Translations under genes and position numbers: made by a program
Shown here: positions 1 through 7,878 of the stretch, in pieces
Layout of the letters: each line of letters begins with the position of its first letter
Position numbering within the stretch: the stretch's first letter is position 1
Virus record (IMG/VR): IMGVR_UViG_2671180283_000022
Source: a virus
Taxonomy: Duplodnaviria > Heunggongvirae > Uroviricota > Caudoviricetes
DNA length: 7,878 bases
Reading direction: 5' to 3' (one strand)
The notes under the pieces: generated by a model
Seen by the model: the letters and a program-made list of their open reading frames with translations, nothing else
Told to the model about the DNA's origin: nothing
Databases searched by the model: none

Positions 1-924
1 TCAGCTTTTCGCCAGAACGGTGACGGCCTTATCGAGTTTTTGCCATCCGCAATAGGTGATTGCCCTGAACGCTGTAGCGTCATTCTGGAAAAGGCTAACC
101 GCCCCTGATTCGGTTTTTATTACCGCCTCATCAGTTGGGGTTATAACCGTGGCTTCAACGTTAATAATCAGCTTTTGAGCGTCTATCAGCATCATGCGAT
201 CCGCCTGTTCGCTCACAATTACCGGTATTCTCAAAAGCTCTATCTGCCAGAACTCAGCATCAGTAAGCTGTAAGGCGTTTTCTACGGGCAAGATTAGCGA
301 CGACGTGGAAAGCGTGTTACCGTTCGCTATGTGCTTTTTGAAAAGCTCTATGAAGTTTTCGGCCTCATCAGCACCATTAAGCACGCCCTCAGGGGATACG
401 CCAGCCACCTCCTTGTCACTGGAAAGAAATTTTTTATCTATTTCTTTCACCGATTCCGATGTGATCAAGTCTCTGATCGCTGAATTGGTGCCAGGGGTGC
501 TAAATTTGATTAGCTCGTTATTCAGCATCACAATAGCGCCAAGTTTGCACAGTTTTAGCGCGCTTTCGTTTACTTCTCCCTCTTTGACAGGGATTTCTTC
601 GGCTTCTTTAAGCCATTTACTACCCTTGCCTGATATTGACTGCAATTTTGCGCCAAACGGAAGATTCAGCCCGCTGCTGATTAGCTTGCCTGGTACAGAC
701 TGCGAAAAAATATACTCACCAAGCTCTCTTACTATCGGCTCTGCCACCAGCGACGGCATATTATCCGTAGTCATTCCGGCAACAATGGATTTTTCAAGAA
801 ATTTCGATACTGCCGGATCATTTCTTTTCGTCATCTCTATAGCGTCTGCATGGCTGAATTTACACGATGTAAGCACGCTGGCGGCGCGAACTGCCGACAC
901 GCCTTTCATGTTTTTAGAAATCAT
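1..924 (-). CDS. phage major capsid protein, HK97-fold family (307 aa, complete)
   Basis: ATG at 924-922, TGA at 3-1; SD AGGAGGAGG about 6 nt upstream of the ATG. Translation shows capsid-family hallmarks: central ...KWLKEAEEIPVKEG...KLGAIVMLNNELIKFS... and C-terminal ...SLFQNDATAFRAITYCGW.... Assigned from motif memory, not a search. Confidence 0.6.
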   Translation of the reverse strand: MISKNMKGVSAVRAASVLTSCKFSHADAIEMTKRNDPAVSKFLEKSIVAGMTTDNMPSLVAEPIVRELGEYIFSQSVPGKLISSGLNLPFGAKLQSISGKGSKWLKEAEEIPVKEGEVNESALKLCKLGAIVMLNNELIKFSTPGTNSAIRDLITSESVKEIDKKFLSSDKEVAGVSPEGVLNGADEAENFIELFKKHIANGNTLSTSSLILPVENALQLTDAEFWQIELLRIPVIVSEQADRMMLIDAQKLIINVEATVITPTDEAVIKTESGAVSLFQNDATAFRAITYCGWQKLDKAVTVLAKS

Positions 925-1075
925 CTTCTTCCTCCTCCTGGAAGCACGGGTTTAGTGTTTCGTGAAAATATGGCATCAGAACAGCGGCGGCCTGTAACCG
1001 TATTTCGGTCGACTGCTGCTTGTCGTTCATGATTTCCGTGAGTACATCAATAGGGTCTGTGATGTATTCGCTCAT
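914..1075 (-). CDS. small hypothetical protein (53 aa, acidic C-terminus), not in the ORF track
   Basis: ATG at 1075-1073 with GAGGT SD about 9 nt upstream; translation MSEYITDPIDVLTEIMNDKQQSTEIRLQAAAVLMPYFHETLNPCFQEEEEDDF; fills the terS-capsid gap and overlaps the capsid start by 11 nt in another frame. Confidence 0.3.
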   Translation of the reverse strand: MSEYITDPIDVLTEIMNDKQQSTEIRLQAAAVLMPYFHETLNPCFQEEEEDDF

Positions 1076-1086
1076 AGTTCGCTACC

Positions 1087-1575
1087 TCAGTGTTTTAAGT
1101 CTGTTGGTGGCTTAGGGATGGGGAACCGATTTGAGTAGACACTAGCGGCATTGAGTTTTTTAACCTCTTTTTTCCCAATGCTGCCGATCTTGCGGTGGGT
1201 GAACTGGGCCAGCTTAAACGCGGCATCTAAAGCCAGTTTTGGATCTGTGTCCATGTTGTCAATCAGTATCCTGCCCATTGCTTTGATGGGGTCGGGTAGG
1301 CCGTTATCCATCATCTCAATGGTGTTAATTGATGCCCGTTCCGGTGTAACTTTTTCGGTAACTTTCTTTGTAACTTTTTTCGGTTTTGTAACCTGAAAAG
1401 TTACATCAGAAGTTACAGCCTTAAGATACTTTTTCACCTCAGGATCGTTGGATAGCTGCCAGCCTTTAACCCTTGCGGTCTTTTCGCTGTATCCCGCATG
1501 TATAGCGGCTTCCGTGGGATTTGCGCCCCTTGATAACGCATCAGCAAACCGCTTTTTTTTGGTCGTTAATGCCAT
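1087..1575 (-). CDS. terS: terminase small subunit (162 aa from ATG 1575; alternative upstream in-frame start at 1707 gives 206 aa)
   Basis: N-terminal ...KKRFADALSRGANPTEAAIHAGYSEKTARVKGWQLSNDPEVKKYL... matches the HTH DNA-binding domain of phage small terminases. ATG 1575 has a GAGG SD about 9 nt upstream; the extra 44 aa of the longer form are low-complexity. Confidence 0.65.
   Translation of the reverse strand: MALTTKKKRFADALSRGANPTEAAIHAGYSEKTARVKGWQLSNDPEVKKYLKAVTSDVTFQVTKPKKVTKKVTEKVTPERASINTIEMMDNGLPDPIKAMGRILIDNMDTDPKLALDAAFKLAQFTHRKIGSIGKKEVKKLNAASVYSNRFPIPKPPTDLKH
1346..1416. repeat. GTAAC/GTTAC repeat array inside terS (four direct GTAAC at 1346, 1358, 1370, 1388; two inverted GTTAC at 1400, 1412); candidate pac or TerS-binding site
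   Basis: Read directly from the sequence; 12-bp phasing for the first three copies (gtaactttt). Confidence 0.5.
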
Positions 1576-1596
1576 GCAAAAACCTCGTTTTGAGGG

Positions 1597-1628
1597 GGTG
1601 TAACTTTTCGTGTAACTTTTTTGAAAAG
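1597..1628. repeat. two further GTGTAACTTTT copies (GTAAC at 1600 and 1612, 12 bp apart) in the terS leader, followed by an inverted GAAAAG
   Basis: Same DNA word as the intragenic array, about 250 bp away. Confidence 0.45.
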
Positions 1629-1703
1629 CAAAATTTTCTACGAATGAGACGGGGGGCGGTGTCCGTGGCGATCGTTTTTTTCGCCGGATGATACCCCCCC
1701 CTG

Positions 1704-1865
1704 TCATTGCTCACCGAGTAACGAGATCAGGCCTTCAACTTCATCACTCAGCTTGTTTATTCGTGTCTCAAGCTCTGCGATCTTTTCCATCAATGGCGCT
1801 ATGGTGTCTCTTGTTTCCTCGCCAATGGCTTTAATGATGCTTGCCTCGCGTTCTGTGATAGCCAT
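1704..1865 (-). CDS. small hypothetical protein (53 aa, coiled-coil-like), not in the ORF track
   Basis: ATG 1865-1863 with GAGG SD 8 nt upstream; translation MAITEREASIIKAIGEETRDTIAPLMEKIAELETRINKLSDEVEGLISLLGEQ. Its stop TGA (1706-1704) overlaps the ATG at 1707-1705 (ATGA) of the long terS frame; the upstream gene stops at 1869. Confidence 0.35.
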   Translation of the reverse strand: MAITEREASIIKAIGEETRDTIAPLMEKIAELETRINKLSDEVEGLISLLGEQ

Positions 1866-1868
1866 TGT

Positions 1869-2063
1869 TTACGCCTCACTTGTTGCAATGCCCAGGCGTT
1901 CGCGTAACAGTACGCGCGCAAGATGCCCTATTGTTGGTGTTGCCGCCCTGCCGTAGATACCTGATTCATTCATCCGGCGCACAATATCGAACTGCAACTT
2001 TTTAAGCTCGTTAAGGATTTCATGATCAATCATCACGGTAGCGCTTTGCTTTATCTCTTCCAC
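1869..2063 (-). CDS. small hypothetical protein (64 aa), possibly DNA-binding; GTG start
   Basis: GTG at 2063-2061 with AGGAGA SD 7 nt upstream; first gene after the terminator at 2151-2175; the RHH-like guess rests only on the N-terminal strand-like ...ATVMIDHEILNELKKL.... Confidence 0.45.
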   Translation of the reverse strand: MEEIKQSATVMIDHEILNELKKLQFDIVRRMNESGIYGRAATPTIGHLARVLLRERLGIATSEA

Positions 2064-2150
2064 TTTGTTTTCTCCTGATACTTATCATTGCATAACCAGT
2101 ATTTTCGATAGATTATCATTAATTAACCATCTTTGAAGATATATGAGATC
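2064..2150 (-). promoter_or_regulatory. AT-rich leader and probable promoter region of the packaging operon
   Basis: Lies between a terminator and the first gene of the next operon; contains the ttaattaa palindrome and a minus-sense ATACT-N15-AGTAT inverted repeat; no confident -35/-10 pair identified. Confidence 0.25.
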
Positions 2151-2175
2151 GAAAAAAAGCCGGATTGCTCCGGCT
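2151..2175 (-). terminator. rho-independent terminator (minus strand)
   Basis: Stem agccgga(2158-2164)/tccggct(2169-2175) with loop ttgc; on the minus-strand RNA it is followed by a 7-U tract (plus a7 at 2152-2158); 19 nt downstream of the stop at 2194. Confidence 0.6.
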
Positions 2176-2193
2176 ATGTGCTCACTTCTTCGG

Positions 2194-2430
2194 TTATTCT
2201 CCAGCGCTTTTAACGTTGATGGTTGTTACCTGTTCCGCTTCGGCAATCTCCCGTTCTGTCAGCGTGGCAAAGTTTGCCGCCGCTGTGGTCATGAATGCGC
2301 TTATCAGTTCGGGATGTTCATTCGCGTATCCTTCCCGCGTGTGGCGGTCTATAACTTTGATTGCCACCTTTAAAGCGTGCTCTGTCATGTCTAACGCTTT
2401 ATATTTTTGCTGTGTTCTGTCTCTGCGCAT
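2194..2430 (-). CDS. hypothetical protein (78 aa from ATG 2430; the track ORF extends to 2625 through the iterons)
   Basis: ATG 2430-2428 with GGTGGGGA about 10 nt upstream; translation MRRDRTQQKYKALDMTEHALKVAIKVIDRHTREGYANEHPELISAFMTTAAANFATLTEREIAEAEQVTTINVKSAGE. The upstream in-frame extension is encoded by iteron repeats and judged non-coding. Confidence 0.4.
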   Translation of the reverse strand: MRRDRTQQKYKALDMTEHALKVAIKVIDRHTREGYANEHPELISAFMTTAAANFATLTEREIAEAEQVTTINVKSAGE

Positions 2431-2440
2431 TTTGGTTATT

Positions 2441-2645
2441 TCCCCACCTATACCCACTTTTACTACCCACTTTTCACAATTCCCCACCTCGTTAAAGGCG
2501 TGGGATTTGTAATTTTTATCATGCTGTTTCATAAGGATTTTTTTGCTCCCCACTTTTTGGGGTGTATACAGGTCGAAAAGTGGGGAAGCGTGTTTAAATT
2601 TTGTTAAATTCCCCATGCTCCCCACTTTTACTTCCCACTTTTTAC
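2441..2645. repeat. iteron cluster, putative replication origin
   Basis: At least 8 copies of core (t)CCCCAC(t)TTT: 2441-2449, 2452-2462, 2465-2475, 2481-2489, 2547-2558, 2619-2630, 2632-2645, one inverted at 2576-2586 (head-to-head with 2547-2558), and a partial copy at 2609-2615. AT-rich stretches at 2506-2545 and 2592-2610; directly 3' of the replication gene. Confidence 0.6.
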
Positions 2646-4051
2646 AGTGGCCCTACATCATCGCCGTCAACATAGATAACGCCGTCTTTTTCCAGCTTGC
2701 CCAGCCAGCGCCGGAAGTGCTTCATTTCGTATCCCATCTTCTTCATGTCATCACGCAACAGCGGGATCGTGCACTTGTCGCCGTTCTGTGTGCGTGAACG
2801 GATGCACCCCCATAGCGCGGTATGGTTTTCCGTCTTGTTGCCTGCCTCCTCGATGCGCTCCAGTTCAACGGGTGGGCGCGGCTCATCCACCACCACCAGC
2901 GACGTAATTAATTCGCCGTCAGCGTCGGTAAAAAGCTCCACAACCCGCAAATCATAGGCAGCCTCTTTGAGTTCCTCCGCGTCCTTCATTTTGGTGCATG
3001 AGATGACCAGCGCTTCGCTTCCTGCGTCCTCTCTGCGTATCCTGTATTCAGCGTCCAGCGATGCACGGAATGCACTGGAACCACGCGCGCCCTTTGTTTC
3101 ATCCTTGCCGGAATGGTGAACCACCAGCACCGTGGCCCCTGTGCGTCGTTTCAGTTCGTCACATCCACGGATAAACGCCCCCATGTCACGGGAGTCATTT
3201 TCGTCATTGCCGCCAAAGCAACGCGCCAGCGTGTCCAGAATAATCATTAGAACCGGTTTACCCGTTTCCCGCTCAACCTGGCTGGCAGCAATAACCAGTT
3301 CATCAACATCAAGCGGGACAGCCGGAAAGATGGGACGGTTTACAAGGTAAAGATTTTTCACCTGCTCCCCGTGCACAACCTCCCAGGCTTTTACACGACG
3401 CGGAACGCCAATACCGCCTTCACCAACCACATAGAGAACAGCGCCATGCGCCACCCTGCGGCCTCCCCACTGGCGGCCCGTGGAAACGTGACACGCCCAC
3501 GATCCGGCAAGGAATGATTTATAGGAACCGCTCGCCCCGTATATGCTGCAAAGCGACGATGCCGGAATAATCCCCTTTACCACGTAATCAAGCTGCGTGT
3601 CGTATCCGGTAGATCCAACGCTCATCGGTAGCGTGGTTTTTCGCTGGGGGATTTTTTTCATGACCAGGCTTTCCCCGCGTTCCCATGCCTCCCTAAGCCG
3701 TGGAAGCTGGTCGTTCCATTCCTCCAGCAATTCGAAATTTTCAGAAATTAGCCGCGCCTCCTGGACTCCGGCGATCGCCAGTTTCGTGGCGATGGTTAAC
3801 AGCTGCGGCTCTTCAATATTTCCGGCGCGTATCACCGTCGCCCTGTATCGCCCATCATCAACAATCTGGAGGTTATCCAGTTCGCTTAACTGATAACACC
3901 CCAGATAAACGGGGGGGACTGGATCGCCTGCTTTTTTGGCCTGTGCAATGATGTAGTGCTCTGCAAATGAGTGCGCATCATTCCCCGCGAAAATAATTGC
4001 TTCGGTGTATTTGTCTTTCGGTAATCGTTTTACGTTCGGTGCAAGTTTCAT
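2642..4051 (-). CDS. replication protein with RecA-like (AAA_25/RepA-type) P-loop ATPase domain and an N-terminal domain possibly primase-associated (469 aa)
   Basis: Walker A GASGSYKS, Walker B-like VLMIILDTL, and ...VLVVHHSGKDETKGARGSSAF... typical of RepA-like helicases; ATG 4051-4049 overlaps the upstream stop (ATGA); iterons lie immediately downstream. Confidence 0.8.
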   Translation of the reverse strand: MKLAPNVKRLPKDKYTEAIIFAGNDAHSFAEHYIIAQAKKAGDPVPPVYLGCYQLSELDNLQIVDDGRYRATVIRAGNIEEPQLLTIATKLAIAGVQEARLISENFELLEEWNDQLPRLREAWERGESLVMKKIPQRKTTLPMSVGSTGYDTQLDYVVKGIIPASSLCSIYGASGSYKSFLAGSWACHVSTGRQWGGRRVAHGAVLYVVGEGGIGVPRRVKAWEVVHGEQVKNLYLVNRPIFPAVPLDVDELVIAASQVERETGKPVLMIILDTLARCFGGNDENDSRDMGAFIRGCDELKRRTGATVLVVHHSGKDETKGARGSSAFRASLDAEYRIRREDAGSEALVISCTKMKDAEELKEAAYDLRVVELFTDADGELITSLVVVDEPRPPVELERIEEAGNKTENHTALWGCIRSRTQNGDKCTIPLLRDDMKKMGYEMKHFRRWLGKLEKDGVIYVDGDDVGPL

Positions 4052-4347
4052 TTTTTACCCCTGAATACGTTCAACATCTTTCTTATTTCCTGAATATTGG
4101 CGCGTGCTTTCTCCCTGCTGGTTGGCTTACTGCGGGGCGCTGCCTGTACCAGATAAAAATCACGGTCGAACTGATAAACAGGCATAACGCAATCATATTC
4201 GTAGCCTTCACGGCGGTAAGTTACGCGCCGTTCCTCCACGCCCTTAATCATTACCGTTCCGCCGTACTTATCGCGGTAAATATCCCCGCACATGAATTTA
4301 GTGCGAGTTTTGCCGCTGGCAGTTAAGCCAGGATATTTAAGTTTCAT
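4048..4347 (-). CDS. hypothetical protein (99 aa)
   Basis: ATG 4347-4345 with GGAGAA SD; stop TGA overlaps the ATG of the replication gene (ATGA at 4051-4048); no family recognised. Confidence 0.5.
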   Translation of the reverse strand: MKLKYPGLTASGKTRTKFMCGDIYRDKYGGTVMIKGVEERRVTYRREGYEYDCVMPVYQFDRDFYLVQAAPRSKPTSREKARANIQEIRKMLNVFRGKK

Positions 4348-4352
4348 TATTT

Positions 4353-4580
4353 TTATTCTCCGGTGTGGGGCGCTTTATTATTTTCGTGAATTGCCATCGC
4401 CTTATCCAGTTCATCAATTACAGGCGATAGTAATGTCTGAACGGCGGCAAATATTAATGATGCAGGTTCTCCACCATCTTCCGGCACGTCTATTAACTTA
4501 ATTAACAGCGCATTCATTTCGCGCGCTTTAGTTAATGCGTTTTCAGAGTGGCTTAATACTTCAAAAGGGACTTTATTCAT
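4353..4580 (-). CDS. hypothetical protein (75 aa from ATG 4580; track start is GTG 4583)
   Basis: ATG 4580-4578 overlaps the TGA of the upstream paralog (TGATG); AGGGGG about 10 nt upstream; no family recognised. Confidence 0.5.
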   Translation of the reverse strand: MNKVPFEVLSHSENALTKAREMNALLIKLIDVPEDGGEPASLIFAAVQTLLSPVIDELDKAMAIHENNKAPHTGE

Positions 4581-4744
4581 CACAAAACCCCCTGACGAAT
4601 ACGGGCGACAAAAATCAGATGTGCGTGCGGCAGCTGGGCGCGTGCTTCGCGCTCAGTGGCAGCGGTAACGGTGAATACATCAATGCAGCTGTGGTGGCAC
4701 TGCATAAAGCGCCAGACAAAGTAAGGGCGTGCGGATACAGCCAT
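4580..4744 (-). CDS. small protein, paralog 1 (54 aa), motif FVWRF...TEREAR...ARIRQG
   Basis: ATG 4744-4742 with AGGAG SD 8 nt upstream; translation MAVSARPYFVWRFMQCHHSCIDVFTVTAATEREARAQLPHAHLIFVARIRQGVL. About 50% identical to paralog 2, with synonymous differences at conserved residues. May belong to the Icd-like/Ash-like small proteins of P4-like satellites (unverified memory). Confidence 0.55.
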   Translation of the reverse strand: MAVSARPYFVWRFMQCHHSCIDVFTVTAATEREARAQLPHAHLIFVARIRQGVL

Positions 4745-5030
4745 GTGAAAGGCTCCTACAGTAATTTTAAGGAGTCTCGCTACTACGCTGCTAAACGGGG
4801 TGGCGAGACGTAACAGGGTTAGCAGACTGGCACTGTAGGAACCAGCGAGCGCAAAGGCTCCCCCGTTACGCCCCGCCATAATGCGGGTATGGGTAGGCTT
4901 ACGGACACAAAAAAACCGCATATCGGAATATAAGCGGCTGTCCGCTACAGTATTCAGGCTGCTAAACCCGGTCGCCATGTGGGCGACGGGGGAAGCATAC
5001 AGCCCCGTTATAATTTTTTGCAAGCGGTTT
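4745..5030 (-). other. spacer between the paralogs, open in paralog-1 frame; probable decayed third copy or N-terminal extension
   Basis: No stop in the paralog-1 frame over about 95 codons; contains paralog-like remnants (...MRFFCVRK..., ...FSSVVARLLKI...) and two copies of GCTGCTAAAC plus CTACAGTA leader-like words (4756-4810 and 4945-4992). Confidence 0.25.
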
Positions 5031-5228
5031 TTACGCATGATGTGACCCCTGACGAATACGGGCGGCGAATACAGCAACACAACCGGACGGGCAACGGCTA
5101 CGCGCTTCGCGTTCCGTCCAGGCGGTTACGTGGATGATTTGAGATTCTCCGGCACTCAGGGCCAGAAAACGCCACACAAAGGCCGTTTGTGTGTGTACAA
5201 GGTGTGGTATATGATTTACGGCAACCAT
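5031..5228 (-). CDS. small protein, paralog 2 (65 aa), same family as paralog 1
   Basis: ATG 5228-5226 with AGGAG SD 5 nt upstream; translation MVAVNHIPHLVHTQTAFVWRFLALSAGESQIIHVTAWTEREARSRCPSGCVAVFAARIRQGSHHA; first gene of the replication operon. Confidence 0.55.
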   Translation of the reverse strand: MVAVNHIPHLVHTQTAFVWRFLALSAGESQIIHVTAWTEREARSRCPSGCVAVFAARIRQGSHHA

Positions 5229-5257
5229 AACGGCTCCTAGTTTACGTTGTTGGTTAG

Positions 5258-5301
5258 AAGCCCTGCGAGTGGTAATGACACTTGCGGGGCTTTGCTTTTT
5301 T
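5258..5301 (+). terminator. plus-strand hairpin terminator in the divergent intergenic region
   Basis: 14-bp stem 5258-5271/5279-5292 with 7-nt loop; the two non-Watson-Crick positions are G-U wobbles on the plus RNA but C-A mismatches on the minus RNA; followed on plus by tgctttttt (5293-5301). Confidence 0.45.
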
Positions 5302-5318
5302 AAGTGCTCTTGTGTTAA

Positions 5319-5362
5319 GGTGACCACCTAACAATGGAAAGGCTAATTCAATAGGTGACCAC
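5319..5362. promoter_or_regulatory. direct repeats GGTGACCAC (5319-5327 and 5354-5362), candidate operator in the divergent promoter region
   Basis: Two exact 9-bp copies 35 bp apart, each followed by a yT...AACAA tail, immediately upstream of the Arc-like gene and facing the replication operon; exact hexamers not resolved. Confidence 0.3.
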
Positions 5363-5554
5363 TTGTCAACAATCAAACGCGATAAAAGCCCTAAAGGGGA
5401 CGGGCAATCCCCACAATTCAGAATGCGAATTTCTCCAGAGCTAAAAGAGCAATTCGACAAAGAAGCACAGAGCGACGGCATAAGCCTAGCCAACTGGCTT
5501 AAAGAGTTGGGGCGCACTGAACTAAAGCGGCGCGGCATAGAACCCAAAGGATAA
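5363..5554 (+). CDS. Arc-like ribbon-helix-helix DNA-binding protein (63 aa with TTG start 5363; alternative ATG 5423)
   Basis: ...SPQFRMRISPELKEQFDKEAQSDGISLANWLKELG... parallels the Arc repressor N-terminal strand and helices (PQFNLRWPREVLDLVRKVAEENGRSVNSEIYQRVMESF); AGGTGA SD 4 nt before the TTG; purine-rich on the plus strand. Confidence 0.55.
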   Translation: MSTIKRDKSPKGDGQSPQFRMRISPELKEQFDKEAQSDGISLANWLKELGRTELKRRGIEPKG

Positions 5555-5611
5555 AAACTATCAGCGCCGTGGTGTGAGGTATTACGGCGCATTGCTATGC
5601 AGGACAACACA

Positions 5612-5785
5612 ATGACTGATAAAGAATTGACCAAAACATTATCACCGGCACGGAAAAGACGGCGCAGAAAGATAGAGCATGAATCAGAAAGATTCGCGCC
5701 ATGTGCTTTTGCCCTTGAGCAATTCCTTAAAGAGTATAGGGAAAAGCGCTCATTGCAGGTATGGCAACGAACTGAACCAGACTGA
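5612..5785 (+). CDS. small highly basic hypothetical protein (57 aa from ATG 5612; 62 aa from ATG 5597)
   Basis: AGGA SD 7 nt before ATG 5612; translation MTDKELTKTLSPARKRRRRKIEHESERFAPCAFALEQFLKEYREKRSLQVWQRTEPD; followed by a terminator; no family recognised. Confidence 0.35.
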   Translation: MTDKELTKTLSPARKRRRRKIEHESERFAPCAFALEQFLKEYREKRSLQVWQRTEPD

Positions 5786-5879
5786 TTGCATTGCCCACCA
5801 GCCTGATAGCGGCTATCATCCCCGTGCTTATGTTTGGGATCACATACACATAAGGCGCAGCGGGTTAATTGTTCAGAAA

Positions 5880-5907
5880 GGCGGCTCCATATCGGGGCCG
5901 CTTTTTT
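5880..5907 (+). terminator. rho-independent terminator, probably bidirectional
   Basis: Stem gcggctcc(5881-5888)/ggggccgc(5894-5901) with loop atatc, then tttttt (5902-5907) on plus; on minus it is followed by a weaker UUUCU tail and sits 27 nt past the alpA stop. Confidence 0.55.
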
Positions 5908-5933
5908 CGTGTTTGTCATATCTGTGATACCCG

Positions 5934-6140
5934 TTAAGCAGCCGTTCCGCGTGCTTCCTGTTCGCGTTCTTTCTGCCAGGCCAACACATCATCCTCATAC
6001 CATCCGCGACGGCGTAAACCAACGCGAAAACCCTGCGGAAATTCTCCGGCGTTGATCATGCTTTGCAGCGTGCTGTCTGCCTTGATGTGGATAATTTTTT
6101 TTACTTCCTGGCGAAAGATAATTTTTCTGATTGCTTCCAT
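5934..6140 (-). CDS. alpA: AlpA-family transcriptional regulator / excisionase-like HTH protein (68 aa)
   Basis: ATG 6140-6138 with AAGGT SD; ...IKADSTLQSMINAGEFPQGFRVGLRRRGWYEDDVLAWQ... fits the AlpA HTH pattern (S-T-hydrophobic, G-x-F-P, G-W). Confidence 0.75.
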   Translation of the reverse strand: MEAIRKIIFRQEVKKIIHIKADSTLQSMINAGEFPQGFRVGLRRRGWYEDDVLAWQKEREQEARGTAA

Positions 6141-6158
6141 CGTGATTTACCTTGTGAA

Positions 6159-6247
6159 TCCGGTGTATTCCGGTGACAAATACGGTAAATCATCGGATAT
6201 GGGTAAAAACAGTTCCCACCGTTTTTAAACGGTATACACCGTTTTTT
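6159..6247 (-). promoter_or_regulatory. alpA upstream region with operator-like repeats
   Basis: Direct repeat TCCGGTG at 6159-6165 and 6169-6175 (10-bp spacing); perfect 7-bp-arm palindrome ACCGTTT-tt-AAACGGT at 6218-6233; third ACCGTTTTTT at 6238-6247. Confidence 0.3.
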
Positions 6248-6273
6248 ATATTGATGATTTGAAATGGAATTAT

Positions 6274-6297
6274 AAAAAAAGCGGCATTTCTGCCGCT
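6274..6297 (-). terminator. rho-independent terminator (minus strand) after the small ORF
   Basis: Stem agcggca(6280-6286)/tgccgct(6291-6297) with loop tttc; followed on the minus RNA by a 7-U tract (plus a7 at 6274-6280); 11 nt past the stop at 6308. Confidence 0.55.
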
Positions 6298-6307
6298 TCC
6301 AGGATTG

Positions 6308-6559
6308 TTACCGCCATTTTTTGGGCCTGCCTCCGATCTTCATAGATGCCGGACGTACGACCTTATCAATACTTACCGCCAGATTTCTGGAAGCGCCACG
6401 GGATACCAGAAAATCTACTACCTGTTTTTTTGATGGGGCCGTCGTCCTGTCCTCCGGATCGTAGGTTGACCAAAATTCATGCTGAACCATCAGGGCCAGT
6501 TGCAGCCCGTCGCAATTGCATCTGATATTTTTTTGCATCTTAACGGTTTCATGTTTCAC
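6308..6559 (-). CDS. hypothetical protein (83 aa from GTG 6559, or 76 aa from ATG 6538)
   Basis: Only plausible ORF between int and alpA; basic C-terminus ...GGRPKKWR; weak SD at both candidate starts; followed by a terminator. Confidence 0.4.
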   Translation of the reverse strand: MKHETVKMQKNIRCNCDGLQLALMVQHEFWSTYDPEDRTTAPSKKQVVDFLVSRGASRNLAVSIDKVVRPASMKIGGRPKKWR

Positions 6560-6593
6560 GGCCTTGTCGTTAAATTTGATGCAATTATACGAC

Positions 6594-6629
6594 GGTTTTA
6601 CATGGTTTTCGTAGTTTTTACTGGTTTTC
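6594..6629. repeat. four phased T-tracts (GGTTTT-type at about 6596, 6606, 6615, 6625)
   Basis: Roughly 10-bp periodicity across the int stop (6637-6639), upstream of the small ORF; suggests intrinsic curvature or a UP-like element. Confidence 0.3.
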
Positions 6630-6636
6630 TGTACAG

Positions 6637-7878
6637 CTACACGGCTCGGATACCCCTTTTACCACTGGCGAGGGTTACGCCCGTCGCCGCAGCCTCGACA
6701 AATTCGCCCCACCAGCGCATCAGCACGATGCGTTTTTCTATGTAGTTGCTCCGGTTGTATGCCCGTCTAACTTCGTTGGTGTCGACGTGGGCAAGTGCCG
6801 CCTCTATTACGTCCGGCTCGAATCCTTCCTCGTTCGCTGCTGTGCTGAATATGGCGCGTAATCCATGAGACACCAGCACGCCAGCGAATCCCATACGCCG
6901 CAATGCTGCGTTAGCTGTCTGGCTGTTCATCGGCTGCTGTGGGTCTTTCAGACTTGGGAAAACGTAATTGCGGTGGTGGCTGATTGGTTTCATGGCCTCC
7001 AGCACCGCCATAGCCTGACCGGAAAGCGGGATAACGTGATCCCTGCGCATCTTCATGCGTCCGGCAGGTATCGTCCATTGCTTCGCGTCCAGGTTGATTT
7101 CATCCCACCGCGTTGATGACGCTTCGGCGGGACGGGTTACGGTCAGTAACTGCCATTCAATCAGTAATCTGGTCTGCCGTTCTGTTGCCGATACTGATAA
7201 AGCCTGCATAAGCTCCGGCAGCTGTTCGGGGCGGATTGTTGGCATATGTTTTTTTACAGGTGAGGGAAACGCCTTACGCACATTCATAGCCGGATTGGCA
7301 TCAATCAGCCCACTGTTGGCGGCGTAATCCATTACCTCATTAACGCGCTGTAAAACCCGCTTGAGTGTTTCCAGGTTGCCGCGCTCCTTGATGGGGGTAA
7401 GCACTTCAACGAACCTTCGGGCGGTGAGGGTATCTATTGGCGTGTTGCCGATGAACGGGAATACATATTTATCCAGCGAACGCCAGATGTCTTTAATCGT
7501 GTTGGGGGCCAGATTCTGGCTGATTTTCACCTGGTACCATGCCGCCGCCACATTTTCGAACGTGTTCCCTTGTCTTCGGGCCTCTGTCTCTCTTTTTTGC
7601 CTCTCGTGGTCCTGCGGGTCAGTTCCGGCACTGATTAACGTCCTGTACTCGCTACGGCGTTTTCTGGCATCAGCCAGGGAAACATCTTCAAGCGATCCAA
7701 AACTCAGCAATATTCTTTTTTTGTCCGATGGTCGGTAGTAGGAAAATCTCCAGAGTTTTGATCCAGACGGTTTGACCAGGAGAAAAAGCCCTCCGCCGTC
7801 CTGCAGGGTGTACTCCTTTTGCGCTGGTCTGGCTGCTTTGATCTGCACTGTGGTTAATGGGTGTGTTTTTCTCGCCAT
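6637..7878 (-). CDS. int: P4-type tyrosine integrase (413 aa, complete; ATG is the last triplet of the window)
   Basis: N-terminal arm-binding signature ...LTTVQIKAARPAQKEYTLQDGGGLFLLVKPSGSKLWRFSYY...; C-terminal catalytic region with ...HGLRA... and ...RAYNRSNY... (putative catalytic Tyr); stop TAG at 6639-6637. Confidence 0.9.
   Translation of the reverse strand: MARKTHPLTTVQIKAARPAQKEYTLQDGGGLFLLVKPSGSKLWRFSYYRPSDKKRILLSFGSLEDVSLADARKRRSEYRTLISAGTDPQDHERQKRETEARRQGNTFENVAAAWYQVKISQNLAPNTIKDIWRSLDKYVFPFIGNTPIDTLTARRFVEVLTPIKERGNLETLKRVLQRVNEVMDYAANSGLIDANPAMNVRKAFPSPVKKHMPTIRPEQLPELMQALSVSATERQTRLLIEWQLLTVTRPAEASSTRWDEINLDAKQWTIPAGRMKMRRDHVIPLSGQAMAVLEAMKPISHHRNYVFPSLKDPQQPMNSQTANAALRRMGFAGVLVSHGLRAIFSTAANEEGFEPDVIEAALAHVDTNEVRRAYNRSNYIEKRIVLMRWWGEFVEAAATGVTLASGKRGIRAV

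Follow-up and report, generated by a model that had tools for sequence, protein, structure and literature searches.

A compact Escherichia coli phage satellite at tRNA-Pro that encodes its own TerS and a single capsid-protein homolog

Described relatives and borders of the island

A lone capsid homolog together with TerS is normal for classical Gram-negative PICIs (PMC10085698; PMC6092414). The SatelliteFinder definition of a PICI counts both among its components, and in its variant B#var03 terS lies ahead of the capsid gene and the primase-replicase is unrecognised. Table S1 of Fillol-Salom et al. 2018 (ISME J, PMC6092414) lists two PICIs at yejM-luxR, EcCI11368.1 (8.5 kb) and EcCI11128 (9.3 kb), which are the islands of E. 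coli O26:H11 11368 (L015) and O111:H- 11128 (L014) in our comparison. A literature search found no experimental test of this lineage, and the published entries are catalogue lines. The capsid-forming PICI (cf-PICI) EcCIEDL933 (Alqurainy et al., bioRxiv 10.1101/2022.09.08.507074) has an int-alpA-rep front end, a capsid gene and terS, like the present island, and exploits phages that package via HNH, TerS and TerL. It differs in having protease, portal, head-tail connector, HNH and TerL genes, all absent from the island, and in making its own capsids from about 15 kb.

The window, by which we mean the whole 7,878-nt stretch of DNA analysed here, is 100% identical to positions 3047-10924 of its source contig from E. 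coli (L005) and its two ends coincide exactly with a capsid gene's stop codon and the ATG of int. The int, alpA-like, repA, terS and capsid genes all lie on the minus strand. With high confidence, we regard the window as the coding core, from int to the capsid homolog, of a classical Gram-negative PICI of ~8.9 kb that belongs to the EcCI11368.1/EcCI11128 lineage, sits at the tRNA-Pro 3' end between yejM and yejO and would follow the life cycle proposed below. The tRNA-Pro gene (attL, 2752-2828 of the contig) lies outside the window, 219 bp upstream of the int ATG, on the side where an earlier note on this DNA had placed the att/tRNA site. At the other end, the capsid stop codon is followed in the source contig by ~0.8 kb of non-coding repeats, by attR at ~11706-11722, and by chromosomal yejO and narP; attR, the direct repeat which that note had proposed to look for in the flanks, is a 16-17-nt copy of the tRNA-Pro 3' end. 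The non-coding stretch between capsid gene and attR is ~0.45 kb in three relatives examined. The capsid gene is the final island gene in 11 of 11 contexts (the source contig, seven further contexts and three RefSeq genomes). An identical capsid protein occurs in eight of these, source contig included, with the same architecture and site, and the three RefSeq genomes share architecture and insertion site. Non-coding DNA, attR and yejO thus occupy, in all 11, the place just beyond coordinate 1 where portal, protease and TerL genes had been anticipated. The island (window plus flanks to attR) was found to have no gene for portal, protease, connector, HNH or TerL, and the ORF list and Pfam and PHROG profile searches found no tail, lysis, portal or TerL gene within the window, where tail and lysis genes had indeed been said to be lacking. 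The island fits the SatelliteFinder PICI definition. It is a satellite with its own TerS and a lone capsid copy, and it is unable to build its own capsids.

EcCI11368.1 and EcCI11128 occupy the same site, tRNA-Pro between yejM and yejO/narP, and their genes run in the same order as those of the island, namely int, HTH, Icd-like, DUF4222, RepA helicase, small ORFs, TerS, a 53-aa ORF and the capsid homolog. Over the main shared blocks, nucleotide identity to the window is 93.6-99.7% for EcCI11368.1 and 90-93.6% for EcCI11128, and one block of ~400 nt in this comparison is just ~82% identical. They differ from the window in mosaic fashion, in the Icd/C4 region and in the slot that follows repA. 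The island is a known phage satellite of E. coli, its lineage having been catalogued in 2018. The prototype PICI of E. coli, EcCICFT073, shares int, AlpA, opposite-strand YlcI/YnfO, Icd-like and DUF4222 genes, followed by a replication gene, an origin and then a capsid-protein homolog. It has its own copy of the cos site of its helper, as the island has a helper-like cos block. EcCICFT073 carries a D5-type primase and lambda E- and D-type capsid and decoration homologs, has no TerS and uses Rpp. The island instead combines its own TerS with a RepA helicase, a capsid homolog of the HK97/PF05065 type and a cos block of the HNH type.

Integration, regulation and replication genes

The integrase (6637..7878, minus strand, 413 aa) is a P4-type tyrosine recombinase with three Pfam domains above cut-off (Arm-DNA-bind_3, 81.6 bits; Phage_int_M, 88 bits; Phage_integrase, 101.5 bits). 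The ORF list places a small minus-strand ORF (6308..6559) between int and alpA; it is annotated as a 76-aa hypothetical protein in RefSeq relatives and had no family match in the profile libraries searched, PHROG among them. The AlpA-like HTH protein (5934..6140, minus strand, 68 aa) scored 17.6 bits against Pfam AlpA, below the cut-off of 21, but matched phrog_66/2790, 'excisionase and transcriptional regulator', and is 28% identical to EcCICFT073 AlpA (E 2e-7). It is presumed to be the helper-responsive activator and excision cofactor. A terminator scan found a hairpin at 5875..5907, a 14-pair stem followed by a T run that is a consensus match only, which separates alpA from a convergent gene pair on the plus strand (5363..5785). 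This pair consists of a YlcI/YnfO (Arc-like) gene (5363-5554, 63 aa) and a 62-aa ORF (5597-5785), and matched phrog_228, 'Arc-like repressor' (E 5e-7), and phrog_21027 (E 1.6e-15). In relatives and in EcCICFT073, RefSeq has a YlcI/YnfO annotation at the corresponding place, and a homolog in the Klebsiella island is 42% identical. Divergent from the main operon, the pair may encode a repressor.

Two minus-strand Icd-like ORFs flank a putative regulatory RNA. The first (5031..5327) matched NCBIfam NF033153 phage_ICD_like with 63.5 bits, and the second (4580..4740) with 51.4 bits. The latter match covers only residues 121-163 of a mechanical 166-aa ORF (4580-5080), which over-extends across the RNA so that the RNA lies inside its N-terminal part. 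The RNA belongs to a C4-type antisense module (4796..5000, minus strand), in which the C4 RNA (4796-4883) scored 71.5 bits against Rfam RF01695 (gathering 45) and the a1/b1 target motif (4951-5000) scored 45.5 bits against RF03163, under the gathering value of 46.7. The module is kept in four relatives (L001, L009, L015, which is EcCI11368.1, and L020). In P1/P7 immI (c4 RNA-icd-ant), a C4 antisense RNA and an a1/b1 target motif are likewise followed by an Icd-like ORF, but the island is without ant and has replication and packaging genes downstream. Next on the minus strand come a 76-aa ORF (4353..4583) that matched phrog_2196, with no function assigned, and a DUF4222 protein (4048..4347; Pfam DUF4222, 79.5 bits), a shared backbone gene with 82% identity to its EcCICFT073 homolog.

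The replication gene encodes a RepA-family helicase or replication initiator (2642..4051, minus strand, 469 aa) with a Pfam AAA_25 match of 144.6 bits, a full-length match to phrog_2850 and weaker primase/helicase PHROG matches. Directly 3' of repA, two repeat families (D4 and D8) define a replication origin (2431..2653), with two iteron sets (AAAAGTGGG[A/G]AG...) on either side of an AT-rich stretch. The motif AAAGTGGG occurs six times in the window against 0.36 expected, always within 2453-2641. This layout is also that of the origins published for E. coli PICIs (PMC6092414, Fig. 2 legend). The slot of the following 81-aa ORF (2194..2439, minus strand; phrog_1231, no function assigned) is variable, and several relatives also have an SSB gene there. 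Two conserved small minus-strand ORFs from the ORF list (1704..2063), one of 64 aa (1869-2063) and one coiled-coil-like of 53 aa (1704-1865), lie upstream of the packaging module. By eye, two ORFs of 60 aa and 57 aa in the equivalent place of a Klebsiella island look like this pair.

Packaging module, capsid homolog and proposed life cycle

Upstream of terS, an 80-nt block (1622..1701, minus strand) was recognised by its identity to phage sequences; 94 phage records match it at 85-94% identity across 64-80 nt. Among the matches listed, all are at or adjoin the phage HNH-terS intergenic region. The Lys8385Vzw phage record begins inside the block, at a point equivalent to the junction ~1649|1648 of the window. 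Because the sequence is conserved and a phage record starts within it, we presume that the block holds the cleavage site, cosN. Directly 3' of it and reaching into terS is a repeat cluster (1346..1619) that contains all six exact copies of AAAGTTAC, against 0.25 expected. The phage compared has six copies of TGTTAAC at the same relative place, not AAAGTTAC, and the two clusters thus differ; the island repeats are presumably island-specific, cosB-like TerS-binding sites. TerS itself (1087..1575, minus strand, 162 aa) matched Terminase_2 with 41.6 bits (cut-off 26.1) and phrog_641 (E 3e-43), and is 47% identical to TerS of PPompW and Stx1a-type phages. A 53-aa micro-protein with an acidic tail (914..1075, minus strand) always sits between terS and the capsid homolog. 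It matched positions 89-125 of phrog_641 (E 3.5e-7), resembling the central helices of TerS, and is weakly similar to TerS cores; plain BLASTP gave no match to phage TerS. Its counterparts in Serratia and Arsenophonus islands are 36-44% identical, and there too the trio of TerS, micro-ORF and capsid gene forms the 3' end, with other replicons.

The last island gene (1..924, minus strand) encodes a 307-aa homolog of HK97-fold major capsid proteins, which scored 29.7 bits against Pfam Phage_capsid (PF05065; cut-off 24.2) and 28.0 bits against TIGR01554 major_cap_HK97 (cut-off 27.5). The integrase, AlpA, RepA-like protein with iterons, TerS and capsid protein named in the earlier note were thus borne out, at the coordinates given there, by profile searches and repeat counts, TerS and capsid above their Pfam cut-offs. 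Tblastn matches to phage capsid proteins cover 94-97% of the length. A Foldseek search of the PDB with the AF2 model (pLDDT 65.6) returned only HK97-fold capsids and encapsulins, with probability 1.00, and SaPIbov5 procapsid chains were among them. Along its whole length, the protein aligns with residues 291-633 of the presumed helpers' 645-aa protease-capsid fusion (24% identity). It corresponds to the mature capsid domain, and no protease or scaffold domain was found in it.

The identities of TerS (47%) and the capsid homolog (24%) and the cos block all lead to one group of lambdoid Stx-type phages, the likely helpers. These have an HNH-TerS-TerL-protease/capsid head module, which reads HNH-cos-TerS-TerL-protease/capsid fusion-portal when the presumed cos is included. 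A helper of this HNH-cos group would turn on alpA, Int and AlpA would excise the island, and RepA would drive its replication from the iterons. Island TerS would then bind AAAGTTAC and recruit helper TerL and HNH, the helper-like cosN would be cut, and heads of helper proteins would be filled with island DNA. From sequence comparison, we infer the steps of induction, cos cutting, TerS-TerL/HNH interaction and capsid-homolog incorporation. By analogy with Ccm of SaPIbov5, the most likely role of the capsid homolog is co-assembly with the capsid protein of the helper, so as to alter head size or composition; this is the least certain step, and co-assembly is not assured because identity is only 24%. 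Ccm (Carpena 2016, PMC5052747; Hawkins 2021, PMC8569155) and the PmCI172 homolog are likewise HK97-fold homologs of a helper capsid protein, encoded by cos-packaged satellites. The island differs from both in that no sequence relationship is detectable past the fold and in that its presumed helper capsid is a protease-capsid fusion. EcCICFT073, the sole E. coli PICI tested, is packaged in full-size heads, and deletion of its capsid homolog (lambda E type) did not relieve interference (PMC6092414).

Distribution and alternative readings

Of 5426 complete E. coli genomes, 220 carry an intact copy of the island module at 95-99% identity, and 329 indexed blocks of an assembly collection contain the identical 307-aa capsid protein. 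The helper-type HNH-TerS-TerL module, tallied separately from the island, is present in 1284 complete E. coli genomes, often in several copies. This distribution bears on whether the island could be a decayed and immobile remnant, either a defective prophage or a cf-PICI that has lost most head genes. With neither scaffold nor protease, a lone capsid gene could not make heads, and damaged copies exist, with an IS insertion in terS (L003) and Icd-like genes frameshifted or partial in EcCI11128 and EcCI11368.1. However, int, origin, terS, capsid gene and both att ends are intact in the island. Together with the wide conservation and the presence of the trio at the ends of other-replicon islands in other genera, this points to selection on a compact architecture and not to random decay, and we consider a remnant improbable. 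Less probable still is an intact cf-PICI that makes its own small capsids, borrows only tails and has portal, protease and TerL just outside the window, which was the interpretation of the earlier note. A capsid homolog and TerS on one strand without tail or lysis genes would agree with it, and so would presumed helpers from the HNH-dependent cos group, on which cf-PICIs draw as well. Against this, attR and yejO follow the capsid gene, past non-coding DNA only, in every context including the source contig, six defining cf-PICI components are missing from an element of ~8.9 kb against ~15 kb, and terS precedes the capsid gene, whereas the proteobacterial cf-PICI order is capsid-protease-portal-connectors-hnh-terS-terL. 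The cf-PICI interpretation is thereby refuted, while the description as a satellite island with P4-type integrase, AlpA, replicon, TerS and capsid homolog stands.

Within the classical PICI reading, the capsid homolog might instead act against the helper, as a scaffold-less decoy that poisons helper procapsid assembly, for interference or population-level defence. It lacks a protease/scaffold part, which in the helper is carried in cis by the capsid protein, PICIs commonly interfere with helper assembly, and a Klebsiella aerogenes relative retains the capsid homolog with no recognisable TerS, which implies that the homolog can persist without a packaging function. Its tight conservation beside terS and the cos site suits a packaging role equally well, however, and a PADLOC search gave no match. 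Precedents also favour packaging: Ccm is reportedly located in the SaPIbov5 satellite procapsid, and PmCI172, a satellite with a capsid homolog, makes small capsids. A decoy function is possible but the less favoured role. It is very unlikely that the island is a P4 relative which remodels P2-type heads, despite the P4-type set of integrase domains, the AlpA-like gene, the Icd-like ORFs and the C4/CI-type regulatory RNA. The scanned libraries, in which the presence of Sid, Psu and Delta models is unconfirmed, gave no match to sid, delta, psu, epsilon or an alpha-type primase, and TerS, the cos block and the capsid homolog indicate lambdoid HNH-cos phages, not P2.

Island boundaries and class of the element

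The window is 100% identical to positions 3047-10924 of its source E. coli assembly contig (L005), where both ends of the island can be located. A tRNA-Pro(GGG) gene lies beyond int, its end 219 bp from the start codon of that gene, in agreement with the earlier note, which had placed the att site and tRNA beyond position 7878. At the far end, attR is a 16-nt repeat of the tRNA 3' end, CTCTCGTGCGACCAAA, about 0.8 kb past the capsid stop codon, with chromosomal yejO and narP beyond it. The island therefore spans about 8.9 kb and terminates with the capsid gene. The same arrangement, a terminal capsid gene followed by non-coding DNA and then yejO, was found in eight contexts of the identical capsid protein and in three RefSeq genomes. 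The non-coding tail before yejO is 0.45-0.9 kb overall. It is about 0.45 kb in one relative (L001) and in the regions of the published islands EcCI11128 (L014) and EcCI11368.1 (L015), and about 0.8 kb between the capsid stop codon and attR in L005 (10925-11720).

These flanks bear directly on the class of the element. The earlier note read it as a capsid-forming PICI (cf-PICI) and expected portal, protease and TerL genes just beyond coordinate 1, but non-coding DNA, attR and yejO are found there instead. The cf-PICIs are about 15 kb in size and are defined by additional protease, portal, connector, HNH and TerL genes (bioRxiv 10.1101/2022.09.08.507074). The island encodes a major capsid protein and has no tail or lysis genes, as judged by profile searches of the window and by the flanks in the identical-capsid contexts. 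However, no gene for a portal, head maturation protease, head-tail adaptor or connector, HNH or TerL was found in the island or its flanks in the 11 contexts, and TerL and HNH are carried only by the presumed helper phages. The cf-PICI reading was rejected on this basis; the satellite island and the tRNA position proposed with it are retained. A capsid gene and TerS in a small island do not by themselves make a cf-PICI, and it is the flanks that decide.

The gene content instead fits the standard PICI definition. SatelliteFinder defines PICIs by an integrase, a regulator, a primase-replicase, a capsid-morphogenesis component and TerS, the capsid-morphogenesis component being a capsid homolog that is common in Proteobacteria (PMC10085698). 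A frequent variant, B#var03, has an unrecognised primase-replicase and terS before the capsid gene (PMC10085698). The island matches this variant in having terS before the capsid gene and an AAA_25 helicase rather than a D5-type primase. It has the integrase at one end with a specific att site, a capsid homolog and TerS without other structural or lysis genes, and its length of about 8.9 kb between the att repeats falls within the 8-12 kb of classical PICIs, whose published median size is 9.5 kb (PMC10085698). With P4-like satellites the island has just the integrase and the AlpA-like gene in common; no ORF matched the psu-delta-sid operon, epsilon or the alpha primase in the libraries scanned.

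Fillol-Salom et al. 2018 (Table S1) list EcCI11368.1 (8.5 kb) and EcCI11128 (9.3 kb) at 'yejM-luxR'; the table has four E. coli PICIs at this site and two from Shigella at its equivalent, yejM-aidA (PMC6092414). EcCI11368.1 and EcCI11128 agree with the window in gene order and in insertion site, with identities over the main shared blocks of 93.6-99.7% (EcCI11368.1) and 90-93.6% (EcCI11128). The element is thus a member of a PICI lineage that had already been catalogued, and it fits the standard definition. Literature searches found no experimental study of the EcCI11368.1/EcCI11128 lineage. The island also has an AlpA-like protein, opposite-strand YlcI/YnfO, Icd-like ORFs and the order of replication gene, then origin, in common with EcCICFT073, the prototype E. 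coli PICI, and the DUF4222 proteins of the two are 82% identical.

The repeat TTTTAGTTATACGTTT(A/G)GTTATACGG occurs near both island ends, outside the window (L005 2959-2984 and 11621-11646; repeat family D12). In L005 it corresponds to the 'att core' (TTTGTAGTTATACG...) of the 2018 Table S1. This repeat looks more like arm-type binding sites of the integrase, with the tRNA-Pro 3' end, CTCTCGTGC(C)GACCAAA, apparently serving as the true crossover repeat.

The tail of L005 contains three copies of the palindrome CCCGATATGGGGATC(A/C)CCATATCGGG and several direct repeats of 47-72 nt. It also holds two copies of GCCCACCAGCCTGAT, the reverse complement of which is found at window 5793-5807. The tail was considered as a cos site and rejected, as it has no match to phage cos regions and only matches of 40-55 nt inside phage roi genes; a cos-like block lies upstream of terS instead.

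Gene content, origin and regulatory region

All long ORFs with family support are on the minus strand, according to the window ORF list and Pfam, PHROG and NCBIfam profile searches. The P4-type integrase (6637-7878) has the Arm-DNA-bind_3, Phage_int_M and Phage_integrase domains. The AlpA-like HTH protein (5934-6140) scores 17.6 bits against Pfam AlpA, below the cut-off of 21; it also matches excisionase/regulator families of PHROG and has 28% identity with AlpA of EcCICFT073. Two small Icd-like ORFs follow, one of them inside an over-called 166-aa mechanical ORF, and then DUF4222 (4048-4347) and a RepA-family AAA_25 helicase (2642-4051) in the place of the usual D5-type primase. TerS (1087-1575; Terminase_2, 41.6 bits; phrog_641, E 3e-43) and the capsid homolog (1-924; PF05065, 29.7 bits with a cut-off of 24.2; TIGR01554, 28.0 bits with a cut-off of 27.5) complete the set. 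The genes and iterons named in the earlier note were all recovered, and its proposed search of 1-924 and 1087-1575 gave capsid and TerS matches above cut-off. No tRNA was found within the window, and PADLOC returned no defence gene among 10 ORFs.

Six copies of the iteron AAAGTGGG are present where 0.36 would be expected. All of them lie within 2453-2641, immediately 3' of repA, in two sets that flank an AT-rich core. This is a real iteron origin, and the same layout has been described for E. coli PICIs (PMC6092414). The slot after the origin (2181-2208) is variable; several relatives among L001, L002 and L006-L009 have an extra SSB gene (136 aa) there, which the window lacks. In another relative, L003, terS is interrupted by an insertion sequence (HTH_Tnp_1/rve transposase).

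An Rfam search found a C4-type antisense RNA at 4796-4883 on the minus strand (RF01695, 71.5 bits) and an a1/b1 target motif of C4 RNA at 4951-5000 on the same strand (RF03163, 45.5 bits, slightly below the gathering score). Both fall within the mechanical 166-aa 'Icd-like' ORF, and the actual arrangement is therefore like that of P1 immI, with the targets followed by the C4 RNA and a small icd-like ORF, all upstream of the repA-to-capsid operon. The C4 RNA is kept in E. coli relatives and in a related island of Arsenophonus; the search of relatives did not detect it in L014, L016 (a relative) or L018 (Klebsiella aerogenes). It may be an RNA switch that holds the island quiet, and we regard it as a candidate for this role.

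Gene callers disagree on the adjoining region, where a 221-aa minus-strand ORF (5254-5919; 316 aa in the relative L002) competes with plus-strand genes at 5363-5785. RefSeq calls a plus-strand YlcI/YnfO (Arc-like) gene inside the 221-aa ORF. The YlcI-like protein is conserved across genera, with 42% identity to its Klebsiella homolog, whereas the N-terminal part of the long ORF is not, and the 221-aa ORF is probably not a true gene. The main operon is therefore accompanied by a divergent, leftward pair of regulator genes. Gram-negative PICIs have been described as transcribed in a single direction (PMC6092414). BLASTP found no similarity between the YlcI-like island protein and the phage DUF3950 protein that adjoins HNH.

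Related islands were also found in other genera. In Arsenophonus nasoniae (CP123498.1, approximately 2000-10950), the island has int, AlpA, a D5 primase, TerS, a 50-aa ORF, a capsid homolog and two C4 RNAs. It is situated inside a prophage, between head-tail genes (HK97-gp10-like) and tail chaperone and tape-measure genes, which resembles the published 'helper-embedded PICI' configuration (PMC10111431). In Klebsiella aerogenes (L018, 4084-13512), the island has an AAA_25 replicase and a capsid homolog, with no recognisable TerS or 50-aa ORF. An extra 765-aa protein with no Pfam match on record follows its capsid gene and is possibly an accessory or defence gene.

Presumed helper phages and packaging

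At 46-47% identity, the island TerS resembles that of a group of lambdoid Stx-type phages, with matches in Stx1a-, Stx2a- and Stx2c-converting phages, PPompW, BP-4795, 2851, YYZ-2008 and JLK-2012; it has no match by sequence to solved structures. The head module of this group is ordered HNH, intergenic region, TerS, TerL, a 645-aa protease-capsid fusion and portal. Directly upstream of the island terS, an 80-nt cos-like block (1622-1701) is 85-94% identical to 94 records of the same phage group. Its counterpart is at or adjoins the HNH-terS intergenic region in all matches listed. The deposited genome of phage Lys8385Vzw begins within this counterpart, which suggests that cos cleavage takes place inside the block. 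The sequences downstream of the block differ, with six TGTTAAC repeats in the phage and, in the island, six AAAGTTAC repeats (0.25 expected), all within 1346-1619. The simplest reading is a shared cosN with different predicted TerS-binding sites. The island TerS would then recruit TerL and HNH of the helper to the island's own cos site. Both the identity of the helper and this packaging route are what we infer from sequence comparison.

Capsid homolog, micro-protein and distribution of the island

An AlphaFold2 model of the capsid homolog was built with 16 homologs (mean pLDDT 65.6). Its PDB matches at probability 1.00 in Foldseek are HK97-fold capsid proteins and encapsulins only, and they include the HK97 prohead, the 80alpha/SaPI1 capsid and the SaPIbov5 procapsid. 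The full length of the protein can be aligned with residues 291-633 of the 645-aa helper-type fusion at 24% identity, and thus corresponds to a capsid domain without protease or scaffold. In a profile search of 1.84 billion proteins, the next-best relatives outside islands include many proteins of about 630-670 aa matched over the C-terminal approximately 300 residues only, a layout like that of the helper fusion.

Between terS and the capsid homolog lies a 53-aa protein with an acidic tail (914-1075, minus strand), which is present at this position in the E. coli, Serratia and Arsenophonus islands with 36-44% identity. It matches positions 89-125 of phrog_641 (E 3.5e-7), the central helices of TerS, but does not align with phage TerS by plain BLASTP. 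This likeness is at the profile level and from a small database only, so 'mini-TerS' is put forward as a hypothesis. The protein could act like Rpp or Ppi, by binding or poisoning the TerS of the helper.

The capsid homolog might remodel heads or redirect their size by analogy with Ccm, the capsid homolog of SaPIbov5 that is reportedly a precedent for such changes. In favour of such a role, Serratia and Arsenophonus islands whose replicons differ also end at the 3' side with the trio of TerS, approximately 50-aa ORF and capsid homolog, and PmCI172, which has a capsid homolog, makes small capsids (PMC6092414). On the other hand, identity to the helper capsid is low, and in EcCICFT073 deletion of the capsid homolog (lambda E type) had no effect on interference and heads are full-size (PMC6092414). 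The island protein and this homolog, c1499, are unrelated at the sequence level (PF05065 and PF03864, respectively), and the c1499 knockout results therefore bear only loosely on it. A live alternative is that the capsid homolog acts as a decoy or interference agent; the Klebsiella relative, which keeps a capsid homolog without a recognisable TerS, is consistent with this.

A more elaborate version of head remodelling, which we consider rather unlikely, is that the 3' trio and the helper-like cosN with switched TerS-binding repeats form a compact 'head-hijack cassette' with three actions at once. The helper TerL and HNH would be re-targeted to the island, the micro-protein would poison the helper TerS, and hybrid smaller heads would be built from helper fusion subunits and the island capsid subunit. 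If true, the cassette would be a Gram-negative counterpart of Ccm that acts on a fusion-type capsid protein, and a new mechanistic variant within a known satellite family. The island remains of interest for its putative cos mimicry, its TerS-like micro-protein and C4 RNA, and the part that a capsid homolog may play in Gram-negative PICIs.

Of 5426 complete E. coli genomes, 220 carry an intact TerS-to-capsid module, at 95-99% identity. Among the matches listed, many are STEC serotypes (O157:H7, O111), Stx-associated strains or clinical isolates, and the island lineage is common in Shiga-toxin-producing E. coli. Since the presumed helpers include Stx-converting phages, the island could influence the yield of Stx phages as well as gene transfer in these pathogens. 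Copies of the helper-type HNH-TerS-TerL module are found in 1284 genomes, with a median of two and up to eight, and at least one genome, that of strain 6817, is among the listed matches of both the island and the helper module.

Follow-up and report, generated by a model that had tools for sequence, protein, structure and literature searches.

Judged by comparison with related loci, the short words repeated within and just ahead of the small-terminase gene (terS) on the stretch of DNA analysed here (the window, 7,878 nucleotides in full) are a real and functionally constrained feature. Probably they are a recognition array like cosB in a cos-type phage satellite (PICI), distinct from the GTTAACAT array of Stx phages, and their co-occurrence with TerS and their position point to this protein as their reader. 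An earlier note on this DNA had tentatively taken the words for a packaging-specificity site beside and inside terS, a candidate pac or TerS-binding site. A packaging-specificity site at this place is strongly supported by the relatives, but the pac part of the claim had to be given up, as the relatives indicate a cos with 3' cohesive ends and a cosB-like array. The coordinates of the features are collected in Table 1.

Table 1. Features in the window, with positions in nucleotides of the window; the cohesive end and the cut are predicted.
Feature	Position	Strand	Remarks
Capsid-family protein	1-924	-	307 aa; last gene of the island
53-aa ORF	914-1075	-	
terS, small terminase	1087-1575	-	162 aa; Pfam PF03592, phrog_641, RefSeq annotation
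In-gene direct array	1345-1392	-	four words in leader orientation; codons 62-77, V-T of QVTKPKKVTKKVTEKVT
In-gene inverted pair	1397-1417	+	AAAGTTACA and GAAGTTACA, 12 bp apart; codons 54-59
Leader array	1598-1622	-	words AAAAAAGTTACAC and GAAAAGTTACAC, 12 bp apart, at +33 and +45 from the predicted cut
cos core common to Stx-type HNH-cos phages	1622-1708	unassigned	sequence identity; inverted repeat flanking the cut
Predicted 10-nt cohesive-end sequence	1649-1658	-	CGCCCCCCGT; homologue of the terminal CGCCCCCCCT of Lys8385Vzw
RepA/AAA_25 helicase	2642-4051	-	
DUF4222 protein	4048-4347	-	
AlpA-like regulator	5934-6140	-	weak Pfam match (17.6 bits, below the cut-off of 21); phrog_66, 5.5e-07
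Integrase (int)	6637-7878	-	

Eight GTAAC/GTTAC words lie within 1346-1616, all of them where the earlier note had placed them: six on the plus strand (1346, 1358, 1370, 1388, 1600 and 1612) and two on the minus strand (1400 and 1412). As a bare 5-mer, GTAAC occurs 22 times in the window against 11.1 copies expected (about 2-fold), and 8 of the 22 fall within 271 bp; over the whole window this enrichment is marginal, with 2 of 200 shuffles reaching 22. The extended word AAAGTTACA (TGTAACTTT on the plus strand) is found ten times when up to one mismatch is allowed, compared to 1.82 copies expected and none of 200 shuffles reaching this number, and seven of these ten copies lie within 1345-1619. 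This extended word is the true repeat unit and clearly non-random. Nearly every copy is preceded by an A-tract. Tandem Repeats Finder delimits 12-bp arrays at 1346-1384 and 1598-1620; the same 12-bp spacing separates the leader pair, the inverted pair within the gene and the direct copies at 1346, 1358 and 1370, while the fourth direct copy (1388) follows 18 bp on. Repeats above chance and in defined orientations, as a cosB-type array would have, are thus present, and the leader array is a candidate for the proximal cosB-like site. Inside the gene, the earlier note had read the word as the Val-Thr of a KKVT linker. The four direct words do encode this pair, always as GTT-ACA or GTT-ACC, and the inverted pair encodes the V-T of AVTSDVTF with the codons GTA-ACT.

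The DNA adjoining the array resembles phage cos sites. Positions 1622-1701 are 85-91% identical to a non-coding stretch in 94 records of Stx-converting or related lambdoid phages, where it always lies in the spacer between HNH ('DNase') and terS; the best piece reaches 93.9% over 49 bp, and a core of about 55 bp directly upstream of terS is about 90% identical. In the record of phage Lys8385Vzw, which ends with ...GGACACCGCCCCCCCT and starts with CTCACGCAGAGAAAAAAT (restart CTCACGC), the junction falls inside this core, and PhageTerm analysis of this phage gave cos with 3' cohesive ends, CGCCCCCCCT (PMC7946995). Since CGCCCCCCGT is homologous to the Lys8385Vzw end, the cut in the window is predicted at 1648|1649, a position transferred from this one PhageTerm result. 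The packaged left end would, as predicted, start with CTCATTCG and run toward terS, and the array adjoins the cohesive-end cut, placed by homology to Lys8385Vzw, on its terS side. A 14-nt inverted repeat (I7; 1643-1656 and 1695-1708, AATGAGACGGGGGG and CCCCCCCTGTCATT, 86%), made up of a G-run and a C-run, brackets the core. The predicted cut falls inside one arm of it, and the pair of runs is kept in all relatives. A likeness of GGGGCGGTGTCC to the lambda sequence GGGCGGCGACCT was set aside, as it runs the opposite way with respect to terS and the overhangs of the relatives are 3' rather than 5'. A full-text literature search for the cohesive-end 10-mers returned nothing relevant. Near-identical satellite copies differ sharply in approximately 35 bp upstream of the cohesive end (1659-1700; leaders L089-L099): the window reads ATCATCCGGCGAAAAAAACGATCGCC, like Stx phages, most metagenome copies read AGTGTTCCGGCCGGAAAGTCGATCGCC, and the G-run varies from 7 to 11 among the satellite copies. 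The alternative variant matches the same Stx phages at a lower identity of 81-84%. The differences between the copies point to mosaic exchange at the termination (cosQ-like) side of cos.

For comparison, the DNA of TerS homologues with 49-65% amino acid identity was collected, and leaders as well as genes were read; the lineages are few (about ten) and related, and the counts given for them do not represent independent events. The first word starts +33 to +35 from the predicted cut in 12 of 12 lineages, whatever the word is and with the Stx phages included. Counted from the predicted cut of the window, the leader words are followed by the ATG at +74 and by the in-gene cluster at +233 to +299. 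Stx phages carry five GTTAACAT words at +34, +42, +110, +133 and +148, all within their 228-bp leader; in an alignment of the window with Stx2a_WGPS8, the core is in common and is followed by completely different arrays. The GTTAC type comprises the window, a Hafnia prophage with the layout HNH-terS-terL-protease/capsid (L003), an E. coli satellite that has six copies in the leader and whose inverted copies in the gene are degraded (L006), a Salmonella satellite (L009/L010), L011, L104 and L105. In all of these, the leader contains AAAAGTTACAC and two to four copies fall within codons 52-77, and the in-gene layout of inverted followed by direct copies recurs in L003, L009, L011, L104, L105 and also L100, but not in L006. 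Two lineages are of a GTTAAC type. L100 has one leader copy, AAAAAAGTTAACCCC, and five GTTAAC copies in the gene, which give the peptide KVNPKVNPKVN, except that the first gene copy is read in another frame (aGG-TTA-ACT, R-L-T). The phage L106 has two leader copies, GTTAACCC, and one gene copy. In the Arsenophonus phage L102, of a TCAACAT type, TCAACATTT is present in leader and gene. A change of the leader word from GTTAC to GTTAAC or TCAACAT is, therefore, accompanied by a change within the gene, with KVT becoming KVN in the case of GTTAAC. All loci that carry the words have TerS and the cos core in common but no other feature, and across about ten lineages the array type (GTTAC, GTTAAC(C), TCAACAT or GTTAACAT) tracks the TerS lineage over a common core.

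Further searches contributed little to this comparison. A profile search of genome contigs with the TerS alignment and a DNA-pattern search with the degenerate AGYSEKTARVKG gave no matches, the metagenome scan returned almost only near-identical E. coli copies of little comparative value, and the scan of IMG/VR found only copies at 96-100% identity or Stx-type TerS at 40-47%. A truncated 5' part of terS from a food metagenome (L098) has both inverted words changed from GTAAC to GTTAC and one direct word lost, which may be decay or sequencing error given its low coverage of 4.4x.

That the word is conserved at the level of DNA, as the earlier note had argued, was borne out by the relatives, by synonymous codons and by the concerted change of leader and gene. 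In an unbiased search for 7-mers common to leader and gene, the top word was that lineage's own word every time and lay in codons 52-76; the same search in a Stx phage found no comparable leader/gene word. Of the 28 V-T pairs in the linker, all have GTT or GTA for V and 26 have ACA or ACT for T; outside the linker, these genes use V and T codons without such restriction. Pairwise codon identity in columns with conserved amino acids is 0.94 in the words and 0.51 outside them, and only 0.24-0.27 for V and T outside. The finding named in advance as fatal to DNA-level conservation, a KKVT peptide kept with scrambled codons and no leader copies, is the opposite of what was observed: the codons are not scrambled and the leader copies are kept. 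These comparisons, made at the sequence level, show selection on the word as DNA, and the KVT-repeat linker peptide would largely be a by-product of the overlapping DNA site.

One argument of the earlier note for frame-independence failed. It had read the leader copies in a second frame, as Ser-Tyr of a long ORF at 1087-1707 (206 aa), but this ORF is spurious. RefSeq annotates a 162-aa gene equivalent to 1087-1575, all homologues begin with M(A)LTTKKK, the annotated and conserved start is the ATG at 1575 with GAGG just before it, and the extension of the 206-aa ORF runs across the cos core. As this extension is not real coding sequence, the leader copies are non-coding. Frame-independence itself nevertheless has a genuine case in the other-frame copy of L100. 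A sigma-70-like promoter was looked for in the terS leader and none was found; an operator role of the words was, therefore, set aside.

The product of terS matches Pfam PF03592 with 42.4 bits (cut-off 26.1) and phrog_641 with 1.5e-43. In the AlphaFold2 model, a four-helix N-domain (residues 5-58, pLDDT approx. 90) is followed by a stretch with pLDDT below 50 (residues 59-83) and a helical core (residues 96-126), and the N-domain superposes on the SF6 G1P DNA-binding domain 4zc3 with a TM score of 0.87, an rmsd of 1.5 Å and 30% identity. TerS is accordingly modelled as a Terminase_2 protein of the SF6-SPP1 G1P-like kind, with a helix-turn-helix N-domain, a predicted disordered linker and a helical core. 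A sequence search with TerS against PDB gave no significant match, and the HK97 TerS is not a sequence relative; none of the deposited phages searched has the satellite TerS type, the best match being 47%. Since the words lie in codons for the end of helix 4 and the flexible linker, the linker peptide can follow the DNA. The number of direct in-gene units differs within E. coli, with four in the window (162 aa), three in P0004 (158 aa) and two in P0003 (154 aa). This variation by 12-bp units fits slippage in the array, and it follows that not every in-gene copy is needed.

Four other explanations of the repeats were weighed. Selection might act on the peptide only, i.e., on a (K)VT-rich basic linker grown by 12-bp slippage, with the leader copies as chance or hitch-hiking duplicates. 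In favour of this, each unit spans four codons, the number of units differs within E. coli, and relatives retain the KVT peptide. However, the restricted V and T codons of the linker beside free V/T codons elsewhere do not fit such an origin, nor do the non-coding leader copies found in every lineage at a fixed position, the replacement of KVT by KVN when the leader word changes, the L100 copy in another frame, or the A-run flank which the inverted copies keep through unrelated amino acids (D-V-T-F vs. K-K-V-T). This explanation is hardly credible and, at the sequence level, already contradicted by the comparative data. The repeats could also be a headful pac site, where TerS would bind and TerL would start headful packaging with an imprecise cut; in many pac phages (P22, SPP1, P1), pac is located in or beside terS, and the TerS fold is that of the pac phages SPP1 and SF6. 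The adjoining core, however, corresponds by homology to the genome ends of a phage whose 3' cohesive ends are defined, and the phage relatives have the layout HNH-terS-terL, which is typical of cos packaging in HK97-like phages. Judged from these relatives (the Lys8385Vzw ends and the layout), the site does not have the properties of a headful pac site, which makes this explanation very improbable.

In a third explanation, the inverted and direct in-gene copies pair as a hairpin in the terS mRNA (or in single-strand DNA), perhaps together with the 5' leader, and control translation or stability. The minus strand over 1335-1425 has a minimum free energy of -23 kcal/mol (z = -2.98; 2 of 200 shuffles fold as well), but z is only -1.72 over the whole stretch of leader and gene. 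The leader copies are 84% complementary to the inverted ones (I1), relatives repeat the layout of inverted and direct copies, and pairing survives the switch from GTTAC to GTTAAC; yet direct copies outnumber inverted ones (4+2 vs. 2 in the window), so that most copies have no partner, L106 has a single in-gene copy with two direct leader copies, and L006 combines its six leader copies with degraded inverted ones. Further, the exact word is kept beyond pairing across lineages at 50-65% identity, the analogous words of Stx phages are in non-coding DNA only, and the fixed start of the first copy at +33 to +35 from the cos cut would be left unexplained. The unpaired direct copies, the lineages with a single in-gene copy and the fixed distance from the cut speak for a site in duplex DNA, and we consider a hairpin quite unlikely. 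A DNA site for a factor other than TerS (helper HNH or TerL, a host bending protein or a satellite regulator), or phased A-tracts that curve the cos DNA, would account for the 12-bp phasing and the A-tracts before nearly every copy, and for the barely co-varying recognition-helix residues of TerS; recognition in SPP1 and HK97 also depends partly on DNA shape. Against such a factor, the word-bearing loci have only TerS and the cos core in common, and the upstream gene is HNH in the phages, where the satellites have small ORFs of coiled-coil or RHH-like type; the element in the window has no HNH or terL gene and its leader no sigma-70-like promoter. Curvature alone would not conserve GTTAC as opposed to GTTAAC, and the core GTTA(A)C is common across a TerS family with a conserved helix-turn-helix. 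This explanation, too, is unlikely.

The gene content of the element fits the cosB-like array of a satellite. All genes in the window are on the minus strand. E. coli CD45 (NZ_CP182220) carries the same element at 96% identity, as an island of about 9 kb bounded by yejO and tRNA-Pro, and terL, HNH, portal, tail and lysis genes are absent from the element, as read from this island. As an island of about 9 kb at a tRNA site, with int, an AlpA-like regulator, a replication module with iterons, and neither tail nor lysis genes, the element is a classical-size PICI-type satellite (PICIs measure approximately 9-10 kb). A capsid-forming PICI was considered and rejected, since the island stops right after the capsid-like gene and lacks terL, portal and protease genes. 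The protein at 1-924 aligns with the capsid half of the protease-capsid fusion of Stx phages at 24% identity (E = 2e-20); it parallels Ccm of SaPIbov5, which redirects capsid size. Both terS and a capsid-like gene are among the core components of PICIs in SatelliteFinder (PMC10085698), so this gene content as such is already known. The iterons are six exact copies of CCCACTTTT at 2453-2642, five on the plus strand and one inverted. They lie directly 3' of the RepA helicase gene, the place expected for PICI replication-origin iterons, and overlap an ORF at 2194-2625 (phrog_1231).

Some smaller ORFs were noted in addition. The 53-aa ORF between terS and the capsid-like gene resembles two TerS core helices (phrog_641 positions 89-125; 41% identity to residues 81-117 of P0019) and ends with an acidic tail, EEEEDDF. 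Satellites L010, L011, L100 and L105 have an ORF of 49-53 aa at this position, and L104 has one between terS and terL; the product could act as a partner of the TerS ring or as a decoy that interferes with packaging. Directly upstream of the cos core, two small ORFs at 1869-2063 and 1704-1865 (minus strand) appear by eye to encode a ribbon-helix-helix-like protein (64 aa) and a coiled coil (53 aa; weak TSC22 match), respectively; a terminator-like hairpin at 2175-2158 precedes them, and the same pair precedes cos in the Salmonella satellite L009. At 4580-5330 (minus strand) lie two neighbouring ORFs whose annotation in relatives is that of Icd-like cell-division inhibitors, and their similar C-terminal ends (...REARAQLPHAHLIFVARIRQGVL and ...REARSRCPSGCVAVFAARIRQGS) suggest a tandem duplication.

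Of 5426 complete E. coli genomes, 220 contain the block at this locus; the 12 listed as examples include several of the Shiga-toxin serotypes O157:H7, O26:H11 or O111:H2. Together with the match of the cos core, the capsid homologue and TerS cores that are 46% identical, these serotypes make Stx-type HK97-like phages the likely helpers. Induction, packaging and transfer of the element by a helper phage are so far only suggested by the sequence.

For the cosB-like array, the following mechanism is proposed. The satellite TerS, a ring-type oligomer with outward-facing helix-turn-helix domains, would bind the phased words and thereby position the helper's TerL and HNH on the common cosN; satellite concatemers would be cut at 1648|1649 and packaged toward terS, and the helper's own TerS would prefer the GTTAACAT array. 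As the likely helpers use this different array, the satellite would have its own packaging address on the helper's cutting site. Discrimination between the two arrays is a proposal only, because the recognition helix (residues AGYSxKTARVKG) is nearly the same in TerS of the GTTAC type as in the GTTAACAT-type TerS of Stx phages. The isolated DNA-binding domain of SF6 G1P binds DNA weakly and non-specifically in vitro, and the 'box' repeats of SPP1 did not explain binding (PMC4737164). With SF6 as the closest structural relative, this non-specific binding counts against recognition of the words by TerS. In HK97, specificity comes from terminal segments and from DNA shape (PMC11331095).

Taken further, and more tentatively, it is possible that the packaging address overlaps the gene of its own reader, with the distal half of the array lying in the linker codons of TerS. 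A one-base change of the word, from GTTAC to GTTAAC, would then alter the linker peptide (KVT to KVN) together with the leader site. Should the single-base difference from the helper's GTTAACAT be what separates packaging of satellite and helper, the family would be a natural series of orthogonal cos addresses on one cutting site, and the proximal (+34) and distal (+225 to +300) clusters could anchor a DNA loop wrapped on the TerS ring.

To our knowledge, HK97 is the only phage for which details are known of how HNH-dependent, HK97-like cos phages, or satellites of such phages, select the DNA to be packaged. The solutions of satellites described in the literature we found are to carry the helper's cos, to encode a TerS for pac, or to use Rpp; the present locus points to a fourth combination, an own TerS and an own cosB on a borrowed cosN. 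In a limited literature search, neither these repeats nor this cos architecture were found described, and the combination of a cos-type, HNH-dependent helper family, a full satellite TerS of SF6 fold and an array that extends into linker codons differs from the systems described. The natural word variants (GTTAC, GTTAAC, TCAACAT and GTTAACAT), all starting from +33 to +35, are ready-made material for specificity swaps. Further, the site is a clear example of a predicted DNA-binding site that dictates the sequence of a protein linker.

Compared with known systems, the locus combines several features. The minimal TerS site of HK97 is 15 bp long, lies at +15 to +29 and consists of an A-tract plus a specific G (PMC11331095). 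HK97 shares with the present locus an HNH-assisted cos with a 10-nt 3' overhang (predicted here) and a site a few helical turns past the cut, with an A-tract followed by G; in contrast to its single site and unrelated TerS sequence, multiple phased words and a distal in-gene cluster are found here. The pac region of SPP1/SF6 (pacL-pacC-pacR) is similar in the fold class of TerS, in A-tract-rich DNA and in repeats that flank the cleavage site and reach into terS. The SPP1 box repeats span promoters and the start of the terS gene and are dispensable for binding of the DNA-binding domain in vitro (PMC4737164). SPP1 packages by headful, however, whereas the repeats described here lie in linker codons about 225-300 bp from the cut and co-vary across lineages.

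Among satellites, SaPIs encode a TerS homologue (TerS_S) which redirects the helper's TerL to satellite DNA, as proposed here, and the cos SaPI SaPIbov5 has a capsid-protein homologue (Ccm) like the present element. The SaPI TerS works in headful (pac) packaging, and the cos SaPIs we know of carry the helper's cos and no TerS; the present element, in contrast, joins its own TerS with a cos site. In lambda, cosB consists of the sites R3, R2 and R1, which are bound by gpNu1. Like lambda cosB, and also like the E. coli PICI EcCICFT073, the locus has words that recur in either orientation beside cosN, on its terS side. Lambda differs in several respects: the helper family here is HNH-dependent and HK97-like with 3' overhangs, whereas lambda-like phages have 5' overhangs; TerS is of the Terminase_2/SF6 fold instead of the winged helix of gpNu1; and most copies here are inside terS, with no IHF site identified. 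In redirection of the Rpp type, the small protein Rpp heterodimerises with the helper's TerS. The 53-aa ORF resembles TerS core helices and is thereby set apart from the Rpp helix-turn-helix by the description of the latter (PMC6739421). In EcCICFT073, a cosB swap is combined with Rpp (PMC6739421; PMC9026076). A complete TerS is encoded here in place of this adaptor, but both satellites keep a helper-like cosN and carry a different recognition array, which would serve as the satellite's own packaging address.

Follow-up and report, generated by a model that had tools for sequence, protein, structure and literature searches.

An iteron array directly after a RepA-family helicase gene as the probable replication origin of a PICI-type satellite

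We analysed a 7,878-bp stretch of Caudoviricetes DNA (IMG/VR record IMGVR_UViG_2671180283_000022), referred to here in its whole length as the window. Every gene of the window is encoded on the minus strand, and those that bear on the analysis, together with two associated features, are the following.

6637-7878, minus: tyrosine integrase (Pfam)
5934-6140, minus: AlpA-type match (Pfam, weak, E 0.0035)
4048-4347, minus: DUF4222 protein (Pfam)
2642-4051, minus: rep, putative initiator-helicase of 469 aa (Pfam AAA_25, phrog_2850, AlphaFold2)
2194-2625, minus: 143-aa open reading frame with a GTG start, running through the repeat array described below
2194-2430, minus: small gene of 78 aa (phrog_1231) with its ATG at 2430, beginning right after the last repeat and outside the putative origin
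2158-2175, minus: terminator-like hairpin and T-run after the small gene
1087-1707, minus: small terminase (terS) homolog (Pfam), about 730 bp downstream of the array
1-924, minus: capsid-family protein (Pfam)

The window carries the backbone of an E. coli phage-inducible chromosomal island (PICI), here composed of int, an alpA-like gene, an Icd-like gene, DUF4222, rep, the small ORF, terS and a capsid gene. The properties by which PICIs are recognised, namely a length of ~9-15 kb, an integrase with its specific att site, an activator of the alpA type, a one-directional operon that includes rep, and a lack of lysis and tail genes, were all found, although the alpA hit is weak. Over rep, the nearest relatives in E. 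coli share 93% and 88% identity with the window. In the related loci L001 and L002 the island occupies ~9 kb between tRNA-Pro/yejM and yejO, and the window's relatives thus share with Gram-negative PICIs the use of yejM, which is listed as an attachment site of several E. coli PICIs (Fillol-Salom 2018 supplement, PMC6092414). We also considered whether the island could be a cf-PICI, and rejected this reading: the relatives stop right after the capsid gene, without portal, protease or large terminase, and we therefore treat the island as a PICI of the classical type that has terS and a homolog of a capsid gene.

Some further observations concern these genes. The C4 antisense RNA of Rfam (RF01695) matches 4796-4883 on the minus strand with 71.5 bits against a gathering threshold of 45, and it falls where ORFs 4580-5080 and 5031-5327 correspond to the relatives' "host cell division inhibitor Icd-like" genes, which suggests that the island holds a c4-icd module in the style of P1, P7 and P4. 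The longest terS ORF has 206 aa, compared with 162 aa called by PGAP in relatives (L001 4935-5423), and the Pfam match begins at aa 47; the true start of terS is probably internal. One locus from a 12.8-kb metagenome contig (L167, ERZ1673734 NODE-1866) encodes a Rep 100% identical to that of the window, and probably represents this very element or the contig it came from.

Between the rep stop and the small gene lies a dense array of short repeats. Using the looser core [AG]TGGG, we found ten copies of a AAAAGTGGGGA-type repeat at 2440-2643. Exact CCCACTTTT occurs six times in the window (five copies on the plus strand and one on the minus), all of them inside 2453-2642 and none elsewhere; six copies in 190 bp compare with 0.12 expected, and 0 of 200 shuffles reached this number. 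The iterons are ~11 bp long with the core GTGGGG(A) and recur at a spacing of ~11-13 bp. The parts of the array are as follows.

2642-2631, 2629-2618, 2620-2609, 2557-2546, 2491-2480, 2474-2463, 2461-2450 and 2451-2440, minus: eight gene-strand core copies, of which 2620-2609 is degenerate and reads ATGGGG
2576-2587 (clear) and 2496-2507 (degenerate), plus: two inverted core copies
2609-2643, minus: three direct copies that form the rep-proximal cluster, AAAAGTGGGAAG, AAAAGTGGGGAG and the degenerate GCATGGGGAA, whose position is kept across genera
2589-2606: short AT-rich spacer, 77.8% A+T
2546-2587: core dyad, consisting of the inverted iteron 2576-2587, the centre CGACCTGTATACACCCC and the direct iteron 2557-2546; the most conserved part of the array
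2506-2546: central AT-rich spacer of 41 bp between the two repeat clusters, 75.6% A+T
2496-2507, plus: degenerate iteron in inverted orientation, GCGTGGGATT, on the distal border of the central AT-rich spacer
2440-2491, minus: rep-distal cluster of four direct copies, GAGGTGGGGAA, AAAAGTGGGTAG, AAAAGTGGGTAT and TAGGTGGGGAA, whose offsets are kept in relatives

The array begins within rep itself: the stop codon TAA occupies 2644-2642 on the minus strand, and its final A's merge into the A-tract of the repeat ending at 2631, AAAAGTGGGAAG. The inverted iteron pair encloses CTGTATAC, with the arms of the inverted repeat at 2547-2566 and 2567-2586 around ggggtgtatacaggtcg. A second cluster of repeats with this iteron motif is absent from the 7.9-kb window. 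What a first-pass annotation, made from the letters alone, had described here is borne out: the repeats are real, lie where it placed them and far exceed chance; the head-to-head inverted pair is present with the arms just given; and the spacers it called AT-rich have ~76-78% A+T against 50.7% for the whole window. Its count of at least eight copies holds for the core, of which there are ten; the full CCCCACTTTT is carried by only three. The copy it described as the last, overlapping the rep stop, is indeed last on the plus strand and is the first in gene orientation.

We searched the same region for other signals that accompany origins or regulatory sites. DnaA boxes (TTWTNCACA, one mismatch allowed) showed no enrichment, with 15 in the window against 16 expected and one in the array, and the array contains no IHF consensus. 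A sigma-70 scan of 2050-2800 found no promoter, and an operator or promoter reading therefore has no support. The interval from rep to the small gene contains neither a terminator-like site nor one resembling a sigma-70 promoter, and transcription probably continues across the origin. Rfam has no match in the array region, the C4 RNA being the only one in the window. Single-strand folding of the array gave z = -3.05, but the hairpins simply mirror the inverted iterons and are no evidence for a structured RNA or a single-strand origin.

To place the array in a comparative context, we collected ~240 related loci, comprising four annotated E. coli loci, 80 loci from a set with one genome per species, 80 from viral contigs and 80 from metagenomes. 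In nearly all of them, across roughly 20 enterobacterial genera, a repeat array directly follows the rep stop. Iteron offsets from the stop (~+8/13, +52/57 for the inverted copy, +80/85, +140, +167 and +180/190 nt) are shared by Escherichia, Xenorhabdus, Pectobacterium, Serratia, Morganella, Pantoea, Kosakonia and others, and Xenorhabdus loci have a clear inverted copy at +135, about the offset of the degenerate 2496-2507 copy of the window. When 16 sequences were aligned across genera, the CCnCACTT, TATA and AAGTG columns were invariant or nearly so, the best-kept columns being those of the inverted copy, the central TATA and the next direct copy; the AT-rich spacer is kept by composition, not by sequence. 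Of 171 distinct origins, 155 contain an inverted pair no further than 150 nt from the stop, 138 of them with TATA between the arms; the arms are mostly spaced 20-22 nt apart, and the distance from the stop to the pair is 55-60 nt in most of these origins.

The surroundings of the array are far less constant. Only residues ~135-469 of Rep are common to all genera; the N-termini vary. Some Reps are zinc-ribbon/Toprim primase fusions of ~680-700 aa (the domain assignment comes from a single 680-aa homolog, P0120), while others have ~455 aa or ~350-380 aa. On the other side, the 1.5 kb 3' of the array differs between genera, and the small ORF of the window has no homolog within 1.5 kb of the array in any testable non-E. 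coli locus of the one-genome-per-species set. The comparison shows an array that travels with the helicase and C-terminal part of Rep, and not with its neighbours.

Rep itself matches AAA_25/RepA helicase (PF13481) in Pfam at aa 151-318 (E 3.7e-42) and phrog_2850 over its full length, and PGAP names the protein in annotated relatives "helicase RepA family protein". It can be divided into an N-terminal domain (aa 1-126), a RecA-fold core of the RepA type (~aa 140-345) and a predicted C-terminal winged helix (aa 400-469). The model that AlphaFold2 gave with 30 homologs was mediocre overall (mean pLDDT 68, pTM 0.45), with a confident N-terminal alpha/beta domain (aa 1-125) and a poorly modelled linker (315-396). 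Foldseek matched the RecA-like core best to RadA/Rad51 (E about 7e-3), and a 69-column match of the model to 1stz chain B was not significant (E 0.08). Sequence searches of the PDB with Rep gave no match, Pfam assigned no family to the isolated N-terminal 126 aa or C-terminal 72 aa, and neither a primase domain nor a Rep_3 match was recognised in this Rep by Pfam. Two stretches of the gene matter for what follows.

2645-2854, minus: region coding for the predicted C-terminal winged helix, aa 400-469 (AlphaFold2, pLDDT 79-92)
2722-2714, minus: codons of Lys444-His445-Phe446, read from the sequence

In the model, the C-terminal domain consists of helices 408-422, 429-438 and 446-455 followed by a beta hairpin at 459-468 (strands 459-462 and 465-468), and these three helices and hairpin are predicted to be a winged helix. 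The third helix begins with residue 446, and residue 445 directly precedes it. This is the helix that usually enters the major groove in proteins of the winged-helix type, and the modelled placement of the two residues would fit a direct read-out of bases, without amounting to proof of it.

We then asked which parts of Rep vary together with the iterons, scoring mutual information with iteron class over 340 aligned Rep columns. Column 445, in the motif Lys-His-Phe-Arg-Arg-Trp, ranked top of the 340 with 1.65 bits. Counting only loci with at least three readable iterons, the combinations of residues 445-446 and the bases that follow GTG are those listed here.

His-Phe: GGG(A) (GTGGGG), about 58 loci
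His-Leu: GGC (GTGGGC), 27 loci
Asn-Phe: AGG (GTGAGG), about 67 loci
Asn-Met: AGT (GTGAGT), 11 loci
Ser-Phe: CGGC (GTGCGG), 15 loci
Lys-Phe: GGGG (GTGGGGG), 28 loci

No locus among about 200 breaks this pairing. It persists where little else in the protein differs: against an identical 40-aa C-terminal background, His accompanies GTGGGG in 19 loci and Asn accompanies GTGAGG in six, and between L003 and L004 the sole difference in the last 65 aa is His445Asn, with every iteron switching, so that L004 has GTGAGG or GTGAAG where L003 has GTGGGG. The Asn-A pairing also recurs in Xenorhabdus Reps that are ~53% identical in this domain. The pairings agree with the usual side-chain preferences, by which His or Lys goes with guanine and Asn with adenine. 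The codons for 445-446 lie ~70 bp from the first iteron, and physical linkage therefore adds to the correlation; such linkage would nonetheless leave unaccounted for both the concerted change of all ten copies and the recurrence in distant lineages. It is on this concerted change and recurrence, and not on formal phylogenetic statistics, that the case for covariation is built. These patterns give indirect support to the view that the repeats behave as Rep binding sites.

A more specific reading, towards which we lean slightly, is that residue 445 (His/Lys, Asn or Ser) sets the base after GTG (G, A or C) and residue 446 (Phe, Leu or Met) the base two on (G, C or T). This would be a natural recognition code dividing the family into at least six orthogonal rep-ori groups, in which one-residue switches together with concerted iteron change would spare co-resident islands cross-initiation or incompatibility. 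We found neither an origin reprogrammable by one residue and one base nor a two-residue, two-base pattern of this kind in the literature searched. The code suggests how several related islands could share an E. coli cell without interfering with one another's replication, the ~240 natural rep-ori pairs make the origin specificity of enterobacterial satellites directly testable, and the specificity classes could supply small orthogonal replicons for engineering.

The closest known system is that of the Gram-negative PICIs, whose origin lies directly 3' of the initiator gene and has two iteron sets around an AT-rich region (Fillol-Salom 2018, ISME J, PMC6092414). In the tested example, EcCICFT073, a pri-rep-ori plasmid was kept only with both rep and ori intact (PMC6092414). 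The window shows the same arrangement, with a first iteron that overlaps the rep stop and two iteron sets (2546-2643 and 2440-2491) on either side of the AT-rich spacer. Gene order also agrees, since EcCICFT073 has int, an HTH regulator, an Icd-like gene, DUF4222, the replication gene, a 288-bp gap and a small ORF, and the 85-aa product of this last ORF is 73% identical to the 78-aa product of the window. What differs is the Rep core, which is RecA-fold PF13481 here and D5_N/DUF5906/Pox_D5 (the C-terminal region of P4-family primases) there, and the iterons, which are AAGTGGGGA here and CTGTCTACC/GGTAGAYA in the same gap there. With the same flanking genes, another core and other iterons, EcCICFT073 therefore shows that Rep core and iterons are swapped as one cassette. 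We found no experimental test of the particular origin described here in the literature searched, and the iterons drawn by Fillol-Salom 2018 (Fig. 2a) lay outside our comparison.

A second parallel is found in the SaPIs of Staphylococcus aureus, a Gram-positive host. SaPI Rep unites initiator and helicase, uses a C-terminal winged helix to bind 6-12 iterons directly after rep, and loads itself (Qiao 2022, PMC9371898); in the SaPI origin an AT-rich centre separates the iterons, some of which are oppositely oriented, and the SaPI Reps have been placed in AAA+/SF3 clades (PMC9371898). The window resembles this Rep-ori system (Ubeda et al.; Qiao et al. 2022) in combining initiator and helicase in one protein with a predicted C-terminal winged helix, in having short iterons after rep with an AT-rich centre, and in the absence of a separate loader. 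In the orientation of the iterons the two are similar rather than identical: here one clear inverted copy and one degenerate one occupy the inner edges, and the outer copies are all direct. Unlike SaPI Rep, the Rep of the window has a RecA fold and no sequence similarity to solved structures, and its hosts are Gram-negative.

Other replicons match less well. Phage satellite P4 shares the E. coli host and a multifunctional replication protein, alpha, that binds short repeats through its C-terminal domain (PMC6092414). P4 alpha combines a primase with an SF3 helicase, and part of its repeats are in ori and part at the distant crr site, while here there is one compact array and no primase domain. 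The IncQ plasmid RSF1010 likewise has a helicase core in the Pfam AAA_25/RepA family. Its oriV has iterons beside an AT-rich stretch and depends on the RepA helicase, the RepB' primase and the RepC initiator; the separate RepC binds iterons of 20-22 bp, and the helicase lacks a DNA-recognition domain. The helicase here, in contrast, carries its own predicted winged helix, the repeats are ~11-13 bp apart, and scanning the ORFs of the window with Pfam and PHROGs revealed no homolog of RepC or RepB' and no replication protein family besides the helicase, which sets the window apart from IncQ. Classical iteron plasmids have a two-winged-helix Rep without helicase activity, iterons of 17-22 bp and DnaA boxes, and they load the host DnaB. 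The features of this class (Rep_3/RepA-WH1-WH2, pi, TrfA) are lacking here, where we find a PF13481 helicase, ~11-13-bp repeat spacing and no DnaA-box enrichment.

Taking these lines of evidence together, we consider it highly probable that 2440-2643 is the Rep-bound replication origin of a PICI-type satellite. The first-pass annotation had read the locus as an iteron-type origin in the rep-ori layout of satellite islands, and this reading is supported by the RepA-family helicase upstream, the PICI backbone, the array following Rep in relatives, the residue covariation and the published precedent. As the layout of PICI origins, and with it the kind of element described here, has already been published, the novelty is low; the result would place the origin of one more PICI-type satellite, with a helicase core that is not orthologous to that of the tested EcCICFT073 example.

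A mechanism consistent with these observations can be outlined. Following excision of the island and induction of its leftward operon, Rep would act as initiator and helicase in one and recognise the iterons through its C-terminal winged helix, in which residue 445 probably contacts the base that follows GTG and residue 446 the one two positions beyond it. Several Rep molecules would occupy both clusters as well as the dyad, and the DNA would melt at the TATA centre and/or in the AT-rich spacer, the presumed unwinding region. The RecA-fold helicase rings may then load themselves without a separate loader, which is proposed by analogy to SaPI Reps only, because the helicase superfamily of this Rep differs from those of the EcCICFT073 and SaPI initiators. 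Priming and synthesis would fall to host or helper-phage enzymes, since this Rep has no recognisable primase domain.

Alternative roles for the array can be weighed against the same data. The 143-aa frame that the first-pass annotation reported running through the array, with its GTG start, raises the question of whether the region is coding, with the repeats forming a repetitive N-terminal peptide. Both the window and L001 keep this frame open, and the long form has entered databases as CTW01619.1, "putative prophage protein" (28 contigs), with forms of 140-145 aa occurring in ENA and Logan gene calls. In L002 and L003, however, an in-frame stop 3-6 nt ahead of the small gene's ATG shuts the frame; the 83-position phrog_1231 profile aligns only to the last 78 aa (E 8.8e-47, profile positions 5-78); the homologous 85-aa ORF of EcCICFT073 follows a wholly different array; all non-E. 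coli loci tested have the array without the small ORF; and two of the repeats have the reverse orientation. A conserved protein spanning 2431-2625 had been named at the outset as an observation that would speak against an origin, and the stops in L002 and L003, the length of phrog_1231 and the position of the EcCICFT073 homolog after another array indicate that this stretch does not encode one. The GTG-start version is an over-extension of the 78-aa gene, the comparison of relatives has already refuted the coding interpretation, and we regard it as scarcely credible. The expectation that automated annotation would miscall the origin as coding proved half right, given that PGAP/RefSeq leaves the ~200-bp gap uncalled in four E. 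coli relatives (the RefSeq form, WP_072170764.1, has 78 aa), yet the 143-aa form has been deposited, and this database entry is an over-extended call.

Two further possibilities accept the array as a protein-binding site and differ in the function assigned to it. Small terminases bind arrays of short repeats, and with a terS homolog ~730 bp downstream the array might be a packaging site, pac or cosB-like, for the product of 1087-1707. This seems very unlikely to us: the offset of the array from the rep stop is fixed while the downstream 1.5 kb differs between genera and the small ORF is missing, the repeats co-vary with Rep 445/446 and not with TerS, and EcCICFT073 was reported without terS (PMC6092414) yet has an iteron array in the same gap. 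Alternatively, the Rep sites could be mainly regulatory, with initiation elsewhere: they could control copy number, through handcuffing or titration, or serve as roadblock or attenuator for transcripts that run from rep into the packaging genes downstream. The array does sit inside a transcription unit, with no terminator- or promoter-like site separating rep from the small gene, and plasmid iterons are known to serve both initiation and control. Against this, the anatomy of iteron clusters, inverted pair and AT-rich spacer after rep is that of the tested EcCICFT073 and SaPI origins, the window offers no second cluster of the motif, and a control role is compatible with origin function. A purely regulatory role is thus less economical than the origin reading, and we judge it improbable.

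Two observations extend beyond the window's own array. The first concerns L004 2380-3043 (E. coli F9792, NZ_CP024273), where the unannotated gap after rep measures ~645 bp as opposed to ~200 bp and contains a second inverted pair of GTGAGG iterons around TATATA, ~280-330 nt past the rep stop; this pair may be a duplicated core origin. The other concerns Rep aa 1-126 (window 3674-4051, minus), which are 47% identical to the N-terminus of EcCICFT073 Pri-Rep even though the helicase cores of the two proteins are unrelated, and this shared N-terminal domain may be an island-specific adaptor.

Follow-up and report, generated by a model that had tools for sequence, protein, structure and literature searches.

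Immunity region of a putative P4-like phage satellite: a C4/CI-type antisense RNA and its targets between two Icd/Kil-like genes

In immunity systems of the P1 immI and P4 type, the regulatory RNA is processed by RNase P and PNPase from the transcript that it controls, and a translational block or premature termination results. The immI region of P1 and P7 is arranged as P51b, a1/b1, c4, b2/a2, icd and ant1/2, and the minimal active core of P1 Icd consists of residues 12-51 (PMC11897509). In P4 the layout is nested, with Kil (65 aa) inside Eta (199 aa), and the passage of PMC10111431 that cites Forti et al. 1999 describes the function of eta translation as preventing immunity-specific termination. 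A third system is isrK-orf45-anrP of Gifsy-1 in Salmonella, in which translation of an ORF overlapping a putative C4 homolog was shown experimentally; the stable RNA of that system, STnc1160, was likened to the P4 CI RNA by the same study (PMC4825925).

The window analysed here is a stretch of 7,878 nucleotides from the Caudoviricetes record IMGVR_UViG_2671180283_000022, and all features described below lie on its minus strand unless stated otherwise. With a probability of roughly 0.85, we take the locus to be the immunity and early-leader segment of a phage satellite, P4-like or of PICI type, that is built like P4 (PLE-seqA-cI-seqC-kil/eta) and like P1/P7 immI (a1b1-c4-b2a2-icd). The setting is that of a satellite: an integrase and an AlpA-type regulator are present, a primase/helicase operon lies downstream, and capsid and small-terminase genes are also found on the island. 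Relatives were drawn from IMG/VR and an E. coli genome collection, in which part of the region was matched in 1412 of 5426 complete genomes. A scan of genome contigs with the two-paralog alignment gave one locus only.

As the preliminary description had reported, two small genes are present, each with an AGGAG Shine-Dalgarno sequence. The first gene of the operon, icd-1 (5031-5228, ATG at 5228, Shine-Dalgarno at 5234-5238), encodes 65 aa. The second, icd-2 (4580-4744, ATG at 4744, Shine-Dalgarno at 4757-4753), encodes 54 aa, is nested in a longer Eta-like ORF, and has a stop codon overlapping the start of the gene that follows (GTGATGA, 4583-4577). The earlier guess at an Icd-like family was correct: NCBIfam model NF033153 (host cell division inhibitor Icd-like) matches the 65-aa and 54-aa proteins at 64.7 and 55.5 bits, both above its curated cutoff of 25, and the same model matches the references P1/P7 Icd at 52.7 bits and P4 Kil at 76.1 bits. 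The accompanying suggestion of an Ash-like protein failed, since neither small protein nor the 166-aa frame matched PF10554 (Phage_ASH); for these three sequences no Pfam family was matched even at E <= 1. In BLASTP, residues 5-49 of icd-2 are 51% identical to P1 Icd 8-50, an alignment spanning most of the minimal active core, and residues 17-65 of icd-1 are 39% identical to P1 Icd 12-57. Both are real genes of Icd/Kil type and encode putative cell-division inhibitors.

Protein-level selection acts on the two genes, which are paralogs, as had been claimed from the letters alone. Their alignment contains 24 identical residues (44%), and its local score of 96 compares with 23.6 +/- 4.7 for shuffled sequences and was reached by none of 2000 shuffles. 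Different synonymous codons are used at 9 of the 24 identical residues. Across 28 loci, the variable columns at codon positions 1/2/3 number 33/33/52 and 17/16/28 in the two genes, a third-position excess. A 19-nt block is indeed identical between them (5046-5064 and 4589-4607). It encodes ARIRQG and includes a G-run located 5-8 nt before the next coupled start, the first copy preceding the ATG at 5038 of the Eta-like ORF and the second preceding the GTG/ATG at 4583/4580. The icd gene of P7 ends in the identical CAGGGGGG, ahead of ant1, and the G-run may serve as a Shine-Dalgarno sequence for the downstream gene.

The paralogy of the two Icd-like proteins stems from tandem duplication of the whole module in this lineage. 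In eight relatives there are two C4 copies, in two whole modules of targets, c4 and icd, together with a truncated extra icd 5' end ("icd-0"), which precedes the first module and is not part of the spacer. The icd-1 of the window is a hybrid of the 5' part of "icd-0" and the 3' part of "icd-1": window 5330-5156 is 98% identical to positions 1555-1729 of the relative L008, and window 5148-5031 is 95-99% identical to its positions 2097-2214. The 367 nt with isrK and the upstream c4 copy found in such loci are missing from the window, and no C4 RNA occurs upstream of icd-1 within it. In our reading, the RNA part of the upstream module was lost by recombination between the icd repeats. The repeated duplication supposed earlier is partly correct, at the level of whole modules, but it did not leave a decayed gene copy in the spacer.

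What lies between the two genes is an RNA gene. Rfam model RF01695 (C4 antisense RNA) matches 4796-4883 over model positions 1-87 of 87 with 71.5 bits (gathering threshold 45, E = 7e-13), and homology to the 77-nt c4 annotated in P7 places the mature RNA at about 4877-4799 (~79 nt). The single-sequence fold has a free energy of -45.4 kcal/mol (z = -4.9), and compensatory changes occur in 7 of 22 consensus pairs among 12 diverse copies. At the DNA level, identity is about 80% to the c4 region of P1 and P7, in which c4, icd and ant are annotated, and likewise to that of D6 and SJ46. The gene is found ~52 nt upstream of icd-2 in every close relative (L005-L032). Apart from the RNA loops and targets, the spacer is more conserved than either icd gene across the 28 related loci; the minor-allele fraction is 0-0.15 over 5039-4770 except at the a' loop, where it peaks at 0.21, compared with 0.05-0.46 over icd-1. 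Its variable columns are distributed 22/24/17 over codon positions 1/2/3, which is not a coding-type substitution pattern. Rfam also gave a weak plus-strand hit to rnk_pseudo (5181-5301, E = 0.41), which was dismissed as a terminator-driven chance match.

The short words repeated in this locus, which comprise the direct repeat families D3, D4 and D8 and the inverted pair I2, are the a'/a1/a2 and b'/b1/b2 elements of the C4 antisense system. The duplicated leader words pointed out in the preliminary description therefore exist, but they are RNA target repeats. The C4 RNA has GGUUCCUACAGUG as its a' loop (4843-4831) and CUGCUAA as b' (4825-4819). The b2 target UUAGCAG (4788-4794) is complementary to b', and the a2 target UACUGUAGGAGCC (4751-4763) forms 13 contiguous pairs with the a' loop and includes the Shine-Dalgarno sequence of icd-2. 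The pairing of a' with a2 is retained in 99.2% of cells, compared with 37-50% when slid, with 59 double-change cells; for a1:a' plus b1:b' it is 97.8% of cells versus 16-41% when slid. In each case none of 500 shuffles reached the observed score. Each a' loop finds its best partner in its own a2, the duplexes averaging -20.0 kcal/mol for cognate and -11.2 kcal/mol for non-cognate combinations. Two b types covary across b', b1 and b2 in all 28 loci, and at least seven a specificities (another a' loop type is, for example, CCAGAUGA) occur with the two b specificities in 12 combinations. An action of C4 on the ribosome-binding site of icd-1 was also considered and rejected, as only a 9-nt match was found there, to the constant GGAGCC part.

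Upstream of the C4 gene a constitutive internal promoter is predicted at 4994-5023, with TTGCAA (5023-5018), an 18-nt spacing and TATGCT (4999-4994). It may be the equivalent of P4 PLE and P1 P51b, with a predicted start near 4987, exactly where the isrK-like match has its 5' end. This is a consensus-level prediction from the P1/P7 alignment, where it aligns by position with TTGACC-17-TATAGT ahead of a1/b1, and it is absent from the list of a simple promoter scan. In the 28 loci, 5039-5010 is nearly invariant and 5009-4980 varies little (minor-allele fraction 0.002-0.03). A seqA/IsrK-like leader follows at 4909-4987, as delimited by Rfam and folding. It consists of a hairpin (4987-4971), the b1 hairpin (4970-4955) with its core UUAGCAG at 4965-4959, a1 UACUGUAG at 4952-4945, and a terminator formed by a hairpin and a U7 run (4937-4909). 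The Rfam scores in the window are somewhat below the gathering thresholds, being 45.5 bits at 4951-5000 for RF03163 c4-a1b1 (gathering 46.7) and 35.7 bits at 4909-4987 for RF01394 isrK (gathering 50). Near-identical relatives score 46.8-48.5 bits for c4-a1b1, and the upstream modules of relatives and P4 score 60.8-66 bits for isrK.

All these RNA elements are crossed by one long reading frame. An Eta-like ORF of 152 aa (4580-5038) begins at an ATG (5038-5036) that overlaps the icd-1 stop (ATGCGTAA, 5038-5031), passes through the promoter, the seqA-like element, the terminator, c4 and the targets, and enters icd-2 in frame after 98 open codons. It was correctly noticed before that the 286-nt spacer (4745-5030) is open in the icd-2 frame, the full ORF being 166 aa (4580-5080). 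The spacer has no stop in phase compared with 6 and 7 in the other registers, and the probability of an in-phase opening is 0.006 by dinucleotide shuffles. The diverged upstream modules similarly have 0 in-phase stops versus 8-11 and 2-4 (P = 0.02-0.06), and for P4 the corresponding probability is 0.023. The fusion frame is conserved, as it is open in 26 of 27 related loci and broken in L011 only, and the ATG overlapping the upstream stop is conserved as well. Genome annotation already contains the frame, since the PGAP gene sets of E. coli W24 and N32 include a homologous gene of 154 aa. It is probably translated as a pass-through frame.

A competing explanation is that the 152-aa frame is an annotation artefact: the spacer would be purely non-coding RNA or regulatory DNA, only the 54-aa gene would be translated, and the stops would be absent by chance. 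We consider this unlikely, although several observations are in its favor. The spacer lacks a third-position excess, single-nucleotide +1/-1 indels occur inside the extension, the frame is broken in L011, stops are found 11-14 codons upstream of icd in P1/P7, and a transcript from the internal promoter would be without the ATG at 5038. Nevertheless, the indels are compensated in 15 of the 16 loci that have them, and the bias against in-phase stops, found again in the diverged upstream modules and in P4, is accompanied by the conserved overlapping start. The described function of P4 eta translation and the translated orf45 of Gifsy-1 also argue against an artefact. Translation through c4 is not universal, however, because P1/P7 and the L043-type loci do not have an in-phase open frame.

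The opposite explanation, a longer two-domain protein, had been offered as an alternative before. For the length of the product there is precedent in the nested eta/kil of P4. A functional N-terminal part of 98 residues, acting as a regulator or an Ash/Bro-type domain ahead of the Icd domain, is in our judgment very improbable. Long "Icd-like" entries do exist (the 154-aa PGAP annotation; phrog_29966 in PHROGs, 188 aa), and the spacer translation weakly matches phrog_995 "transcriptional regulator" (E = 0.019). But the N-terminal part has no Pfam or NCBIfam domain, its 98 codons have neither a codon-position signature nor amino-acid-level constraint in the 28 loci, and compensated frameshifts alter 7-30 of its residues between relatives. 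The promoter, hairpins, c4 and targets fully explain the constraints on the sequence. That the spacer is instead a decayed third copy of the small gene, a pseudogene from repeated duplication as first supposed, can be dismissed as next to impossible: short words are common to spacer and gene leaders and relatives do possess the truncated "icd-0", though upstream of the first module, but the 166-aa frame contains a single Icd-like domain (residues 121-163) with no remnant in the spacer and no PHROGs Icd family for the spacer translation, the spacer is conserved beyond the functional genes and shares homology with the P1 and P7 region in which c4 is annotated, and the repeated words are covarying complementary target sites.

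With C4/CI antisense immunity RNA and its targets as the spacer between Icd/Kil-type paralogs, the locus is read as an immunity switch of the ordinary P4/P1 type, carried by a phage satellite. In the mechanism proposed here, the internal promoter would constitutively produce a short leader, part of which would end at the terminator at 4937-4909 while the rest would be processed to the C4/CI RNA. The a' loop and the b' segment would then pair with a2/b2 just upstream of icd-2, and icd-2 would remain untranslated because its Shine-Dalgarno sequence is buried by this pairing. The coupled genes that follow (orf76, DUF4222 and the AAA_25 helicase-primase) would be shut off as well, in both transcription and translation, and the same C4 loops could also pair with a1/b1 beside the leader terminator. 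When the upstream regulated promoter fires, icd-1 would be translated, ribosomes would re-initiate at the overlapping ATG at 5038, and translation of the Eta-like frame through the terminator, c4 and a2 would override the RNA immunity, as described for P4 eta. The sequence comparisons establish what the parts are, how they relate to P1, P7 and P4, that their pairing covaries and that the frame is kept open; the promoter, the processing of the RNA, the effects on termination and polarity and the bypass by translation are inferred.

A broader idea is put forward tentatively, and we think it rather unlikely. The C4 modules of E. coli satellites may represent combinatorial immunity types that can be stacked in tandem with different specificities, and loss of a module by recombination between icd repeats, as here, may leave icd-1 outside RNA control, so that translating this gene would supply the Eta-like frame with ribosomes and serve as an immunity-overriding switch. 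If so, the tandem stacking and shuffling of modules would set the cross-repression among co-resident satellites and P1-like plasmids.

When compared with P4, the locus has the same order on a single strand, namely an internal constitutive promoter (predicted in the window), seqA or the seqA-like element with terminator, CI RNA, downstream target and an Icd/Kil-family gene of ~55-65 aa. The C4 model matches the P4 CI RNA and the isrK model matches seqA. The frame of P4 likewise starts at an ATG (8767) overlapping the orf88 stop and passes through the RNA gene, with 134 open codons before the kil ATG, and P4, too, is a satellite that has an integrase and an AlpA-type regulator, with its primase/helicase operon downstream. 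On the other hand, the c4 sequence of the window is nearer to that of P1/P7 (~80%) than to that of P4, an Icd-like paralog takes the place of the alpA/orf88 homolog as the upstream coupled gene, and the module is tandemly duplicated in relatives of the window. Downstream, replication is represented by an AAA_25 helicase-primase (phrog_2850) and not by P4 alpha, and the island also has the capsid and small-terminase genes.

With P1/P7 immI the locus has ~80% DNA identity over 190 nt, a span that includes b1, the terminator, c4 and b2. The cores of b1, b2 and b' are identical, in both loci the ribosome-binding site of icd is overlapped by a2, icd-2 is close to the active core of P1 Icd (51%), and the 3' end of icd carries the G-run that the coupled downstream gene probably uses. 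The differences are that the P1/P7 frame through c4 is closed shortly before icd, no upstream icd copy is present there, P1 Icd is longer by ~20 C-terminal residues, and the downstream cargo is the antirepressor Ant instead of replication genes.

In Gifsy-1 (PMC4825925), a short IsrK-type leader RNA with a terminator precedes a processed stable RNA, as is predicted for the window, and the translated orf45 overlaps this RNA, with translational coupling to the gene that follows. An ATG within the c4 of the window (4879) is located exactly 45 codons upstream of the icd-2 ATG, a parallel to orf45. But orf45 is a separate ORF followed by an antirepressor-like protein, whereas the frame in the window is fused to the Icd-like domain, and IsrK is an activator in trans there.

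The locus adds no new principle beyond P4 and P1. Its main value lies in correct annotation. Genome pipelines currently label the stretch between the icd genes as part of a 154-aa "Icd-like protein", but it houses an RNA immunity gene and the targets of that RNA; it is more than a protein's N-terminus and is not a pseudogene. In addition, within a PICI-like satellite that is common in E. coli, the locus provides a clean natural case of three-way covariation between an antisense RNA and two target sets, and an example of a reading frame held open across an RNA gene.

The two small minus-strand genes, icd-1 (5031-5228; 65 aa, upstream) and icd-2 (4580-4744; 54 aa, downstream), each with an AGGAG ribosome-binding site, are Icd/Kil-family paralogs as judged by their sequences. 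Their products share 24 identical residues (FVWRF ... VTA.TEREAR ... ARIRQG) with an alignment score of 96 compared with 23.6 +/- 4.7 in shuffles (n=2000), synonymous codons differ at 9 of these 24 residues, and a 19-nt block is common to both genes with no differences. The Icd-like family, only guessed in the preliminary description, was borne out by profile search: NCBIfam NF033153 ("host cell division inhibitor Icd-like protein", cutoff 25 bits) scored 64.7 bits for the icd-1 product and 55.5 bits for the icd-2 product, with P1/P7 Icd at 52.7 bits and P4 Kil at 76.1 bits for reference, while neither protein matched a Pfam family. P1 Icd targets FtsZ and its minimal division-inhibiting core is residues 12-51 (PMC11897509). 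Residues 8-50 of P1 Icd, which span most of this core, are 51% identical to Icd-2, and the identity of P1 Icd to Icd-1 is 39%.

The 286-nt spacer between the genes (4745-5030) is identified from its sequence as a C4/CI immunity RNA module. Scanned against Rfam, the window has three minus-strand matches, namely the C4 antisense RNA (RF01695; 4796-4883; 71.5 bits, gathering score 45), the c4-a1b1 target motif (4951-5000; 45.5 bits, gathering score 46.7) and an isrK-like leader with a terminator at its end (4909-4987; 35.7 bits, gathering score 50). The predicted c4 fold has -45.4 kcal/mol (z = -4.9), and 7 of the 22 stem pairs show compensatory changes among 12 diverse copies. By BLAST, window 4786-4975 shares about 80% identity with the c4 region of P1, P7, D6, SJ46 and P1-like plasmids numbering in the hundreds, and the P7 record is annotated in the order c4, icd (50 nt downstream) and ant1/2. 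In a three-way alignment of the window, P1 and P7, b1, the terminator, c4 and b2 are all in register, and TTGCAA-18-TATGCT (5023-4994) aligns with the P1/P7 promoter 5' of a1/b1. Also, the main c4 stem has a 3' arm (GUCUCGC) that can alternatively pair with GCGAGAC at 4773-4779 (window 4773-4810, third fold), which puts b2 inside a hairpin; this may be a conformational switch between processed and unprocessed forms, as with structures A and B of the isrK locus.

Support for a functional RNA system, in which the C4 segments a' and b' pair with upstream (a1/b1) and downstream (a2/b2) targets, came from IMG/VR loci, of which 44 were fetched with Icd-2 as query. C4 lies about 52 nt upstream of icd-2 in every close relative (L005-L032), and in the 28-locus alignment conservation is higher in the spacer than in the coding sequence of either gene. 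The exceptions are short variable hot spots, all on the minus strand, at the c4 loop a' (4843-4831), a2 (4763-4751), a1 (4952-4945), b' (4825-4819), b1 (4965-4959) and b2 (4794-4788). The a and b sites co-vary three ways, with 7 a types and 2 b types in 12 combinations, and each a' loop has its own a2 as best partner (mean a':a2 duplex -20.0 kcal/mol for cognate vs -11.2 kcal/mol for non-cognate). For a':a2 and b':b2, 99.2% of the cells are paired compared with 37-50% when slid (59 cells with changes on both sides), and for a1:a' and b1:b', 97.8% compared with 16-41% (53 such cells); the observed score was reached by 0 of 500 shuffles in both cases. In the window, 13 contiguous pairs join the c4 loop to a2, UACUGUAGGAGCC, and the icd-2 Shine-Dalgarno sequence lies within a2. 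The "duplicated leader words" noted earlier, GGAGCCTTT and GTTTAGCAGC, are indeed present, but belong to these RNA and target elements.

As for repeated duplication and decay, whole-module duplication survives but decay in the spacer does not. Two complete modules, [isrK-c4-icd]-[a1b1-c4-icd], occur in 8 relatives, where the frame, followed further upstream, enters a truncated "icd-0" whose N-terminus is shared by the window Icd-1. The icd-0 leader and 5' part correspond to window 5330-5156 (98% to L008 1555-1729) and the icd-1 3' part to window 5148-5031 (95-99%), and the 367 nt with isrK and the upstream c4 that lie between these matches in relatives are missing; the upstream gene is therefore a hybrid from recombination between tandem icd repeats. 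A decayed third protein copy in the spacer is ruled out by profile, PHROGs and codon-position evidence, since the Icd-like profile hits the 166-aa frame once, at residues 121-163, and has no match in the spacer, a PHROGs search of the spacer translation gave no Icd family, and variable columns at codon positions 1/2/3 number 22/24/17 in the spacer, read in the long frame, compared with 33/33/52 in icd-1 and 17/16/28 in icd-2.

The spacer is nevertheless open in the icd-2 frame, with 0 stops in phase and 6 and 7 in the other registers (shuffle P = 0.006). This Eta-like frame opens at ATG 5038, in an overlap with the icd-1 stop (ATGCGTAA), encodes 152 aa and closes at the icd-2 stop; PGAP labels a homolog as a 154-aa "Icd-like protein". 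The diverged upstream modules of double-c4 loci have 0 stops in phase and 8-11 and 2-4 in the other registers (300 nt upstream, L020 and L031 excluded; shuffle P 0.02-0.06), and the N-terminal part of P4 eta has 0 in phase and 3 and 6 in the others (P = 0.023). The frame is unusually stop-free despite no coding-type constraint being found in its N-terminal 98 codons, where 15 loci carry compensated +1/-1 indels and one (L011) an uncompensated indel. The in-phase frame is absent from P1/P7 and L043-type loci and is therefore a P4-like-lineage trait. With the claimed paralogy, synonymous codon differences, identical block and open spacer all found, the earlier observation is therefore real; a known kind of system already accounts for the locus, and the practical value is annotation correction.

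The window is a P4-like or PICI-type satellite, with an integrase (6637-7878), an AlpA-like regulator (5934-6140), a 63-aa Arc/YlcI/HicB-like gene (5363-5554, plus strand, divergent from icd-1), the immunity region, orf76, DUF4222, an AAA_25 helicase-primase, a small terminase (1087-1707) and a major head protein (1-924) that runs off the window end. C4 and isrK matches are reported for Gram-negative PICIs (PMC10111431). Counting the ATGCGTAA overlap at 5031-5038, together with the orf76 start on the icd-2 stop (GTGATGA, 4577-4583) and the DUF4222/helicase-primase overlap (ATGA, 4048-4051), most of the early operon is predicted to be translationally coupled, and a translational block at icd-2 would be passed to the replication genes through this series of stop/start overlaps. 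Between orf76 and DUF4222 there is a gap of 5 nt. Between icd-1 and the divergent gene, a 12-bp near-palindrome (AGGTG-nn-CACCT) occurs at 5318-5329 and 5353-5364, 35 bp apart, with one copy adjoining a TTGACA hexamer (5369-5364); the pair are probably operators for the island repressor, controlling the upstream (late-type) promoter. On the plus strand, antisense to the leader of icd-1, 5257-5303 holds a strong terminator-like hairpin of 15 pairs with a T-run behind it; no gene on that strand ends at this point, and on the minus strand it would amount only to a 5'-UTR hairpin.

Several proteins in databases result from translating across C4/CI RNA genes (L003 3569-3859; P4 8168-8584; PHROG 29966, 188 aa, where residues 127-186 form the Icd domain). 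For example, a PGAP 'Ash family protein' pseudogene overlaps a C4 match, and the historical P4 'cI gene product, transcriptional repressor' is such a translation.

When compared with P1/P7, the window differs in that the frame through c4 is open in phase, and its own major head and small terminase genes (1-1707) set it apart from classical P4 and closer to capsid-forming PICIs. In P4, the old "cI 137-aa" ORF (8168-8584) spans the CI RNA (C4 model at 8420-8507, 74.9 bits) and terminates with the 65-aa Kil, and its frame reaches back to ATG 8767, overlapping the orf88 stop, to give the 199-aa Eta. PMC10111431, summarising Forti et al. 1999, describes Kil as a truncated Eta and places a constitutive promoter inside eta, whose transcript is terminated via CI and seqA interactions and processed into CI; when eta is translated from the upstream late promoter, in coupling with the alpA homolog, this termination is prevented. 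Gifsy-1 orf45 overlaps the processed stable RNA STnc1160, likened to P4 CI RNA, and is translated and coupled to the following gene (PMC4825925). By analogy, P4 supplies the explanation for the stop-free frame, and P4 eta is the counterpart of the long frame: both run from an ATG overlapping the stop of the upstream gene, through the RNA, into a Kil/Icd-family gene. Because of this layout and the Gifsy-1 orf45 parallels, we interpret window 4580-5038 as a pass-through frame of the Eta type, in which a Kil/Icd-like gene is nested.

What the first reader, a model, noticed from the sequence alone, without database searches (positions are those of the whole stretch)
5258..5907. Insulated plus-strand cassette: Arc-like RHH protein plus a small basic protein, opposite to the rest of the element
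This is the only unit on the plus strand. It sits between alpA and the replication operon, is closed by a hairpin terminator at 5880-5907 and preceded by a plus-strand hairpin at 5258-5301, and shares a divergent region with the replication operon that carries two exact GGTGACCAC repeats. The first gene has an Arc-like strand-helix-helix signature; the second is a 57-aa, arginine-rich protein with no family I recognise. The position resembles a master repressor divergent from the replication operon (as Stl is in staphylococcal islands), but an RHH gene followed by a small effector is also the layout of toxin-antitoxin and some anti-phage modules.
Basis: partly seen in the sequence, partly recalled or inferred. 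Interest (0 to 1): 0.7.

Follow-up and report, generated by a model that had tools for sequence, protein, structure and literature searches.

The report
Arc-like repressor cassette of a phage satellite
A small gene pair hidden on the "wrong" strand of an E. coli phage-satellite island encodes an Arc-type DNA-binding protein whose own private binding sites sit on the promoter of the island's replication genes, making it the best candidate for the repressor that has so far been missing in Gram-negative satellites of this kind.

Summary
Window 5363-5554 (+) encodes a 63-aa ribbon-helix-helix protein. Its closest solved relative, by sequence and by fold, is P22 Arc. Window 5612-5785 (+) encodes a 57-aa orphan protein with a basic tail and a single helix. 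Both hairpins are plus-strand terminators.

The two AGGTGACCAC repeats bracket the -10 elements of two conserved face-to-face promoters. One runs leftward into the Icd-like / C4 RNA / replication operon. The other runs rightward into the RHH gene.

Across about 75 related loci and nine genera, each RHH allele carries its own repeat pair at these positions. Alleles with the same beta-strand residues have the same repeats, even in different genera. This operator-repressor co-variation supports the repressor reading. The toxin-antitoxin reading is not supported: there is no HicA, the RHH occurs alone outside Escherichia, and there is no defence-profile hit.

That frame is also kept open by selection. 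It looks like the P4 eta/kil read-through ORF, so the cassette lies antisense inside it.

The element is a cf-PICI, and EcCIEDL933 carries the same allele. EcCICFT073 carries the same module with a YlcI/YnfO-type first gene. The function of ORF2 remains unknown. Nothing here has been tested experimentally.

The parts
5363..5554 (+). Arc-like ribbon-helix-helix gene (63 aa, TTG start). Proposed repressor of the leftward early promoter and of its own promoter.
   Evidence: ORF. PHROG 228 E 5e-7. PDB Arc E 0.0025. Foldseek top hits are Arc. Full-length orthologues at 62-90% identity in many Enterobacterales, with the same start position as TTG or ATG. pN/pS is lower in the sense frame than in the antisense frame in 15/15 pairs.
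5612..5785 (+). ORF2: 57-aa orphan protein with an arginine-rich disordered N-terminal tail and one long helix. Function unknown.
   Evidence: Invariant Met and in-frame indels. SD AGGA at 5601-5604. Synonymous third-position and Leu CTT/TTA/CTA changes within a conserved motif. pN/pS is lower in sense than in antisense in 16/20 pairs. PHROG 21027. Tiny family. AlphaFold model: tail 1-28, helix 29-59.
5318..5327 (.). Operator O2 (AGGTGACCAC). Overlaps the rightward -10/+1 and lies at about +5 to +15 of the leftward transcript.
   Evidence: Exact 10-mer, one of only two copies in the window. Allele-specific repeat at this position in all related loci.
5353..5362 (.). Operator O1 (AGGTGACCAC). 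Lies in the -35/-10 spacer of the leftward promoter and also contains the RHH Shine-Dalgarno sequence.
5340..5369 (-). Leftward promoter P_L (PLE-like): -35 TTGACA (5369-5364, overlapping the RHH start codon), 18-nt spacer, -10 TAGCCT (5345-5340), inferred start near 5333.
   Evidence: TTGAC(A/G) is invariant and a TAnnnT hexamer lies 17-18 nt downstream in every lineage aligned. Not picked up by the simple scan because the -10 matches only 3 of 6.
5292..5321 (+). Rightward promoter P_R for the cassette: -35 TTGCTT (5292-5297), 18-nt spacer, extended -10 TGtTAAGGT (5313-5321), inferred start near 5328.
   Evidence: TTGnTT, 18 nt, then TGnTAnnGT is conserved in E. coli, Xenorhabdus, Yersinia, Trabulsiella, Proteus and Morganella (read from the sequences).
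5257..5301 (+). Hairpin 1 plus T run: a plus-strand intrinsic terminator immediately upstream of P_R. It may end a short antisense RNA.
   Evidence: Stronger on the plus strand in 11/11 lineages. 8 of 10 pairs show compensatory changes.
5564..5590 (+). Intercistronic hairpin between the RHH gene and ORF2. It has no T run.
   Evidence: z -1.8, weak on its own. Conserved with G.U pairs that form only on the plus strand (sequences).
5875..5907 (+). Terminator closing the cassette.
   Evidence: Conserved with compensatory changes and plus-strand bias in 9/9 versions. Homology with O157 islands ends here.
5254..5919 (-). Eta-like read-through ORF (221 aa; PGAP WP_001329530.1), antisense to the whole cassette. 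It starts 14 nt after the alpA stop and ends 26 nt before the Icd-like ATG.
   Evidence: Annotation. The frame is open for 201-607 codons in 7 E. coli and 7 of 9 other-genus loci, usually in frame with the Icd-like gene. Spacers hold 0-2 stops in this frame against 8-31 and 3-23 in the other two minus frames. No family hit.
5934..6140 (-). alpA (Vis-like activator/excisionase), upstream of the eta-like ORF.
   Evidence: Pfam AlpA 17.6 bits, below the cut-off. PHROG 66 E 5.5e-7. PGAP calls it an HTH regulator.
5028..5228 (-). First Icd-like (Kil-position) gene, the first cistron downstream of P_L.
   Evidence: NCBIfam NF033153, 64.6 bits.
4796..5000 (-). C4/CI-type immunity RNA (4796-4883) with its a1/b1 target and an isrK-like element (4909-5000).
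   Evidence: Rfam C4 71.5 bits (cut-off 45). c4-a1b1 45.5 bits (cut-off 46.7).
5187..5301 (+). Hypothetical cis-antisense sRNA unit: -35 TTGTGT 5187-5192, -10 TATGAT 5210-5215, RNA of about 5222-5301 ending at hairpin 1. It would be antisense to the Icd-like SD and start codon.
   Evidence: A TAnnnT hexamer, often with an extended TG, sits at the same place in all lineages. Hairpin 1 is a plus-strand terminator. No Rfam family matches. This part is inference only.

Best explanation
The window is part of a capsid-forming PICI, a type of phage satellite. The plus-strand unit is the island's protein immunity module.

Proposed mechanism:
1. A conserved extended -10 promoter (P_R, start about 5328) transcribes the RHH gene and ORF2. 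The transcript ends at the terminator at 5875-5907.
2. The 63-aa Arc-like RHH protein binds as dimers to two palindromic sites (AGGTGACCAC at 5318-5327 and 5353-5362). These sites bracket the -10 elements of P_R and of the face-to-face leftward promoter P_L (-35 at 5369-5364, start about 5333).
3. Occupancy of the sites shuts P_L and autoregulates P_R. P_L otherwise drives the Icd-like gene, the C4 immunity RNA and the replication genes.
4. This protein layer sits on top of a P4/P1-type RNA immunity (C4 RNA).
5. On induction, AlpA-dependent transcription from upstream of alpA reads leftward through the cassette in antisense. The conserved eta-like ORF (5919-5254) is translated on this transcript. 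As in P4, that translation would protect the transcript from Rho and from the RNA immunity. The convergent transcription would also lower RHH synthesis.

Shown here: the fold and family of the RHH, the conserved promoters, the allele-specific operators, the plus-strand terminators, and selection on the minus-strand frame.

Inferred: actual DNA binding, the sign of regulation, and the read-through/interference step.

ORF2 is an Escherichia/Shigella-specific accessory product of the same transcript, a basic tail plus one helix. Its role is unknown. My weak guess is that it is a nucleic-acid- or partner-binding modulator, not a toxin.
For: Element identity: 99.7% identical to an island at tRNA-Pro in E. 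coli MS 21-1 that carries int, alpA, a RepA helicase, capsid and terS. The cassette is 98% identical in O157 Sakai Sp7 and EDL933, the prototype cf-PICI (bioRxiv 10.1101/2022.09.08.507074).

RHH family and fold. Arc's PQFxLR strand aligns with PQFRMR.

Operators:
- In alignment A2 every locus has its own repeat pair, one copy in the -35/-10 spacer of an invariant TTGAC(A/G) promoter and one just past the -10.
- Across about 75 unique loci each first-gene allele maps to one repeat sequence.
- QFRMRI-type proteins keep GTGGTCACCT twice at 35-bp spacing in E. coli, Xenorhabdus and Proteus, in otherwise diverged DNA. Yersinia changes both copies together, to GTGGCCACCT.
- TFQIRI-type proteins (E. 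coli A36, Pantoea, Morganella) share a GTACGTAC core.
- (L/M)FN(V/L)RL-type proteins (Trabulsiella, Morganella) share GTATAGACC.
- The PFHMRI type has GTGTACACC.
- The varying residues correspond to Arc's base-contacting Gln9 and Asn11 (alignment; residue roles from the Arc-operator structure 1PAR, my own knowledge).

Terminators: plus-strand-specific folding.

RNA immunity: Rfam C4 at 71.5 bits.

Eta-like ORF. The P4 precedent is summarised in PMC10111431.

AlpA: it activates expression of the ORF downstream of alpA in EcCICFT073 (PMC6092414). EcCICFT073 has the same opposite-strand pair.
Against: There is no experiment: no binding, no mapped transcription start, no phenotype.

The operators are physically adjacent to the gene, so allele-repeat association alone could reflect linkage. 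The argument therefore rests on the duplication of the site, the concerted changes in both copies, and the cross-genus matches.

The P_L -10 in this allele (TAGCCT) is weak, and the simple promoter scan did not call either promoter.

Pfam Arc and HicB scores are below their curated cut-offs.

Operator spacing varies from 23 to 35 bp, so a single cooperative geometry is not obvious.

AlpA over-expression alone induces EcCICFT073. The RHH therefore cannot be an absolute block.

The YlcI/YnfO-type first genes are only weakly linked to the RHH profile (hhalign E 5.7e-4, probability 29%).
Confidence: 0.62

Rival explanations
1. Type II toxin-antitoxin (or other abortive/defence) pair: the RHH is a HicB-like antitoxin that autoregulates its operon, and ORF2 is a small toxin or effector.
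For: Relatives are named 'HicB family antitoxin' by NCBI. Pfam HicB scores 20.4 bits against a cut-off of 21. The order 'RHH gene, then small gene, then terminator' is a common TA layout. Satellites often carry defence genes.
Against: ORF2 hits no HicA or any other toxin family, and no PADLOC model matches. The 63-aa protein lacks the HicB N-terminal domain. In at least six other genera the RHH stands alone at the same place. An identical ORF2 is combined with more than 10 different first-gene alleles that have two different C-terminal tails, so there is no cognate co-variation. The operators sit on the core of the leftward replication-operon promoter, not only on the cassette's own promoter.
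Confidence: 0.06
2. The plus-strand ORFs are shadows. The real gene is the single minus-strand ORF that RefSeq annotates (5254-5919), in line with the rest of the element.
For: PGAP and the Sakai annotation call it. The minus frame is strongly depleted of stops even in the spacers between the plus ORFs. It is usually in frame with the Icd-like gene. Wobble positions of the two frames coincide, so codon periodicity cannot separate them cleanly.
Against: The plus ORF has an Arc fold and profile matches. The minus product matches nothing and is Ser/Cys/Arg-rich. Sense pN/pS is lower in 15/15 (RHH) and 16/20 (ORF2) pairs. The RHH is intact in Xenorhabdus budapestensis and Yersinia, where the minus frame is broken. 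The start codon, SD and three RNA hairpins are plus-strand specific. PGAP itself annotates the plus-strand pair in EcCICFT073 and many other islands. The data fit both strands being used, not the minus strand alone.
Confidence: 0.05
3. The RHH is a DNA-binding protein at these sites, but its main job is not silencing the replication operon. It could be an activator or partner of P_R only, an excision-directionality or packaging cofactor, or a CopG-like copy-number controller that acts after induction.
For: RHH proteins fill all of these roles (CopG, ParG, NikA and AmrZ appear among the fold hits). YlcI/YnfO-type relatives in lambdoid prophages have no known function. AlpA alone can induce the island.
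Against: One site lies in the -35/-10 spacer of P_L and the other at its +5 to +15. These are classic repressing positions, and they are kept in every lineague examined. There is no site near alpA, int or the iteron origin.
Confidence: 0.17
4. ORF2 is the functional centre of the cassette: an arginine-rich RNA-binding peptide, N/Nun-like, that acts on helper-phage or island transcripts. The RHH would merely regulate it.
For: ORF2 has an RKRRRRK tract in a disordered tail followed by one confident helix. The helpers of E. coli PICIs are lambdoid phages. ORF2 is conserved while the first gene diversifies.
Against: No homology to N or Nun, or to any family. ORF2 is absent from the same module in other genera. 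Its constraint is weak (pN/pS 0.24-0.6) and its C-terminus is variable and frameshifted in some alleles.
Confidence: 0.1

Closest known systems
P22 immI repressors Arc and Mnt (ribbon-helix-helix)
   Same: Best sequence and structure match is P22 Arc. It is a small RHH protein with a PQFxxR recognition strand. Its operators overlap promoter core elements of opposed promoters in an immunity region. A small antisense RNA (sar) in P22 parallels the hypothetical antisense RNA here (P22 facts from my own knowledge).
   Different: Only about 25-28% identity, and Pfam Arc is below its cut-off. There are two separate palindromic sites 23-35 bp apart rather than one 21-bp tetramer operator. The controlled operon carries Icd-like, C4 RNA and replication genes, not an antirepressor. 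The gene is embedded antisense in a read-through ORF.
Satellite phage P4 immunity/early region (PLL-vis-eta/kil-CI RNA)
   Same: The order is the same: alpA/vis, then a long ORF that starts upstream of an internal promoter and ends at (or, in relatives, as) a small division-inhibitor-type gene, then a C4/CI RNA with its target. The logic of translation-protected read-through is summarised in PMC10111431.
   Different: P4 has no protein repressor and no opposite-strand gene between vis and the cI/eta region. There is no detectable sequence similarity between the Icd-like protein and P4. In this window the long ORF stops 26 nt before the Icd-like ATG instead of being nested with it.
SaPI Stl / Gram-positive PICI Rpr master repressors
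   Same: A repressor gene lies opposite to the replication operon in a PICI, next to the int side. It would keep the island quiescent (role described in PMC6092414).
   Different: Stl proteins are HTH repressors relieved by helper-phage proteins. This one is an RHH, it coexists with an AlpA activator and RNA immunity, and no helper-encoded anti-repressor is known.
CopG / antisense RNA II copy control of plasmid pMV158
   Same: An RHH repressor of a replication-operon promoter is combined with an antisense RNA that blocks translation. CopG is among the fold hits (plasmid biology from my own knowledge).
   Different: CopG is co-transcribed with repB from the promoter it represses. Here the repressor is transcribed in the opposite direction from a face-to-face promoter.
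HicB antitoxins (HicAB)
   Same: The C-terminal RHH DNA-binding domain is the basis of the NCBI name for relatives.
   Different: There is no HicA partner and no HicB N-terminal domain, and the RHH stands alone in most genera.

Membership tests
Arc/MetJ-type ribbon-helix-helix DNA-binding proteins | beta-alpha-alpha fold of about 45 residues | tested here: met
   The AlphaFold model (pLDDT 82.8) has an extended segment at 18-24 and helices at 25-37 and 42-56. All top Foldseek PDB hits are RHH proteins; the first seven are P22 Arc (TM to target 0.70-0.89).
Arc/MetJ-type ribbon-helix-helix DNA-binding proteins | Sequence-profile membership | tested here: inconclusive
   PHROG 228 Arc-like, E 5e-7. 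Family profile vs PDB Arc, E 0.0025. However, Pfam Arc scores 12.4 bits against a cut-off of 20.4, and Pfam HicB 20.4 against 21.
Arc/MetJ-type ribbon-helix-helix DNA-binding proteins | N-terminal strand whose alternate side chains read the bases, so specificity changes with those residues | tested here: met
   Positions 18 and 20 (Q/R, T/Q, L-M/N, P/H) change together with the repeat sequence in nine genera. These positions align with Arc Q9 and N11.
Arc/MetJ-type ribbon-helix-helix DNA-binding proteins | Dimerisation and sequence-specific DNA binding | not testable with these tools
   Needs EMSA or footprinting on 5300-5375.
HicAB toxin-antitoxin | Adjacent HicA toxin gene | tested here: not met
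   ORF2 and its neighbours have no HicA or other toxin hit. In other genera there is no second plus-strand gene at all.
HicAB toxin-antitoxin | HicB N-terminal (RNase H-like) toxin-binding domain | tested here: not met
   The protein is 63 aa and consists only of a tail plus the RHH.
P4-type RNA immunity region | C4/CI antisense RNA with an upstream target | tested here: met
   Rfam C4 scores 71.5 bits (cut-off 45). The a1b1 target scores 45.5 bits, just under its cut-off of 46.7.
P4-type RNA immunity region | Long ORF (eta) that starts upstream of the internal promoter, follows the alpA/vis gene, and has the small kil-type gene as its terminal part | tested here: inconclusive
   In the window the ORF 5919-5254 follows alpA but ends 26 nt before the Icd-like ATG, in another frame. 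In most relatives it is in frame with the Icd-like gene. No sequence homology to P4 eta/kil was found.
P4-type RNA immunity region | Immunity exerted by RNA alone, with no protein repressor | tested here: not met
   An Arc-like gene with promoter-core operators is present here and absent from P4.
SaPI/PICI Stl-Rpr master repressor | Repressor gene opposed to the replication operon near int | tested here: met
   Gene order is int, alpA, then the (+) RHH facing the (-) Icd-like/replication operon.
SaPI/PICI Stl-Rpr master repressor | Relief by binding of a helper-phage protein | not testable with these tools
   No inducer for Gram-negative PICIs is reported in the library searched.
Capsid-forming PICI (identity of the element) | int, alpA and a replication protein, plus its own capsid and terS genes, in a small island at a dedicated att site | tested here: met
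   Pfam integrase domains and AAA_25 helicase. HK97 capsid and terS hits. Island at tRNA-Pro in MS 21-1, and Sakai Sp7 with head, protease and portal genes.

The most novel reading that the evidence does not exclude
The Arc-like (and YlcI/YnfO-type) first gene is the long-sought master repressor of Gram-negative PICIs. It would be a hypervariable immunity determinant with at least ten operator specificities. It would be read against a P4-like eta ORF on the other strand, so that AlpA-driven, translation-protected antisense transcription flips the switch. Helper phages (or ORF2) would act on it as they act on Stl in SaPIs. A third layer would be a cis-antisense sRNA ending at hairpin 1.
Probability: 0.3. 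Interest if true: 0.8.

Novelty: new variant of a known kind. Interest (0 to 1): 0.66.

Why it matters
[quoted passage not shown] No later paper in the library searched fills that gap.

This module is present in both experimental models. EcCIEDL933 carries the window's allele, and EcCICFT073 carries a YlcI/YnfO-type allele with the same ORF2. About a quarter to a third of complete E. coli genomes carry some version (1316-1704 of 5426). The hypothesis can therefore be tested at once with existing strains.

It also matters for annotation. RefSeq places a hypothetical gene on the wrong strand, or on only one of two used strands, in many genomes, and names relatives 'HicB antitoxin'.

The allele-specific operator sets offer a ready-made panel of orthogonal small repressors. 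They would also explain immunity and compatibility groups among co-resident satellites.

The conserved antisense overlap with an eta-like read-through ORF is a rare, testable case of two-strand coding with a regulatory rationale.

Tried and rejected
- Defence and TA profiles (PADLOC, Pfam, NCBIfam) on both proteins and on the minus ORF gave nothing beyond the borderline HicB RHH domain.
- tblastn of ORF2 against 50,697 phage records found no match.
- An exhaustive profile search for ORF2 found nine small clusters plus one spurious repeat protein. No fold search was run for ORF2 because a single helix is uninformative.
- Codon-position tests cannot cleanly separate the two strands because their wobble positions coincide. 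I relied instead on stop-codon depletion, broken frames in some genera, G.U asymmetry and family matches.
- I first took 'all plus genes are in the same frame' as independent evidence for the minus ORF. I dropped it when one search showed that first-gene alleles share the same 3' junction with the ORF2 block.
- I looked for operator copies near alpA, int and the origin and found none.
- tblastn of the Icd-like protein against phages gave no P4 hit, so the P4 comparison is by layout only.
- The Forti et al. 1999 paper (PMC94026) is not held. I cite it through PMC10111431.
- YlcI/YnfO literature search found nothing functional.
- The rnk_pseudo Rfam hit at 5181-5301 (26 bits, E 0.41) was dismissed as a terminator match.
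Full report
**What the window is**

Almost all genes run leftward. In order they are:
- a tyrosine integrase (6637-7878);
- a small ORF;
- an AlpA-like regulator (5934-6140);
- two Icd-like genes (5028-5228 and 4580-4744) flanking a C4-type antisense RNA with its a1/b1 target (Rfam 71.5 and 45.5 bits);
- a DUF4222 gene;
- a RepA-type AAA_25 helicase;
- an iteron field (CCCACTTTT, 2440-2650);
- a small terminase and an HK97-type capsid gene.

The stretch 5200-5950 is 99.7% identical to an island at tRNA-Pro in E. coli MS 21-1. It is 98% identical, up to position 5907, to prophage-like element Sp7 of O157:H7 Sakai and to EDL933. EDL933 is the host of EcCIEDL933, the prototype capsid-forming PICI.

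**The observation**

The two plus-strand ORFs, the two hairpins and the two repeats are all present at the stated coordinates.

The 10-mer AGGTGACCAC occurs exactly twice in 7878 bases, 35 bp apart, and nowhere else.

Both hairpins fold much better as plus-strand RNA: -27.3 vs -16.3 and -21.7 vs -14.0 kcal/mol. G.U pairs on the plus strand become C.A mismatches on the other strand. The same bias is seen in 11 of 11 and 9 of 9 diverged versions. Eight of ten pairs of hairpin 1 show compensatory changes. They are therefore plus-strand terminators.

**Which strand codes**

RefSeq annotates 5254-5919 as one minus-strand 221-aa hypothetical protein. The Sakai annotation has a 247-aa version. This needed testing.

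Evidence for the plus strand:
- The 63-aa product is conserved over its full length (62-90% identity) in Xenorhabdus, Yersinia, Trabulsiella, Pantoea, Providencia, Proteus, Morganella, Dickeya, Erwinia and others. The start position is the same in all, as TTG or ATG.
- Sense pN/pS is lower than antisense pN/pS in 15/15 pairs.
- It matches PHROG 228 'Arc-like repressor' (E 5e-7).
- Its family profile finds P22 Arc in the PDB (E 0.0025, in register over 48 residues).
- Its AlphaFold model (pLDDT 82.8) has Arc structures as its best matches.
- ORF2 has an invariant Met at 5612, an SD, in-frame indels, and a conserved ERFAPCAFALExFLKEY motif maintained through synonymous changes.

The minus product matches nothing and looks like an antisense translation.

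**The minus frame is not a trivial shadow**

- In seven diverged E. coli islands the minus frame is open for 336-607 codons. It runs from next to alpA or a Bro gene, through the antisense of the plus genes and all spacers, and usually continues in frame into the Icd-like gene.
- In the spacers alone it has 0-2 stops. The other two minus frames have 8-31 and 3-23 stops there.
- Seven of nine loci from other genera show the same pattern. In Xenorhabdus budapestensis and Yersinia the frame is broken while the RHH gene is intact.
- This matches what is described for satellite P4. There, eta starts upstream of the internal promoter PLE, is coupled to the alpA homologue vis, ends as kil, and its translation prevents premature termination of transcripts from the upstream promoter (summary in PMC10111431; Forti et al. 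1999, not held).

I conclude that both strands are used. The cassette lies antisense inside an eta-like read-through ORF.

**What the RHH does**

I aligned the spacer between the Icd-like start and the first plus gene from nine E. coli islands. The alignment shows:
- an invariant TTGAC(A/G) on the minus strand;
- a TAnnnT hexamer 17-18 nt downstream of it;
- in every locus, a private pair of repeats, one copy in the spacer next to the -35 and one just past the -10.

In the window the -35 is 5369-5364, overlapping the RHH start codon. The -10 is 5345-5340.

Across about 75 unique loci from IMG/VR and E. coli genomes, each first-gene allele goes with one repeat sequence.

The cross-genus test is the strong one:

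| Recognition strand | Where found | Repeat |
|---|---|---|
| QFRMRI | E. coli, Xenorhabdus, Proteus | GTGGTCACCT, twice, 35 bp apart, in otherwise diverged DNA |
| QFKMRI | Yersinia | GTGGCCACCT; both copies changed together |
| TFQIRI | E. coli A36, Pantoea, Morganella | GTACGTAC core |
| (L/M)FN(V/L)RL | Trabulsiella, Morganella | GTATAGACC |
| PFHMRI | E. coli | GTGTACACC |

The varying residues align with Arc's base-contacting positions.

A second conserved promoter faces the first. It has TTGnTT immediately after hairpin 1, an 18-nt spacer, and an extended -10 TGnTAnnGT (window 5292-5297 and 5313-5321). Its last bases are the first bases of the left operator (sequences).

The two inferred starts (about 5328 rightward and about 5333 leftward) make the promoters mutually exclusive. 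An RHH bound at both sites would shut the leftward promoter and throttle its own.

**The rest of the switch (inference)**

- AlpA is an activator required for induction, and it raises expression of the ORF downstream of alpA in EcCICFT073 (PMC6092414).
- Transcription from upstream of alpA would run antisense through ORF2 and the RHH gene. The cassette's terminator is weak in that direction.
- That transcript would be covered by ribosomes on the eta-like ORF. It would enter the Icd-like/C4/replication operon past both the protein and the RNA immunity, as P4's PLL transcripts do.
- Hairpin 1 is a plus-strand terminator placed upstream of P_R. A TAnnnT hexamer, often with an extended TG, sits at the same place inside the first codons of the leftward gene in all lineages. 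This suggests an RNA of about 80 nt, antisense to the Icd-like SD and ATG. This is a lead, not a result.

**ORF2**

- It is found only in Escherichia and Shigella islands.
- It is always the last plus-strand gene.
- An identical ORF2 is combined with many first-gene alleles.
- It is predicted to be a disordered arginine-rich tail plus one helix.
- It has no family, no toxin or defence signature, and is absent from the same module in other genera.

Its function is unknown. It is not needed for the basic RHH-operator design.

**Comparison and novelty**

- The protein is a new member of the Arc/Mnt kind.
- The surrounding logic is P4-like, but P4 itself has no protein repressor and no opposite-strand gene there.
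- A repressor facing the replication operon recalls Stl of SaPIs, but the fold and the coexistence with AlpA differ.
- The same opposite-strand pair is annotated in the model island EcCICFT073: a YlcI/YnfO-type first gene plus a 57-aa ORF. The YlcI type is only weakly linked to the RHH profile.
- I found no paper in the library that assigns a function to this module or identifies a repressor for Gram-negative PICIs. Paper PMC13612085 merely lists YlcI/YnfO and HicB as accessory genes.

**Verdict**

The repressor interpretation is well supported by comparative evidence, but it is untested. The TA/defence alternative is unlikely. The cassette is not insulated; it is interlocked with a conserved antisense read-through ORF.

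Noticed in passing
window 5254-5919 (-), and L008-L015, L097-L100: A long minus-strand ORF antisense to the whole cassette is kept free of stops, even in the spacers. In most relatives it runs in frame into the Icd-like gene. This is a likely analogue of P4 eta/kil. RefSeq annotates it as the only gene here.
   Followed up: yes
window 4796-5000 (-): A C4/CI-type immunity RNA (Rfam 71.5 bits) with an a1/b1 target and an isrK-like terminator element lies between two Icd-like paralogues (5028-5228 and 4580-4744). In MS 21-1, PGAP annotates this stretch as a frameshifted pseudogene.
   Followed up: partly
window 5187-5301 (+): A possible cis-antisense sRNA of about 80 nt. A conserved TATGAT-type -10 sits inside the first codons of the Icd-like gene. 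A small stem-loop would present the anti-SD sequence in its loop. Hairpin 1 would serve as the terminator.
   Followed up: partly
window 5564-5590 (+): A conserved hairpin lies between the RHH stop and the ORF2 SD. Its G.U pairs form only on the plus strand, and it has no T run. It may be a processing or stability element.
   Followed up: no
window 2430-2655: A field of CCCACTTTT / AAAAGTGGG iterons in both orientations lies just downstream of the RepA helicase gene. It is probably the island's replication origin. It overlaps the 5' part of the 143-aa ORF 2194-2625 (PHROG 1231).
   Followed up: partly
L016-L095, L009-L015 (E. coli islands): The first plus-strand gene is hypervariable, with at least four Arc-like and seven or more YlcI/YnfO-type alleles. 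All variants join the conserved ORF2 block at the same 3' junction. The long YlcI forms carry a 42-residue insertion.
   Followed up: partly
window 5907/5908; L002 (Sakai Sp7): Homology between the window's island and the O157 islands stops exactly at the end of the cassette terminator. In Sakai no alpA gene is annotated in the 600 bp that follow. This is a mosaic junction.
   Followed up: no
L010, L014, L015, L097-L099: Many relatives carry Bro-N, AntA/AntB or Rha genes between alpA and the cassette. The eta-like open frame then begins inside, or right after, the last of these genes.
   Followed up: no
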